Of a stretch of DNA of 64,000 nucleotides, positions 1 through 64,000 are shown one piece after another. Origin of the DNA: Alphaproteobacteria bacterium (lineage in GTDB: Bacteria; Pseudomonadota; Alphaproteobacteria; JAAXGF01). The first letter of the stretch is position 1, and each line of letters opens with the position of its first letter. The stretch lies in contig CAUVXB020000002.1 of the NCBI GenBank assembly GCA_963555825.3, forward strand, positions 1,312,001 through 1,376,000, read 5' to 3'. Made by a program: the position numbers and the translations under genes. The notes below the pieces were generated by a model. The model searched no databases, was not told the DNA's origin, and saw nothing but the letters and a program-made list of their open reading frames with translations.

Positions 1-852
1 ACCGGCGAACCCTATGGCGAATGGATCGGACGTAAAATCATCGCGGCGTCGAAACTCGATGAAACCTTACCCGACGGGCCGGCGCCCGATGACGTCCCCG
101 TCGCGCGTGGCCATAGCGGCAAACTGCCCTTAGGCCGTCGCGTCGTCGTCCCGGGCGACAACCCGACGAATGCCTTGGCGCCCGCCACCGGCTTCGTCTC
201 TACGGCCGCCGATCTGGCGCGCTATTTCGCCAGCCCGGACCCGGCGGCGAAGCGCAGCGTGCTCTCGACCGCGAGCCGGCGCGAAATGGTTCGACGGCAG
301 TGGCGCGACCCCCATGCGGTGGGTGAAAGCTACTACGGTCTCGGCGTGATGTCCGGCACGGTCGGCGGGTGGGATTGGATCGGCCACGGTGGCGGTTTCC
401 AAAGCTGCATCAGCCGCACGGTCGTCCTGCCCGGCCGTGACCTCAGCGTCTCGGTTCTCACCAACGCCGTCGACGGGGCGGCGTCGCCCTGGTCGGACGC
501 CGTGGTTCACATCCTGCGTGAATTCGCCGCGCGTGGCGCGCCGACCGCGCGGACCCGCGATTGGACGGGCCGCTGGTGGACCCTGTGGGGCGCCGTCGAC
601 CTGATCGCCCATCGCGATCACGTGGCCGTCGCCTCACCCGACATGATCAATCCCTACTCGGGCGCGAGCGAGATCGAGGTGACGGCGCGCGACCGGGGTA
701 AGATCCGCCTCGCCGGCGGGTTCGACTATCACGGCGAGCCCGCCCGACTCGTCCGCGGCCGCGATGGCCGGGTGCGCGACGTCTGGCTCGGCGGCACAAA
801 GTTCATCTCCGAGGCACGGGCAAAGGCCGAGCTCAAGCGGCGATATGACTGA
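1..852 (+). CDS. Serine hydrolase / beta-lactamase family protein, 5'-partial
   Basis: Frame is open from base 1 (TGEPYGEWI...). Motifs ATGFVSTAADLARY, YGLG and GHGGGFQ are typical of the class C beta-lactamase-like C-terminus. Confidence 0.85.
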   Translation, partial: TGEPYGEWIGRKIIAASKLDETLPDGPAPDDVPVARGHSGKLPLGRRVVVPGDNPTNALAPATGFVSTAADLARYFASPDPAAKRSVLSTASRREMVRRQWRDPHAVGESYYGLGVMSGTVGGWDWIGHGGGFQSCISRTVVLPGRDLSVSVLTNAVDGAASPWSDAVVHILREFAARGAPTARTRDWTGRWWTLWGAVDLIAHRDHVAVASPDMINPYSGASEIEVTARDRGKIRLAGGFDYHGEPARLVRGRDGRVRDVWLGGTKFISEARAKAELKRRYD

Positions 853-994
853 CCCGGCGGCGACGATCGATCTCCATGGCCGCCGTTATCCGTTGCACCG
901 ATCGGATAACCCGGACCGGCGCGCGTAATCCAAAAACGCCGTCATCGGCGCGCCGTCCGAGACCGCGTGACGCTGGCAACGCTATACTGGGCGG

Positions 995-1600
995 ATGACG
1001 AGCCCGTCCCCGCCATCCGCGCCGCGTTCGGTGCGCCAGGCGCCGCGCCGCCGGCTGCCGGTCTGGCCCTATTGGTTCCTGGCCATCGCCATGGCGTTGG
1101 CCGGCGGCGCGATCATCTACACATGGTGGCCCGCCGACTATCCCGGCGAGGACGAATTGGTCAAGGTCTCGGGCGAGATCGCCACCGCCAGGATCCGCGA
1201 CGACATCTCGGATTCATCGGCGGGCGCCTTCATGCCGGCGCTGACCGCGGTCTATTTCACGATGAAGGGGATCGAGGGCGAGTTCCGCTATCCGTCGTCA
1301 CATCCGCAATACGTCAAGGTCCGCGACTTCACGGCGGTCGCCATGGACGTTTGGGTCGATAAGGCAGAGATCGGCACCGGCCGGCCGATGACGATCTGGG
1401 CGATCGAGGAGCGCAACCCGTACAACCTGGTCATGTCGGCGACCTCGATCGGCTACGACGAGATCGTCGGCGAGCTCGCCGAGACCGACCGCTCGATGGT
1501 CGAGGCCGGCGGCTGGCTGCTCGCCATCGCCACCGCATTGCTGACCACGGGGCTTCTGGTGCAACGCCGCAACCGCGGCCTGCCGTCGCTCGGCCCCTGA
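995..1600 (+). CDS. Hypothetical membrane protein with two TM segments (paralog 1)
   Basis: 201 aa with N- and C-terminal hydrophobic segments; clear similarity to the next ORF (PVWPY, IRDDIS, VYFT, FRYPSxHP, DVWV). Confidence 0.75.
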   Translation: MTSPSPPSAPRSVRQAPRRRLPVWPYWFLAIAMALAGGAIIYTWWPADYPGEDELVKVSGEIATARIRDDISDSSAGAFMPALTAVYFTMKGIEGEFRYPSSHPQYVKVRDFTAVAMDVWVDKAEIGTGRPMTIWAIEERNPYNLVMSATSIGYDEIVGELAETDRSMVEAGGWLLAIATALLTTGLLVQRRNRGLPSLGP

Positions 1601-1625
1601 AGACCGGTTATACTATTGCGTTGAT

Positions 1626-2240
1626 ATGCCCTCGCTGTTTTCCATGATGTTCGGCCCCCGGCGGCGCGCGGCCTTCCGCCCGCCGCCCAAGCACCTGCCG
1701 GTATGGCCGTACTACTTCTTCGGCATTGTCGCGCTCGTGGTTGCGACGGTGTTCATCGTCGGCTGGTGGCCGAAGGGGTTTCCCGACGCCGACGAATTGA
1801 CCATGGTCTCGGGCAAGATCCGCACCGTGGTCATCCGCGACGACATCTCAAAGACCATGGCGGGCGCGGCGATGCCGTCGCTGACCTCGGTCTACTTCAC
1901 GCTCGAGGGCGTCGATGACACGTTCCGCTACCCGTCGACCCATCCGCGATATTACGACGTCGCCTATCGCACGGCGGGCACCATCGACGTCTGGGTCGGG
2001 GCGGCCGCGCGCGGCACGGGCGAACCGGTGAATATCTGGCAAATCCAAGAGCACAGCGACTTCAACCTGACGGCGCCCGCGACCTTCGTCGCCTATGACG
2101 AGGTGTTCGCCGCGCTGACCAAGGCCGCGCGCTCGACGGTGCGCTGGGGCTTCTGGCTGCTGTCGATCGCCGCGGCGCTCCTGGTCATCGGCGTCGTCGT
2201 GCAGCGCATCAACCGCACCCGTCCACCCGCCGGTCCCTGA
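1626..2240 (+). CDS. Hypothetical membrane protein with two TM segments (paralog 2)
   Basis: 204 aa; tandem paralog of 995..1600. Confidence 0.75.
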   Translation: MPSLFSMMFGPRRRAAFRPPPKHLPVWPYYFFGIVALVVATVFIVGWWPKGFPDADELTMVSGKIRTVVIRDDISKTMAGAAMPSLTSVYFTLEGVDDTFRYPSTHPRYYDVAYRTAGTIDVWVGAAARGTGEPVNIWQIQEHSDFNLTAPATFVAYDEVFAALTKAARSTVRWGFWLLSIAAALLVIGVVVQRINRTRPPAGP

Positions 2241-2252
2241 CCCCCAACACCT

Positions 2253-2348
2253 CCTTTAAACGTAAGCAGTATACATTTACGCGCGCCCGGAATGTCCGCC
2301 CCCCACGATGTCGGCGCCGGAGAAATGTATACTGCTTACGTTTTAAGG
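2253..2348. repeat. AT-rich inverted repeat (26-bp arms, perfect 21-bp core) between convergent genes
   Basis: AAACGTAAGCAGTATACATTT at 2258-2278 and its reverse complement at 2323-2343. Confidence 0.9.
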
Positions 2349-3281
2349 TGGCGCGGCCCGGCCGCCGATTCGCGCCGGCAGGCGCTCCTTGAGCAGGCGG
2401 ATGTGGTCGGGGCCGATGCCGCAGCAGCCGCCGACGATCTGCACGCCCATGCCGACCCAGCCCTGCGCATAGGCGAGATAGTCTTCGGGCGCGATGATGT
2501 CGACGAACTGCCAGTTCGGGTGTTCGAAGCGGCCCGATTCGGCATAGGCCATCAGCGGGCCCGACCAGTGCCGCTTGAGCACCTCGAGACCGGGCCCGGT
2601 GTCGTCCAAAATCGAGTGCATGACGCCGGCAACGTTGCCGCCGATATCGAGGATCGGGTCGATCGCGTCGTCGAAACCGACCTCGCCGCCGCGCGTATCG
2701 TAGGCCAGCACCCGGTCGCGCGCGTCGTTCATGCGGCAGCTGAAGCCGAGCCAGACCGGCAGGCCGGTCGCCACCGCCGCCTCGACGAACAGGCGCGACC
2801 ACGCGACGTCGATGATCATCTCGGGGATCAGCACGTCGCAGCCCGCCTCGGCGAGCGTCTCGGCCTGCTCGCGGAAGCTCGCGCGCGCCGCCGCTTCGTC
2901 CGGCCGGTACGCGCGGTCCATGTTGGCGATCTGCGGCGACATCGAGCCGGCGATCCAGACGTCGCGCTCGGCCGCCGCGTCGCGCGCCTCGCGCGCCAGC
3001 TCGACGGCGCGCCGGTTGATCGCCACGGTCGCCTCGCCCAGCCCGGCGTGCTCGAGCACGTGGCGTGCGGTCGAGAACGTGTTGGAGATGATCACGTCGG
3101 CGCCGGCGCGGATGTAGTCCGCATGCACCTTGCGCACGATGTCGGCGTGGTCGGTCATGGCGGCGGCGCACCAGGTGACGTCGTCCATCGGCATGCCTTG
3201 GCGCTCGAGCTCGGTGCCGGTGCCGCCGTCGAGGATGATGACGTCGCCGCGCGCGAGGCGCTCCTGCAGGCTGCTCATCAC
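2343..3281 (-). CDS. Homocysteine S-methyltransferase family protein
   Basis: ILDGGTGTEL, H..YIRAGADVI.SNTF and IVGGCCGIGPDHI Zn motif. Confidence 0.9.
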   Translation of the reverse strand: MMSSLQERLARGDVIILDGGTGTELERQGMPMDDVTWCAAAMTDHADIVRKVHADYIRAGADVIISNTFSTARHVLEHAGLGEATVAINRRAVELAREARDAAAERDVWIAGSMSPQIANMDRAYRPDEAAARASFREQAETLAEAGCDVLIPEMIIDVAWSRLFVEAAVATGLPVWLGFSCRMNDARDRVLAYDTRGGEVGFDDAIDPILDIGGNVAGVMHSILDDTGPGLEVLKRHWSGPLMAYAESGRFEHPNWQFVDIIAPEDYLAYAQGWVGMGVQIVGGCCGIGPDHIRLLKERLPARIGGRAAPP

Positions 3282-3291
3282 GCCACCCCGG

Positions 3292-3666
3292 TCAGTCGGC
3301 GCTGAAGCCCTCGCCGGGCTTGCGGTATTCGTCGCGCGGCGGCGCGAAGACGTCGAGCACCACGGCGCCGGCGTCGCCGGTACGCACGCTGTGCTCGACG
3401 CCGCCCGGCGTGCACCAGAAATCGCCCGCCTTGACCGCGGCCTCCTCGCCGCCCTGGATGCGCACGAGTTCGCCCTCGAGCAGCACGCCCCACTGCTCCT
3501 GCGGGTGGCTGTGCAGCGTGCCCTCGGAATTGGGCGCGATGCGCACCACCGAGAGCATCGCCTGGTCGCCCGGGAAGATGCGCGTGGTGATGCCCTCGGC
3601 GAGCGTGCGCGCGATGCCCTGGGCCTCGTCGTGAAGATTGAAGACCCACTGGTCCTTGTTCGCCAT
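3292..3666 (-). CDS. Cupin domain protein
   Basis: HSHPQEQW...GE and PGGVEH cupin motifs; DVFAPPR. Confidence 0.85.
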   Translation of the reverse strand: MANKDQWVFNLHDEAQGIARTLAEGITTRIFPGDQAMLSVVRIAPNSEGTLHSHPQEQWGVLLEGELVRIQGGEEAAVKAGDFWCTPGGVEHSVRTGDAGAVVLDVFAPPRDEYRKPGEGFSAD

Positions 3667-3722
3667 GATCGGTCCCTCTCTGTCGGTTCTGAGGCGAGGT
3701 TAGCGCAGAACGCGCCGCCGCG

Positions 3723-5402
3723 TCAGTTGCGCCGTTCGAGCAGCCGCCTTGCGATGACGTGGGCCTGGATCTCCCCGGCGCCCTCGAAGATGTTCAAGAT
3801 TCGCGAGTCGACCAGCACGCGGCTGATGACGAACTCCTCGGCATAGCCATTGCCGCCGTGGATCTGCAGCGCGTTGTCGGCATTCGACCAGGCGACCCGG
3901 GCGGCGAGCAGCTTGGCCATGCCGGCCTCGACGTCGCAGCGTCGCCCGGCGTCCTTCTCGCGCGCCGCGAAATAGGCCAGCTGGCGCGCCACCATGGTCT
4001 CGACCGCCATCCAGGCGAGCTTGCCCGAGACCCGCGGGAAGCCGTAGATCGGCTTGCCGAACTGGACCCGCTCGGTGGCGTAGGCGAGGCCCAGCTCGAG
4101 CGCGTTCTGGGCGACGCCGACGGCGCGCGCCGCGGTCTGGATGCGCGCCGATTCGAAGGTCTCCATGAGCTGCTTGAAGCCGCGCCCCTCGACGCCGCCA
4201 AGCAGGCCGTCGGCGGCGACCTCGAAGCCGTCGAAGGCGAGCTCGTATTCCTTCATGCCGCGATAGCCGAGCACGTTGATCTCGCCGCCGGTCATGCCGG
4301 GCGCCGGGAACGGGTCGTCGTCGGTGCCGCGCGGCTTCTCGGCGAGGAACATCGAGAGCCCGCGATAGCCGGGCTCGTCCGGATCGGTGCGCACCATCAT
4401 GGTCATCAGGTCGGTGCGCGCCGCGTGGGTGATCCAGGTCTTGTTGCCGGTGACGCGGTAGACGTCGCCGTCGCGCACCGCGCGGGTGCGGATCGCGCCG
4501 AGGTCGGAACCGGTCGCCGGTTCGGTGAAGACCGCGGTCGGCAGCACCTCTCCGCTCGCGATGCGCGCCAGCCAACGGTCCTTCTGGTCGTCGGTACCGG
4601 CGAGGCGGATCAGCTCGGCGGCGATCTCCGAGCGCGTGCCGAGCGAGCCGACGCCGAGCGCGCCGCGGCTCAACTCCTCGGTCACCACGCACATCGCGAC
4701 CTTGCCGAGCCCGGCGCCGCCGAACGCCTCGGGCACGGTCAGGCCAAAGACGCCGAGCGCCGCCATCTCCTCGACGATCTCGATCGGTATTAGTCGATCG
4801 GCGCGGTGCCAGTCTTGCGCGTCGGGCGCGATGCGTTGGTCGGCGAAGCGGTGGAACTGGTCGCGCACCATCTCGAGCGTCTCGTCGCCGAGCCCCGCCT
4901 CGCCGAAGCGGCCGTCGGCGATCAGCTCGGCGATTTGCCGGCGCACCTCGGCCGAATTGCCGCGTGCTATCAGCTTAGCGACATCGGGCGTGCGGAAGGC
5001 GCCGAGCGTGTCGTCGTCGAGGCCCAGATCGGCGGGCCTGACGACCTCGACCTGGCTCATCGCGATGCCGCCCGAGATTTGCGCGAGATATTCGCCGAAC
5101 GCCGCCTGCAACATCAGCGCCTCGAGCGCGCCCAGCCGACCCGCGGTGTCCAGCCCACGCGCCCAGGCGAGCATCTGGCGCAGCGCGGCGACATAGGTCG
5201 CGAGCCAGGCGAAGCCGTGCGCCGCGAACTGGCTCTCGTCGAGCCTCGCGGCATCGATCCGCCCGTCGCGCAGCACCTCGGCGCCGATCGTGCGCCGCGC
5301 CGCCGCCATCAGCCGCTCGGCGGCGTCGAGCGCGGCGGCGCAGTTTGCGATGAGGTCGTCGACCGCAACCGGGGCGGCGGGTCGCGCCATCGACGCGCTC
5401 AC
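3723..5402 (-). CDS. mcd: (2S)-methylsuccinyl-CoA dehydrogenase (acyl-CoA dehydrogenase)
   Basis: ACAD motifs (AVFTEP.TGSDL, GNKTWIT, QIHGGNGY) plus an N-terminal extension (QFAAHGFAWLATY). Directly downstream of ccr; probable GTG start overlapping the ccr TGA (alternative ATG at 5390). Confidence 0.85.
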   Translation of the reverse strand: MSASMARPAAPVAVDDLIANCAAALDAAERLMAAARRTIGAEVLRDGRIDAARLDESQFAAHGFAWLATYVAALRQMLAWARGLDTAGRLGALEALMLQAAFGEYLAQISGGIAMSQVEVVRPADLGLDDDTLGAFRTPDVAKLIARGNSAEVRRQIAELIADGRFGEAGLGDETLEMVRDQFHRFADQRIAPDAQDWHRADRLIPIEIVEEMAALGVFGLTVPEAFGGAGLGKVAMCVVTEELSRGALGVGSLGTRSEIAAELIRLAGTDDQKDRWLARIASGEVLPTAVFTEPATGSDLGAIRTRAVRDGDVYRVTGNKTWITHAARTDLMTMMVRTDPDEPGYRGLSMFLAEKPRGTDDDPFPAPGMTGGEINVLGYRGMKEYELAFDGFEVAADGLLGGVEGRGFKQLMETFESARIQTAARAVGVAQNALELGLAYATERVQFGKPIYGFPRVSGKLAWMAVETMVARQLAYFAAREKDAGRRCDVEAGMAKLLAARVAWSNADNALQIHGGNGYAEEFVISRVLVDSRILNIFEGAGEIQAHVIARRLLERRN

Positions 5403-6685
5403 GCCTCGCGGGCGTCTTCGAGGGTGCGCAGGCCGGGGCGCTTGGCCTGAACGAGGACCGCCATGTTGCCCGGCTTGTGCTCGTTGTTGAGCATCTTGGT
5501 ATGCGCCCGCGGGATATCCTCCCAGCCGAACACCTCGCTCATGCACGGGTCGATGCGCCGCCCGACGACCAGGCGGTTGGCCTGGGCGGCCTGCAGCAGG
5601 TTGGCGAAATGGCTGCCCTGGATGCGCTTCTGGCGCATCCAGACGAAGCGCGCGTCGAAGGTCAGGTTGTAGCCCGTGGTGCCGGCGCAGAACACCACCA
5701 TGCCGCCGCGCTTGACGACGAAGCAGGAGACCGGGAAGGTCTGCTCGCCGGGGTGCTCGAAGACGAAGTCGACGTCGTTGCCCTTGCCGGTGACCGCCCA
5801 GATCGCCTTGCCGAACTCGCGCACCTTCTTGGCGTATGCGGCGTAGCCCTCGGCGTCGTCGATGTCGGGGCAGCGGCCCCAGCAGTCGAACTTCGTGCGG
5901 TTGATCGCCGCCGTGGCGCCGAGCGAGCGGACGAAGTCCTCCTTGTCGTCGTCGGAGATCACCGCGATGGCGTTGGCGCCGGCCGTCGCGATCAGCTGGA
6001 TCGCCATCGAGCCGAGGCCGCCCGCGCCGCCCCACACCAGCACATTGTGACCGGGGCGCAGGATATGCGGGCGGTGGCCGAACAGCATGCGATAGGCGGT
6101 GGCGAGCGTCAGCACATAGCAGCCGCTCTCCTCCCAGGTCAGGTGGCGCGGCCGCGGCATGAGCTGGCGCGACTGGACGCGGGCGAACTGGGCGAACGAG
6201 CCGTCGGGCGTCTCGTAGCCCCAGATGCGCTGGCTTGGCGACAGCATCGGGTCGCCGCCGTTGCACTGCTCGTCGTCGCCGTCGTCCTGGTTGCAGTGGG
6301 CGACGACCTCGTCGCCGACCTTCCAGCGCGTCACCCGGCGGCCGACCGCCCAGACGACGCCCGAACAGTCCGAGCCGGCGACGTGGTAGTCGGCCTTGTG
6401 GATGTCGAACGGCGAGACCGGCTTGCCGAGCGCGGCCCAGACGCCGTTGTAGTTGACTCCGGCGGCCATCACCAGGACCAGCACCTCGTCGGAATCGATG
6501 TCGGGTGTCTGCACCGCCTCGACCCGCATGGCGTCCTCGGGCGTGCCGTGGCGCTCGCGGCGGATCGCCCAGGCGTACATCTTCTCGGGCACGTGACCCA
6601 AGGGCGGGATCTCGCCGATCTCGTAGAGATCCTTGCGCTCGCCCGCGTCCCCATCGACCGCGATGGCTTCCGCCGCATCGCTCAT
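5399..6685 (-). CDS. ccr: Crotonyl-CoA carboxylase/reductase
   Basis: KDLYEIGEIPPLGHVP, MAAGVNYNGVWA, IWGYETPDGSFAQF, WMRQKRIQGSHFAN. Confidence 0.95.
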   Translation of the reverse strand: MSDAAEAIAVDGDAGERKDLYEIGEIPPLGHVPEKMYAWAIRRERHGTPEDAMRVEAVQTPDIDSDEVLVLVMAAGVNYNGVWAALGKPVSPFDIHKADYHVAGSDCSGVVWAVGRRVTRWKVGDEVVAHCNQDDGDDEQCNGGDPMLSPSQRIWGYETPDGSFAQFARVQSRQLMPRPRHLTWEESGCYVLTLATAYRMLFGHRPHILRPGHNVLVWGGAGGLGSMAIQLIATAGANAIAVISDDDKEDFVRSLGATAAINRTKFDCWGRCPDIDDAEGYAAYAKKVREFGKAIWAVTGKGNDVDFVFEHPGEQTFPVSCFVVKRGGMVVFCAGTTGYNLTFDARFVWMRQKRIQGSHFANLLQAAQANRLVVGRRIDPCMSEVFGWEDIPRAHTKMLNNEHKPGNMAVLVQAKRPGLRTLEDAREA

Positions 6686-6840
6686 GTCACCGCCCTCCGG
6701 CTGTCTCTTCGGCGCGCTGCACGGCGCGCCGGACGTCGCGCCATTCTTCGCGTTGCGCCGGCTTTTGGCAAGGCCTTGTTGCGCTGCACCATAGAATATG
6801 CTCCCCTAATACCGGAGCACACGGGCCTTCGGGGGCGGAG

Positions 6841-8808
6841 ATGAGCGACAAGCCGTGGATCATGCGCACCTACGCCGGCCATTCGACGGCCGAGGCCTCG
6901 AACGCGCTCTACCGCAACAATCTCGAGCACGGCCAGACCGGCCTTTCGGTCGCCTTCGACCTGCCGACCCAGACCGGCTACGACCCCGACCACCCCTTGG
7001 CGCGCGGCGAGGTCGGCAAGGTCGGCGTGCCGGTCAGCCATATCGGCGACATGGCGGCGCTGTTCGACGGCATCCCGCTCGAGCGCATGAACACCTCGAT
7101 GACGATCAACGCCACCGCGGCTTGGCTGATGGCGCTCTATATCGCGCTCGCCGACCGCCGGGGCGTCGACCGTTCCGCGCTCGCCGGCACGGTGCAGAAC
7201 GACATCGTCAAGGAGTATCTCTCGCGCGGCACCTACATCTTCCCGCCCGGCCCGAGCATGCGGCTGATCGGCGACGTCATCGCCTTCACCTGCCGCGAGG
7301 CGCCAAAGTGGAACCCGATCAACGTCTGCTCGTACCACCTGCAGGAGGCCGGCGCCACGCCAGTGCAGGAACTCGCCTTCGCGCTGGCGACCGCGACCGC
7401 CGTGTTGGACGCGGTGCGCGATGCCGGCCAGGTGCCGGAGCCCGAGTTCGCGCGGGTGGTCGGCCGCGTCAGCTTCTTCGTCAACGCCGGCACGCGGCTG
7501 ATCACCGAGATCTGCAAGCTGCGCGCCTTCACCGATTTGTGGGACGAGATCACGGCGCAGCGCTATGGCGTCGAGGACGCCAAGCTGCGCCGCTTCCGCT
7601 ACGGCGTCCAGGTCAACTCGTTGAACCTGACCGAGCAGCAGCCCGAGAACAACGTCTACCGGATCCTGATCGAGATGCTCGCCGTCGTCATGTCGAAGGA
7701 CGCGCGGGCGCGCGCCGTGCAGCTGCCGGCGTGGAACGAGGCGCTCGGCCTGCCCAGGCCGTGGGACCAGCAGTGGAGCCTGCGCCTGCAGCAGATCGTC
7801 GCCTTCGAGACCGACCTGCTCGAATACGACGACGTCTTCGCCGGTTCGCCGGTGATCGCCGCCAAGGTCGCCGAGCTCAAGGCCGAGGCGGCCGAGGAGC
7901 TCGCGCGCATCGAGCGCATCGGCGGCACGCTGGCCGCCGTCAAGTCGGGCTACATGAAGGAATGCCTGGTCGAGAGCCACGCGCGCCGCGTCGCCGCCAT
8001 CGAGGCGGGCGCGCAGACCGTCGTCGGCGTCAACGCCTATACCGCGACCCAGCCCTCGCCGCTCACCGGCAACGCCGGCGTGGCGATGACCTTCGATCCG
8101 TCGGTCGAGGCCGCGCAGATCGACAAGATCATCGCCTGGCGCGCCGCTCGCGAGGCGGCGGCGGTCGATGCCGCGCTCGCCGATCTCGAGGCCGCCGCCA
8201 GAGAAGGCCGCAACGTCATGGAACCGTCGATCGCCTGCGCCAAGGCCGGCGTCACCACGGGCGAGTGGGCCGGCGCGCTGCGTGCCGTGTTCGGCGAATA
8301 CCGCGCGCCGACCGGCATCGGCGGGGCGCCGGCGGCCGACGCCGAGTCGCTCGTCGAGGTTCGCGGCCGCGCCGAGGCCGCGGCACGCACGCTCGGCCGG
8401 CCGATCAAGCTGCTGGTCGCCAAGCCCGGCCTCGACGGCCATTCGAACGGCGCCGAGCAGATCGCCGTGCGCGCCCGCGACTGCGGCCTCGAGGTGGTCT
8501 ACGAGGGCATCCGCCTGACGCCCGAGCAGATCGCCAATTCGGCGCTCGAGGAGGCCGTCCACGTCGTCGGCCTGTCGATCCTGTCGGGCTCGCACAACGC
8601 GCTCGTCGCCGAGGTGCTGGCGCGCATGGCCGCGCTCGGCATCGGCGACGTGCCGGTCGTCGTCGGCGGCATCATCCCGCCCGACGACGCCGAGACCCTG
8701 ACCCAGGCCGGCGTCGCGCGCATCTACACGCCCAAGGACTTCGAGCTGACCCAGATCATCGGCGACATCGTCGCCCTGGCCGAAAGCGGCGCCAAGGAGG
8801 CGGCGTGA
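6841..8808 (+). CDS. ecm: Ethylmalonyl-CoA mutase (MeaA), B12-dependent
   Basis: Starts MSDKPWIMRTYAGHS; B12 motif KPGLDGHSNG; divergent from ccr. Confidence 0.95.
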   Translation: MSDKPWIMRTYAGHSTAEASNALYRNNLEHGQTGLSVAFDLPTQTGYDPDHPLARGEVGKVGVPVSHIGDMAALFDGIPLERMNTSMTINATAAWLMALYIALADRRGVDRSALAGTVQNDIVKEYLSRGTYIFPPGPSMRLIGDVIAFTCREAPKWNPINVCSYHLQEAGATPVQELAFALATATAVLDAVRDAGQVPEPEFARVVGRVSFFVNAGTRLITEICKLRAFTDLWDEITAQRYGVEDAKLRRFRYGVQVNSLNLTEQQPENNVYRILIEMLAVVMSKDARARAVQLPAWNEALGLPRPWDQQWSLRLQQIVAFETDLLEYDDVFAGSPVIAAKVAELKAEAAEELARIERIGGTLAAVKSGYMKECLVESHARRVAAIEAGAQTVVGVNAYTATQPSPLTGNAGVAMTFDPSVEAAQIDKIIAWRAAREAAAVDAALADLEAAAREGRNVMEPSIACAKAGVTTGEWAGALRAVFGEYRAPTGIGGAPAADAESLVEVRGRAEAAARTLGRPIKLLVAKPGLDGHSNGAEQIAVRARDCGLEVVYEGIRLTPEQIANSALEEAVHVVGLSILSGSHNALVAEVLARMAALGIGDVPVVVGGIIPPDDAETLTQAGVARIYTPKDFELTQIIGDIVALAESGAKEAA

Positions 8809-8822
8809 GAGGGAGGCGAGCG

Positions 8823-8975
8823 ATGCGGCGGATGGGTTTCGCGCTGGTGATCTTGACGACGGCGGCCCTCGCCACGCCGGCGGCGTCGGCCGAGCCGGTG
8901 CCGCCGATCGACTGGCGCGATTTCGTCGACGAGGTGGCCGACCCCGATTTCGAGGTCGGCGAGGAGGCGTGTTAG
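8823..8975 (+). CDS. Small putative exported protein (50 aa), possibly a gene remnant
   Basis: GGAGG RBS upstream; signal-peptide-like N-terminus MRRMGFALVILTTAALATPAASA. Confidence 0.4.
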   Translation: MRRMGFALVILTTAALATPAASAEPVPPIDWRDFVDEVADPDFEVGEEAC

Positions 8976-9022
8976 GAGCCTGTCCGAGAACGCATCCGAC
9001 GAGACCGGCACGGGGACGTAAA

Positions 9023-9845
9023 ATGATTCCGTTGATCGATTCGGCCCGCTACCCGCTCGACCAGGCCGACCACCCGGCGACGGAGGCCCTCGTCGCGCGC
9101 TGTCGCGCCGAGCTCGCCGAGCGCGCGGTGTGCGTCGTCGAGCGGCTGCTGACGCCCGCCGCGCTCGCGGCCATGGCGGCCGAGGCCGAGCGGCTCGCGC
9201 CGCTCGCGCACCACCGCGCGGCGCGGCGCAACTGCTATATCGGCGTCGAGAACGATCCGTCGCTGCCCGCCAGCCACCCGCGGCGGCGTTTCATGGCGAC
9301 GACGCTGGGCGTGGTCGCCGATGACTTGATCCCGGCCGACGCGCTGGTCCGCGAGCTCTACGACTGGCCGGCCTTCCAGGGCTTCCTGGCGGCCATCATG
9401 GGCTACCCGGCGCTCTATCCCAACGAGGACCGCTTCCAGGCGCTCAACGTCATCGTCTACGAGCCCGGCGAGCAGTCGGACTGGCATTTCGACCCCGACA
9501 ACGATTTCACCGTGACGCTGCTTCTCCAAGAGGCCGAAGAAGGCGGCGACTTCTCGCTCGTCCCCGACATCCGCGGCACGGCGGACGAAAACTACGACCG
9601 CCGTCGGGCGCGTGCTCGACGGCGACGAAGCGCGCGTCGTCCGCGTCGCCAGGCCGCCCGGCTCGCTGGTCGTCTTCCGCGGCCACGATTCGCTCCACCG
9701 CGTCGCCACCGTGCGCGGCGGACGACGCCGGCTCGTCGCCGTGATGTGCTACGAGGACCACCCCGGCGTGGTCGGCGACCCGGCGGTCAACGCCGCCATC
9801 TACGGCCCCCGCGTCGCCGCGCTTGAGGCCGGCGATTCCCAATAG
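9023..9845 (+). pseudogene. 2OG-Fe(II) dioxygenase family protein with a frameshift near 9600
   Basis: WHFD (HxD), FTVTLLLQ and GGDF lie in one frame; FRGHDSLHRV...RR (distal His/Arg) lies in another. Confidence 0.75.
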
Positions 9846-9890
9846 CCCGCCGCCGCGCTATCTTGGCGGCGCATCGATCGGAGGCGGCGG

Positions 9891-11084
9891 ATGAGGCGAC
9901 GGCGGCGCGAGAACTGGGCGAACGAGCTGCTGATCAGGCTGTTTCCGCCGATCTTCGCGCTGATCTACGCGTTCTACTTCGGGCTCAGGCTGTTCAATTC
10001 CGACGGCGTCCTGGACTCGCAGGGCCGCATGCTCGGCTCGGACTTCACGATGTTCTGGCTGGCTTCGAACTTCGTGCTGGAGGGCGATATCGGCGCGGTC
10101 TACGACTGGGACCGGGTCGCTGGCGCCCAGCGCGCGCTGTTCGGCTATGAGCGCGGGCTCTACGCCTGGTCGTACCCGCCGATCTTCCTGCTCTATGCGC
10201 TGCCGCTGGCGTTGCTGCCCTATGCCTGGGCCTATGTCGCGTGGTGCGTCGCGACCTTCGCCGCGCTCGCCGCCGTGGTGCGCAAAATCGCGCCGGCGCG
10301 CGAGACGCTCTGGCTACTCGTGGGCTTCCCGGCGACGCTGGTCAACGGCGTGCACGGCCAGAACGGTTTCCTGACCGCGGCGCTGTTCGGCGGCGCGCTG
10401 AGCTTGATCAACAAGCGCCCGGTCGTCGCCGGCGTGCTGTTCGGCTTGCTTACCTACAAGCCGCAATTCGGCGTGCTGATCCCGGTCGCGCTCATTGCCG
10501 GGCGGTGTTGGACGGCGTTCGCCTCCGCGGCGGTCACCACCGTCGTGCTGCTTGGCGTAAGCACTGCCGGCTTCGGCGTCGAACCCTGGGTCGCGTTCTG
10601 GCACAACATGCCCGAGCTCTACCAGGCGGTGATCGAGGGCAGGCCGGCGCTGATCAACGTGCCCAGCCTGATGATCACGCTCCATCTGCTCGGCGTCGAC
10701 GACGGCGTCGCCCAAGCGTTCCACGTCGCCTTGGCGCTCGCCGTCGCCGCGGTCGTCGCCTGGGTCTGGTACGTGAGAGGCGCGACGGTGGCGAGCGCCG
10801 CGGTGCTCGCCACCGGCGCCTTCTTCGTGCCGCCGCACCCCTACGGCTACGACCTGGCGCTCTTGGCCGTGCCGATCGCGCTGATCGGCTGGGCGGCCTA
10901 TCGCGACGGCTTGCTGTGGGCCGAGCGCGAGGTGCTGGTGCTCGCCTGGCTGACGCCGATCCTGGTCTGGATCAGCGTGGCCGTGATCGGCGTGCAGATC
11001 GGCACCGCCTGCCTGCTCGCCGTGTTCGCGATCTGCGTGCGCCGGGCGCTCGCCGGTGGTGGCGACCACGATGCGCGGCTCTGA
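9891..11084 (+). CDS. GT87 / DUF2029 family membrane glycosyltransferase (paralog 1)
   Basis: SDFTMFW, WSYPP, HGQNGFL, YKPQFG, YDL; multiple TM segments. Confidence 0.85.
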   Translation: MRRRRRENWANELLIRLFPPIFALIYAFYFGLRLFNSDGVLDSQGRMLGSDFTMFWLASNFVLEGDIGAVYDWDRVAGAQRALFGYERGLYAWSYPPIFLLYALPLALLPYAWAYVAWCVATFAALAAVVRKIAPARETLWLLVGFPATLVNGVHGQNGFLTAALFGGALSLINKRPVVAGVLFGLLTYKPQFGVLIPVALIAGRCWTAFASAAVTTVVLLGVSTAGFGVEPWVAFWHNMPELYQAVIEGRPALINVPSLMITLHLLGVDDGVAQAFHVALALAVAAVVAWVWYVRGATVASAAVLATGAFFVPPHPYGYDLALLAVPIALIGWAAYRDGLLWAEREVLVLAWLTPILVWISVAVIGVQIGTACLLAVFAICVRRALAGGGDHDARL

Positions 11085-11155
11085 GGCTAAGAATGTTCGC
11101 CATTGCCGGCGTGGTGTAGGCTTGGGTGACGCAAATTCGGGGCGGTGGGGCGGCG

Positions 11156-12352
11156 ATGGCTGATCAGGCGCGGCGCGGCGACTGGGCGTATGGCGTGGCG
11201 ATACGCCTGTTTCCGCCGTTGTTCGTCGCGATATACGTCGCCTTCTTCGTCAAGCGGTTCTACACCTCGAGCGGCCTGTTGAGCGCGGTGGGCGATCCGG
11301 TCGCCTCCGATTTCACGATGTTCTGGATCGCCTCGGGGTTGATCCTCGACGGCGCCGCGGCGGCGGTCTTCGACTGGCCCGGGATGATGGCCGCCGAGCA
11401 CGCCCTGGTGCCCGGCATGTCGGGCGTGCTGGGTTGGTCGTACCCGCCGATCTTCATGCTCTACGTGGCGCCGTTGGCACTCGTCCCCTTCCTGTTGTCC
11501 TATGCGCTGTGGATCGCCGCGAGCTTCGCCGCGATGGCCGCGGTGATCCGCAAGATCGCGCCGGCGCGCCAGACGATTTGGCTGCTGCTCGGCTTTCCGG
11601 CGACGCTGATCTGCGCCGGCCACGGCCAGAACGGTTTTCTGACGGCGGCGCTGTTCGGTGGCGCGCTCATTCTGTTGAACAAGCGACCGGTCGTCGCCGG
11701 TGTGCTGATCGGCCTCTTGGCCTTCAAGCCGCAGTTCGGCCTGTTGATCCCGCTCGCGCTGTTGGCCGGGCGCCAGTGGACGGCGTTCGCCGCGGCGACC
11801 GTCACCACGGTCGTGCTGGTGGCCGGGACCGCCGCGCTGTTCGGACCCGAGACCTGGCTCGCGTTCTGGAACAACCTGGCGGTCATCAACCAGAAAATGG
11901 CCGAGGGCCACGTGCCGATCCTCAAGATGACCAGTCTGTTTGCAACGCTGCGCGTGCACGGTGTCGACGCCAGCATCGCTTATGCGCTGCATGGCGTGCT
12001 CGCCGCCGCCGTCGCCGCCGTCGTCGCCTGGGTGTGGCACCGCCGGCGCGCCACGGCGGGCAGTGCCGCGGTGCTCATCGTCGGCGCCCTGTTGGTCTCG
12101 CCGCATGTCTACGATTACGACCTGCCGGTGCTCGCCGTCGCCATCGCCTTGATCGGTTGGGCGGCGTATTCGAGCAAACCCCTGCCGGGCGAGCGCGCGG
12201 TGCTGGTGCTCGCCTGGTTAGCGCCGATGATGGTCTTGGCCAGCGTGACCTACGTCGGCGTCCAGTTCGGTACGGTCAGCCTGCTGATCGTCTTCGGCAT
12301 CGCCGTGCGGCGCGCGCTCACGCAATCGGACACGCTCGCCCCACCGATTTAG
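11156..12352 (+). CDS. GT87 / DUF2029 family membrane glycosyltransferase (paralog 2)
   Basis: Same motif set (SDFTMFW, WSYPP, GQNGFL, KPQFG, YDYDL). Confidence 0.85.
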   Translation: MADQARRGDWAYGVAIRLFPPLFVAIYVAFFVKRFYTSSGLLSAVGDPVASDFTMFWIASGLILDGAAAAVFDWPGMMAAEHALVPGMSGVLGWSYPPIFMLYVAPLALVPFLLSYALWIAASFAAMAAVIRKIAPARQTIWLLLGFPATLICAGHGQNGFLTAALFGGALILLNKRPVVAGVLIGLLAFKPQFGLLIPLALLAGRQWTAFAAATVTTVVLVAGTAALFGPETWLAFWNNLAVINQKMAEGHVPILKMTSLFATLRVHGVDASIAYALHGVLAAAVAAVVAWVWHRRRATAGSAAVLIVGALLVSPHVYDYDLPVLAVAIALIGWAAYSSKPLPGERAVLVLAWLAPMMVLASVTYVGVQFGTVSLLIVFGIAVRRALTQSDTLAPPI

Positions 12353-12520
12353 CGCACCATCTGATTGATCGGAACCGGTCAGATCCTACCAGCCTGCGAC
12401 CGCAGGCCGCCGACCGTTCGGCCAGTCCTTGTGGGATTAAGATTGGCCTTGTGGGATTAAGATTGGCCGTGTGGGATTAAGATTGGCCTTGTGGGATTAA
12501 GATTGGCCTTGTGGGATTAA

Positions 12521-13972
12521 TACCAGTGAGCGCCTGAATTGACTCTCGGGATATTCATTGATGGCGGATGATGGCGGATTGTGATTCTATGGTCTCCCAC
12601 CAGATGTGGGGGATGTCATGGGATCAGCACTCAAGATACGGGATGATTTGACGCCTTTGGAGCTTCGGCGCTGGGCTCGCGTGGAATCGTACGGTCGAGC
12701 GGCGGCGCGGGCCTATGGGATCGCGAATGCTTTGGAGGAGATGCCCCGGGCTGATGCCGCGCGGCTTGCGGGGATGGATCGCCAAACGCTTCGCGACGCG
12801 GTTGTTCGTTACAATGCAAAGGGATTGGAGGGGCTTCACGACCGTCCAAAGGGCTACTCGCCGCGGCGGCTGACGGCAGACGAGGAAGCGGCGCTGGCGG
12901 CGGTCATCATCGCCGGGCCGGAGCCTGAGCGCGACGGGGTTTGCGCCTGGACCCGGGCCGATCTGTGCCGCTGGCTGGAGGAGCGCTTCGCCAAGACCTA
13001 CCACCCCTCGAGCATGACCCGGGTTCTACGGCGGATGGGATTTTCCCGCCATGGATCGCCAAACGCTTCGCGACGCGGTTGTTCGTTACAATGCAAAGGG
13101 ATTGGAGGGGCTTCACGACCGTCCAAAGGGCTACTCGCCGCGGCGGCTGACGGCAGACGAGGAAGCGGCGCTGGCGGCGGTCATCATCGCCGGGCCGGAG
13201 CCTGAGCGCGACGGGGTTTGCGCCTGGACCCGGGCCGATCTGTGCCGCTGGCTGGAGGAGCGCTTCGCCAAGACCTACCACCCCTCGAGCATGACCCGGG
13301 TTCTACGGCGGATGGGATTTTCCCGCCAGAAGGCGCGCCCGAGCCACCCGCGAAGGGACGCCGAAGCGCAGGAGCGCTTCAAAAAAGGGGGCTTCGCGAC
13401 ATCCTGAAGGCGACCGCCGCGGCGCATCCCGACAAGCGCCTACAGCTGTGGTTTCAGGATGAAGCGCGCGTCGGCAACAAGGGCCGGGTGTGTCACCGGT
13501 GGTGGCCCAGGGGCGAGCGTGCCCCCGGGACGCGTCAAATCGGCTACCAGTGGGCCTACATCTTCTCCGCCGTGCGCCCGGACACCGGCGACGACGTCAC
13601 CCTGGTGATGCCGAGCGTCAATGCCAAGGTCATGGACCTGTTTCTCGCACACTTCGCCGATACCCTGGACCAGGATGCGCACGCCGTCATGATGTGCGAC
13701 GGCGCCGGTTGGCACGACGAGCGCGCCCTCACCGTCCCCGACAACGTCACCTTGGCGCTGTTGCCGCCTTACAGTCCCGAACTCAACCCCGTCGAGCGGG
13801 TTTGGCTCTACCTACGCGAACGCTTCCTATCGCTCCGCGTCCTCGACGACACCGAGGCCATCATCGACGCCTGTTGCCAAGCATGGATCGACCTCATCGC
13901 AGAACCGGATCGTATGCGAACCCTCTGCGCCTATCCATGGATCATGAAGGTGATTTCATAGGCTCACTGGTA
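12521..13972 (+). mobile_element. IS630-family insertion sequence with an internal 277-bp tandem duplication
   Basis: TIR TACCAGTGAGC / GCTCACTGGTA; TAA on both sides; 12774-13050 repeated at 13051-13327. Confidence 0.9.
12618..13961 (+). pseudogene. IS630 transposase (HTH + DDE), with a frameshift site and disruption by the internal duplication
   Basis: FQDEAR, DGAGWH, LPPYSPELNPVE; A6G5 slippery run at 13381-13391. Confidence 0.85.
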
Positions 13973-14080
13973 TAAGATTGGCCTTGTGGGATTAAGATTG
14001 GCTTGCGCGGCGATTGAGCGCAGGTCAGCTTTACGCGAGTCAAAGGTGACCGCACAAAAAGGGTCCCTGCACAACGCAAA

Positions 14081-14102
14081 GGAGGGGCCCGAAAGCCCCT
14101 CC
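14081..14102 (-). terminator. Probable intrinsic terminator of the pilin gene
   Basis: GGAGGGGC-loop-GCCCCTCC stem followed by a short T run on the minus strand. Confidence 0.55.
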
Positions 14103-14194
14103 CGAACGCACGGATGGCGCCTCGCGGCGCCATCCGGCATTTGCTGCCTGTGTTCGTCCCGTCCCGTACCGGGGCGGTCGAACCCGTCCGCCGA

Positions 14195-14374
14195 CTAAAT
14201 CTCGGACGAGATCGAGTTGAACAGAAGGCCGAGCTCGTCGCCGAGCAGGCCGACGGCCGCGATAATCGCGACGGCGATGCCGGCGGCGATCAGGCCGTAC
14301 TCAATCGCGGTGGCGCCGGACTCGTCCTTGAACGCCCGGAACTTCTCGATGGTCAAGACATAGAGCTTCAACAT
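14195..14374 (-). CDS. flp: Flp/Fap type IVc (Tad) pilin, 59 aa; absent from the ORF track
   Basis: MLKLYVLTIEKFRAFKDESGATAIEYGLIAAGIAVAIIAAVGLLGDELGLLFNSISSEI; G|ATAIEY cleavage/Flp motif; GAGGAG RBS. Confidence 0.92.
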   Translation of the reverse strand: MLKLYVLTIEKFRAFKDESGATAIEYGLIAAGIAVAIIAAVGLLGDELGLLFNSISSEI

Positions 14375-14509
14375 AACACTCTCCTCAATCGTTTATGTTA
14401 AACTCGCGTCCCGCACATCGAGACGCAGTTTCGAATAACCCGTGCAAAGCTGGCTCTTATGTACCGGGATCTTGGTGATCGAACAAGCTAGCATGGCTAC
14501 CTATAAAAC

Positions 14510-14526
14510 TTAGGGTTTTCCCTTAG
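14510..14526. promoter_or_regulatory. Near-palindromic site TTAGGGTTTTCCCTTAG in the flp / kinase divergent promoter region
   Basis: Dyad motif that recurs as the IS4 target site at 27412/28752. Confidence 0.4.
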
Positions 14527-14636
14527 TCGGCGGGGCGTAAATGGTACTATACTTTGGTTTCCTGATTGTCCCGCGCTGCGTTTCGACGCGCCGCCCTGGC
14601 GTGTTTTCCCCCTTCGAACAAAAACGGATCTGACAG

Positions 14637-16106
14637 ATGGCGGAACAAAGCGCCACATTCCGTGTCGGCAAGGCGAGCGGCGGCCTCCTCGTGCTCAGCG
14701 TGGCGATGGCGGCCGGCATCTTCGCATTCGACCTATCGCTGCCCTTGGACATCGCTGGCGGTGTGCCCTATGTCGCGCTGGTGCTGATCGGCCTGTGGCT
14801 GCCTTGGCGCCATTCGCTGCTCGTGCTCGCCGCGATCGGCAGCGCACTCACCTTCATCGGCTTCCTGTTCCCGGCGGAGATCGAATTTCCCTGGGCGGGC
14901 ATGCTCAATCGCGCGCTTGCGCTGCTGGCAATCTGGGCCGTGGCGGTGCTCGCGTTCGAGCGCAAGAAGTCGGAAGCCGCGCTCAACTCCAGCCGCCAGC
15001 TGCTGCGCACGGTGATCGACGCGGTGCCGGCGGCGATCAATGCCAAGGACACCGAAGGCCGCTATGTCTTCATGAACGCCTATCAGGCCGAGGCATTGGG
15101 TGTCGACACCGAAGGCGTGATCGGCCGGACGCCGGCAGACGTCGCCGGCGCGGCCTATGCGGCGTCGCTGCGCGCCGGCGACGCCCAGGTGATCTACGGC
15201 GGCTATGGGCGGGTTAACGAGGAGTTCAATTTCACGCCTTCGGGGGGTGAGCCGCAGACCTGGTTGATGACGCGCGCGCCGGTCTTCGACACGGCAGGCG
15301 AGGTCGGCCAGGTGGTCACCGTTGCGCTCGACGTCACCGAGCAGAAGAAGACCGAGGAACGCGCGCGCCAGCATCAGGCGGACCTTGCCCACGCGCTGCG
15401 CGTCAGTACCATGGGCGAGATGGTCGCGACCTTCGCACACGAGATCAACCAGCCGCTCGCCGCGGTGGTCAACTACGCGCGCGGCGCGATGCGCCGGGTG
15501 CGCGCCGGTTCGGTGGCGCCCGAGGAGCTGGTCGAGGTGTTCGAGCAGCTGAGCGGCCAGGCCGAGCGGGCCAGCGAGATCGTGCGCCGCGCGAGCCGCT
15601 TCGTGCGCACCAGTGATCTGACGCGCGTTTCCGCCGATATCAACCAGCTGGTCGACCGGGTAGCGTCGCTGACGCAGGCCGACGCACGCGGCAAGGGTGT
15701 CGCCATCGCATTCGATCTCGCCGAGAATCTTCCGTCGGTGCGCGTCGATACCCTGCAGGTCGAGCAGGTGGTGCTCAACCTGATACGCAACAGCATCGAG
15801 GCGATGGCCGACGCCGGGAGTCCCGACCCCACGCTCACCATCCGCACCGCGATGGCTGGCGATGCCGCGCTCGAGGTCGCGATCAGCGACCGCGGGCCGG
15901 GCATTCCAGACGATGTCGCGGATAAAATCCTCGAACCCTATTTCACGACCAAGCCGGAGGGCATGGGCATGGGGCTGTCGATCAGCCGCACCCTCGTCGA
16001 GGCCTATGGCGGCCGGCTCTGGGTGACGCGCAACGACGACGGCGGCGCCACCTTCCACTTCACGCTTCCGATCACCGAAGAGAACCAGGACGATGACGAT
16101 GGCTGA
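14637..16106 (+). CDS. Membrane PAS-domain sensor histidine kinase (FixL-like)
   Basis: TM region, PAS/PAC domain, H-box AHEINQPL, N-box NLIRNS, D.GPG, FTTK..GMGMGLS. Confidence 0.9.
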   Translation: MAEQSATFRVGKASGGLLVLSVAMAAGIFAFDLSLPLDIAGGVPYVALVLIGLWLPWRHSLLVLAAIGSALTFIGFLFPAEIEFPWAGMLNRALALLAIWAVAVLAFERKKSEAALNSSRQLLRTVIDAVPAAINAKDTEGRYVFMNAYQAEALGVDTEGVIGRTPADVAGAAYAASLRAGDAQVIYGGYGRVNEEFNFTPSGGEPQTWLMTRAPVFDTAGEVGQVVTVALDVTEQKKTEERARQHQADLAHALRVSTMGEMVATFAHEINQPLAAVVNYARGAMRRVRAGSVAPEELVEVFEQLSGQAERASEIVRRASRFVRTSDLTRVSADINQLVDRVASLTQADARGKGVAIAFDLAENLPSVRVDTLQVEQVVLNLIRNSIEAMADAGSPDPTLTIRTAMAGDAALEVAISDRGPGIPDDVADKILEPYFTTKPEGMGMGLSISRTLVEAYGGRLWVTRNDDGGATFHFTLPITEENQDDDDG

Positions 16107-16725
16107 GCAGGAATCGACTGTCTTCGTCGTCGACGACGACGATGCGGTCCGCGACTCGATGCGCTGGCTGGTCGAATCGATCGGCCTTCCGGTCGAGACC
16201 TACGCCAGCGCGCGCGAGTTTCTCGAGACCCACGATCTGAACCGGCCCGGCTGCCTGGTGCTTGACGTGCGCATGCCTGGCATGAGCGGCCTCGACCTGC
16301 AGGAGAAGCTCCACGAAAACGGCATCGTCATCCCGATTATCGTCGTCACCGGCCACGGCGACGTGCCGACCGCGGTGCGCGCGATCAAGGCCGGCGCCGT
16401 CGAGTTCATCGAGAAGCCGGTCAACGACCAGCTGCTGCTCGACACCATCCAGCGCTGTATCGAGAAGGACACCGAATATCGGCAGGAATCGGCGACACGC
16501 AGCGTAATCGCGGCGCGCTATATGTCGCTCACGCCGCGCGAGCGCGAGGTGATGGCACAGGTCGTCGCCGGTGAGCCGAACAAGATGATCGCGCGCAACC
16601 TCGATCTCAGCGCCAAGACGATCGAGGCCCACCGGGCCGCGGTGATGCGCAAGATGGAGGCCGATTCGCTCGCCAATCTGGTGCACATGGCGATCGCCTG
16701 CGAAGACCAGCAGGAGCAAGGCTGA
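16099..16725 (+). CDS. FixJ/LuxR-family response regulator
   Basis: VVDDD, LDVRMPGMSG, FIEKP, LTPREREV..GEPNKMIA HTH. Confidence 0.92.
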   Translation: MAEQESTVFVVDDDDAVRDSMRWLVESIGLPVETYASAREFLETHDLNRPGCLVLDVRMPGMSGLDLQEKLHENGIVIPIIVVTGHGDVPTAVRAIKAGAVEFIEKPVNDQLLLDTIQRCIEKDTEYRQESATRSVIAARYMSLTPREREVMAQVVAGEPNKMIARNLDLSAKTIEAHRAAVMRKMEADSLANLVHMAIACEDQQEQG

Positions 16726-16732
16726 AGTCGGC

Positions 16733-19700
16733 TTAAGGTTTGTTTACGGTGATCGCGGTGCCGGTGCTGTCGCCGTCCGGGTCGTGGTTGGCCGGCGCGT
16801 CGTATGTGAGCGTGGTGTCGGTCACGCCGCCCACCGTGAACGTCATGCTGGCGTTTCTCTTGCCGACCGAGCCACTCGTCACGCTGCACTGGCCGCCGGC
16901 GCCCGTGGTGCATGAATAATCGGCGCCCGAGAAACCGCCGCTCCAGTTTCCGCTCACCACGGCGTTGGCAACCGCTTGTTCTGCCGCGTCGTGCACCGTG
17001 ACGGTGACCGTCGCCTGCCATTGACCCTTCTGACCCGTCGCCGCGCCGTCGAGGTCGCCGACGTGCATCGTGTCGGACGGGTTGGGCGATAAGACGACGA
17101 CGGTCACCTGATCGGTGTCGGACGCCCCGCCGTCGTCGGTGACGGTCAGCGTGATGGTGTGAGCGCCGACGCCGAGCGTGACCGTCGGCGATGCGCCGGT
17201 CGCGATTGTCGAGCCGCCTTCCGACCACTCGTAGGCGACGATGTTGCCGTCCGAATCGGATGAGCCGGCGCCGTCAAGCGTGACCAATTCGCTCCCCGAG
17301 TCGTCGCTGTCGGTTACCGTCTGGTCCGTCCCCGCGTTGGCCGTCGGCGGTTGATTCGATGGCGTGCCGGACTGTGTGACGGTGATCGCCGTGCCCGAGC
17401 TGTCGCTGTCCGGGTCGTGATTGTCGGCGGCAACGTAACTGTTCGAGGCGAGGCTCACGTCCGTCACAGTGAAGGTCATGCCGTCGTTCTTCTTGTGGAC
17501 GTGCGCGCTTTCAACGCTGCACTGCCCGACCGCGTCGGTCACGCAGGCGCCATCACCCGAAGACGCGCCGCTCCACGAACCGCTTACGGTGGCGTTCGCG
17601 AGCGGACCTTCGTTGCCGTCGTGGACGGTGATCGTCACCGTAACCCACCACTGGTTCTTCTGCGTATCGGGCGCGCCATCGAGGTCACCGAGGTGCATGG
17701 TCGCCGCCCCGATAACGGTGACGTCCTGCGTCGCCGTACCGGTGTTGCCGGCGGCGTCGATGGCGCTCCAGGTGACCGTCGTGGTGCCAACGGGGAACGG
17801 CCCGGTGTCGTCCGCCGTCGGCGTCAACGCGCCGCCGACCAGGTCGCTCGCGCTCGCCGTGCCGAGGTCGACGTCGGTCAGCGTACCGGTCGACGGAACC
17901 GTCACGTCGGCCGGCCCGTCACCGCGGGCGCCGTGGTGTCGGCGACGGTGACCGTCTGGGTCGCGGAGGCGCTGTTGCCGGCCGCGTCGGTCGCGCTCCA
18001 GGTCACCACCGTCGCGCCGAGCGGGAACTGCGCCGGCGCGTCGCTGGTCGCCGCGACCGCGCCGTCGACCAGGTCGTCGGCGGTCGCCGCGCCGATCGAC
18101 ACCGTGGTCAGCGTGCCGGTCGCCTCGGCCGTCACGTCGGCCGGCGCCGTCACCGCGGGCGCCGTGGTGTCGGCGACGGTGACGGTCTGGGTCGCGGAGG
18201 CGCTGTTGCCGGCCGCGTCGGTCGCGCTCCAGGTCACCACCGTCGCGCCGAGCGGGAACTGCGCCGGCGCGTCGCTGGTCGCCGCGACCGCGCCGTCGAC
18301 CAGGTCATCGGCGGTCGCCGCGCCGAGCGACACCGTGGTCAGCGTGCCCGCGCCGTCGACCAGGCGCTGTTGCCGGCCGCGTCGGTCGCGCTCCAGGTCA
18401 CCACCGTCACTGCGCCGGCGCGTCGGCGGTCGACCAGGTCATCGGCGGTCGCCGCGCCGAGCGACACCGTGGTCAGCGTGCCGGTCGCCTCCGCCGTGAC
18501 GTCGGCCGGCGCCGTCACCGCGGGCGCCGTGCTGTCTGTGACGGTGACGGTCTGCGTCGCGGAGGCGCTGTTGCCGGCCGCGTCGGTCGCGCTCCAGGTC
18601 ACCACCGTCGCGCCGAGCGGGAACTGCGCCGGCGCGTCGCTGGTCGCCGCGACCGCGCTGTCGACCAGGTCATCGGCGGTCGCCGCGCCGAGCGACACCG
18701 TGGTCAGCGTGCCGGTCGCCTCCGCCGTGACGTCGGCCGGCGCCGTCACCGCGGGCGCCGTGCTGTCTGTGACGGTGACGGTCTGCGTCGCGGAGGCGCT
18801 GTTGCCGGCCGCGTCGGTCGCGCTCCAGGTCACCACCGTCGCGCCGAGCGGGAACTGCGCCGGCGCGTCGCTGGTCGCCGCGACCGCGCCGTCGACCAGG
18901 TCATCGGCGGTCGCCGCGCCGATCGACACCGTGGTCAGCGTGCCCGTCGCCTCCGCCGTGACGTCGGCCGGCGCCGTCACCGCGGGCGCCGTGGTGTCGG
19001 CGACGGTGACCGTCTGCGTCGCGGAGGCGCTGTTGCCGGCCGCGTCGGTCGCGCTCCAGGTGACGACGGTGACACCGACCGGGAACGGGCCGCTGTTGTC
19101 AGGCGTTGGGGTGAGACTGCCATCGACAAGGTCCGAGGCCGCCGCGCTGCCGAGGGCGACTTCGGTGAACTCCCCGGTCGCCTCGACGGTGACGTCGGCC
19201 GGCGGGCTGACCGTGGGCGGCGTCAAATCGGTAACGGTGACGTTCTGGCTTGCCGACCCCTCGTTGCCGGCCGTGTCGGTTGCGCTCCAGGTCACCGTCG
19301 TCAGGCCGACCAAGAATGGCCCGGTAATGTCGGGCGTCGGCGTAAGCGGCCCATCGACGTCGTCGAGCGCCGTCGCCGTGCCGAGCGAGACCGGCGTGGT
19401 CGGCCCGGTCGCCTCGGTCGTGATGTCGGCCGGTGGCGTGACGGTCGGCGAGCTGCTGTCTGTGACGGTGACCGTCTGGGTCGCGGTACCGACGTTGCTC
19501 GCGCTGTCGGTCGCGCTCCATGTGACGACGGTGACACCGACCGGGAACGGGCCGCTGTTGTCAGGCGTTGGGGTGAGACTGCCATCGACAAGGTCATCGG
19601 CGGTCGCCGCGCCGAGCGACACCGTGGTCAGCGTGCCGGTCGCCTCCGTCGTCACGTCGGCCGGCGCCGTCACCACGGGCGCCGTGGTGTCGGCGACGGT

Positions 19701-22700
19701 GACGGTCTGCGTCGCGGAGGCGCTGTTGCCGGCCGCGTCGGTCGCGCTCCAGGTCACCACCGTCGCGCCGAGCGGGAACTGCGTCGGCGCGTCGCTGGTC
19801 GCCGCGACCGCGCCGTCGACCAGGTCGTCGGCGGTCGCCGCGCCGATCGACACCGTGGTCAGCGTGCCGGTCGCCTCGGCCGTCACGTCGGCCGGCGCCG
19901 TCACCGCGGGCGCCGTGGTGTCGGCGACGGTGACGGTCTGCGTCGCGGAGGCGCTGTTGCCGGCCGCGTCGGTCGCGCTCCAGGTCACCACCGTCGCGCC
20001 GAGCGGGAACTGCGCCGGCGCGTCGCTGGTCGCCGCGACCGCGCCGTCGACCAGGTCATCGGCGGTCGCCGCGCCGATCGACACCGTGGTCAGCGTGCCG
20101 GTCGCCTCCGCCGTGACGTCGGCCGGCGCCGTCACCGCGGGCGCCGTGCTGTCTGTGACGGTGACGGTCTGCGTCGCGGAGGCGCTGTTGCCGGCCGCGT
20201 CGGTCGCGCTCCAGGTCACCACCGTCGCGCCGAGCGGGAACTGCGCCGGCGCGTCGCTGGTCGCCAAGACCGCGCCGTCGACCAGGTCATCGGCGGTCGC
20301 CGCGCCGATCGACACCGGGGTCAGCGTACCCGTCGCCTCGGCCGTCACGTCGGCCGGCGCCGTCACCACGGGCGCCGTGGTGTCGGCGACGGTGACGGTC
20401 TGCGTCGCGGAGGCGCTGTTGCCGGCCGCGTCGGTCGCGCTCCAGGTCACCACCGTCGCGCCGAGCGGGAACTGCGCCGGCGCGTCGCTGGTCGCCAAGA
20501 CCGCGCCGTCGACCAGGTCATCGGCGGTCGCCGCGCCGATCGACACCGGGGTCAGCGTACCCATCGCCTCGGCCGTCACGTCGGCGGGCGGCGTCACCGC
20601 CGGCGGCGTCGTGTCGGTGACGGTGACGGTGAAGGTCACCTGGCTCGAGTTGTTGCTGGCGTCGGTCGCGGTCACCGTGACGATCGTGGCGCCGAGCGCG
20701 AAGGTCGATCCCGAGGCGGGCACGGCGACCACCGTGGGCGCCGGGTCCGCCAGGTCGTTCGCGGCCGGAAGCGCGAAGCCGACGACCGCCCCGCTCGCGC
20801 CGGTCGCCTCGACGGTGATGTTTGCGGGCGGCGTGACGACCGGCGCGGTCGTATCGGTGACGGTGACGGTCTGCGTCGCCGTGCCGGTATTGCCGGCGCC
20901 GTCCGTTGCGCTCCAGGTGACCGTCGTCGCGCCGACGGCGAACGGGCCGGTGATATCGGGCGTCGGGGTCAACGACCCGTCGACGTCATCGCTCGCGCTC
21001 GCCGAACCGAGCGACACCGGCGCCGTCGGGCCGCTGGCCTCGACCGTGACATCGGCGGGCGGCGTCACTACGGGTGGTGTGGTGTCGACCACGGTAATCG
21101 GGGCGACCGAGACGTTGTTGGTTTCGTCGCTTTCCGCGACGACCGCACCGGCGTCACCTTCCACCAGGATGTACCACGAACCCAGCGCCGTGCCTGGCGG
21201 AATCGAAACATCCTCTGTGGAAAAGCCGATAGTACCAGGCCTCAATGGACCGGCGTTGTTAGAGGTAATTCCCGACCCTATCTGCGTGTCTGAAGCGTCG
21301 AGCGTCGTATTGGCCGACAAAAAAACCTTCTCGCTATAGGCGTTGTTGGCCGTCTCCGTCCCGATGTTCCTCACAAACCAAGTCATCGTAACGACATCGC
21401 CCGGATCGACATTCCTGGTCGACAACTGTGTGATTTGAGTGACGATGTCGGCGCCGCCCGTGTTCTCACCCGTGACGTTGATCGACACGAAGCCGATGTT
21501 GTTGGCCTCGACACTCTCCGCGACGGCATTGTCTGCATCCCCTTCGACCAGGAGACGCCACGTGCCTTGCGCCGTACCCACCGGAATGGTGACGCTCACC
21601 GTTCCGGACCCGTGACTCGATCCAGACGGCAACGGAACACCGTCGTCGTGCGTATGGCTCGATGCCAATTCCACGTCTGAACCATCAATCAACTGGTCGG
21701 CCGACAGATAAACGATTTCGCGGTAACTGTTCGGGATCGTCTCAGTTCCAATGTTCTTGACGATCCAGTTGACGTCGATGCTGTCGCCCTCCGACACCAA
21801 GATGTTCGACGCCGTCACGTTCTCGACGACGATGTCCATCCCATCCGAAACATCATCAAAGACGGAGACGGGATGGGCCGTCACGTTGTTGGTTTCGTCA
21901 CTCTCCGCAACGTTATTGTCTCCATCCCCTTCGACCAGGAAATACCACGCGCCTTCAGCCGTACTCGCCGGAACGGTAAAGACCACCACGCCAGACCAGT
22001 GACTCGCTCCAGGCACAATCTCAAAAACGTCGAACTCGTGGTTCCTCGATCCCAATAGCACGTCGGAACCGTCGAGGATGGCGTCGGCCGACAGGTAAAT
22101 GTTGTCGCGATAGCTGTTCGTGACTGTCTCCGTTCCGATGTTTTTCACAAACCAGAACGCGGTGGTGAGTTCGCCCGGAGTCCAATAGATATTCGTTCCC
22201 AGGTTCTCGATCACGATGTCGGGACCCGTGCCGCCGCCCTGGGCGAAGTCGGCGTCGATCACGAGCGCGAAGGGCTGCGGACCGTTGGGCACGTTCGCGC
22301 CGCTCACGTCGACCGTCCAAGTGCCGGCCAGGGCGTTCGCGACGTAGACGTTCTCGACATTGTTGGTGGCATCGGCCGCGCCGCCGGTGGTCGACCAGCC
22401 GCCGCTGAACACGTTGCCGAGATAGCTGGTGCTGCCGTCGGGCGCGGTCACCACGAGGTCGAGGTCGTTGACCAGGTTGGTCGCCGCGGCCGCGGTCGAG
22501 GGAAAGTCGCTCCACACCAGGCTGACGCGGAAATCGCCGCCGACGGCGATGTCGAAGCTGTGGCTGGCAGTCTGGGCGGTGCCGACACCGGTGGTGTCAT
22601 CGACGTATTGGTGGCTTTCGTCGGTCGCGTTGTCGAGGTCGACCAGGCCCCAACCCTCGTGAACGTTGGGGATCGGGAAGTCGTTGTCGTTGACGCCGTC

Positions 22701-22883
22701 GTTGTTCTCGTCGGCCATGTCGACGGCCGAATTGATCAGCGTCGCCTTGATCAGCGCGGCGCTGGCGTCGTGGCCATAGACGTCGTCGTAGAAGTCGCGC
22801 AGCACCGCGACGCCGCCGGCGGTCAGCGGCGTCGCCATCGATGTGCCGCCCATATACTTGTAATAGGCGCTCATCGGAAAGCC
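16733..22883 (-). pseudogene. Large secreted S8 subtilase with CARDB, many HYR-like repeats and a PKD domain; 5'-truncated by IS and frameshifted in the repeats
   Basis: GGTSMATP catalytic Ser, ALIKATLINSA, GWG, LVNDLDL; 3x VAESDETNN CARDB; ~76-aa DTTAP.VT.PADVT.EA repeats; NQPPTANAG PKD; frame breaks near 17905 and 18340-18420. Confidence 0.85.
17906..21090 (-). repeat. Array of ~228-bp near-identical coding repeats (HYR-like domains)
   Basis: Recurrent unit [76 protein letters not shown]. Confidence 0.9.
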
Positions 22884-22918
22884 TGTATCGCACCCGGTTC
22901 CTTGGACACAAGTTTGTC

Positions 22919-23830
22919 TCATGCGGCGGGCCTGAGTGACATCGCGGTGTGCCACGCCTGACGAGCTTGAGCGGGGCTCAGGTAGCCGTTCTTCTCCACG
23001 ATCCACTGGGCATTGTACTGTTCGACGAACCCGCGGACGGCGTTCCGCAGCTCCGCGATGTTGCGGTAGATGCGGCCATGGATGATCTGTTCCTTGAGCG
23101 TGCGATTGAACCTCTCGGCGACGCCGTTGGTCTGGGGCTGTTCGACGAAGGCGTAGGACGGCTGGATGCCCCAGAACTTGATCTGGTTGGTGAAGTGGTC
23201 CGACAGATACTGGGAGCCGTGATCCATCCGCAAGGCCAGCCCCCGCGCCGCACCGGCGGAGGTCGAGGCATACAGCCTCGCAAGCCCCATGGAGATCGGC
23301 TGAAGGGCGGCGAAGCGGTCGCCTCGCTTGCACACATGCCAGCCGACGCACTCGGCGTTCCAATGCTCGATGGCGGTGAATATCCAGCCCCAGCCGTCGT
23401 CCACCGTGAACACCCGAACGCCGTCCGTGCCCCACATGAGGTTGGGGGCATGGGTGATGATCTCACCGACATGGGGATTTCCGCCACGGCGGCGGCAGCG
23501 ATGGGGCGAGAGCAGGTTGTTCTCGCGCATCACCCGGAGCCCCCGCTTGCGGGAAACACGGATGCCACGACAGACCCGAAGCCGAGCCCAGACCTTGCGG
23601 TGTCCCTCGCCCTCCCAGGGGGATGCCTCCAGGTCGGCCTCGATGGCCACCAGCAGAGCCTCGTCCGAGATCGAGGGCTTCGGTCCCCGGCGCTTTGCTG
23701 GTGGGCGCTCAGCGGTGGCCTGCTGCCGGGATTTCATGGCGTAGAACGAGGAACGGGCAAAACCCCAGGCCGCACAGACCCGCTGGAGGCCGTAGGCCAA
23801 ACCCGTGCCGGGAGAGGTGGCGGCACTCAT
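22919..23830 (-). CDS. IS3-like transposase OrfB (integrase core, DDE)
   Basis: WGTDG, RMDHGSQY, NGVAERFNRTLKE. Confidence 0.9.
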   Translation of the reverse strand: MSAATSPGTGLAYGLQRVCAAWGFARSSFYAMKSRQQATAERPPAKRRGPKPSISDEALLVAIEADLEASPWEGEGHRKVWARLRVCRGIRVSRKRGLRVMRENNLLSPHRCRRRGGNPHVGEIITHAPNLMWGTDGVRVFTVDDGWGWIFTAIEHWNAECVGWHVCKRGDRFAALQPISMGLARLYASTSAGAARGLALRMDHGSQYLSDHFTNQIKFWGIQPSYAFVEQPQTNGVAERFNRTLKEQIIHGRIYRNIAELRNAVRGFVEQYNAQWIVEKNGYLSPAQARQAWHTAMSLRPAA

Positions 23831-24258
23831 CGCCGCGACCTCCGCCGCCCCAAAGGGCCGGACGTCTCCGTCTTGGCCTCCAGCAGTTCCACCTGCATGA
23901 TCAACTCCCCGATCCGCTTCATGGCGATGTCCAGTTCCGCCTTCACCGGATCGCCCTTGCGTTCCTTGAGCGAGGCATCGATCCCGGCGATCGCCTTCTC
24001 ACGCCACTGCTCGAGCCGGAAAATCTCCACGCCCAACTGCCGCGACAAAAGTTCCACCGGCTCGCCACGCAAAAGCCGCAGGGCAACCTCACGCTTGCGC
24101 GTCACCGTCCACCGCTGGCCAAGTCCCAGCGGGCCTGCCGGCGAAACCTGGCCCGGGGAAAACGTGGACGAGCCAAGCTCGCCCTCGTTTACCACAGGCC
24201 CATCAACAGCAACTTTGTTCTCAAAATTGTCGGTCATGTTCCGGTCCTCCTTGGACAC
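23827..24258 (-). CDS. IS3-like transposase OrfA (HTH)
   Basis: [13 protein letters not shown]...LSRQLGV...LEQW HTH; ATGA overlap with OrfB. Confidence 0.85.
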   Translation of the reverse strand: MSKEDRNMTDNFENKVAVDGPVVNEGELGSSTFSPGQVSPAGPLGLGQRWTVTRKREVALRLLRGEPVELLSRQLGVEIFRLEQWREKAIAGIDASLKERKGDPVKAELDIAMKRIGELIMQVELLEAKTETSGPLGRRRSRR

Positions 24259-24339
24259 TTCGATTAAGCCAATTCTGTGTCCAAGGAAATCGGGTCCGAC
24301 TCACTGTATCGCACCCGGTTCCTTGGACACAAGTTTGTC

Positions 24340-25251
24340 TCATGCGGCGGGCCTGAGTGACATCGCGGTGTGCCACGCCTGACGAGCTTGAGCGGGGCTC
24401 AGGTAGCCGTTCTTCTCCACGATCCACTGGGCATTGTACTGTTCGACGAACCCGCGGACGGCGTTCCGCAGCTCCGCGATGTTGCGGTAGATGCGGCCAT
24501 GGATGATCTGTTCCTTGAGCGTGCGATTGAACCTCTCGGCGACGCCGTTGGTCTGGGGCTGTTCGACGAAGGCGTAGGACGGCTGGATGCCCCAGAACTT
24601 GATCTGGTTGGTGAAGTGGTCCGACAGATACTGGGAGCCGTGATCCATCCGCAAGGCCAGCCCCCGCGCCGCACCGGCGGAGGTCGAGGCATACAGCCTC
24701 GCAAGCCCCATGGAGATCGGCTGAAGGGCGGCGAAGCGGTCGCCTCGCTTGCACACATGCCAGCCGACGCACTCGGCGTTCCAATGCTCGATGGCGGTGA
24801 ATATCCAGCCCCAGCCGTCGTCCACCGTGAACACCCGAACGCCGTCCGTGCCCCACATGAGGTTGGGGGCATGGGTGATGATCTCACCGACATGGGGATT
24901 TCCGCCACGGCGGCGGCAGCGATGGGGCGAGAGCAGGTTGTTCTCGCGCATCACCCGGAGCCCCCGCTTGCGGGAAACACGGATGCCACGACAGACCCGA
25001 AGCCGAGCCCAGACCTTGCGGTGTCCCTCGCCCTCCCAGGGGGATGCCTCCAGGTCGGCCTCGATGGCCACCAGCAGAGCCTCGTCCGAGATCGAGGGCT
25101 TCGGTCCCCGGCGCTTTGCTGGTGGGCGCTCAGCGGTGGCCTGCTGCCGGGATTTCATGGCGTAGAACGAGGAACGGGCAAAACCCCAGGCCGCACAGAC
25201 CCGCTGGAGGCCGTAGGCCAAACCCGTGCCGGGAGAGGTGGCGGCACTCAT
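24340..25251 (-). CDS. IS3-like transposase OrfB
   Basis: Identical protein to 22919..23830. Confidence 0.9.
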   Translation of the reverse strand: MSAATSPGTGLAYGLQRVCAAWGFARSSFYAMKSRQQATAERPPAKRRGPKPSISDEALLVAIEADLEASPWEGEGHRKVWARLRVCRGIRVSRKRGLRVMRENNLLSPHRCRRRGGNPHVGEIITHAPNLMWGTDGVRVFTVDDGWGWIFTAIEHWNAECVGWHVCKRGDRFAALQPISMGLARLYASTSAGAARGLALRMDHGSQYLSDHFTNQIKFWGIQPSYAFVEQPQTNGVAERFNRTLKEQIIHGRIYRNIAELRNAVRGFVEQYNAQWIVEKNGYLSPAQARQAWHTAMSLRPAA

Positions 25252-25679
25252 CGCCGCGACCTCCGCCGCCCCAAAGGGCCGGACGTCTCCGTCTTGGCCT
25301 CCAGCAGTTCCACCTGCATGATCAACTCCCCGATCCGCTTCATGGCGATGTCCAGTTCCGCCTTCACCGGATCGCCCTTGCGTTCCTTGAGCGAGGCATC
25401 GATCCCGGCGATCGCCTTCTCACGCCACTGCTCGAGCCGGAAAATCTCCACGCCCAACTGCCGCGACAAAAGTTCCACCGGCTCGCCACGCAAAAGCCGC
25501 AGGGCAACCTCACGCTTGCGCGTCACCGTCCACCGCTGGCCAAGTCCCAGCGGGCCTGCCGGCGAAACCTGGCCCGGGGAAAACGTGGACGAGCCAAGCT
25601 CGCCCTCGTTTACCACAGGCCCATCAACAGCAACTTTGTTCTCAAAATTGTCGGTCATGTTCCGGTCCTCCTTGGACAC
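25248..25679 (-). CDS. IS3-like transposase OrfA
   Basis: Identical protein to 23827..24258. Confidence 0.85.
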
Positions 25680-25927
25680 TTCGATTAAGCCAATTCTGTG
25701 TCCAAGGAAATCGGGTCCGACTCACGTCGAGTTGTAAACACATGCTTATGCGGGCCCCGGCGCAAGGCGGTTGTAACGTCGCGCTTGTCGGCGACGCCTG
25801 TCTCGCTCACTATCCGGTGCGGCCCGGCAGACAACAAGGACCAGCCTATGAGCAAACGCGACGATCACCCGAGGCCGACCGACCCGGCCGTTGCCCGGCG
25901 CAAGGCCGGCGCCCGGGGGCCTTAGGC

Positions 25928-27214
25928 ATGCAGGCGGGTTTCGATTTGGTCGCCGTGCTGTTCGGCCTGGCGGCGCTGTTCGGCTACATCAACTACTGCT
26001 ACCTCAAGCTGCCGCACACCATCGGCCTTGTCGTCATCGCGCTGGCCGTCTCGTTCGGCTTGCTCGCGGCCGATGCCGCGGTTCCCGCCTGGGGCCTCGG
26101 CGACGCGGTGCACCAGGCGCTCGACAGGATCGACTTCACCGAGGTGTTGATGAAGGGGTTCCTGAGCTTTCTGCTGTTCGCCGGCGCGCTGCACGTCAAC
26201 CTCGCCGACCTGGCCAAGCAAAAGTGGGCGATCGGCGGCATGGCGACGTTCGGCGTGCTGCTCTCCACCGGTCTCGTCGGCGGCGGCATCTGGCTGGTCG
26301 CCCAAGCGCTCGATCTCGCCCTGCCGTTCACCTATTGCCTAGTGTTCGGCGCGCTCATCTCGCCGACCGACCCGGTCGCCGTGATCGGCATCTTGAAGCA
26401 CGTCAAGGTGCCGCCGAGCCTCGAGGCCAAGATCGCCGGCGAGAGCCTGTTCAACGACGGCGTCGGCGTCGTCCTGTTCACCATCGTCGTCGCCATCGCG
26501 ACCGGCTCGGCGGGCGACGATCTCGGCGCGGTCTCGATCGCGGCGCTGTTCCTTGGCGAGGCGCTGGGTGGCGCGGCGCTCGGCTTCGGCGCCGGCTGCG
26601 TGGCTTTCTACGCCATGCGGCGCGTCGACGAACACAACATCGAGGTCATCATCACGCTGGCCCTGGTCACGGTGAGCTATGCCCTGGCGCATCGGCTGCA
26701 CGTCTCGGGGCCGATCGCCGTGGTCGTCGCCGGCCTGTTGATCGGCAATCACGGCGTGCGCTTCGCGATGAGCGAAAAGACGCGCGAGCACGTCATCACC
26801 TTCTGGTCGCTGTCCGACGAGATCCTGAATTCGCTCTTGTTCATGCTGATCGGCTTCGAGGTCGTGGTGATCGCCGCCGAACCGCGCTACCTCGCCGCCA
26901 TCGCTTTCGCCGTGCCGCTGGTGCTGGCGAGCCGCTTCGTCTCGGTGTCGATTCCGATTACCGTGCTGGCGCGGTGGACCGACTTCACCAAGGGCGCGAT
27001 CCCGACGCTCACCTGGGGCGGTCTGCGCGGCGGTATCTCGGTGGCGCTGGCGCTGTCACTGCCGCCATCACATGAGCGCGAGACGATACTCGCGGTGTGT
27101 TACGGCGTGGTCATCTTCTCGGTCGTCGTGCAGGGCCTGACCATGGAGCGGCTGGTGCGCCGCGTCGTGCCATCGGACGACGGTAATACCGAGGATCAGA
27201 CGCCCGAACACTGA
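25928..27214 (+). CDS. CPA1 Na+/H+ antiporter (NhaP-like)
   Basis: [23 protein letters not shown]. Confidence 0.92.
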
Positions 27215-27260
27215 CGGCGCGAGGCGCCGGGCGGCCCCATTTCGAACAAAACGACCGATA

Positions 27261-27297
27261 TGTGACAAGCATCACGCGGAGTGTGACGGGCGTCACT
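27261..27297. promoter_or_regulatory. Two CRP/FNR-family-like boxes (TGTGA-N6-TCAC)
   Basis: TGTGAcaagcaTCACG at 27261 and TGTGAcgggcgTCACT at 27282, upstream of the candidate sRNA. Confidence 0.45.
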
Positions 27298-27326
27298 GAC
27301 AGTAACGGGGGGTGTTGGTATGTATA

Positions 27327-27396
27327 GGCCACACCTGTTCAAGGTGTCCTCCCTGCATTCCCCCAACTTGGGCCGGTTTTCCGGCCCAATTTTTTT
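27327..27396 (+). ncRNA. Candidate SuhB/MmgR (alpha-r8)-like small RNA
   Basis: Stem ACACC..GGTGT, anti-SD TCCTCCCT, AACTT, then terminator GGGCCGG-TTTT-CCGGCCC plus T7. Confidence 0.6.
27368..27396 (+). terminator. Intrinsic terminator
   Basis: TTGGGCCGG TTTT CCGGCCCAA TTTTTTT. Confidence 0.85.
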
Positions 27397-27424
27397 GAAC
27401 ATTACCCGTTTTATTAGGGTTTTC

Positions 27425-28737
27425 CACTAGTGTCCGGTTAAAAATCGAATAAATTCAATTGGTTGGTTATTTGCGAAGCGTTGCATCTGTTTTCGTCTCC
27501 CGCAAGTGCTTGATGTATGGGCATTTTCTCGAAGAGGGTCACCGAGAGGATCTGTAACAAAGTGTAGAGCGAGGCGTCCAGGTCGAGGCGCTTCTTGACG
27601 ATGGCGACGAGGACGTAGACCGAGACGGCAATCCAGATCTGCGTCTTCACCGCGTTCTCCGACGTGCCGTAGAACTGCTTGATCCGAAGATGCTGCTTGA
27701 TCCACTTGAAGAAGAGTTCCACCTGCCAGCGGCTTTTGTAGAGCGCGCAGATGGTGGCGGCCGGAAGCGAGAAGTTGTTGGTGATGAAGACCAGCGTCTT
27801 GCCGGACTCGGGGTCCTTGAAGCGGATGCGCCGCAGAAGTTCGGGGTAATCCTGACGGGTGTAGAAGCCGTCCAGGGAGATGGTCTGGTCGCAAATGATG
27901 CCGGTCGAGCGATCCGTCGGCGCCGAATAGACGCGATGAGCATCGATGTTCGACTTGGCACGCGTGACGAAGAAGGCCCCGGCTTGGTGCAACACATAAA
28001 GGCGGGCAAAGTCGACGTAGCCACGATCCACGACGTAGATGGCTCCGGCTTCCGGCAAGAGCATATCGAGGGCATGAACGTCGTGCAGCTTGCCATCCGA
28101 GATGTGGATAAAACTCGGAATGTTGCCCCGCAGGTCGAGCAGCGTGTGCATCTTCACCGCCGCCTTGGTGGTGCGGAAGTGCGCCCACGGAAAGACCGAC
28201 AGGCACAGAGCGATGGTCGTCGAGTCCAGGGCGTAGACGGTATTGGTCAGGTCCAACCCCAGTTCTTCGTCGACGTACAGCGTCCTCGCCTGGGTGATGA
28301 GCCGCTGGGCCAACGCCGCATGGATACGCCAGTCGCGCCTTTCGTTGGCATCGGCCAGCGTCGAGCGCCGGACCGGCTGGCGGAAGCCCATGTGATAGAG
28401 TTTCGATGCGTGGACCGAGAGGCAGGTCTCGATGTCGCGCAGGCTTTCCCGGTAGGTCAGCTGGGCGAAGGCCATGGACCGGTATTGCTCGGCGCAGGAA
28501 AGCGTCCGGACCCGGTGATCGCCGCCATACCGGTCGACGATCCGCGTGAAAGTAGTCCATGGCAGGAAGTCCATGAGCTGAGCGAACAGGGTCTTGCCGG
28601 TGTTCATGAGCATCTCCTCGGAGAAACTCCGAAAAGTGCTCCATCCAATTCAAATCGACACCATGCATTTTCGCTTCAAACCCCGCAGAAATCCTGGCTC
28701 TCAAAGCCAGCACCGCTCAGTTAACCGGACAGCAGTG
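27425..28737 (-). mobile_element. IS4-family insertion sequence
   Basis: TIR CACTAGTGTCCGGTTAA / TTAACCGGACAGCAGTG; 7-bp TSD GGTTTTC. Confidence 0.92.
27438..28613 (-). CDS. IS4-family transposase (DUF4372 + DDE)
   Basis: DSTT, DRGY, YKSRWQVELFFKWIKQ (YREK motif). Confidence 0.93.
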   Translation of the reverse strand: MLMNTGKTLFAQLMDFLPWTTFTRIVDRYGGDHRVRTLSCAEQYRSMAFAQLTYRESLRDIETCLSVHASKLYHMGFRQPVRRSTLADANERRDWRIHAALAQRLITQARTLYVDEELGLDLTNTVYALDSTTIALCLSVFPWAHFRTTKAAVKMHTLLDLRGNIPSFIHISDGKLHDVHALDMLLPEAGAIYVVDRGYVDFARLYVLHQAGAFFVTRAKSNIDAHRVYSAPTDRSTGIICDQTISLDGFYTRQDYPELLRRIRFKDPESGKTLVFITNNFSLPAATICALYKSRWQVELFFKWIKQHLRIKQFYGTSENAVKTQIWIAVSVYVLVAIVKKRLDLDASLYTLLQILSVTLFEKMPIHQALAGDENRCNASQITNQLNLFDF

Positions 28738-28788
28738 GGTTTTCCCTAATAGACCGAAACAAACGTGAATTTCCGCCTGTACCAAGGG

Positions 28789-29937
28789 TCATGGACGGGC
28801 GGGCGTATAGCGGCGCCCCTTCCATCGGCCGCCCTCGCCACGTCGCCAGCGCAACGCGGAATCGAGCGCCATCAGCGTATAGAGCGCGGCGACCGCGGGC
28901 AGCGCCACGCCGGCCACGGCGGGTTGGCGGTAGAACCGCAGGGTCGGCGCGTAGGCAACGGCCATGGCGAACCAGCCCGCGGCGCCGAGCCCCGCTGCTG
29001 GACCGAAACCTCCGAAGACGCCGGCGATCACGGTGGCCGGCGGCACGAGATAGATCAGCGTCATGCCGGCGACCGTGGCGGCGAGCAGCATCGGGGAATG
29101 GCGCAGCTGCGTGTATGCCGAGCGCGCGACCATATCCCAGATATCGCCGAGGCCGGCGTAGGGCCGGACGCTCCAGCTCTCGGTCGCGAGACCGAGCCAG
29201 ATCGGCCCGCCGGGCTTGATCGCGCGGGCCAGCGCGCAGTCGTCGATCAAGTCGCCGGCGATGGCGTCGAGACCGCCCGCGGCGACCAGCGCGGCGCGGC
29301 GCACCAGCATGCAGCCGCCCGCCGCGGCCGCCGTCGCCCGCGCCGGGTCGTTGACGCGACGGAACGGGTAGAGCATCTGAAAGAAGTAGACGAAGGCCGG
29401 AATCAGCAGCCGCTCCCAACCGCTTTCGCATTGCAGCCGCGCCATCAGCGACACCAGGTCGAGCCGCCCGGCCTCGGCCTTGGCGACCAGCGCGCGCAGC
29501 ACGCCCGGCCCGTGCGCGATGTCGGCGTCACTGAACCACAGATAGCACGCCTCGGGCGCCGCCGCCGCGGCGGCCTCGACACCCTGGGCGAGCGCCCAGG
29601 TCTTGCCGACCCAGCCGACCGGCCGTGCCACGCCGCCGACGACGACCACTCCGGCGCCGCGCGCCAGCTCGGCGGTGCTGTCATCGCTCTCGTCGTCGAC
29701 CACGATAACCACGAGATCGCCAGGGTAGTCCTGGGCAAGCAGCGAGCGAAGCGTCTGGCCGATCACCGCCGCCTCGTTGCGCGCCGGCACGACCGCGGCG
29801 ACGGCGGGCCAGGCCTCGGGCGTGTCGCCCGCCCCGTCGAGCCGCTGATCGGTCCGCCAAAACCCGCCATGGCCGAACAGCAGATAGAGCCAGACGGCCA
29901 AGGAAACGGCGGCGAGAATGGTCAGCGCGACGGCCAT
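28789..29937 (-). CDS. hpnB: GT2 glycosyltransferase, hopanoid-associated HpnB-like
   Basis: VVPARNEA, VDDESDD, GWVGK.WA, DADI, LIDDCALA, WDMVARSAYTQL, WKGR. Confidence 0.75.
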   Translation of the reverse strand: MAVALTILAAVSLAVWLYLLFGHGGFWRTDQRLDGAGDTPEAWPAVAAVVPARNEAAVIGQTLRSLLAQDYPGDLVVIVVDDESDDSTAELARGAGVVVVGGVARPVGWVGKTWALAQGVEAAAAAAPEACYLWFSDADIAHGPGVLRALVAKAEAGRLDLVSLMARLQCESGWERLLIPAFVYFFQMLYPFRRVNDPARATAAAAGGCMLVRRAALVAAGGLDAIAGDLIDDCALARAIKPGGPIWLGLATESWSVRPYAGLGDIWDMVARSAYTQLRHSPMLLAATVAGMTLIYLVPPATVIAGVFGGFGPAAGLGAAGWFAMAVAYAPTLRFYRQPAVAGVALPAVAALYTLMALDSALRWRRGEGGRWKGRRYTPARP

Positions 29938-29951
29938 GCCGCCCACACTGC

Positions 29952-30728
29952 TCAATCGAACTCGACGAAACCGGCGATGGCGTCGCGGTCGAAGCCCTTG
30001 CTGGCGACCAGCAGCTGGCGCGTATAGCCGTGCGTCGGCGTGCCCGTGCGCAGCTGCCGATCGGTCATCTCCTCGACGAAATTGCCGCGGTTCATCACCG
30101 CGATGCGTTCGCACTGGTGGGCGACGACGGCGAGGTTGTGGCTGACCATGATATAGGTCAGGCCATGTTCCTTGCGGAGCTGGCCAAGCAAGTTGAGGAT
30201 CTCGGCCTGGACCGAGACGTCGAGCGCCGATGTCGGTTCGTCCAGGACGACGACACGCGGCTCGAGGATCAACGCGCGTGCGATGGCGATGCGCTGGCGC
30301 TGGCCGCCCGAGAGCTGGTGCGGATAGCGGAAGCGGAACTCGGGGCCCAGCCCGACCTCGTCGAGCGCCTTCAGGATGCGCGGCTCGAGGTCGTCGAAGC
30401 CGTGGATGGCGAGCGGCTCCTTGAGGATGTGGTCGACCGTGTGGCGCGGGTGCAGCGAGCCGTAGGGGTCCTGGAACACCATCTGCAGCAGTTTGCGGAA
30501 AGCGCGCGGCCGCTTGGGCCCAAGCGCGATGCCGTCGACTTCGATGCGGCCGGTCCAATGGGTGTGCAGCCCGGCGATGGCGCGCAAGACGGTCGACTTG
30601 CCCGAGCCCGATTCGCCGACCAGCCCGAAACTCTCGCCTTCCTTGACGTGAAACGAGACGCCGCGCACCGCCTGGACCGCGTTGCGGCCGGTGCCGAAGG
30701 TTATGGCGAGGTCCTCGACCCGGATCAT
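29952..30728 (-). CDS. Peptide ABC transporter ATP-binding protein (DppF-like)
   Basis: GESGSGKS, LSGGQRQR, LDEPTSALD. Confidence 0.92.
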   Translation of the reverse strand: MIRVEDLAITFGTGRNAVQAVRGVSFHVKEGESFGLVGESGSGKSTVLRAIAGLHTHWTGRIEVDGIALGPKRPRAFRKLLQMVFQDPYGSLHPRHTVDHILKEPLAIHGFDDLEPRILKALDEVGLGPEFRFRYPHQLSGGQRQRIAIARALILEPRVVVLDEPTSALDVSVQAEILNLLGQLRKEHGLTYIMVSHNLAVVAHQCERIAVMNRGNFVEEMTDRQLRTGTPTHGYTRQLLVASKGFDRDAIAGFVEFD

Positions 30729-31582
30729 GGCGCGCCGCCGCCGGGTTCCAGCCACGCCGGGTCGCGCTTGAGCACGGGCAGTTCGGCGTGCGAGCCGTCG
30801 AGCTGCGGCAGGCAGTTGAGCAGGCCACGGGTGTAGGGGTGGCTCGCCTGGTGCAGCGCGTCGGCCTCGATGGTTTCCATGATGCGCCCGCCGTACATGA
30901 CCAACACGCGGTCGCAGAACGAAGCGACCAGGTTGAGGTCGTGGCTGATCAAGATCAGCCCCATGCCGCGCTGGCGCACCATGTCGTCCAGCAGGGCGAG
31001 CACCTGGAGCTGCACCGTGACGTCGAGCGCCGAGGTCGGCTCGTCGGCGATCATCAGATCGGGGTCGGGGATCAGCATCATGGCGATCATGATGCGCTGG
31101 CCCATGCCACCCGAAACCTCGTGGGGAAAAAGGTTGTAGACCTTCTCGGGTTCGCGGATGCGGACCGTCTCCAGCATCGCGAGCGCGCGCTCTTTGGCCT
31201 CGTGCTTGCTGGCCTTGGAATGAACCATATAGGCCTCGGCGATCTGCCATCCGACGGTCATCACCGGGTTCAGCGAATATTGCGGATCCTGCATGATCAT
31301 CGAGATGCGGTTGCCGCGGATCGACCGCATGCGGCGCTCGCTGGCGTTCAACAGGTCGATGCCGTCGAAGTCCATGCGCTTGGCCGCTATGCGGCCGTTG
31401 CCGCTGATCAGCCGCAGGATGGCGCGCCCGGTCTGGGACTTGCCCGAGCCCGACTCGCCGACGATGCCGAGGCGCTCCTGGCCGAGTTCGAAATCGATGC
31501 CGCGCACCGCCTCGACGACGCCCTTCGGGGTGTCGAAGGAGACCCGCAAATCCTCGACGCTGAGCAGGGCATCGCCGGCCAT
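30725..31582 (-). CDS. Peptide ABC transporter ATP-binding protein (DppD-like)
   Basis: GESGSGKS, VSGGMGQR, ADEPTSALD, HPYT. Confidence 0.92.
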   Translation of the reverse strand: MAGDALLSVEDLRVSFDTPKGVVEAVRGIDFELGQERLGIVGESGSGKSQTGRAILRLISGNGRIAAKRMDFDGIDLLNASERRMRSIRGNRISMIMQDPQYSLNPVMTVGWQIAEAYMVHSKASKHEAKERALAMLETVRIREPEKVYNLFPHEVSGGMGQRIMIAMMLIPDPDLMIADEPTSALDVTVQLQVLALLDDMVRQRGMGLILISHDLNLVASFCDRVLVMYGGRIMETIEADALHQASHPYTRGLLNCLPQLDGSHAELPVLKRDPAWLEPGGGAP

Positions 31583-31584
31583 GG

Positions 31585-32520
31585 TCAGTGACCGCTCCGC
31601 GGATCGAGGACGTCGCGCAGGCCGTCGCCGAGCAGGTTGAAACCCATCGAGACCACCAGGATGGCGATGCCGGGGATGGTCGGCACCCACCATTGGTCGA
31701 TCAGGAACTGGCGGCCGGTCGAAATCATCGCGCCCCATTCGGGCAGCGGCGGTTGCGCGCCAAGGCCGAGGAAGCCGAGCCCGGCGGCGACTAAGATGAT
31801 GCCCGCCATGTCGAGCGTCAGGCGCACGATGATCGACGACGCGCAGAGCGGCATGACATGGGACAGCAGAATGCGCGTGGTCGACGCGCCCTGAACCTGG
31901 GCCGCCATGATGAATTCCGAGTTGCGGATCGTCAGGGTCTCGGCACGGGCGATGCGGGCGAACGGCGACCAGGTGGTTATGGCGATGGCGAATACCGCGT
32001 TTTCAAGCCCCGGCCCGAGAGCCGCGACGAAGGCCAGCGCCAGGATCAGGCGCGGAAAGGCCAGGAAGATATCGGTGACGCGCATCAGCACGTTGTCGAC
32101 CCAGCCGCCGACATAGCCGGCGATGATGCCGATGATCAGCCCGAGCGGTGCCACGATGATGCCGACCAGCCCGACGATGTAGAGCGTGATCCGCGAGCCC
32201 CAGACGATGCGCTCGTAAACGTTGCGCCCGAGTTCGTCGGTGCCGAACCAATGCTCTGCGCTGGGCGGCTGCAAGCGGTCGGCGAGATGTTGCTCGATGC
32301 CGTCGCCGGCGGTCAGCAGCGGCGCGAAGGCCGCGCCGAGCACCAAGGTCCCGATGATGAGCAAGCCCGCCATGGCGATCGGGTTGGCACTGAAGACGAG
32401 CCAGTTCAGGTACATGCGTTGACAGCGGGCATGCGCCATCGAGCCCGGGGAATTCGACAGCAGCCAGGCCTTCAATCCCTGTTTCTCCGCCGCCGGGACG
32501 GTCGTGGTGTTGTCGGTCAT
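31585..32520 (-). CDS. Peptide ABC transporter permease (DppC-like)
   Basis: FGTDELGR, LGFLGLGAQPPLPEWG, LLGDGLRD.LDPR. Confidence 0.92.
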   Translation of the reverse strand: MTDNTTTVPAAEKQGLKAWLLSNSPGSMAHARCQRMYLNWLVFSANPIAMAGLLIIGTLVLGAAFAPLLTAGDGIEQHLADRLQPPSAEHWFGTDELGRNVYERIVWGSRITLYIVGLVGIIVAPLGLIIGIIAGYVGGWVDNVLMRVTDIFLAFPRLILALAFVAALGPGLENAVFAIAITTWSPFARIARAETLTIRNSEFIMAAQVQGASTTRILLSHVMPLCASSIIVRLTLDMAGIILVAAGLGFLGLGAQPPLPEWGAMISTGRQFLIDQWWVPTIPGIAILVVSMGFNLLGDGLRDVLDPRSGH

Positions 32521-33614
32521 CGCCGCGCCCTCGGGTCGACCAGGCGATAGAGGACATCGGAGAGCATGTTGATGCCGACGAAACCGATGCCGACCACCAC
32601 CGTGCCGCCGATTACCGCGTTCATGTCGGCGTTGAACAGCGATTTGGTGATGTACTGGCCGATGCCCGGCCAGGCGAAGATGGTTTCGGTCAGCACCGAG
32701 CCTTCGAGCAGCGAGGCGTACGTCAACCCGATGATGGTGATCAGCTGGATCAGCACGTTGCGGAATGCGTGGCGCCAGATCACCGCGGTTTCCGACAACC
32801 CCTTGACGCGGGCGGTGATGACGTATTCCTGATTGAGCTGGTCGAGCATGAAGCTGCGCGTCATGCGCGCGATATAGGCCAGCGCGAAGGTCGCCAGCAT
32901 GGCCGACGGCAGGATCAGGTGGGAGACCGCGTTACGGAAGATCTCCCACTCTCCTTGCATGGCGGAATCGATCAGGATGAACCCGGTGACCGGGTCGACG
33001 ATGCCGTCGTAGTAGACCTCGATGCGGCCCGGTCCAGGCAGCCAGCCGAGCTTCGCATAGAAGATCAGCAGCGCGACCAGGCCGAGCCAGAAAATTGGCA
33101 CCGAGTAGCCGAACAAGCCGATGATGCGGACGATGTGGTCGGTCATGCGGCCCTGCCGGACGGCGGCGGCGACGCCCATGGGCACGCCGACCAAGATGCC
33201 GACCAGGGTGGCGACGGAGGCCAACTCCAGCGTTGCCGGAAAATAGGTGATGAGATCGTCGAGCACCGGCCGCGTGGTCATGATCGACTTGCCGAAATCG
33301 CCCTGAACGACGTTGGTCAAATAGATCCAGTACTGCTGAAGCAGCGGCTTATCGAGGCCGAGCTGGAGGTACATCGCCTCGTAGACATCCTTCGACGCGC
33401 GATCGCCGACGATCGCCAACACCGGATCGGCGGGCATCACCCGGCCGATGATGAAGGTGATGGCGGTCAGGCCGACGAAGGTGATGACGATCGTGAACAG
33501 GACGTTGGCGGGCTTGGCGACCGCCTTCGTGAAAGACGCGAATCTGGCGGCCAAAGGATGCCGGGGCGGGCTTTCGCCCGCCCCCGTCACCTTTGTCGAA
33601 TTACCCTCGACCAT
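32517..33614 (-). CDS. Peptide ABC transporter permease (DppB-like)
   Basis: LGLDKPL, EYVITARVKGL, TETIFAWPGIG, VDPR. Confidence 0.92.
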   Translation of the reverse strand: MVEGNSTKVTGAGESPPRHPLAARFASFTKAVAKPANVLFTIVITFVGLTAITFIIGRVMPADPVLAIVGDRASKDVYEAMYLQLGLDKPLLQQYWIYLTNVVQGDFGKSIMTTRPVLDDLITYFPATLELASVATLVGILVGVPMGVAAAVRQGRMTDHIVRIIGLFGYSVPIFWLGLVALLIFYAKLGWLPGPGRIEVYYDGIVDPVTGFILIDSAMQGEWEIFRNAVSHLILPSAMLATFALAYIARMTRSFMLDQLNQEYVITARVKGLSETAVIWRHAFRNVLIQLITIIGLTYASLLEGSVLTETIFAWPGIGQYITKSLFNADMNAVIGGTVVVGIGFVGINMLSDVLYRLVDPRARR

Positions 33615-33641
33615 CGTCGTGCGGTACCGAGGGTCGCAGCG

Positions 33642-35249
33642 TTACTTCGTGATCGTCCGGTAGAAGACGAGGTCGAAGTTGGCGCCGCTGACATAGCCCT
33701 TCACATTGCTGCGCAGCGCGGTCTGTTCGCTCTTTTGGAACATGATCGTGAACGGCCCGATCTCCTGCATGCGCTTTTGGAGCTTGAGGTAGATCTGCTC
33801 ACGCTTGACCAGATCGATTTCCGCCGCGCCGGCTTCCGTCAACCCGTTGATTTCGGGATTGAAGAACGAGGTCCGCCACGCCACCTTGCCGGTCAGGCTG
33901 GCTTCCAGCCGGTTGTCCGGGTTGTGGGCGAAGGCATCGGCGTTGGAATGCGGATCGACGTAGTCGGGCGACCACTGAGCGACGATGAGCTCATGCTTGC
34001 GCGCCCGATACATCGGCCACAAGGTTTTGCCCTCGGCCAGGGTGATCTCGGACTCGACACCGATCTTCGACAGGCTCTGCTGAACCGACTGGGCGATCTC
34101 GGGGTAGGGCGACTTGGTCAGGGTATCGATCCTGATCTTGAAGCCGCCACCGGGATAGCCGGCCTCGGCGAGCAGCGCCCTGGCCTTGTCGAGGTCGAGC
34201 GAGAACGGCGTCTCGTCATAGGACGCCCACAGGCCCGACGGCCAGAATGCCTGATGGGTCTTGAACTGGCCGGCGAGGAACGAATTGACCATGCCCTCGT
34301 AGTCGACGATTTAGCGGATCGCCTCGTTCACCTTGGGATTGCCGAGGATCGGATGGGCCTGATTGGCCGCCATGTAGACCAGCGCCGCCTTGGGGTCGTT
34401 GGCGATGACCACGTCCATGTTGCCTTCCAGGCCCTTGATCAGATCGGGCGTCAGGTCACGGGCCATGTCCACGTCGCCCTTCTCGATCAGTAGGCGCTGG
34501 GCGGCCGCCTCGGGAACGTGACGCAGGATGATCCGCTTCATGGCCGGCGCGCCGTGGCGATAGTTCGGGTTGGCCTCGAGAATGACGATCTCGTTCGCCT
34601 TGTAGGTCTTGAGCGAGTACGGACCGGACCCGGCGCTATGGTTCTTCAGCCATTCGTAGCCGAGGTCGCCGTCAACCTCGTGGCTCATCACCAACTTCAT
34701 GTCGATGACCGCACCGACGCCGGCGGACAGGGCGTTCAAAGCCAAGGCCGGTGACAGATCGGAGTTCAGCTTGACGACGACCGTCTCGTCGTCGGGCGCC
34801 GTGACCAAGCTGTCGACGTTGTCGGCGTCCCAGCCGAACTGGGTGAAGATGAAGGCCGGCGTCTTGTTGAGCTTGATGACCCGGCGGCGCGAAAACGCCA
34901 TATCGGCCGCGGTCATCTTGTTGCCCGAATGGAAAACCTGATTGGGCCGGAGCTTCAGGGTGATGGTCTTGCCGTCGTCGCTGATGGTGTAGCTTTCGGC
35001 GGCGCCGCCGACCAGGGTGGTAAGGTCTTCGGCCTCGAACATCATGACCCGGTCATAGATGTTGGCGATGACCTCGCCGCCGGTGAATTCGAACACCTCG
35101 GCGGGATCGAGGACGATGATGTCGTCGATGATCTTGGCCATTATCAGCGTATCGTCCGGCGTGCCGGCCTGGGCCGATCCGACCGCCGATCCCGCCTGGG
35201 CCGCGACGAACGCGAAGCCGGCGAGCAGGGCGAGTTGTTTCAAGTGCAT
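33642..35249 (-). pseudogene. Peptide ABC substrate-binding protein (family 5) with an in-frame TAA at 34311-34313
   Basis: Both halves are in the same frame (AIR*IVDYEGMV); signal peptide MHLKQL...; GSGPY motif. Confidence 0.85.
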
Positions 35250-35414
35250 TGATGCATCCTCCAAAATCTCGAATACGATATGTCGTTGACGTGTTGATTG
35301 TCGAGACGACCGCCTGCGTGGCAAATCAAGCCAGCGGCCACTCGACCGTACCCTATTCGAATTCGGCACGCTCAGGAAGCCACTGATGCGGTCGGCAAAA
35401 AATAACCCGCCGCG

Positions 35415-35852
35415 TCATGCCTCGAGCGGGACGTCGGGCACCCAGAGGTAGCCGTCCGCGTCGACGATGTAGACCTCGCGCAGGCCGTGCGGCTTGTCGG
35501 CGGCGCCGTCGAGCACGGTGTAGCCGAGGTCGCGCGCGACCGCTTCGGCGGCGTCCGGATCGCGGCCGTGCAGCCTGATCTCGGCGCCGATGCCGCGCGC
35601 GATGTCGGGGCGCAGGCTGCCGTGCAGCGGGTGCTCGCGATAGGTATGGTCGGCGTGCAGCATCCATTCGGCGTCGCCGCGCCGGACGACCGCGAAATCG
35701 GGATCGTCGTAGACCACCTCGGCGTCGAGCACCTCGCGGTGGAAGGCGAGCGCCGCGGCGACGTCGCGCACCAAGAGGTTGATCGTCAGGCCCTTGAGCG
35801 AGCGCCCGTAGTCGGGCGCCGGCATCCACGGCTCTTTTGTGCTGAGCTTCAT
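35415..35852 (-). CDS. VOC / glyoxalase family protein
   Basis: NLLVRDV..A..F and KPHGLRE..IVDADGY.W. Confidence 0.8.
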   Translation of the reverse strand: MKLSTKEPWMPAPDYGRSLKGLTINLLVRDVAAALAFHREVLDAEVVYDDPDFAVVRRGDAEWMLHADHTYREHPLHGSLRPDIARGIGAEIRLHGRDPDAAEAVARDLGYTVLDGAADKPHGLREVYIVDADGYLWVPDVPLEA

Positions 35853-35877
35853 CGCGTGGCTCGGCTCGATCGGGCGC

Positions 35878-36378
35878 CTAGTTCTTCGGCTGCCAGTCGT
35901 CGGCGAACGCTTCCGCAGCGGCGATCTGATCCTTGGTAACCAGCTTCTCGATCAGGTCGTAGACGTCCATCGCCCGATTGGCGACCGTGATGTCCTCACC
36001 CGTGACGACCAGGTAGAGCCACTTGTACGCCTCGCCGTAATCCTGCTTCACGCCGATGCCGTCGACGTACATCGAACCGAGCGCGACCTGAGCGACCGCG
36101 TCGCCGCGATCGGCGGCCTGCTTGTACCACTTGATCGCCTCGGCGTCATTCTTCACGCCGCTCTCGGGGTCGGAGTATATGCGGCCGAGCATCTGCTGCG
36201 CGCGCGCGTCGCCCTTGCCCGCCAGCGCCTTGAAGCCCTTCACCGCCTCGGCGACCTTGCCGTTCGAATAGGCCTCGAAAACCTTGTCGAAGCCTTGGGC
36301 AAGGGCGCCGGTCGCGATGCCCGCGACCAAGGCGCCGATCAGCGCCACCCGGCGTGCCAACTGCATCATGACAGTCAC
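35878..36378 (-). CDS. Exported Sel1-like repeat protein
   Basis: Signal peptide; AQ..LG..Y..G.GV.QDY.EA.KW repeats. Confidence 0.88.
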   Translation of the reverse strand: MTVMMQLARRVALIGALVAGIATGALAQGFDKVFEAYSNGKVAEAVKGFKALAGKGDARAQQMLGRIYSDPESGVKNDAEAIKWYKQAADRGDAVAQVALGSMYVDGIGVKQDYGEAYKWLYLVVTGEDITVANRAMDVYDLIEKLVTKDQIAAAEAFADDWQPKN

Positions 36379-36387
36379 CTCCTGAAC

Positions 36388-36681
36388 CTATTCTAGCCCG
36401 GACTTCTCGCTGTGCACAGGCGCGTCATCGGGCGCCTGGCGCACCGGCTTGGCGTCATCGGGCCCACGGCGGCGACGCAGCCACCACGACTGAACGCGGC
36501 GGCGCTGGCGGCGCAGCCACGGGACGTCGTCCGAGATCAGCACGACGCCGAGCGGCAGCATCCAGAAACCGAGGATCGGCAGGAAGCCGAAAATGCCGTC
36601 GATGATCAACAGGGCGCCGGCGGCGCGCCTGATCCAGGCGTTCGGATGGCGCTTCAGTCGGCTGAAGAATTCACTCGGCAT
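36388..36681 (-). CDS. Small membrane protein (PGPGW-like)
   Basis: GIFGFLPILGFWMLPLG..L.S.D.PW. Confidence 0.65.
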   Translation of the reverse strand: MPSEFFSRLKRHPNAWIRRAAGALLIIDGIFGFLPILGFWMLPLGVVLISDDVPWLRRQRRRVQSWWLRRRRGPDDAKPVRQAPDDAPVHSEKSGLE

Positions 36682-36758
36682 TGCCGCTACACTTTAGCCG
36701 CCGTCGGACGGAGATCAAACCGCGCCGCGGCCTTGCCAGCGGCCGACGACGGTCCCAT

Positions 36759-37880
36759 CTAGTGTCCCGATTCCGAAGTTCGCATGATTTTCGCCTGCTG
36801 TTCAGCGATTTCGATTGTTCGGAGGCAGAAGCGCTGGATGGCGCCGAGGATGTCATCGGCGGATTTGGTCCATTTGAAGGGTTTGGGGTTCTGGTTTGTC
36901 GTGTCGATGTAGTCGAGGATGGTGCGCTCCAACTCCTTGGTGGAGCGATGGACGCCGCGCCTGATCTGCTTGTCGGTCAGCAGCCCGAACCAGCGCTCGA
37001 CCTGGTTCAGCCAGGAGGCGCTGGTGGGTGTGAAATGGGCCTGCCAGCGCGGCCGTTTGGCGAACCAGTCGCGGATCGCCTTGGTCTTGTGGGTCCCGTA
37101 GTTGTCCATGACGATGTGGATGTCGAGATCAGCAGGGACGTTCGCCTCGACGAGGTCGAGGAATTTGCGGAACTCTCGGGCCCGATGGCGCGGGAAACAT
37201 TTGCCGATGATCTCTCCCGTGGCGATGTCGAGGGCCGCGAAGAGAGAGGTCGTGCCGTGGCGCTTGTAGTCGTGGCTGCGCCGCTCCGCCTGCCCGGGGC
37301 GCATCGGCAAGAGGGGCTGGGAACGGTCCAGGGCCTGGATCTGGCTCTTTTCGTCGACACAGAGAACCAGGGCACGATCCGGCGGCGCCAAATACAGACC
37401 GACGATGTCGCGGACCTTCTCCACGAAGAAGGGATCGCTCGACAGCTTGAAGGTCTCCGAGCGATGCGGCTGCAAGCCGAAGGCCCGCCAGATGCGATGA
37501 ATGGTCGAGGGCGCGTGGCCGCTCGCCCGCGCCATCGAGCGAAGGCTCCAATGGGTCGCGTCCGGCGGCGTCTCTTCCAGCGTCAGCCGGACCGCTTCCG
37601 CGATGGCGTCATCGCCGATTTGACGCGGCGCGCCGGGGCGGGGTTCGTCGTACAGACCGTCGAGGCCCTCCGCCGCATAGCGGCGACGCCACTTGCCCAC
37701 GGTGTCCGCGCTCGCCTCGAGACGAACGGCGATCTCCTTGTTCTCCAACCCTTCCGCCGCCGCCAAGACGATCCGAGCCCGCCGCGCAAGCCCCTGCGAC
37801 GTCTTGCGACGACGAGACAGCGCCTCCAATTCGGCGCGCTCGTCATCGCTCAAAGAGATCGTCACCGCCACTCTCGCCAT
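36759..37880 (-). CDS. IS630 transposase
   Basis: [28 protein letters not shown]. Confidence 0.93.
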
Positions 37881-37940
37881 CAATCGCGCCTCCTAAAAAC
37901 AAATAGAGACATAATCATATCAATTTATCGATCAGGACAC
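36762..37940 (-). mobile_element. IS630-family element inserted in CTAG (TA duplication)
   Basis: Ends CTAGTGTCCCGAT / ATCAGGACACTAG. Confidence 0.9.
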
Positions 37941-38000
37941 TAGTTTTTCGGGCGGGTTGGTCCAAGGTCACCGAAGGCCACCGACCGGGAGAGGACATCG

Positions 38001-38276
38001 ATGAGCCGGATCGAGATCTATACGTCGCCGTGGTGCGGCTACTGTTACCACGCCAAGGCGATGCTCGCCGACAAGGGCCTCGACTTCGACGAAATCGACG
38101 TCACGGGTCCGCCCGAACACCGGCGCGCGATGGTCGAGCGCTCGGGGCGCTCCAGCGTGCCGCAGATCTTCATCGACGGCGTGCCGATCGGCGGCTCGGA
38201 GGAACTCGCCCAGCTCCATGTCAGCGGCGCTCTCGACCGGCTACGCGACGGTGACGAAGCAAAGGCGGCCGGCTGA
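38001..38276 (+). CDS. grxC: Glutaredoxin 3
   Basis: CGYC, SVPQIFIDG..IGG. Confidence 0.9.
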   Translation: MSRIEIYTSPWCGYCYHAKAMLADKGLDFDEIDVTGPPEHRRAMVERSGRSSVPQIFIDGVPIGGSEELAQLHVSGALDRLRDGDEAKAAG

Positions 38277-38617
38277 CGCCGGCGAAATCGGCCGCGCCGC
38301 GTGATGGGCGTCACATCCGGCGTCAATTTTCCGTGATCCACGCTTGTAACGCCCGCCGGCGTAATCATATCGACACATTCCGGCGGTACGTTAAGGATCG
38401 CCCAGGTCTCAAGAGGACGAAGAGATGCGTAACGAGACATTCCATGCGACAGGCGATCGCGCGACGGCATTGCGTCGACACGCCGGCTGCGGCGAGGCCC
38501 GCGAGGGTAATCACGGCGAGCTCTGCGCGGCGGTCGACGAGTTGATCGCCTTCGCGCCACGCCACTTCGCCGACGCGGCGATCAAGTACATCGTCTAGGT
38601 CCTATTCCGCCGGGCGG

Positions 38618-41600
38618 CTATTCGGCCGCCGGGCGCACCTCGATGCGGCGCAGGCAGCGGTCGATCCACTGCGCCGTCAGCTTCTCCTGCACGGCGTTCT
38701 GCCCGAGCCGCGCGCCGAGCGCCTCGAAATCGACCAGGTCGAGCGGTTGATCCTGGTTGAAGCACGAGAAGACGACGCTCTCTTCGCCGGTTTCCGCATC
38801 GACATGCGGCTGCAGGCACTGGGCGCAGATTTCCTTCATCATGCACTGCATCGGCGAGTTGATCGAACCGATCGCGACGTGATCGGGTTTGAGATAGGGC
38901 TCGAGCACATCGTGGCGCGCCCGCGTCACCGCGGCCATCATACGGTCCGAGCCGATGGTGACGATGCGATCCGCCTCTGACATGTCGATCGGCGTCGCGC
39001 CCAGCTCGCCCCGCGCGTAGGCGACCATCGCCTCGACGATGGTGCCGACGATGCTCGTGTCGCCGTCGCGCGACGGCGCGAAGCCGGGCGCCTCGTCGCA
39101 GGCCCAGACGATGGTGTCGGCGGCCGCCTCGATCTCGGCCACCTTGTAGCGGTCCTCGACCTTCTTGTAGCCGGCGAAGTAGAGCACCCGCGAGCCCGCC
39201 TCGCGGAAGGCGCGGCCGATCGAAAACAGCACCGCGTTGCCGAGCCCGCCGCCGACCAGCACGACGGTCTCGCCGGCCGGCGTCTCGGTCGGCGATCCGG
39301 TCGGCCCCATGACGATCACCGGCTCGCCCGGCGCGAGCAGCGCGCAGAGGTCCGACGAGCCGCCCATCTCGAGCACGATCAGGCTCAACAGGCCGCGGTC
39401 CTTGTCGACCCAGGCGCCGGTCATCGCCAGCCCCTCCATCGCCAGCGTCGTGCCGTCGACCCGCGTGGCGAGCGTTTCATAATTTTGCAGCCGGTAGAAC
39501 TGGCCCGGCGTGAAGGCGCGCGCCGCGGCCGGCGCGTGGACGACGACGTCGACGATAGTCGGCGTCAGGCGCACCACCTCGTGTACCGTCGCACGGTAGT
39601 CGCGGTTGAGCCGGGCGAAGAACGCCTCGGCCGGCGCGTCGTCGGCCGGCGCGATGCGCGCCAGCATGCGCGAGACGACCGGATAGCCCTGCTTGGCGCT
39701 CGCCATCGCCTTGACCACGTTGCCGGCGAAGGACGGATGCACGTCGCCGAAGAAGCTTACGGCCCGGCCGTCCTCGGTCACCGAGGTCAGCACGCGCACC
39801 GCGTCGGGCTTGGCGATGCGCTCGGGCGTGACCGGCCGGCCGTCCTCGTCGACCGCCTCGAAATAGCGGCCGTCGAGTTGGATATGGCCGGGGTCCTCGC
39901 GGCCCAGCACGGTGTTCGGCTGGGTGCCGGCAGCCGCCAGGATGCTGCGCGCGGGCAGCGTCTCGATGGTGTCGCCGGTGATCCAGCCCGAGCCGTCGCG
40001 GACGTGCTGCATGCGGTTGAGCCGGAGCGCCATTGCGTGGCCGTAACCGTCGACAACGACCGACAGCGGCGACAGGCACTCGACGAAGCGCACGCCCTCC
40101 TCGAGCGCCTTGGCGACCTCCTCGTGGTTGAGCGTGTAGCTCGGCGAATCGATCAGCCGCTTGCGGTAGACGATGGTCGAGCCGCCCCAGTCGCCGAGCA
40201 GTTCGCGGATGCGCGGCGCGCGGCCTTGCGCTTGGGCCGCCGCGCGTTCGCCGCGCAGCGCGCGCGCGTGATCGATGAACTCGTCGGCGATCTCGCGTTC
40301 CTCGTCGCTCCACGACGCGCGCACCGCGTCATCGCCGCGCTCGGCCGCGAGCGTCTCGTAGCGCGCCAGGAACTTCTCGACCTGCACCGGATAGTAGGCG
40401 AGCGATTCGGTCGCCGTGTCGATCGCCGTCAGGCCGCCGCCGATCACGACGACGGGCAGCCGGATCTGCAAATTGGCCACCGAATCGGTCTTGGCCGCGC
40501 CGGTCAGCTGCAGCGCCATCAGAAAATCGGACGCCGCGCGCACGCCGCGCGCCAGGCCGTTCGGGATCGGCAGCACGGTCGGCTTGCCGGCGCCGACGGC
40601 AAGCGCGACGTGGTCGAAGCCCATGGCGAGCGCGTCGTCGATCGTGATCGTGCCGCCGAACCGCACGCCGCCGAACATGGCGAATTCGGCGCGCCGTTCG
40701 ATCAGCAGGCGGACCAGCTTGAGGAAATTCTTGTCCCAGCGCACCGTAATGCCGAATTCGGCGACGCCGCCGAAACCCGCCATGACGCGGTCGTCGAGCG
40801 ATTCGTAGAGTTCCGTGACGTCGCGCACGGGCCGGAAGTCGACCCGGTTGCCGGCGGCGTCGACGCCCGAGAGATCGGCCGGCAGCGGTTCGATCTTGAA
40901 GCCGTCGACCGCGGCGACGATATGGCCGTCGTTGATCAGGTGATGCGCCAGCGTGAAGCCGGCCGGCCCGAGCCCGGCGACCAGCACCTTGCGCCCTGTC
41001 GCCGGTAAGGGCAGCGGGCGGGCGATGTCGAGCGGGTTCCAGCGCGTCAGCAGGCTGTAGATCTCGAAGCCCCAGCGCAGACCCAGCACGTCCTTCAGCG
41101 TGCGCGTCTCGGCCTGCGGGATGTCGACCGGGTCCTGCTTCTGGTAGATGCACGACTTCATACAGTCGTTGCAGATGCGATGGCCGGTCGCCGCCACCAT
41201 CGGGTTGTCGACCGTGACGATGGCGAGCGCGCCGATCACGTGGCCCGCCGACTTGGCCAGGTTCATCTCGGAGATCTTCTCCTCGAGCGGACAGCCGGCG
41301 AGCGTGACGCCGAACGGGCTCGAGCGGAAAATCCCGTCGCGGTCCTTGAGCCCGGTCGAGCACGAATCCTTGCCCTGGTTGTGGCAGAAGATGCAGTAGT
41401 TGGCGTGGTCGAGAGCGCCGATCAGGTCGGTACCCGCATCGGTCAGCGCGAAGCCCTCGCGGCGGCGCAGCTTGGCCTCGGGCAGGCGCAGCATCTCGGC
41501 GCCGTGGAACTCGACCGTCTCGGTCTCGATCAGATGCTCGGGGTCGAGCTTGCCGGGTGTATTGAACAGCACGCCGTCGGCGAAACGCGCCCGGCCCGCG

Positions 41601-42121
41601 GCGCTCAGCGTCGCCCAGGCGGCGAACTGCTTGGCGGCATCGAGCGCGGCGGCGTTGGCATCCTCGTCCTCGAGCCAGGCCATCACCGCCTCGGCGAAGG
41701 CGAGTTCGTCGAACGACGTGTCGAGATGTTCGGCGAGCGCGGCCTCGAGCGCGTCGCCGTCGAGCGCGTCGGCCGCCTCGGCGCCGACGCCCTTGACCGC
41801 GCGGCGCTGGACGAACAAGCGCTTGCAACGATAGAGCGGCGCCAGCGCGTGGTGGTGCGCGACAAGGTCCGCGACCTCGTCGGCGATACCGAACAGCGCG
41901 CCGACGAAGTCGTCGAGATGCGGCGCCAGGTCGACCAGCAGCTGGGAATGGTCCTTGCGCTCGAGCGCGTCGGGCGCGACCCGCGCGGCGTCGAGGCGCG
42001 CCGCCAGATCGCCATCGGCGGCCGCCAGATGGTCGCGGAACAGCGCGTCGACGCGGACGAGGCCGTCACGCGCGTAGAGGTCACGGAATGCCAGCCCGTG
42101 CGCCAGATCAAACTCGCTCAT
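38618..42121 (-). CDS. Large FAD/Fe-S oxidoreductase: GltD/NfnB-like domain fused to a PyrK/NfnA-like domain
   Basis: CIFC..C..CP and ICNDCMKSC clusters; GLGPAG, GGGLTAID; C-terminal PGQF, GPTG, GGGLG, MQCMMKEICAQC..C. Confidence 0.85.
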   Translation of the reverse strand: MSEFDLAHGLAFRDLYARDGLVRVDALFRDHLAAADGDLAARLDAARVAPDALERKDHSQLLVDLAPHLDDFVGALFGIADEVADLVAHHHALAPLYRCKRLFVQRRAVKGVGAEAADALDGDALEAALAEHLDTSFDELAFAEAVMAWLEDEDANAAALDAAKQFAAWATLSAAGRARFADGVLFNTPGKLDPEHLIETETVEFHGAEMLRLPEAKLRRREGFALTDAGTDLIGALDHANYCIFCHNQGKDSCSTGLKDRDGIFRSSPFGVTLAGCPLEEKISEMNLAKSAGHVIGALAIVTVDNPMVAATGHRICNDCMKSCIYQKQDPVDIPQAETRTLKDVLGLRWGFEIYSLLTRWNPLDIARPLPLPATGRKVLVAGLGPAGFTLAHHLINDGHIVAAVDGFKIEPLPADLSGVDAAGNRVDFRPVRDVTELYESLDDRVMAGFGGVAEFGITVRWDKNFLKLVRLLIERRAEFAMFGGVRFGGTITIDDALAMGFDHVALAVGAGKPTVLPIPNGLARGVRAASDFLMALQLTGAAKTDSVANLQIRLPVVVIGGGLTAIDTATESLAYYPVQVEKFLARYETLAAERGDDAVRASWSDEEREIADEFIDHARALRGERAAAQAQGRAPRIRELLGDWGGSTIVYRKRLIDSPSYTLNHEEVAKALEEGVRFVECLSPLSVVVDGYGHAMALRLNRMQHVRDGSGWITGDTIETLPARSILAAAGTQPNTVLGREDPGHIQLDGRYFEAVDEDGRPVTPERIAKPDAVRVLTSVTEDGRAVSFFGDVHPSFAGNVVKAMASAKQGYPVVSRMLARIAPADDAPAEAFFARLNRDYRATVHEVVRLTPTIVDVVVHAPAAARAFTPGQFYRLQNYETLATRVDGTTLAMEGLAMTGAWVDKDRGLLSLIVLEMGGSSDLCALLAPGEPVIVMGPTGSPTETPAGETVVLVGGGLGNAVLFSIGRAFREAGSRVLYFAGYKKVEDRYKVAEIEAAADTIVWACDEAPGFAPSRDGDTSIVGTIVEAMVAYARGELGATPIDMSEADRIVTIGSDRMMAAVTRARHDVLEPYLKPDHVAIGSINSPMQCMMKEICAQCLQPHVDAETGEESVVFSCFNQDQPLDLVDFEALGARLGQNAVQEKLTAQWIDRCLRRIEVRPAAE

Positions 42122-42369
42122 GCCCGCTGTCCAGATGCCGCCGAGGATCGTCCTCCCGGGTTCATATAGCTCGCGTGCGGCGGCGCGACAAGTTCGTATG
42201 TATACAAACAATTAGACCGCGCGCTGGGCTGCCCTCGTATGGCCACATTCCTCGGCCAGATTCGGGCCAGGTGTGACGGCCGTCGCTTGACCTCGGACCC
42301 TGAATTGGGCGATTCTGCGCGCCACGCCGACGAAACGATCGCCCGATGGCGACAGAGGGACCTCTTATC

Positions 42370-42819
42370 ATGCGCATACTGTTGATCCTGACGTTCCTGT
42401 TCGCCGTGTCCGCGCCGCCGGTCCAGGCGCAGACCACCGACGTCATCGGCCAGGTGTTCAGCGCGGTCGAGAAGAAGGTAATCGAGGATTTCTTCGGTGA
42501 GCGAGCCGCCGATGCCATCTCGGGCACCAAGAAGGACAAGAAGGACAAGAAGGACAAAGGCAAAAAGAACAAGAATGCCAAGGACAAGGGCAAGAGCGGC
42601 GAGCTGCCGCCCGGCCTCGCCAAACACATCGAGAAGCACGGCAAGCTGCCGCCCGGCCTCGACAAGAAAGAACTGCCGCCCGGCCTCGCCAAGCGCCTGG
42701 GGTCGACCAGAAGCGGTCTCGAGCGGCTGATTGTCGGCGACGACGTGGTGCTCGTCGAGCAAGCGACCGGCGTCGTCCTCGACATCATCAAGGACATCGT
42801 CACCGGGGTCGACAGGTAG
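42370..42819 (+). CDS. Exported hypothetical protein with Lys-rich linker and 3x LPPGL(A/D)K motifs
   Basis: Signal peptide, (AAGGACAAG)n repeat, LPPGLAK repeats. Confidence 0.7.
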   Translation: MRILLILTFLFAVSAPPVQAQTTDVIGQVFSAVEKKVIEDFFGERAADAISGTKKDKKDKKDKGKKNKNAKDKGKSGELPPGLAKHIEKHGKLPPGLDKKELPPGLAKRLGSTRSGLERLIVGDDVVLVEQATGVVLDIIKDIVTGVDR

Positions 42820-42855
42820 TTGTTGTGAGGCAATCGCGACCGCGAATCGCCATAT

Positions 42856-43434
42856 TCAAGTGGATTTTGTTCTTGATCTCCAAGTATCCCAATCAACCTG
42901 CCCGTGCTCGTTAGCGATACTCAGAGCGTCTGGAGGGACACGATCGGTGAACACGACCAGGTTCCGGCATTCCCATCGAGCGCTCGGAGCGATGAGACCC
43001 TCGAAATCGAGAAAATGCGCTGCTTCTCCGATGTCTTGCAAACGCGGGTATTCTTCATGTTTACGGGCGTATTGGAGAGATCCGTACCTACCTCCATCCA
43101 CTCCAAGGACACGAAGCGCCGCTATGTCCGCCAACTCCAGGACCCGGTCGAGCTCGACACGTAGCTCGTAAAGGCGAAACACCATCCGGGATGGGAAGAC
43201 CGGTTGGCCACGCATGATGTGGAAGTATATCTCGGCAAGCGCGCCATCGGACTCGAGCGAGGTGTAAAGGACGTCGAACGTTCCGTCGTCCCATCGCCCG
43301 CCAGGCGACGATGCCTGCAGCGGATCACGATCACCGCGCACGACGCGCCAAACGGAACCCTCGAATTTCGTAGCAGTCGCCGCCTCGATCGCGTCGAGTA
43401 GCGTGTTGTCCCGTACCCTGCGGCGCTGGATCAT
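42856..43434 (-). CDS. RES-domain toxin (NAD+ phosphorylase family)
   Basis: VWRV, GGRW....VLYTSL....ALAE, GLIAPSAR..NLVVF. Confidence 0.88.
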   Translation of the reverse strand: MIQRRRVRDNTLLDAIEAATATKFEGSVWRVVRGDRDPLQASSPGGRWDDGTFDVLYTSLESDGALAEIYFHIMRGQPVFPSRMVFRLYELRVELDRVLELADIAALRVLGVDGGRYGSLQYARKHEEYPRLQDIGEAAHFLDFEGLIAPSARWECRNLVVFTDRVPPDALSIANEHGQVDWDTWRSRTKST

Positions 43435-43438
43435 CTAC

Positions 43439-43777
43439 TCAGAGGTACGCGCCGGAGTCCAGCCGTTCGAGCACGTCGAGAATCTCCTCGGACCGTCCGT
43501 CGTTGATGACATCGATCGGTCGCTCGCCGCCGAGCTGTGGATGCCGCGCGAAGAGCCACAATCGAATCTCCTCCGACGTGTAATAATCGCGTAAACGCCC
43601 GACGATGTAATGAAGATCGGACAGAACGAGCTGCGTCCGTGGATGAGGACTGAGCTTGCCCGTTGACCAACGTGAAACCGTCGCGGTCGACACGTCCGCG
43701 ATGTTCGCGATGTCGGTGCCCTTCAGACCACCCTCTTCGCGCAGCTCGTCGATGTATCTCGCGACAGCTCCCACCAT
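43439..43777 (-). CDS. Xre/MbcA/ParS-type antitoxin (HTH + DUF2384)
   Basis: N-terminal HTH (DIANIADVSTATVSRW); C-terminal WL...HPQLGGERPID. Confidence 0.88.
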   Translation of the reverse strand: MVGAVARYIDELREEGGLKGTDIANIADVSTATVSRWSTGKLSPHPRTQLVLSDLHYIVGRLRDYYTSEEIRLWLFARHPQLGGERPIDVINDGRSEEILDVLERLDSGAYL

Positions 43778-43782
43778 CTCGA

Positions 43783-45088
43783 TTACGTGCCTCCCCGGCT
43801 ATCGTCCACGGCGTCGACATTACCACGCATCGCGGCCGGTGCGCGGGCGGCGCCGTCGCCGAGCGCCCGATAGAGGTTTTCGAGCACCAATCGTTTCTTC
43901 TCGGTGCGAAGGCTGTGTTCGACCAGTCTTTTTGTTAGTTCGTCATCTCCAGTTTTGAGTTCCTTTACCTGACGCGCCAGCCGATCGGACTGTGCCATAT
44001 CGGTATCGAGGAAATAGCGAATTCGGCTAAAATCCGGCACCTCTTCAAGCGCACGGATTCGGTTGAATCGCTGATTCAAGAAATGCGCCCGCCAGTTTTT
44101 GATCATGTCCTCAAGACCATGCAAACAGCAATTACGGTCGCCGCAAACCACCAGGCGATGGCCACCTCTAGCTTTCGCGAGCAGCTCTAGTTCTTTGATC
44201 TTGACGGACTTATCGAGACCGGGGATTGCAATGCGCGTACTGGCGCCGCCTACACGCCCGTCTGTGTTCATTTTCCTCGGTTTGTCCCATTGTCCGGCGG
44301 AGAACCGCTCATGCTCGCCGACGCCGAACGCGAGACAACTTGCCGCTCCAAAAGCAAGTACGGCTAGACCGGCCAATCCGCCGACGTTGTCTGCGATTAT
44401 CGGTTTTCCCAGGTTGTGCAGGCCTCTCAGGGCGGCAATGTAGCGTCGAATACGCGACGGAGTTGCATCCGAACCGAAACCAGAGGCTCTAACCCAAAGA
44501 AATTCAAATGGTAGATCATTGATTCCCGATAGGAACGCGCCGCGCGTCGCCTCGTCGTGCAGATGCGAGTATGTCGGTATCAAAGTGTAATCGACGGCTA
44601 TTCGTCTCCCGCCTTCACGGTCGAGTGCGTCTCGCAACGCAATGCATGAATTTCGGTCTACATTGAACCATTCGTCCTGATTGCCATTGCGCAGAAAACG
44701 TCCTGGCGAAAGAACCGCGTCGACACCGTGCTCGACGGCAAATCGAGCAATTTGGCCAATTACATCACTTCTGGCGTCAGCAGAAAAATGTTCCGGTCGC
44801 AACGGACCTCCATCACCCGCCGATGCCCAAGGTGCGGATTTCACCTTCCCATCAAAACATGCGAGGACCGAGAGTTCCGCCGCGTCGGTATCGAGAACGA
44901 TCTCCGTACGCGATGCCTTCAACGCAGTCATGAGCTCTTTTTGGAACTTCAGCATGGACGCGGCGACGACTACTCGGCGCGCCGGTACGCGTCCCTCATC
45001 ATGCAATGTCTCAAGAGGGCGATAGACTGGTACGGCCGATTCGCAAGTAAGGGGCAATCGGTTGGGACGGAACCTGAATGCTCGGCAT
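43783..45088 (-). CDS. Uncharacterised ~424-aa protein in the same operon as RES-Xre; possible frameshift near 45026
   Basis: Long lower-GC ORF ending 5 bp before the antitoxin; Cys/His cluster CGDRNCC..H. The ORF-track start (TTG at 45057) is weak; an ATG at 45088 lies in another frame. Confidence 0.7.
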
Positions 45089-45240
45089 TGGCAGGATTTT
45101 GGCGTTTATCAAGCTGCCCTAGCGTGGAATTAACGTTTTCATTGCATGAAGTGTATAATATGAAACATAAATGTCAACATCGAAATTCGCTCGCATCGAA
45201 CATTCGGCATCCAAACGTGCGAGCCTAAGCCATGAAAGAC

Positions 45241-45266
45241 AAGGGCCGCCCGGTGGGGCGGCCCTT
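45241..45266 (-). terminator. Hairpin downstream of the acyl-CoA dehydrogenase
   Basis: AAGGGCCGCCC..GGGCGGCCCTT. Confidence 0.6.
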
Positions 45267-45291
45267 AGTGGTTTGCGCGGTGTAACGCGAC

Positions 45292-46686
45292 TCAGTCGCC
45301 GGCGTCGGCCATGAGCTTCTCGGCGAGCGCCTTCTTGGCGTCGGCGTCGAGCTTCTTGATCTCGTTGTCGAGCACGCGCTGGTTCACGGAAGTGTTCCAA
45401 TAATCGAGCGAATCGAAGCCCAAGAGCGCCGACTTGCCGACGAACTGGCGCAGCACCTCGTTCGACGGGCCCATGACCCAGCCCGCCTTGGCGTCGCGCA
45501 GGTAGCGCTCGATGCCGAGGCCGGGCTTGTAGCCGGTGCCGCCGCAGGCGTGCAGCATCTTGTCCGAGACGTTGGCCACCGTTTTGGCGGCGGTGAACTT
45601 GAGCATCCACATCCAATGCAGCACGCTCGCGCGCGGCAGGTTGCCGACGTCGTCGGCATGGATCGACCAGTCGCAGCCGTTGGTCAGGTCGTCCATCGCC
45701 TTGGCCATCTGGTAGTTCATGGCGCGCGCGGCGTTGGTATCGATGATCGCCTCGCCGACGTAGTCCTGGATCGTCGGGTAGTCGCACACCCGCATGCCGA
45801 CGTCGACGTGCTTCTTGGCCGTGGTGTGACGCTTGGTGATGTCGATCATGCCGAGCGAGATGCCGTTCCAGCAGGCCGACGAGCACATCAGGAAGAACGG
45901 ATCGACCGCCTCGTCGTTCGACGACGCGCCGTCGCCGACCGGGCCGACCATGCGGTCGGCGGGGATGACGATGTTGTCGACCAACAGCGTCCCCGACTGG
46001 TTGCCGCGCAGCCCCATGCCGTCCCATTTGGCGGGCTCGGCCTTGACCTCGTCGCCCATGATCATGAAGCACGACAGGTTCGAATAATCGCCGTCGAAGT
46101 CGGGGCTGGTGGTCTGTACGATGTACCAGTCGGCGAAGCCGCCCGAGGTCGTCCACGACGACTTCTTGAGCACCTTCCAGCCGTCCTCGACACGCTCGGC
46201 GCCCGACGAGAAGGGATACCAGAAGTGGCCGCCGGTCTCGGGGTCGGAGTACGACAGCGTGCCGATGAAGACGTCCTTGTCGAGCCGCTTCATGACGTCC
46301 TGAATGGTCGGGTTGCCATGGGCGCGCAGCATGGCGGCGGCGACCGCGCCGATGTGCATGGTGTAGCACATCGCGGTCGAGGCGCAGCCGTAGCGCGCGA
46401 TGGTCTCGACCGCCATGGTGGCGCAGACATGGTTCTCGCCGAGGCCGCCCCATTCCTTGGGCACCAGAAGACCCATCAGGCCGAGCGAGGCGAGCGCCTC
46501 GAAGTTCTTGCGCGGGAAGATCAGCTTCTTGTCGCTCTCGACTGCGTTGTCGCGGAGCGTGGTCTGGCAGAGCTTGATCAGTTTGGCCTGCAGCTCCTGC
46601 TGCGCCGGGGTGAGCAGCCACTGCGGATCGTATTCGAACCCCAGCCCCCAGAACTCCTCGGACCCCCACATCTTGGTATCAGTCAT
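45292..46686 (-). CDS. Acyl-CoA dehydrogenase family protein
   Basis: LLVPKEWGGLG, SYSDPETG, WDGMGLRGNQS, GGTGY...IERYLRDA. Confidence 0.88.
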   Translation of the reverse strand: MTDTKMWGSEEFWGLGFEYDPQWLLTPAQQELQAKLIKLCQTTLRDNAVESDKKLIFPRKNFEALASLGLMGLLVPKEWGGLGENHVCATMAVETIARYGCASTAMCYTMHIGAVAAAMLRAHGNPTIQDVMKRLDKDVFIGTLSYSDPETGGHFWYPFSSGAERVEDGWKVLKKSSWTTSGGFADWYIVQTTSPDFDGDYSNLSCFMIMGDEVKAEPAKWDGMGLRGNQSGTLLVDNIVIPADRMVGPVGDGASSNDEAVDPFFLMCSSACWNGISLGMIDITKRHTTAKKHVDVGMRVCDYPTIQDYVGEAIIDTNAARAMNYQMAKAMDDLTNGCDWSIHADDVGNLPRASVLHWMWMLKFTAAKTVANVSDKMLHACGGTGYKPGLGIERYLRDAKAGWVMGPSNEVLRQFVGKSALLGFDSLDYWNTSVNQRVLDNEIKKLDADAKKALAEKLMADAGD

Positions 46687-46926
46687 GGTCTCCCCTGAAT
46701 CTGCTTGTTCTGGCCGCCGATCGGCGGCGTTGTCTCAAGGGCGGGATGTTAGAGCATGCCAAAGGACCGGAGCAAGCGCGTCGCCATCTTCCCAGAGTCC
46801 GCTTGACAGCCTCCGTGCCAGCCGATATCCGTTGAAGCAATGAAAATCGACCGCGCGTAACGCGGCCGCCCGCTTATCCGCGCCAAGCCGCGGGGAGCGG
46901 ATCATCGGACCAGGGAGGGAACCGAT

Positions 46927-48201
46927 ATGACGACACGACTGAGCCGCAGGAAATTCATCGCCACGACCGCCGCCGGCGTCGCCGCGGCGAGCGTCGCGCC
47001 GAAGCCCGGCTTCGGCGCCAAGACGGTCAAGATCGGCTTCAACGCGCCGCTGACCGGCGAGGTCGCGGCCTGGGGCCTGCCCGGCCTCAACGGCTGCGAG
47101 ATCTGGGCCGAGCAGGTCAACGCGGCGGGCGGCGTCGACATCGGCGGCGAGGCGCATATGGTCGAGCTGGTGCCGTTCGACAACGAATACCTCAGCGACA
47201 AGGCGCTGCAAGGCGCCAAGAAGCAGGTGCTCGAGGACGACGTCAAGATCATCCTCATGCTGGGCGGCACCGACGCCGCCGGCGCGGTGCCCTGGCTGAC
47301 GCGCAAGAAAATTCTGTCGACGACGCTGTTGCCTTCCGACCTGTCGCCCGAAACCAAGTATCACCTGGCGCCCTGCGAGGTGCACCCGATCTACAACGTG
47401 ACCGGCGTCGAGTGGCTCGCCGAGAACAACCCCAACCTCAAGACCGCGGCGATCTGCGCCCAGGACGACGAGCTCGGCCGGCCCTCGGTGGCGACCTACC
47501 GCGCGGCCTTCGAAGCGGCCGGCATCGACGTCGTCTACGACAAGTTCTTCGGCATCGACACCGCCGACTTCGCGCCGATCGTCACCGCGATGCTGGCGAC
47601 CAAGCCCGACATCCTGTGCCTCGATACGGCTTACGCCGACTTCGTCAACCTGATCACCGAACAGGCCTTCCTGCAGGGCTTCAAGGGGCAGATCATCTCC
47701 TGCACCTTCGATTTCTATCCGCAGGTCATCGAGAAGACGAGCGCGGAATTCTGCGAGGGCTTCGTCTTCCAGTTCCCCGATTTCGACGACGCCGCGCTCA
47801 ACGATCCCAAGATCACCTTCAAGAACCCCGGCGCATTCTTCAAGACCTACAGCGAGCGCTATCCGGGCACCTGGTCGGCGGTCTCGTGGGAATACGTCTC
47901 GATCCTCGATCTGTGGAAGATCGCCGCCGAGACGGCGGGCAGCGTCGAGCCGCTGGACGTCCTCGCGGCGATGAAGCAAGACGGCACCGGCGACCACGCG
48001 TTCGGCAAGTCCAACTGGTGGGGCAAGGAGCTGTTCGGCGTCGACAACGCGTTGGTCGGCGACTGGCCGGTCGTGCAGATCCAGAACGGCAAGGCCAAGA
48101 TCGTCGCGTTCAAGAGCATCCCGGCGTGGTGGGACAAGAACAAGGACATCATGATCAAGCACTTCGAGGCGCTCGGCGAGATGTGGTACCAGCGCAGCTA
48201 G
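46927..48201 (+). CDS. Liv-type ABC substrate-binding protein with Tat signal
   Basis: LSRRKFI twin-arginine motif; VKIG..APLTG..A.WG. Confidence 0.88.
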   Translation: MTTRLSRRKFIATTAAGVAAASVAPKPGFGAKTVKIGFNAPLTGEVAAWGLPGLNGCEIWAEQVNAAGGVDIGGEAHMVELVPFDNEYLSDKALQGAKKQVLEDDVKIILMLGGTDAAGAVPWLTRKKILSTTLLPSDLSPETKYHLAPCEVHPIYNVTGVEWLAENNPNLKTAAICAQDDELGRPSVATYRAAFEAAGIDVVYDKFFGIDTADFAPIVTAMLATKPDILCLDTAYADFVNLITEQAFLQGFKGQIISCTFDFYPQVIEKTSAEFCEGFVFQFPDFDDAALNDPKITFKNPGAFFKTYSERYPGTWSAVSWEYVSILDLWKIAAETAGSVEPLDVLAAMKQDGTGDHAFGKSNWWGKELFGVDNALVGDWPVVQIQNGKAKIVAFKSIPAWWDKNKDIMIKHFEALGEMWYQRS

Positions 48202-48251
48202 CCCTGAGGGCCGGCGTCCGAGCCTGGTCCGTCTCGAGCGTCGAAATGACG

Positions 48252-48284
48252 AGAACCGGGGCGCCGCGCGCTCCGGTTCTTTTC
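48252..48284 (+). terminator. Hairpin / intrinsic terminator after the SBP gene
   Basis: AGAACCGGGGCGC..GCGCTCCGGTTCT TTT. Confidence 0.6.
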
Positions 48285-48305
48285 ATATAATGCGGTGACA
48301 AAAAC

Positions 48306-49184
48306 GTGTCCGATCTCGTTTTACAGACCATCGCCAACGCGCTCGTCGCGAGCAGCTTCGCCGCCGTCATGGCGGTCGGGCTGGTGCTGATCTTCGGCGT
48401 CATGAAGGTCATCAACTTCGCCCATGGCGAGCTCTACATGGTCGGCGCCTATTCGGTCTGGTATCTCTACGCGACGCAGGACTGGCCGTTCCTCGTCGCG
48501 GTCGCCGCCGCGATCATCCTGGTCGCGGTGATTGGCATGATGATGGAACGCGCCCTGTTCCGGCCGATGCGCGGCAACCCGCTGGGCGGGCTGATCATGT
48601 CGGTCGGCGCGCTGTTCATCCTCCAGGTGCTGGCCGCCGACTTGTTCGGCGTCGGCCTGATGAAGCACATCCCGCCGGCCTATCCGGGCACCGTCGAGCC
48701 GTTCGGCATGGCGGGCGTCGCGGTGCCCTGGCAGCGCATCGTGGTGATCGCCGCCGCGCCGCTCATCCTTGGCGGGCTGTGGTTGTTCCTGCACCGCACG
48801 CGGACCGGCTGGGCGTTGCGCGCCTGCGCCCAGGACCCCGAGACCGCCGCGCTGCAGGGCATCGGCATCGACAAGACCTCGCTGTTGGCGATGGCGATCG
48901 GCGGCGGGCTGGCGGGCGCCGCGGGTGGCATCATGTCGCCCTTGGTGCAGGTCGATCCCTATATGGGCCACGGCGCCATCATCACCGCCTTCATCGTCAT
49001 CATCGTCGGCGGCATCGGCAGTCTCGAGGGCGCCGTCATCGCGGCCTTCGTCTACATGTTCTTCCACACCTTCGTGACGACCTATTTCGACGGCACCATC
49101 GCCAGCATCCTCGGGCTGGTACTGATGCTGCTCGTGCTCGTGATCCGGCCCCAGGGCCTCTTGGGCACGCGCGAGAAGGTCTGA
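48306..49184 (+). CDS. Branched-chain amino acid ABC permease (LivH-like)
   Basis: GLVLIFGVMKVINFAHGE, VGGIGS..GA, RPQGLLG. Confidence 0.9.
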   Translation: MSDLVLQTIANALVASSFAAVMAVGLVLIFGVMKVINFAHGELYMVGAYSVWYLYATQDWPFLVAVAAAIILVAVIGMMMERALFRPMRGNPLGGLIMSVGALFILQVLAADLFGVGLMKHIPPAYPGTVEPFGMAGVAVPWQRIVVIAAAPLILGGLWLFLHRTRTGWALRACAQDPETAALQGIGIDKTSLLAMAIGGGLAGAAGGIMSPLVQVDPYMGHGAIITAFIVIIVGGIGSLEGAVIAAFVYMFFHTFVTTYFDGTIASILGLVLMLLVLVIRPQGLLGTREKV

Positions 49185-50176
49185 TGGGCAGCCTCGATGC
49201 CAGGCTCGTCAGAACCGCCGGCGTCGTCGCGCTGATCGCCCTGATGATCGCGCTGCCCTTCTTGGTCAGGCCCTACCTGCACAGCGTGCTGATCGGGCTC
49301 CTGGTCAACGTCATCGTCGTCGTCAGCTACCGGCTGATCACGACGACCGGCGAATGGTCGCTCGGCCATGTCGTCATGATGGGCGTCGGCGGCTACGCCA
49401 GCGCGCTGCTGATGAAGCAGTTCGGCTGGACGTTTTGGGCCAGCGTGCCGGCGGGTGGGGCGATCTCGGCGCTGATGGCTTATCTGTTGAGCTTCCCGCT
49501 GTTCCGCATGAAGGGCTTCTACTTCCTGATCGGCTCGTTCGCGGCGGGCGAGGCGATCCGACTGACCTGGCAGCGTTTCCGCGACCCGTTCGGCGGCGCC
49601 GGCGGCCTGAACAACCTGTTCCCGCCGCTCCTCGAGGTGCCCGGCCTCGGCGAGATCGACCTGCTCGAAGACATCCCCTATTACCAGCTCACCCTGGCGG
49701 TCACCGTGGTCTCGCTCTTGCTCATGTACCGGCTCGAGCGCTCGCGCGTCGGGCTGACGCTGCACGCCATCCACTGGCAGGACGCGCTCGCCGAATCGGT
49801 CGGCGTCGACACCCGGCACTACCGCACGCTCGCCTTTGTTACCGCGTCGTTCTTCGCCGGCATCGCGGGCGCCCTCTTGGCCCATCACCTGGGCACCATC
49901 AACCCCAACCAGTTCTCGCTCTCGATCATGCTCTACGTGCTGGTCTGGGTCATCGTCGGCGGCGCCGCGAGCTTCGCCGGGCCGATCATCGGGGTCGCCG
50001 TGCTGACCATCGTCGACACGTCGCTGCGCGGCCTGCCGGCGGTCGGCGAACACCGCCCGCTGATCTATGGCTTCATCCTGATTTTCACCATGCTTTTCCT
50101 GCCCGACGGCCTCGAGACGCTGCCCGCCAAGCTCAAGGGCTGGCTCCTGCGGCTGCGCCGTGGCGCGGCCTCCTAA
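49184..50176 (+). CDS. Branched-chain amino acid ABC permease (LivM-like)
   Basis: SLGH, GFYF, FGGAGG, AESVGVD, VGG..S..GP..G, FLPDGL. Confidence 0.9.
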   Translation: MGSLDARLVRTAGVVALIALMIALPFLVRPYLHSVLIGLLVNVIVVVSYRLITTTGEWSLGHVVMMGVGGYASALLMKQFGWTFWASVPAGGAISALMAYLLSFPLFRMKGFYFLIGSFAAGEAIRLTWQRFRDPFGGAGGLNNLFPPLLEVPGLGEIDLLEDIPYYQLTLAVTVVSLLLMYRLERSRVGLTLHAIHWQDALAESVGVDTRHYRTLAFVTASFFAGIAGALLAHHLGTINPNQFSLSIMLYVLVWVIVGGAASFAGPIIGVAVLTIVDTSLRGLPAVGEHRPLIYGFILIFTMLFLPDGLETLPAKLKGWLLRLRRGAAS

Positions 50177-50187
50177 GGGGAAGCCCC

Positions 50188-50973
50188 ATGGCCGGCGAGG
50201 ACAAGCTCTACGACCGCTACGACGACTCGGTGGTGATCGTTTCCGAGCTGATCTTCGGCGCCGGCCACATGTCGCCCGGCGGGCCCGAGAGCGTGCGCGC
50301 GATCGTCGAAGGCCTCGATCTCGCCGGCAAGACCGTGCTCGACATCGTCTGCGCGATCGGCGGCATCGACGTCCAGCTCGCCTCCGAGTTCGACTGCCGC
50401 GTCGTCGGCGTCGACATCGAGCCCGGATTGGTCGACATCGGGCGCAAGCGCATCGAGGCCGCCGGCCTCGCCGACCGGGTCGATCTGCGCCTCGTCGAGC
50501 CCGGCCCGCTGCCCTTCGACGACGCCGCCTTCGATGTCGTCTTCGGCAAGGACAGCTGGCTCCTGATCGACGACAAGCCGGCCTTATTCGCCGAGCTGCA
50601 CCGCGTTCTCAGGCCCGGCGGCAGCATCGCGGCGAGCGAATGGATGGGCGACGGCGCCCCGCCCAGCGCCGACATGGAAGCCTATTTCGAACTGCGCGGC
50701 ATGGCCTATCACCTCGAGACGGCTGGATCCTACGATGCCATGCTGCGCGCGGCCGGCTTCACGGACATTACGGTTGCCGACACCTCGGACGTGCGCCGCG
50801 GCCAGCCGCGCGCGTGTTGCGACGCCATGGCGGGGCGCCTGCGCGGGCCGATGATCGCGGCGATCGGCGCGGCCCGGCACGAAGGCTTCCTGACCCAGTG
50901 GCGCGCGCTCGCCGGTCTGTTCGAGTCCGGCGAGCTGCGCGCCGGCCACCTACGCGGGGCGAAACCAAATTAG
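50188..50973 (+). CDS. Class I SAM-dependent methyltransferase (N-methyltransferase-like)
   Basis: MSPGG, VLDIVCAIGG, VVGVD, LPF....FDVV, RVLRPGG. Confidence 0.8.
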   Translation: MAGEDKLYDRYDDSVVIVSELIFGAGHMSPGGPESVRAIVEGLDLAGKTVLDIVCAIGGIDVQLASEFDCRVVGVDIEPGLVDIGRKRIEAAGLADRVDLRLVEPGPLPFDDAAFDVVFGKDSWLLIDDKPALFAELHRVLRPGGSIAASEWMGDGAPPSADMEAYFELRGMAYHLETAGSYDAMLRAAGFTDITVADTSDVRRGQPRACCDAMAGRLRGPMIAAIGAARHEGFLTQWRALAGLFESGELRAGHLRGAKPN

Positions 50974-51201
50974 AGGGTCTTATCGGAGCGAAGCGCTTCG
51001 ACGCTTCTGCCAAACGGTCGGGCGCCGCATAGGCCGCTGACCTGTACGCCGTTTCCGCGACACAAGCGCGGCAGGCACATATCTGAGAACGGCAGAGCAA
51101 TAATCCCCCACTGAAGCGGCCGGTCGATCCGGCTGCGGCGGACCAAAATGGGACCGCGTATAGCCTTCTGTCAGGGTTGCTCTGACTGGAAGGCGGGGGG
51201 G

Positions 51202-52701
51202 ATGTATCGGGTGGAGTTGTACGCACGGGTTCGGCGGGCGTGTCATGTCGAGGGGATGAGCACCCGCGAGGCCTCGCGGGTGTTTGGTGTAGACCGCAAG
51301 ACGGTCCGTAAGATGCTGTCGTTCTCGGTGCCGCCAGGGTATCGCCGAAGCGCGCCGCCGAGGCGGCCAAAGCTGGGTCCGTTCACGGGAATCATCGATC
51401 GGATCTTGGAAGACGATCGGACCAGCCACCGCAAGCAACGGCACACTGCGAAGCGCATCTTCGACCGCCTCCGGGACGAGTACGGTTTCACGGGCGGCTA
51501 CACCATCGTGAAGGACTACGTTCGTGAGCAGGGGCTTCGGTCGCGTGAGGTGTTCGTGCCACTCTCCCATTCCCCCGGTCACGCCCAGGCGGACTTCGGC
51601 GAAGCGATGGCGGTGATCGGCGGCGCGTTACGGAAGATCCACTTCCTTGCCTTCGACCTTCCCCACAGTGATGGTTGCTTTGTTGCGGCCTATCCGGCGG
51701 AGACGACCGAAGCATTCTGCGATGGCCACAACGCGGCGTTTGCCTTCTTCGGCGGCGTCCCCCGATCCATCCTGTACGACAACACCAAGCTGGCGGTTGC
51801 CCGGATCCTGGGCGATGGGAAGCGGCAGCGAACGCGCGTCTTCACGGAGCTTCAGTCCCACTATCTGTTCGAGGACAGGTTCGGCCGGCCGGGCAAGGGC
51901 AACGACAAGGGCAAGGTCGAGGGACTGGTCGGCTTCATCCGGCGGAACTTCCTGGTCCCCGTCCCGCGTGCCGAGAGCTTCGCGGCCCTCAACGATGCTC
52001 TCGCCGAACAGTGCCGCCGGCGCCAGGCGGCGCGGCTGCGGGGCCACAAGGAGACCATCGGCGAGCGTCTCGAGCGGGATCGTCAAGTTCTCTTGCCATT
52101 GCCGCCTGCTCCCTATGATGCCTGCGATAAGCGCCCTGGACGGGCGAGTTCGCTGTCGCTGGTGCGTTACCGCAGCAACGACTATTCCGTGCCCGTGGCC
52201 TACGGCCACCGTGAGGTGCTCATCCGGGGCTACGTCGATGAGGTGGTGATCAGCTGCGGGGCCGAGGTGATCGCCCGGCACCGCCGGTCCTACGACAGCG
52301 AGGACCTGATCTTCGACCCGCTGCATTACCTGCCCTTGATCGAGCAGAAGATCGGCGCCCTCGACCAGGCCGCGCCATTGGCGGGCTGGGACCTGCCCGA
52401 GGCCTTCATCACTCTGCGGCGGCTCCTCGAAGCTCGTATGGGCAAGGCAGGCAAGCGCGAGTACGTCCAGGTGCTCCGTCTACTGGAGACCTTCCGGCTC
52501 GAGGAGGTCGAGGGTGCGGTCGGCGACGCCCTGCGGCTCGGCGCAATCGGCTTTGATGCGGTGAAGCACCTGGTACTGTGCCGCATCGAGCGGCGGCCGC
52601 CCAGGCTCAACCTCGACGTCTATCCGTATCTGCCGCGCGCCCGGGTCGCGATGACGTCCGCCAAGTCGTACATGAGCCTGCTGTCGGGGCTCGGCGCATG
52701 A
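51202..52701 (+). CDS. istA: IS21 transposase IstA
   Basis: AQADFG, ILYDN, KGKVE. Confidence 0.93.
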   Translation: MYRVELYARVRRACHVEGMSTREASRVFGVDRKTVRKMLSFSVPPGYRRSAPPRRPKLGPFTGIIDRILEDDRTSHRKQRHTAKRIFDRLRDEYGFTGGYTIVKDYVREQGLRSREVFVPLSHSPGHAQADFGEAMAVIGGALRKIHFLAFDLPHSDGCFVAAYPAETTEAFCDGHNAAFAFFGGVPRSILYDNTKLAVARILGDGKRQRTRVFTELQSHYLFEDRFGRPGKGNDKGKVEGLVGFIRRNFLVPVPRAESFAALNDALAEQCRRRQAARLRGHKETIGERLERDRQVLLPLPPAPYDACDKRPGRASSLSLVRYRSNDYSVPVAYGHREVLIRGYVDEVVISCGAEVIARHRRSYDSEDLIFDPLHYLPLIEQKIGALDQAAPLAGWDLPEAFITLRRLLEARMGKAGKREYVQVLRLLETFRLEEVEGAVGDALRLGAIGFDAVKHLVLCRIERRPPRLNLDVYPYLPRARVAMTSAKSYMSLLSGLGA

Positions 52702-53462
52702 CCGACACACCGCAAGTGCTGCTCGCCCACCACCTCAAGACGCTGAAGCTGCCGACCTTCCTGCGCGAGTACGACAAGATCGCCCGGCAGTGCGCCTCGG
52801 AAGGCGTCGATCACGTCCGCTACCTGTTGAGACTCGCCGAGCTCGAGCTGATCGACCGCGAGCGCCGCATGGTCGAGCGGCGCATCAAGGCGGCGCGCTT
52901 CCCCGTGGTCAAGAGCCTCGACAGCTTCGACTTCAAGGTCATCCCCTCGCTCAACAAGGCGCTGGTCCTGGAGCTGGCCCGCTGCGAGTACATCGAGCGC
53001 CGCGAGAACCTCATCGCGCTCGGCAACAGTGGGACCGGCAAGACCCACATCGCCCTCGGTCTCGGCCTGGCGGCCTGCCAGAAGGGCCTCTCGGTCGGCT
53101 TCATCACCGCCGCCGCGCTGGTCCACGAACTCATCGAGGCCCGCGATGACAAGCAGCTGCTGAGGTTCCAGAAGAAGCTCGCCACCTACAAGCTTCTGAT
53201 CGTCGACGAACTCGGCTTCGTGCCGCTGTCGAAGACCGGCGCCGAGCTGTTGTTCGAGGTGTTCAGCCAACGCTACGAGCGGGGCTCGACCCTGGTCACC
53301 ACCAATCTGCCCTTCGACGAATGGACCGAGGTGTTCGGCTCCGAGCGCCTCACCGGCGCGCTCCTCGATCGCCTCACCCACCACGTCAACATCCTCGAGA
53401 TGAACGGTGACAGCTACAGGCTCAACCAGAGCCGCAGGCGTCAAACCCCGACTGCTAACTGA
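52698..53462 (+). CDS. istB: IS21 helper ATPase IstB
   Basis: GNSGTGKTH, VDELG, LLDRLTHH, GDSYR. Confidence 0.95.
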   Translation: MTDTPQVLLAHHLKTLKLPTFLREYDKIARQCASEGVDHVRYLLRLAELELIDRERRMVERRIKAARFPVVKSLDSFDFKVIPSLNKALVLELARCEYIERRENLIALGNSGTGKTHIALGLGLAACQKGLSVGFITAAALVHELIEARDDKQLLRFQKKLATYKLLIVDELGFVPLSKTGAELLFEVFSQRYERGSTLVTTNLPFDEWTEVFGSERLTGALLDRLTHHVNILEMNGDSYRLNQSRRRQTPTAN

Positions 53463-53653
53463 ACCGACCACCCAGCCCACGCTTGACCCCGTGGGCCCAC
53501 AGGTCCCTCCCGCGCGCGCCGCCGCGTCAGCCTGTTGAGGGCACGCCGCGTCGCGCGCGGGGCCCTCCCGTGGACTACGGGGACAAGCCCGCAGCCGCCA
53601 AGCGGTCCCTTCTTACACCGCCGAGGTGGTCCCTTTTTGCTCCGCCATTGACA

Positions 53654-53714
53654 CAAACAACGGAATACACCTTAACCGCGCTGCCAAACTGTCCAACAAA
53701 GTGGGACCACCTCA
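53654..53714 (+). mobile_element. Probable remnant right end of another IS3-type element
   Basis: ...AAACTGTCCAACAAAGTGGGACCACCTCA resembles IS3 termini and cuts the adjacent ORF. Confidence 0.45.
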
Positions 53715-53975
53715 GTTGGCTTCGCCGTGCCAATAGACTTTGAATTGACCGCCATGGCGTTTTGTTAACAGTTGATCGAGTATCGAGTTTCGCGAATGGG
53801 TGTTGGTGAGTCGGAAGAAGACGATTCCCCCATAGTCGGGGGATGTTCCGAGAAGGTAGGAAAACAGCATGGACAGGGCCTGCTCGACGCTAGCATAGGC
53901 CTGGATTGCCCGAGCCCGCCAAACATGTAACTCTATGGCATTGGATGGCTGCTGGGTTAGATCAAGAGTTGTCAT
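53712..53975 (-). pseudogene. Truncated hypothetical protein (lower GC, probable IS1595 passenger)
   Basis: MTTLDL...AIQAYASVEQALS.LF..LL; the ORF ends at the IS-like end. Confidence 0.5.
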
Positions 53976-54120
53976 GACCAGACCTCCCGATAAGTCGACA
54001 ACCGAAGAAGTATCGTCCGTCCGCGAAGACGAGGTGCTCCGGCGGATGCTGAACACGCCGCCGAAGCTGCACAAGGATAAGCCGCAGGCACGGAAGCCTA
54101 TGAAACTCAGTCCCGAGTGA
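53974..54120 (+). CDS. Small basic protein of the type seen beside IS1595 elements
   Basis: REDEVLRRMLNTPPKLHK motif. Confidence 0.5.
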   Translation: MTRPPDKSTTEEVSSVREDEVLRRMLNTPPKLHKDKPQARKPMKLSPE

Positions 54121-54217
54121 GCCGCGCCCGGTCAGACTACCCCCAACAACCTACTTGCGTCTTGGTCCAGAACTCGGCAAGGTGTATCGCACCCGGTTCC
54201 TTGGACACAAGTTTGTC

Positions 54218-55129
54218 TCATGCGGCGGGCCTGAGTGACATCGCGGTGTGCCACGCCTGACGAGCTTGAGCGGGGCTCAGGTAGCCGTTCTTCTCCACGA
54301 TCCACTGGGCATTGTACTGTTCGACGAACCCGCGGACGGCGTTCCGCAGCTCCGCGATGTTGCGGTAGATGCGGCCATGGATGATCTGTTCCTTGAGCGT
54401 GCGATTGAACCTCTCGGCGACGCCGTTGGTCTGGGGCTGTTCGACGAAGGCGTAGGACGGCTGGATGCCCCAGAACTTGATCTGGTTGGTGAAGTGGTCC
54501 GACAGATACTGGGAGCCGTGATCCATCCGCAAGGCCAGCCCCCGCGCCGCACCGGCGGAGGTCGAGGCATACAGCCTCGCAAGCCCCATGGAGATCGGCT
54601 GAAGGGCGGCGAAGCGGTCGCCTCGCTTGCACACATGCCAGCCGACGCACTCGGCGTTCCAATGCTCGATGGCGGTGAATATCCAGCCCCAGCCGTCGTC
54701 CACCGTGAACACCCGAACGCCGTCCGTGCCCCACATGAGGTTGGGGGCATGGGTGATGATCTCACCGACATGGGGATTTCCGCCACGGCGGCGGCAGCGA
54801 TGGGGCGAGAGCAGGTTGTTCTCGCGCATCACCCGGAGCCCCCGCTTGCGGGAAACACGGATGCCACGACAGACCCGAAGCCGAGCCCAGACCTTGCGGT
54901 GTCCCTCGCCCTCCCAGGGGGATGCCTCCAGGTCGGCCTCGATGGCCACCAGCAGAGCCTCGTCCGAGATCGAGGGCTTCGGTCCCCGGCGCTTTGCTGG
55001 TGGGCGCTCAGCGGTGGCCTGCTGCCGGGATTTCATGGCGTAGAACGAGGAACGGGCAAAACCCCAGGCCGCACAGACCCGCTGGAGGCCGTAGGCCAAA
55101 CCCGTGCCGGGAGAGGTGGCGGCACTCAT
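54218..55129 (-). CDS. IS3-like transposase OrfB
   Basis: Identical protein to 22919..23830. Confidence 0.9.
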   Translation of the reverse strand: MSAATSPGTGLAYGLQRVCAAWGFARSSFYAMKSRQQATAERPPAKRRGPKPSISDEALLVAIEADLEASPWEGEGHRKVWARLRVCRGIRVSRKRGLRVMRENNLLSPHRCRRRGGNPHVGEIITHAPNLMWGTDGVRVFTVDDGWGWIFTAIEHWNAECVGWHVCKRGDRFAALQPISMGLARLYASTSAGAARGLALRMDHGSQYLSDHFTNQIKFWGIQPSYAFVEQPQTNGVAERFNRTLKEQIIHGRIYRNIAELRNAVRGFVEQYNAQWIVEKNGYLSPAQARQAWHTAMSLRPAA

Positions 55130-55557
55130 CGCCGCGACCTCCGCCGCCCCAAAGGGCCGGACGTCTCCGTCTTGGCCTCCAGCAGTTCCACCTGCATGAT
55201 CAACTCCCCGATCCGCTTCATGGCGATGTCCAGTTCCGCCTTCACCGGATCGCCCTTGCGTTCCTTGAGCGAGGCATCGATCCCGGCGATCGCCTTCTCA
55301 CGCCACTGCTCGAGCCGGAAAATCTCCACGCCCAACTGCCGCGACAAAAGTTCCACCGGCTCGCCACGCAAAAGCCGCAGGGCAACCTCACGCTTGCGCG
55401 TCACCGTCCACCGCTGGCCAAGTCCCAGCGGGCCTGCCGGCGAAACCTGGCCCGGGGAAAACGTGGACGAGCCAAGCTCGCCCTCGTTTACCACAGGCCC
55501 ATCAACAGCAACTTTGTTCTCAAAATTGTCGGTCATGTTCCGGTCCTCCTTGGACAC
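55126..55557 (-). CDS. IS3-like transposase OrfA
   Basis: Identical protein to 23827..24258. Confidence 0.85.
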   Translation of the reverse strand: MSKEDRNMTDNFENKVAVDGPVVNEGELGSSTFSPGQVSPAGPLGLGQRWTVTRKREVALRLLRGEPVELLSRQLGVEIFRLEQWREKAIAGIDASLKERKGDPVKAELDIAMKRIGELIMQVELLEAKTETSGPLGRRRSRR

Positions 55558-55646
55558 TTCGATTAAGCCAATTCTGTGTCCAAGGAAATCGGGTCCGACT
55601 CAAGAACTCGGCAAGGTACGGTGTCTGAACTTCGGAGTTGGGTCGT

Positions 55647-56036
55647 ATGGGGGTGGGCGGAAAATCCGGGGCGTCGGCTGCACAACAGCGCCCGCAGGAC
55701 ATTGAATTCCACTACATAAAGAGCAATCTATTCCGTGCTATTCATGCGGACGGCGCGTATGGCGGTGTCACCGCGCGAGGATACATCCATTTGAGCTTCA
55801 ACAACGAGCGCCGCGCCATTCCCAGGCGCACTATCCTATCTTTGGATGCGGAAACGCAAACGTCACGAGAAACAGTCATTGAAACGCGTGAGGGGGTAGT
55901 TCGAGAGCTTGAAGTTGATGTTCTTATGGATGAGGTGTCGACGGCGGAGTTGATCGATTGGCTCAAGGCCAAGCTCGATCAACTGCGCGCTGTGAAGAAA
56001 CTTTCCAGAGAGTTGCAGGGACAAAAGGAAGAATGA
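55647..56036 (+). CDS. Hypothetical protein (lower GC)
   Basis: Protein-like composition (IEFHYIKSNLFRAIHADGAYGG...ERRAIP); ATGA overlap with the next ORF. Confidence 0.65.
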   Translation: MGVGGKSGASAAQQRPQDIEFHYIKSNLFRAIHADGAYGGVTARGYIHLSFNNERRAIPRRTILSLDAETQTSRETVIETREGVVRELEVDVLMDEVSTAELIDWLKAKLDQLRAVKKLSRELQGQKEE

Positions 56037-56425
56037 CCGACCGACAGGAAATATCGCCAACCGGTTCAGGCGACGCAATTTGGTGGGATTTACCTGGGCT
56101 TGGCCCATCTTCTCGCGGCGCAACGCGTCAGTATGAGGGCGAATCACACGCAGAGGAACCAACCGCCGCCACTCGCCCAGCTGATTACCCGCGGTATTTG
56201 CCGGCATTGGTGATTATGGCGGCGGCTGTATCGCTAAGTGGGTTTGTGCTATCCATAGTGAGCGGCGCAATTTGGCCTGTGGCGATGTTGGTAGTAGGCC
56301 TATTGATGCTTTGGCTCTTGGCGCTGTCCGCACGGCGAGCAGTAGCTCGCGCGCGCTGGCGCGTTGATCTTGACGTTTGGCAGGGAATACATTGGACGGG
56401 TGTGGGTCTGGTATGGAAAATCTAA
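56033..56425 (+). pseudogene. Membrane hypothetical protein interrupted by ISKra4
   Basis: Two TM segments; runs into the IS end at 56398; a hydrophobic ORF follows the IS at 58054-58281 in a different frame. Confidence 0.45.
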
Positions 56426-58051
56426 GTCATTGATTTAGTGCGTTTTTTGTATCGAGACGAACGGCCGAAATCGGCTATTCGTGACAATGGGCCGCTCCAA
56501 GGCAGGATTTTGTCACGACGGCAGGGTCGAGCAGGGGAAGGTGGGAACGCTCCGCACCGCCAGAAGCGGTACGATGCCGTGTCTCGAAACCCAACATCGG
56601 GAGCATTCCCATGGCAGTATCCCCGCCTCCGGCGCCTTCGTCCATCGATCTTTCCGGCCTGCCTCCTCGGGTCGTCGAGGCGGCCGCCCGGGTGCTCGCA
56701 CTGTGTCGCGAGGAGCTTCGTTCCGAGCCGCGCCCCGAGGCGCCCGAGGAGGTCGAGTTGCGGGTGCGTGAGGCCACGAACGAGTTCGCTCGCGATGTCA
56801 TGGGCGCCGTCATCGAGAACCGGGACGATGGCGCTTCCCGGATCGAGCGGGACGGGCAGAGCTGGTTCCGGGTCGCGGTGACGCCGAAGACGATCATGAC
56901 CTCGCTCGGTCCGGTGACCTACCGGCGAGCGCGTTACCGCAGCGGCGCGAGCGGGGCATCGCCGGTGCCGGTCGACGAGAGCCTGGGCCTCGTCGACGAT
57001 TACCTGACGCGGCCGGCGGCCGAGCTCGGTCTGCTGATGATGGGTCACTGCACGGCCCGGGAAGCGGCGGCGTTCTTTGCGAAGACCGGCGCCATGACGC
57101 CGTCGGTGAGCACCCTGCAGCGCCTGACCCTGAGCATGCACGAATGCTGGGAGAGCCTCGGCCCGGAGACGCTGGGCAGCATCCGTGAGGCCGAGGGCAT
57201 ACCGCAGGACGCGACCACCGCCTCGGTCTCCCTCGACGGCGTCATGGTGCCGCTGAGACCCGGCGAGGACGGTCGCGCCAAGGCCTCCTGGCGCGAGGCT
57301 GCCTGCGGCACGGTCTCCTTCCACGACGCCGAGGGCAAGCGCCTGAAGACCCTCTATCTCGGCCGCATGCCGGAGAGCGGCAAGCTCACGCTGAAGGCGC
57401 AGCTTGCAAGCGAAGTCGCACACATCAGGCGAGCACGCCCCGAGATCGGGATCGTCGCTATCGCCGATGGCGCCGCCGACAACTGGACCTTCCTGGAGAC
57501 CCTGTCGCCCGAAACCGAGGTGATCGACTTCTGGCATGCTTGCGAACATCTGCAAACCGCGTCCGACCATGCCGTGGCGCCCGGCTGGTTCGAGAAGTAC
57601 CGCGAGATCCTCCGTCACGATCCCCGTGGCGTCGCCAAGGTGATCCGGGCGCTGCGCCACCTTCGCGATGCCGCCGCTGCGCCGGACCGGGCCGAGACCG
57701 AGCGGGAACTCGCCTTCTTCCGCAAGCATCGCCATCGCATGCGCTACCACGCCCTGAAGGAAGAGGGCATCGCCATCGGCTCAGGCGTGGTCGAAGCTGC
57801 CAACAAGACCCTGGTGACACAGCGCATGAAGCGCTCCGGCATGCGCTGGCGGATCGTCGGCGGACAGGCTGTTCTGACCTTCCGCGCCCTGATCAAATCC
57901 GGCCGCTTCGAGCGGGCATGGAAGGCCCTGATCAGCGCAACCGACACACCGGCCAACGACAACATCAGTCCACGTGCAGCAGCCATGGCAATCGCTGCCT
58001 GAACTCAACGAACCAAGCCGCAGACATCACTGCCATGCGAGACTCGCACCC
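56398..58051 (+). mobile_element. ISKra4-family element
   Basis: TIR GGGTGTGGGTCTGGTATGG / CCATGCGAGACTCGCACCC; 8-bp TSD CATTGGAC. Confidence 0.88.
56611..58002 (+). CDS. ISKra4-family transposase
   Basis: SLDG, IADGA, DFWHACEHL, IGSGVVEAANK...RMKRSGMRW. Confidence 0.9.
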   Translation: MAVSPPPAPSSIDLSGLPPRVVEAAARVLALCREELRSEPRPEAPEEVELRVREATNEFARDVMGAVIENRDDGASRIERDGQSWFRVAVTPKTIMTSLGPVTYRRARYRSGASGASPVPVDESLGLVDDYLTRPAAELGLLMMGHCTAREAAAFFAKTGAMTPSVSTLQRLTLSMHECWESLGPETLGSIREAEGIPQDATTASVSLDGVMVPLRPGEDGRAKASWREAACGTVSFHDAEGKRLKTLYLGRMPESGKLTLKAQLASEVAHIRRARPEIGIVAIADGAADNWTFLETLSPETEVIDFWHACEHLQTASDHAVAPGWFEKYREILRHDPRGVAKVIRALRHLRDAAAAPDRAETERELAFFRKHRHRMRYHALKEEGIAIGSGVVEAANKTLVTQRMKRSGMRWRIVGGQAVLTFRALIKSGRFERAWKALISATDTPANDNISPRAAAMAIAA

Positions 58052-58360
58052 CATTGGACCCCGACGACATCATCAAGCTCGCCTCTTCCAGTGGGCCGTA
58101 CGTCGCCGACAGCCTGATTGTCTCGTTGGGCGTTCTCGTTGGTCGCAGCGCGCCGGTCGTCTTGGATGAATTCCAGGTGTTATGGGCGGTCATTGCCACC
58201 CTTGCGGTGGCGCTTGGCTTGTATCGCATCTTAGTGCGCGGCAGCAAGGGCGGCTCGTCCGGTATCAGTGTTCTTGCCTGACTGGAATCAGCCCCTATTG
58301 GAATCTTTCACGTAAGCCAGCCAGCGGATCAGGCGTAGCGTCGCTTGGCGCTTCTGGGCG

Positions 58361-59275
58361 TCACGCCCCTGCGTGAGTCCGCCGATATGTCAGGCGCTTG
58401 CCGGTGATACCGCGTAGCGCCTCTGTGGCGCGTTCGGCGTCCATCACGTCGCGCGTGTTGTAGCGGAAGTCGAACTCGCCGAGATAGCGCTTGAGGTGCT
58501 TCTGGCTGACGTGCTGGTACACGCCATTGATGCCGCGCTTCATGATCTAAAAATAGTTCTCGACGGTGTTGGTGTGCCAGAACTTGCCGCGCACATACTC
58601 GTTAATCGAGTGATTGACGTGACCGTGGCCCGCGAACTCGCGCCCGACCTTGATGTACTGGCCGGCTTCATCCGTCATCAGGTATGACTTGCGGTCGATC
58701 TGGGTAACGAGGATGGGGCGTAGCGTCTTGGCGTTGACGCCAGGGACGTGGAACGAATGAACGCGACCCTCGCGCTCGACCAGTGCGAACACGGCCTCTT
58801 TCTTGGGCGGGGGTCCATAGGCGCTGTTCCTGGCCTTGCCGCCGACGAACGTCTCATCGGCCTCGACAACCTTGTTCTCGCCACCGACAGGGCCGGACAG
58901 GTCGGGGTTGTCGCGCATGGCTTCACGAATGCGATGCGCCATGAACCACGCGGTCTTGTACGTGACGCCCAGCATCCTATGAAGCTGGTGCGCCGACATG
59001 CCTTTCTTGCTCGCACAGATCAGGTGATTGGCGAGCAGCCACTTATGAAGCGGAACCTTGGAACGCTCGAACAACGTGCCGACAGTCACGGTGAACTGCT
59101 TGCGGCAGTCGGCGCAGAACCACAGACCGGGACGTGCCGACTTGCCCTTGATGCGATGCGCGTTATCAATGACGCCGCAGTGCGGGCAGATCGGGCCGTC
59201 AGGCCAGCGAATAGCCTCTAGATGCTTGCGAGCGGCGTTGACGTCGTTGAAGCGTTTGGCGGTTATGTCGTACAT
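58361..59275 (-). pseudogene. IS1595-family transposase with an in-frame TAG at 58547-58549
   Basis: CPHC..C..C Zn ribbon, VEADET, MTDE, VNHS, HTNTVENYF*IMKRG, YL.EFDFRYN; terminal GGCGACTATATAC at 59338. Confidence 0.9.
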
Positions 59276-59338
59276 GGCGCATCTCCTTGCTATCTATAAG
59301 GTAATGCGTCCTGTGCGTTTGTCAAGTATATAGTCGCC

Positions 59339-60421
59339 CTTGGTAGGGCGCGACAGGTTGGTGACGATGAAACCGACACGGGGAACCAGGTCGCCGGGGT
59401 GCCACTCCACTTTGGCCACGACACGGCGCTTCTTGTTCCACGATCCGGCCTGATAGCTGAAGCTGGCGTGGAAACGGCGAACATGGTCGGGCGGGCGACC
59501 GACAGGTCGCGTAAGCAGATGGGCAATGTTCCGCTGGAGAATCACGTTCGCTTTGAGGCGGATGACGTAGAGTAATCCCTCAGCTTCGAGATATTCGTAT
59601 ATCTCCGGTGAGGCGAAGGCGGCATCGCCACGAAAATACAGCCGCAGCTTCCTTTCCTTATAGCGCATCACCACCGGCTCCAGAACATTCCGCCACCGTC
59701 GGCACTGTGAACATTACCGGGGCGCAGGGAACATCTCTCCAAGTCGCCGAACTGGTTGAACACGAACAGCGGATGATAGCAGGAACACCCGAAGTGCCCG
59801 TTGTAGGCCGTGCCCTCCTGATCGCCATGGGTCGGGCTGACGGAGCTATCCATGTCGAGAATGATCATATTCGGCGGATGGCGGTCATGAACCTTGTCGA
59901 TCCACACCCCGTTCATGTCGGCCAAGGCTTCAACGTTCTCGTCGGTGGCCAATAGCTCCGTCTCGAAGCGTCCCATCTGGCTGGTGGAAGCGGCCTGTCT
60001 TTCGATGGCCTTGCCGCCGACAATCCAGCGCATGGCGGGATCACGACCCAGACGATCGGCATCGTTCACATCGTCATAGCCGCCAAGACGGCCAAAGACG
60101 GACTGAAGGAACTGCTCCGTTATGCCGTGCCATCCGTTCTTGCCGGTACGGCTGTCGTGGAAAACACCCTCGGCCATCTCAGTCAGGCCGAGGGCATCGT
60201 CAAGCTCCCGGTAGGCGAGCAACCCGGCATCAGAGGTGATCTTGGAACCGTGGAATTCAAGCTTCAAGCGACGGTCAAAAACGACCCGAAGGCACCCCTG
60301 TTTCGATTCACCCATCGGGTGTGCCATATCCGCCGCTCCATGCATGCTACAACTTCATGATTCTTATAGCAGAATAGCCTTCTCGCCGCACTGAATATCG
60401 ACGCTACTTGGGAAATGCGGG
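59339..60421 (-). mobile_element. IS1380-family element, 5' part only (frameshifted near 59690, truncated by IS1595)
   Basis: ITSDAGLL, LDMDS, YHPL, RGDAAF; end resembling CCCGCATTTCCC near 60421. Confidence 0.85.
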
Positions 60422-60475
60422 ATGAAGATGTTACCGAGTTCTCAATGCCTCGAAAGTCCGCTTCGGGTCCAGACT

Positions 60476-61084
60476 GTTCTCTAACTCGGGGGTTGGTTGT
60501 CAAGCTCTCCGTGACGTACCTGCCGGGTTCACTGTTCTCTCCGCGGTAGGGGCTCGGCCCTCCGCATGATGGCGTTGGAGGACGTTGGCGGATCAATGTG
60601 TGAAGCGCGCTTGCCTCGGTGAGGCATCGCAAAGCCTGGATCGATCTCGCCGACGCCGCCGTCCCGACAGGGACATCGGTTCTCTAACTCGGGGGTTGGT
60701 TGTCAAGCTCTCCGTGACGTACCTGCCGGGTTCACTGTTCTCTCCGCGGTAGGGGCTCGGCCCTCCGCATGATGGCGTTGGAGGACGTTGGCGGATCAAT
60801 GTGTGAAGCGCGCTTGCCTCGGTGAGGCATCGCAAAGCCTGGATCGATCTCGCCGACGCCGCCGTCCCGACAGGGACATCGGTTCTCTAACTCGGGGGTT
60901 GGTTGTCAAGCTCTCCGTGACGTACCTGCCGGGTTCACTGTTCTCTCCGCGGTAGGGGCTCGGCCCTCCGCATGATGGCGTTGGAGGACGTTGGCGGATC
61001 AATGTGTGAAGCGCGCTTGCCTCGGTGAGGCATCGCAAAGCCTGGATCGATCTCGCCGACGCCGCCGTCCCGACAGGGACATCG
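60476..61084 (-). repeat. Three identical 203-bp tandem copies of the IS110 3' non-coding region
   Basis: Units start at 60476, 60679 and 60882; GTTC microhomology at the junctions. Confidence 0.95.
60882..61084 (-). ncRNA. Putative bridge/seek RNA of IS110 (also copies at 60476 and 60679)
   Basis: Loop segments match the target (CCAGGCT, TTCACACA) and the donor junction (ACGCCAT, AGAGAACA). Confidence 0.75.
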
Positions 61085-61119
61085 GTTCCGCTCTCGCGGA
61101 ATGCTTGGACGTTGTTTCC

Positions 61120-62151
61120 CTATGCGGCCGCCTCCTTGGTTGACCAGATGAAGTCCGTTCCATCACGCCACATGCGATGGAGGATGACCGCCAGCTTCCG
61201 TGCCACGGCGATCTTGGCCTTCTTGAAGCCGATGCGTTTCCACAACCTGTGACCCCAGGCCTTGAGCGCGCACCATCGCGGCACCCGGGTGAGCAGCACG
61301 CCGGCCGCCTCGAAGAGGTAGGTCCTGAGCATTCGATCGCCGCATTTGGAGATCCGCCCCGTCCAATCGACCTCGCCGGAAGCATGGCGGCGCGGCGTCA
61401 GCCCGATGTACGCGCCGACACTCCGGGAACGTCGGAAGCGGCTCGGCTCGTCGATCGCCGAGTGGAAGGCCAAGGCGGTGATCGGCCCGATGCCTGGAAC
61501 CGTCATGGAACGTCTGCTGTCCTCGTCGTTCCGCGCCAGGCCCAGCAGCTTGCGATAGAGCGCGGCGATCTCTCGGCCGACCTTCTCGCGGACTTCCAGA
61601 AGGGGCCGAACGGCCTCCGACAAAAGACCCTGCCCGCCAAGCAGCTCTTCGACCCGGCGACGGAAGACATTGCCGCCCGCCTTGCCGATGACGAGGCCGA
61701 GGTTCTTGAGCAAGCCACGGATCTGGTTCTCGAGATCACGCTTGATCTTGACCAACTGGGCCCGGCTGTTCAGGACGGCCCGTATCTCGTGGCACGCCAC
61801 GCTCTTGACTTGGACCTCCTTGTACCAACCGCACTGCATGATCCGCGCGATCCCGGCGGCATCGTTCCGGTCGCTCTTGTTGATCTGCATCGACAGCGCC
61901 GCCTTGGCATGACGCGCATCGATGCAGATCACCGGCAAGCCGAGCGCCCTGAGCTCATGCCACAGCCAGGTCGTCGTCGGACCGGTCTCCAGACCGATGC
62001 GCTTTGCGTGCGGCGCCGTTGTCCTGATATACGCCGCGATTGCCGCCGGCTCCGAGATCACCACGCCCTCGGACACGATCTCGCCGTTGTCATCGACCAC
62101 GCAGATCGAGGTCTCCTTGAGCGATACATCCATTCCAACATACAGTTCCAT
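61120..62151 (-). CDS. IS110-family recombinase/transposase (DEDD RuvC-like + Tnp)
   Basis: GMDVS, GLETG, KSDRNDA, VPGIG, GLTP...SG......ISKCG. Confidence 0.95.
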   Translation of the reverse strand: MELYVGMDVSLKETSICVVDDNGEIVSEGVVISEPAAIAAYIRTTAPHAKRIGLETGPTTTWLWHELRALGLPVICIDARHAKAALSMQINKSDRNDAAGIARIMQCGWYKEVQVKSVACHEIRAVLNSRAQLVKIKRDLENQIRGLLKNLGLVIGKAGGNVFRRRVEELLGGQGLLSEAVRPLLEVREKVGREIAALYRKLLGLARNDEDSRRSMTVPGIGPITALAFHSAIDEPSRFRRSRSVGAYIGLTPRRHASGEVDWTGRISKCGDRMLRTYLFEAAGVLLTRVPRWCALKAWGHRLWKRIGFKKAKIAVARKLAVILHRMWRDGTDFIWSTKEAAA

Positions 62152-62652
62152 AGCTGCTCTCCTGCTCTTTCAGTGTGCTCGCCCGGCCCATGCCGGTCGT
62201 TGCTACATTAAGGAGAGCAGTGCCCGATCCCCGAGTTACGCCATGTGTGAAAACGCCGGCGAATGCTACTAGCGAGGGAGTGTTCAGCATAATGTTCTAA
62301 ATCACCCTATTATAAGATGTTGATTTTGTTGAACTTGAAAATTCGAGAATCCAGAGAAAATCACGCCAAGAGCGCTCGGGAGCAGTTTTCACACAGCCTG
62401 GGTCAACAGCAGACCTCGGCGGCGTCATCACGCGGTGTCCGCTTTCGAGCGGTAAGCCGACGTCGAACGCCTTGTCCCGCGATCCAGCGTCTTTAAGGTC
62501 TGCTAACGAGCGGGAAGCGGACGCCGACGATCAGCCTCTCGTATGTCTGCTCATAGCCATCACCAGACATGCGGCATGCAGAGCGAGTTTGATTCGCGGG
62601 CCGGAACGGATATTCTGAGGCGCGGAACCAGTGGTCTTGCGGGGAACGTCCG

Positions 62653-63810
62653 ATGAAGACGTTCGTGCTTCCCGATCTCGGTGAGGGTCTGCACGAGGCG
62701 GAGATCGTCGCGTGGCACGTCAGCGCGGGCGACAGCGTCGTCGAGGACGACGTGATCGTCTCCGTCGAGACGGACAAGGCCGTGACCGAGGTGCCCGCCC
62801 CGTGGTCGGGGACGATCGCGCGGCTGTGCGCGGAGGTGGGCGACGTCATCAAGGTGGGCGACGCGATCGTCGCATACGCCGGCGACGACGACGACGATGG
62901 GGCCGTGCCGGAAGCGCGCCCGTCCGATGCGCGCTGGACGGTCGCCGGCGCCGGGACGCGCGTCGCCGCGCCGCAGCCGGGCGCGGGCGTCGCTGTCATG
63001 CCCGCCGTGCGGCTTCTTGCGGCAGAGTTCGACGTCGCGCTTGACGGTGTGACCGGCACCGGGCCCGACGGCGCGATCCTGGCGCGCGACGTCGCGCAAG
63101 CGGCCAAGACGCGCGCGACCCACGACACCGTTGCCGCCGGCGCCGAGCCGGGTGCCCCCGAGACGGTCGAGGAAGCGGCCGACTGGGAGCCACTGAGCGG
63201 GCCGCGCCGGACGATGGCGCGCAACATGGCGCGGGCGCATGCCGAGGTGGTTCCCGCCACGGTCCACGAGGAGGCGGACATCGGCGCGTGGGCTTCGGAC
63301 GAGGACGTGACGGTGAGGTTGGTCCGCGCGCTGTTGGCCGGCGTCGCCGCGGAACCGGCGCTCAATTGCTGGTTCGACGCGCAAAGAGGCCGCCTGGTGC
63401 ACGAGACGGTGGACGTCGGCATCGCGGTTGACACGCCGGCCGGCCTTTTTGTGCCGCCGCTTCGGGGCACCCAGGGCCTTGCCCCGAGCGCGCTGCGCGG
63501 CGAGCTGGACCGCCTCGTGTCGGGTGCGCGGAACCGTTCGCTTTCGGCGGGCGAGCTCAAGGGTGCGACGATCACGCTCAGCAACTATGGCGCCATTGCC
63601 GGGCTTCACGCGACGCCGGTCGTGATGCCGCCCCAGGTCGCGATCCTCGGCGCCGGCCGATCGCGCGCGCAGGTGATTGCCGGCGACGACGGGCCCGTCG
63701 TCGGCCGCGTGCTGCCACTATCGCTCAGCTACGACCATCGTGCCGTGACGGGCGGCGAGGCGGCCCGGTTCATCCGCGCCGTCGTCGCGGATCTGACAAT
63801 GGCGGACTAG
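62653..63810 (+). CDS. 2-oxoacid dehydrogenase E2 (dihydrolipoamide acyltransferase)
   Basis: LPDLGEGL, VETDKA lipoyl site, GTGPDGAI E3-binding motif, LSYDHR. Confidence 0.92.
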   Translation: MKTFVLPDLGEGLHEAEIVAWHVSAGDSVVEDDVIVSVETDKAVTEVPAPWSGTIARLCAEVGDVIKVGDAIVAYAGDDDDDGAVPEARPSDARWTVAGAGTRVAAPQPGAGVAVMPAVRLLAAEFDVALDGVTGTGPDGAILARDVAQAAKTRATHDTVAAGAEPGAPETVEEAADWEPLSGPRRTMARNMARAHAEVVPATVHEEADIGAWASDEDVTVRLVRALLAGVAAEPALNCWFDAQRGRLVHETVDVGIAVDTPAGLFVPPLRGTQGLAPSALRGELDRLVSGARNRSLSAGELKGATITLSNYGAIAGLHATPVVMPPQVAILGAGRSRAQVIAGDDGPVVGRVLPLSLSYDHRAVTGGEAARFIRAVVADLTMAD

Positions 63811-63863
63811 GCCCGGCGACGCGGCCGTGTCGCGTTGAAACTGAAACGTTGGAGGAAGATGCC

Positions 63864-64000
63864 ATGGCCAAATATCACGTACGCAACGCCGATACCTACG
63901 GCCACGCCATAGGGATTCTGCTGCTCGACTACCGCGGACCGTTCATCCCCGGCGACGTCGGCAACGCGACGACCTACGACTACCCCGTGCTGTACAAGCT
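63864..64000 (+). CDS. Aspartate/glutamate racemase-like family protein, 3'-partial
   Basis: GGAGG RBS; YGHAIGILLLD...P.IPGDVGNATTY.YPV. Confidence 0.7.
   Translation, partial: MAKYHVRNADTYGHAIGILLLDYRGPFIPGDVGNATTYDYPVLYK

Follow-up and report, generated by a model that had tools for sequence, protein, structure and literature searches.

Three identical predicted guide-RNA genes stand behind the single recombinase gene of an IS1111-type IS110 element in the window, that is, the whole 64,000-nucleotide stretch of DNA that we analysed. Their array is most likely a by-product of one-ended, core-dependent action of the recombinase at the right-end (RE) junction, and not a purpose-built guide array, because right-end duplications recur, a rule on the core dinucleotide holds for them and their boundaries ignore the RNA. 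We put the probability of this reading at about one half.

Anatomy of the array

Tandem Repeats Finder returned a period of 203 with 3.0 copies, 100% matches and no indels (score 1226) at 60476-61088, and a script confirmed that the three units are identical letter for letter (Table 1). This upheld the count of exactly three given by a first-pass annotation of the sequence; chance cannot have produced three perfect 203-bp copies. The array begins 35 nt past the transposase stop codon, and its internal crossover site is the AC at 61085-61086, the final two bases of the 35-nt spacer. Just two pairs of the spacer hairpin enter the consensus RNA fold, with two-sided change in neither. At 1769 bp, the element is 2 x 203 bp longer than its single-unit form of 1363 bp; its left end, which the annotation had put at 62243, lies at 62244.

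The features claimed for each unit are all present: a structured RNA, which is complete (unit nt 4-164) and has a full-length covariance-model score, the TTGACA box, CCCCGAGTTA as subterminal repeat and GAGTTAGAGAAC as terminus. The terminus of unit 3 adjoins the right target half. The GAAC microhomology that the annotation had placed at the junction was found as well, the internal sequence reading ...GCGGAAC^CGATG and the terminus ...AGAGAAC^CGATG (^ marks the breakpoint here and below). A consensus promoter scan of 60300-62400 gave no sigma-70-like site, a scan of the same region gave three terminator-like sites, and no promoter-like or terminator-like site was found within the units. The three guide-RNA genes are probably co-transcribed. 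A single contig of the RNA-library run X13 covers the region; a contig cannot show transcription.

Table 1. Coordinates of the element, its repeated units and its target, in positions of the window.
Feature	Position	Strand	Basis or remark
Whole IS1111-type IS110 element, right-end module triplicated	60476..62244	-	six genomic copies and empty target sites compared
Left end and 93-nt 5' non-coding region	62152..62244	-	same sequence in 7/7 left ends of the genome
Left subterminal inverted repeat TAACTCGGGG	62229-62238	-	reverse complement of CCCCGAGTTA in the right end
Intact gene of the recombinase (transposase), 343 aa	61120..62151	-	PF01548 and PF02371
35-nt spacer past the stop codon, with hairpin TTCCGCGAGAGCGGAA	61085..61119	-	
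Unit 1, 203 bp	60882..61084	-	RNA core = unit nt 4-164 (61081-60921); covariance model 174.3 bits
Unit 1, right-target guide	61039-61047	-	
Unit 1, left-target guide and core	61004-61011	-	
Unit 1, right-donor guide	60975-60981	-	
Unit 1, left-donor guide and core	60940-60947	-	
Unit 1, TTGACA box	60904-60909	-	
Unit 1, right-end terminus	60882-60893	-	
Unit 2, same sequence as unit 1	60679..60881	-	RNA core 60878-60718
Unit 3, same sequence as unit 1	60476..60678	-	RNA core 60675-60515
Right target half (AGTCTGGACCC...)	60456..60475	-	complementary to right-target guide
MITE, ~160 bp, its terminal inverted repeat being the insertion target	62245..62405	.	
Left target half and AC core	62245-62257	.	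within the MITE
Unoccupied target copy (GTTTTCACAC^AGCCTGGGTC)	62385-62404	.	within the MITE

The element and its guide RNA

The annotation had correctly called an intact IS110 recombinase. The 343-aa product matches PF01548 (DEDD_Tnp_IS110, 1.7e-16) and PF02371 (Transposase_20, 1.8e-22), and its C-terminal domain matches those of IS621 (8wt6; E 3e-9, LTPRR..SG motif included) and of the ISCro4 recombinase (E 7e-9). In the single-unit element the longer non-coding side is the 3' one (238 nt vs 93 nt 5'). Subterminal inverted repeats, at nt 7-16 of the left end and matched in the right end, each lie 6 nt from the end. Insertion is sequence-specific, target duplication is limited to the common core dinucleotide, and the AC core is kept across 60 relatives. 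By its recombinase domains, 3' non-coding region, inverted repeats, target and two-loop RNA the element belongs to the IS1111 group.

The 3' non-coding region is predicted to encode a bridge/seek RNA of ~160 nt in which the target-binding loop precedes the donor-binding loop. Guide-to-flank covariation was scored on 60 distinct relative sequences. The right-target guide scored 7.32 of 10 against its own right flank, compared with 5.35 +/- 0.19 when flanks were shuffled among loci, and the left-target guide 7.47 compared with 5.94 +/- 0.15, values reached by 0/2000 shuffles in either case. The consensus fold comprises 43 pairs with 98.6% of cells paired; two-sided changes occur at 8 pairs, against 2.8 in shuffles (0/500) and 0-6 with partners slid, and conserved G-U pairs are consistent with an RNA on the transposase-sense strand. 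The co-variation and the compensatory changes agree with the annotation's assignment of the element to the IS1111 type with a 3' guide RNA. Rfam, searched in evalue mode over 59800-62800, gave no match to the RNA.

On sequence comparison, the window element and its five sister copies are inserted in the terminal inverted repeat of a MITE or of an IS1182-like element (PF13751, PF05598), the MITE terminal repeat also forming the ends of the latter. All six copies are inserted at ...TTTTYACAC^...^AG(C/T)CT..., followed by GGACCC in five and by AGTGTC in copy D, and dozens of empty target sites are present in the genome at IS and MITE ends. IS4321/IS5075 target the terminal repeats of another mobile element.

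Right-end duplications recur in the genome

Comparison of the element's six genomic copies, the window copy included, revealed RE-anchored tandem duplications in 4/6, of 23, 122, 203 and 630 bp (two extra units in the 203-bp case), each stopping exactly at the right-end terminus. They were carried by 3/3 copies with an intact transposase and 1/3 broken copies, small numbers in both classes. Extra complete RNA genes were present in 2/6 copies (three in A, the array described above, and two in B), and the 23-bp unit of copy D contains the terminus only. A full terminus closes every unit, and no left-end-like box stands at the unit 5' boundary. AC precedes each internal breakpoint of this family, a dinucleotide found at 65/1362 positions (4.8%). 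Beside copy D lies an old left-end-only fragment, too diverged for its breakpoint to be placed; a right-end-like motif at C2:2647714 was set aside as a chance match.

A second IS1111-type element of the same genome, with a transposase ~31% identical and a terminal TG, bears right-end-anchored extra units in 4/5 copies, including ~3 copies of the entire 3' non-coding region at C2:2097664-2098631. Of its different internal breakpoints with an exact match to the parent, 7/7 follow TG (7.0% of positions), and these lie 24-872 bp from the end. Together with one junction from another genome, eleven junctions from these two elements were scored; in 12/12 distinct junctions the partner of the RE terminus is an internal site that follows a copy of the element's own terminal dinucleotide (AC or TG), which bears out the annotation's suggestion that the right end had been joined to an internal site.

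Such anchoring bears on a generic origin, in which replication slippage or unequal crossing-over made the tandem duplication and the recombinase was uninvolved. Short junction microhomology is typical of such events, and homologous recombination alone would suffice to pass from two to three copies. However, the duplication ends exactly at the element terminus in 12/12 events, in two unrelated elements and one foreign genome, and 7/14 of the genome's tandem repeats with a period >= 100 and >= 95% matches adjoin IS110-family transposase genes. We therefore consider a generic origin very unlikely.

Proposed origin

From the observed anatomy, guide positions, recurrent right-end anchoring and core rule we infer recombinase catalysis, a sister-duplex partner and a route to the third copy, as follows. 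The recombinase would act on the right-end junction (RE-AC-flank) and carry out strand exchange with an internal site 203 bp upstream that shares just the AC core dinucleotide. This partner site would probably lie on the sister duplex, and the exchange would duplicate the intervening segment in place. Such an event would fit the 'half-match', or one-ended, left-donor anchored reaction known from accounts of IS621 and of expanded IS110 loci. The third copy could then arise through a repeat of this reaction, now at the RE-AC-unit junction just formed, or through unequal homologous crossing-over between units. That the recombinase made the junctions is suggested by the anchoring and the core rule. 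No reciprocal deletion product, in which an internal AC of a truncated element would meet the right flank directly, was present among the BLAST hits.

The guide does not obviously specify the partner. At internal sites A, B and D the best guide-arm match is 3 of 7, a level reached by 89% of internal AC sites, and the right-donor arm matches 0 of 7 at the unit start (site A). Only site C matches a guide arm, at 7 of 7, because its DNA encodes the left-target guide. Since no guide arm matches A, B or D better than a typical AC site, guide pairing at the partner, if required, is not evident. The duplicated span is below 900 bp (23-872 bp) in 12/12 events, a bias towards short distances that free choice among core sites does not predict.

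These properties are also those of a template switch, in which the recombinase would merely nick the top strand at the right-end junction and the freed 3' end (...AC) would re-anneal through microhomology to the template slightly upstream and be extended, so that the segment is copied again with no recombinase-mediated strand exchange at the internal site. A common 2-nt terminal microhomology is equally expected from such nick-primed switching, which also accounts for the right-end anchoring, for the missing guide-arm match at 3/4 internal sites and for the short distances. The microhomology sometimes exceeds the core as well (GAAC at A, AAC at the foreign locus L063, up to 9 nt at a single site of the second element). 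Against this, the minimum common sequence is exactly the 2-nt core and never 0-1 nt (12/12), a sample too small to decide, and the ectopic-core reactions described in the published accounts are recombinase exchanges (PMC12288879; 10.64898/2026.08.31.748434). We regard template switching as an unlikely alternative.

Copy number of the units

All public runs were searched as Logan contigs, which show presence, not absence. In run X4 a 56-nt unitig (60653-60708, no mismatches) extends over the unit-to-unit junction with 26 + 30 nt on its sides, under the 31-nt bridging rule. The 31-mers that occur at this junction alone are exactly those it covers; its depth is 321, and that of the unit body ~720. 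In X1 and in X13 one contig leaves the transposase gene, crosses a single unit and reaches the terminus unbranched, with no tandem junction, and among the pieces listed for run X3 none was bridging. The count of three is taken from the assembly, and a unitig of one public run contains the junction itself.

An assembly artefact, with a single unit at the true locus, would agree with the single-unit path of X1 and X13 and with a copy number that lacks spanning reads. Yet the assembly, for all the dozens of repeated elements in the genome, consists of 2 contigs (6.04 Mb in total), the junction-specific 31-mers occur in X4, and other copies carry different, equally precise right-end duplications, so that an artefact seems extremely improbable.

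The X4 junction is equally expected from a free 203-nt circle, and is compatible with a route in which the unit was excised as a small circle and re-entered the right-end junction, through the recombinase or homologous recombination, one unit per cycle. A minicircle route has been proposed for the ssr9/MITEPpu9 module of ISPpu9, which makes module-only minicircles and has tandem ssr9 copies in some strains (PMC12288879); a solo diverged RNA and right-end unit exists in the present genome too. However, copy D and the second element have units of 23-26 bp that cannot circularise but nonetheless follow the same rule, and the array unit offers neither a left-end-like box at its 5' boundary nor, at site A, a right-donor arm match. 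We judge this route improbable.

Related loci and the function of the array

Right-end duplications are rare elsewhere. The one case among 70 evaluable related loci (1/70), L063, lies in another genome beside a transposase 71% identical and is a 142-bp duplication at ..AAC^; some property of this genome or of its assembly type therefore matters. None of 79 related loci (0/79) has two full RNA copies, L063 having one extra partial hit. A search for the array DNA in 40 relatives found no close relative with this element, and in a sample of 150 genomes from the class the covariance model gave a single hit in each of 3 genomes and no array.

Selection could in principle keep the array as a functional multi-copy guide cassette, if more RNA promoted transposition or spare copies diverged. 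A whole structured RNA with a full-length covariance-model score lies in each 203-bp unit, extra complete RNA genes recur in copies A and B, and the second element has its own ~3 copies of the 3' non-coding region. But the units are 100% identical and hence without divergence, as the annotation had itself remarked; the scan gave no promoter-like or terminator-like site within them; two full RNA copies are absent from all 79 related loci; and boundaries are arbitrary in the sister duplications. Unit boundaries are set without regard to the RNA: units of 122 bp and 142 bp begin inside it, and the 23-, 122- and 630-bp sister duplications and the 142-bp one of L063 cut through or ignore it. The annotation's one-recombinase, multi-guide array thus finds little room as a functional design, and we give selection only slight credence. 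A CRISPR- or TIGR-like multi-guide array was rejected, since the three units carry identical guides and the architecture is not conserved among the 79 loci.

Comparison with known systems

The one-ended reading places the array beside phenomena described for other IS110 elements. Tandem accumulation beside IS110 transposases has been read as half-match, one-sided recombination resolved in place, so the array phenomenon is already reported in general form (10.64898/2026.08.14.744561). By the measures of that preprint the present locus is an expansion (>= 2 adjacent same-strand units of >= 50 bp and >= 95% identity beside a transposase gene). Its boundary is of the left-donor-only kind, with the right-end terminus kept in each unit and a right-donor match of 0 of 7 at the unit start. 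The available text of the preprint contains 0 occurrences of IS1111 or of repeated bridge-RNA copies (10.64898/2026.08.14.744561); in contrast to the cases in that text, the unit here is the guide-RNA gene, and 11 distinct base-resolved junctions from one genome have just the core dinucleotide in common. For IS621, recombination requires no more than the core and a single matching arm, and a category of sites without any arm match exists too; the available portions of that work deal with excision and off-target insertion, in vitro or in E. coli, and not with natural duplication in place (10.64898/2026.08.31.748434).

ISPpu9 of Pseudomonas putida has been shown to recombine at core dinucleotides in ectopic positions and to have tandem duplicates of its module, and ISPpu9/MITEPpu9 resembles the present element in its tandem-duplicable 3' RNA module; ssr9 differs in that it is not a bridge RNA and is bounded by both element ends (A'/B' boxes) (PMC12288879). 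A MITEPpu9-like mobile module was rejected here, the unit having a right end only and no left-end-like 5' boundary. With the IS1111-group seekRNA elements ISEc11, IS4321/IS5075, ISKpn4 and ISPa11 our element shares a DEDD-type recombinase, subterminal inverted repeats, a long guide-encoding non-coding region downstream of the gene and sequence-specific insertion; the RNA and right-end module differs in its three tandem copies, the word 'tandem' being absent from that paper's main text (PMC11187229). Like the bridge RNA of IS621, the RNA has two loops, target-binding before donor-binding, with arms that end in the core dinucleotide (PMC13626964). The present RNA lies 3' of the gene and its core is AC. 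For IS621, a bridge-RNA gene 5' of the recombinase gene and a CT core have been reported (work of Durrant et al. 2024 and Hiraizumi et al. 2024), which sets the two elements apart on both counts.

Bridge recombinases are under development as programmable genome editors. The junctions described here form a natural, base-resolved series of candidate one-ended reactions in which two different IS1111-type elements would have used their right (left-donor) end. They bear on a question raised in a 2026 preprint, namely what is recognised at repeat boundaries without a guide match (10.64898/2026.08.14.744561), and yield the rule of core plus proximity, which can be tested and which matters for the off-target and on-site rearrangements that bridge editors may cause. 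In IS1111-type elements one-ended events would multiply the guide-RNA gene itself, raw material for any natural multi-guide system.

A more speculative proposal, which we hold to be doubtful, is that the right-end module is a semi-autonomous, amplifiable guide cassette, copied in place and also found solo, whose guide pool may diverge and retarget the recombinase in trans.

The solo diverged RNA and right-end unit lies at G000:C2:2842355-2842555. It has no transposase gene nearby, and its right-target guide fits its own flank.

Structure of the array and of the element

A repeat scan and a script comparison agreed that, as the first-pass annotation had it, three exact, letter-identical units lie behind an intact IS110 recombinase gene (see table), and the guides, as also stated there, show no diversification. 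The gene product contains two IS110-family Pfam domains (PF01548 at 1.7e-16, PF02371 at 1.8e-22), and its C-terminal domain aligns with the solved recombinases IS621 (E 3e-9) and ISCro4 (E 7e-9). Units meet at the GAAC originally reported: the terminus ...AGAGAAC runs into CGATG..., which within the element is preceded by ...GCGGAAC.

The genome of the window (two contigs, C1 and C2; 6.04 Mb) holds six full copies of the element, here called A (the window copy) to F. Comparison of the six with empty sites defined an element of 1363 bp, running from ATGGCG... to ...GAGTTAGAGAAC, with subterminal inverted repeats of 10 bp and non-coding regions of 93 nt (5′) and 238 nt (3′). The location first assigned to the window copy held, its left end shifting by one base to 62244. 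All six copies are inserted in one orientation between ...TTTTYACAC and AG(C/T)CT..., beyond which the right flank reads GGACCC in five copies and AGTGTC in copy D. Dozens of other mobile elements of this genome also end in the target sequence, and one of them encodes an IS1182-like transposase (PF13751 and PF05598). At the window locus the insertion lies in the terminal repeat of a MITE, whose opposite end is a target copy that is still empty. Terminal repeats of other transposons are known targets of IS1111-group elements, for example IS4321/IS5075, and the element has each defining feature of that group that was tested. The surroundings of the array are a cluster of decaying mobile elements; an IS1595-like transposase ORF adjoins the two ORFs into which an IS1380-like gene (PF13701) is split.

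Public sequencing runs, all in the form of short-read contigs, were queried with 201 bases centred on the unit-to-unit junction. Run X4 contains a 56-nt unitig (60653-60708) without mismatches, at a depth of 321 vs ~720 for the unit body. The span of this unitig is exactly that of the 31-mers specific to the tandem junction, which argues against an assembly artefact; its flanks of 26 + 30 nt lie under the 31-nt bridging rule. A free circle would produce the same junction, and in runs X1 and X13 one contig each passes unbranched from the gene through a single unit to the terminus. No bridging piece was present among the pieces listed for X3. We consider an artefact unlikely, though the exact copy number may differ.

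Features of the array, the two elements and their surroundings (G000, genome of the window)
Feature	Location	Strand	Description
Tandem array	window 60476-61088		period 203, 3.0 copies, 100% matches, no indels
Recombinase ORF	window 61120-62151	minus	343 aa, intact, 35 nt upstream of array
MITE	window 62245-62405		~160 bp; terminal repeat is insertion target of window copy
IS1595-like ORF	window 58547-59275		
IS1380-like ORFs	window 59294-59674, 59668-60345		
Copy A duplication			two extra units, 203 bp each
Copy B duplication			630 bp, extends into transposase gene
Copy C duplication			122 bp
Copy D duplication			23 bp
Copies E and F	G000:C2:2016856-2018216, C2:3487056-3488416		different sites
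Second-element arrays	G000:C2:2097664-2099391, C2:1402803-1404746, C1:169596-170187, C1:2233729-2233920		outside window

Each unit contains a complete guide RNA

The RNA had no family match in Rfam. From 79 related loci (transposase identity 67-90%), an alignment was made of 60 distinct 3′ non-coding regions and their flanks. One 10-nt segment complements the right flank, scoring on average 7.32/10 (vs 5.35 ± 0.19 for shuffled flanks), and a second is the same as the left flank followed by the AC core (7.47 vs 5.94 ± 0.15); neither value was reached in 2000 shuffles (0/2000 each), although flanks were exchanged among loci that are related, so that these counts overstate independence. In addition, ACGCCAT in the RNA is complementary to the left end of the element, and GAGAGAAC equals its right end. 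The consensus fold, derived from 36 sequences, comprises 43 pairs (98.6% of cells paired); two-sided changes occurred in 8 pairs, vs 2.8 ± 0.9 upon shuffling (0/500) and 0-6 with partners slid. Closing stem, target-binding loop and donor-binding loop follow in that order, which is the layout of bridge/seek RNAs, and conserved G-U pairs, of which there are many, are consistent with the transposase-sense strand.

The RNA core occupies nt 4-164 of the unit, followed by ~40 nt of right-end terminus, and a complete RNA is thus present in each 203-bp unit. Using a covariance model built from the alignment, we found nine full RNA genes in the whole genome, three in copy A, two in copy B and one in each of copies C-F, along with one partial and one diverged solo match. 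The solo RNA and its right-end unit (G000:C2:2842355-2842555, 106.6 bits) have no transposase homolog within about 3 kb by tblastn, and their right-target guide is unlike that of the window and fits its own right flank.

Right-end duplications recur with different lengths

Comparison of other genomic copies revealed right-end duplications of different lengths, so the window array has counterparts. In four of the six copies a tandem duplication ends exactly at the right-end terminus (see table); none was found in copies E and F. AC, with which the element ends, precedes all four internal breakpoints (sites A-D), and accounts for 65/1362 positions (4.8%). Among related loci, one of 70 evaluable (L063, from another genome) shows a 142-bp right-end duplication immediately after ...AAC; the nine loci removed from the 79 comprised six without a recognisable right end and three with too little downstream sequence.

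The transposase gene is intact in copies A, B and D, carries a 34-bp insertion at codon ~16 in copy C, and has its frame broken by a common 2-bp deletion in copies E and F. Duplications are therefore found in 3/3 intact vs 1/3 broken copies, too few for a conclusion on cis action. Since E and F share their deletion at different sites, a defective copy has apparently moved in trans.

Several fragments were observed alongside. The 34-bp insert of copy C (G000:C1:935246-935279) has 40 exact occurrences genome-wide, on both contigs and both strands, and could represent either a footprint or a very small repeat of high copy number. Copy D sits in a MITE whose opposite terminal repeat carries a left-end-only fragment of a related element (G000:C1:1664415-1664674; first 60 nt identical, rest diverged). 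An old left-end fragment beside copy D contains a different ~40-bp insertion at nearly the same place as that of copy C. Elsewhere, a 5′-truncated right-end fragment of 86 bp (G000:C2:840560-840645; 91% identical) has a different flank. A 282-bp x 2.7 array at locus L070 of another genome (positions 280-1041, 99% identity) lies upstream of a related transposase gene, and its units terminate in ...CTCGAAC.

The units do not behave as a guide array

In the window, one recombinase gene is followed by three guide genes, which are probably co-transcribed. The initial proposal of a functional multi-guide array nevertheless found no support, given identical units, boundaries that ignore the RNA and a single RNA in relatives. 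Unit boundaries cut the RNA or leave it out in copies C, D and L063. Each of the 79 related loci has one RNA match (two clipped by the sequence end), L063 having one partial match in addition, and the covariance model detected single matches in three genomes of a 150-genome sample of the class. Scanning the units found no promoter-like or terminator-like site inside them; the region is also covered by a contig from an RNA library, although contigs are no proof of transcription. Guide arrays combine different guides with a conserved architecture, whereas the window array has neither.

A second element follows the same rule

The whole-genome repeat scan identified a second IS1111-type element of 1362 bp, with a 340-aa transposase ~31% identical, a TG terminus and subterminal repeats of its own. 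Extra units anchored at the right end, nested and 24-872 bp long, occur in four of its five copies (see table). Of the 20 distinct sequences found after a right end, seven are exact matches to the parent element from their first base onwards, with breakpoints 24, 66, 94, 134, 138, 296 and 872 bp from the end, and TG (7.0% of positions) precedes 7/7. Two sequences matching only after a 2-nt skip were left unscored; the eleven without an exact internal match were five outer flanks plus diverged units. The array at G000:C2:2097664-2098631 (296 bp x 3.3) covers the entire 257-nt 3′ non-coding region in ~3 copies. Genome-wide, 7/14 tandem repeats (period at least 100, at least 95% matches) adjoin IS110-family genes. 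One perfect repeat of the window (12774-13328; 277 bp x 2.0, 100%) lies away from any IS110 gene.

Origin of the array

In all 12 junctions scored, which come from two unrelated elements and a foreign genome, the right-end terminus is fused to an internal occurrence of the dinucleotide that ends the element in question, a core rule that bears out the earlier proposal of a right end joining an internal site. We infer a recombinase-dependent, one-ended reaction at the right-end junction (left donor, core, right target). The partner of this junction would be an internal core site close by, in the simplest case on the sister duplex, and the exchange would duplicate the intervening segment.

Such a one-ended reaction fits three preprints. 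The first describes 'half-match' recombination, for which the core and one arm are enough, and also lists a site class without arm match (10.64898/2026.08.31.748434); the second describes transfer of a left-donor/right-target junction to a new site (10.1101/2025.10.25.684509). In the third, on local tandem expansion, unit boundaries retain almost only left-donor matches, and left-donor-initiated reactions 'resolved in place' are speculated upon (10.64898/2026.08.14.744561); the window array has the features described there, with left-donor-only boundaries. For ISPpu9, PMC12288879 reports recombination at ectopic core dinucleotides and tandem duplication of the 3′ RNA module. MITEPpu9-like modules have both ends present, unlike the window array. 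'IS1111' and 'bRNA copies' are absent from the main text of 10.64898/2026.08.14.744561, as is 'tandem' from that of PMC11187229. The present case adds a compact natural junction series and shows that, in elements of the IS1111 type, it is the guide gene that becomes multiplied.

Guide-arm matches reached 7/7 at site C, because the DNA of this site encodes the left-target guide, and 3/7 at sites A, B and D, a level attained by 89% of internal AC sites. This argues against a simple guide-directed choice of the internal site, as the arm matches at A, B and D do not exceed those of a typical AC site. The duplicated span was <900 bp in every event. The junction series suggests that a core dinucleotide close by is all that is required of the internal partner. 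Identical junctions would be expected from a nick-primed template switch, which would also account for both the proximity and the missing arm matches; for these reasons we give it some weight, while judging it unlikely. Minicircle re-entry is more doubtful still, as it cannot account for units of 23-26 bp, and generic slippage would not be expected to anchor every event at the element end. The third unit, following an initial one-ended duplication, could have arisen by the same reaction or by ordinary unequal crossing-over, since the sequence fits either.
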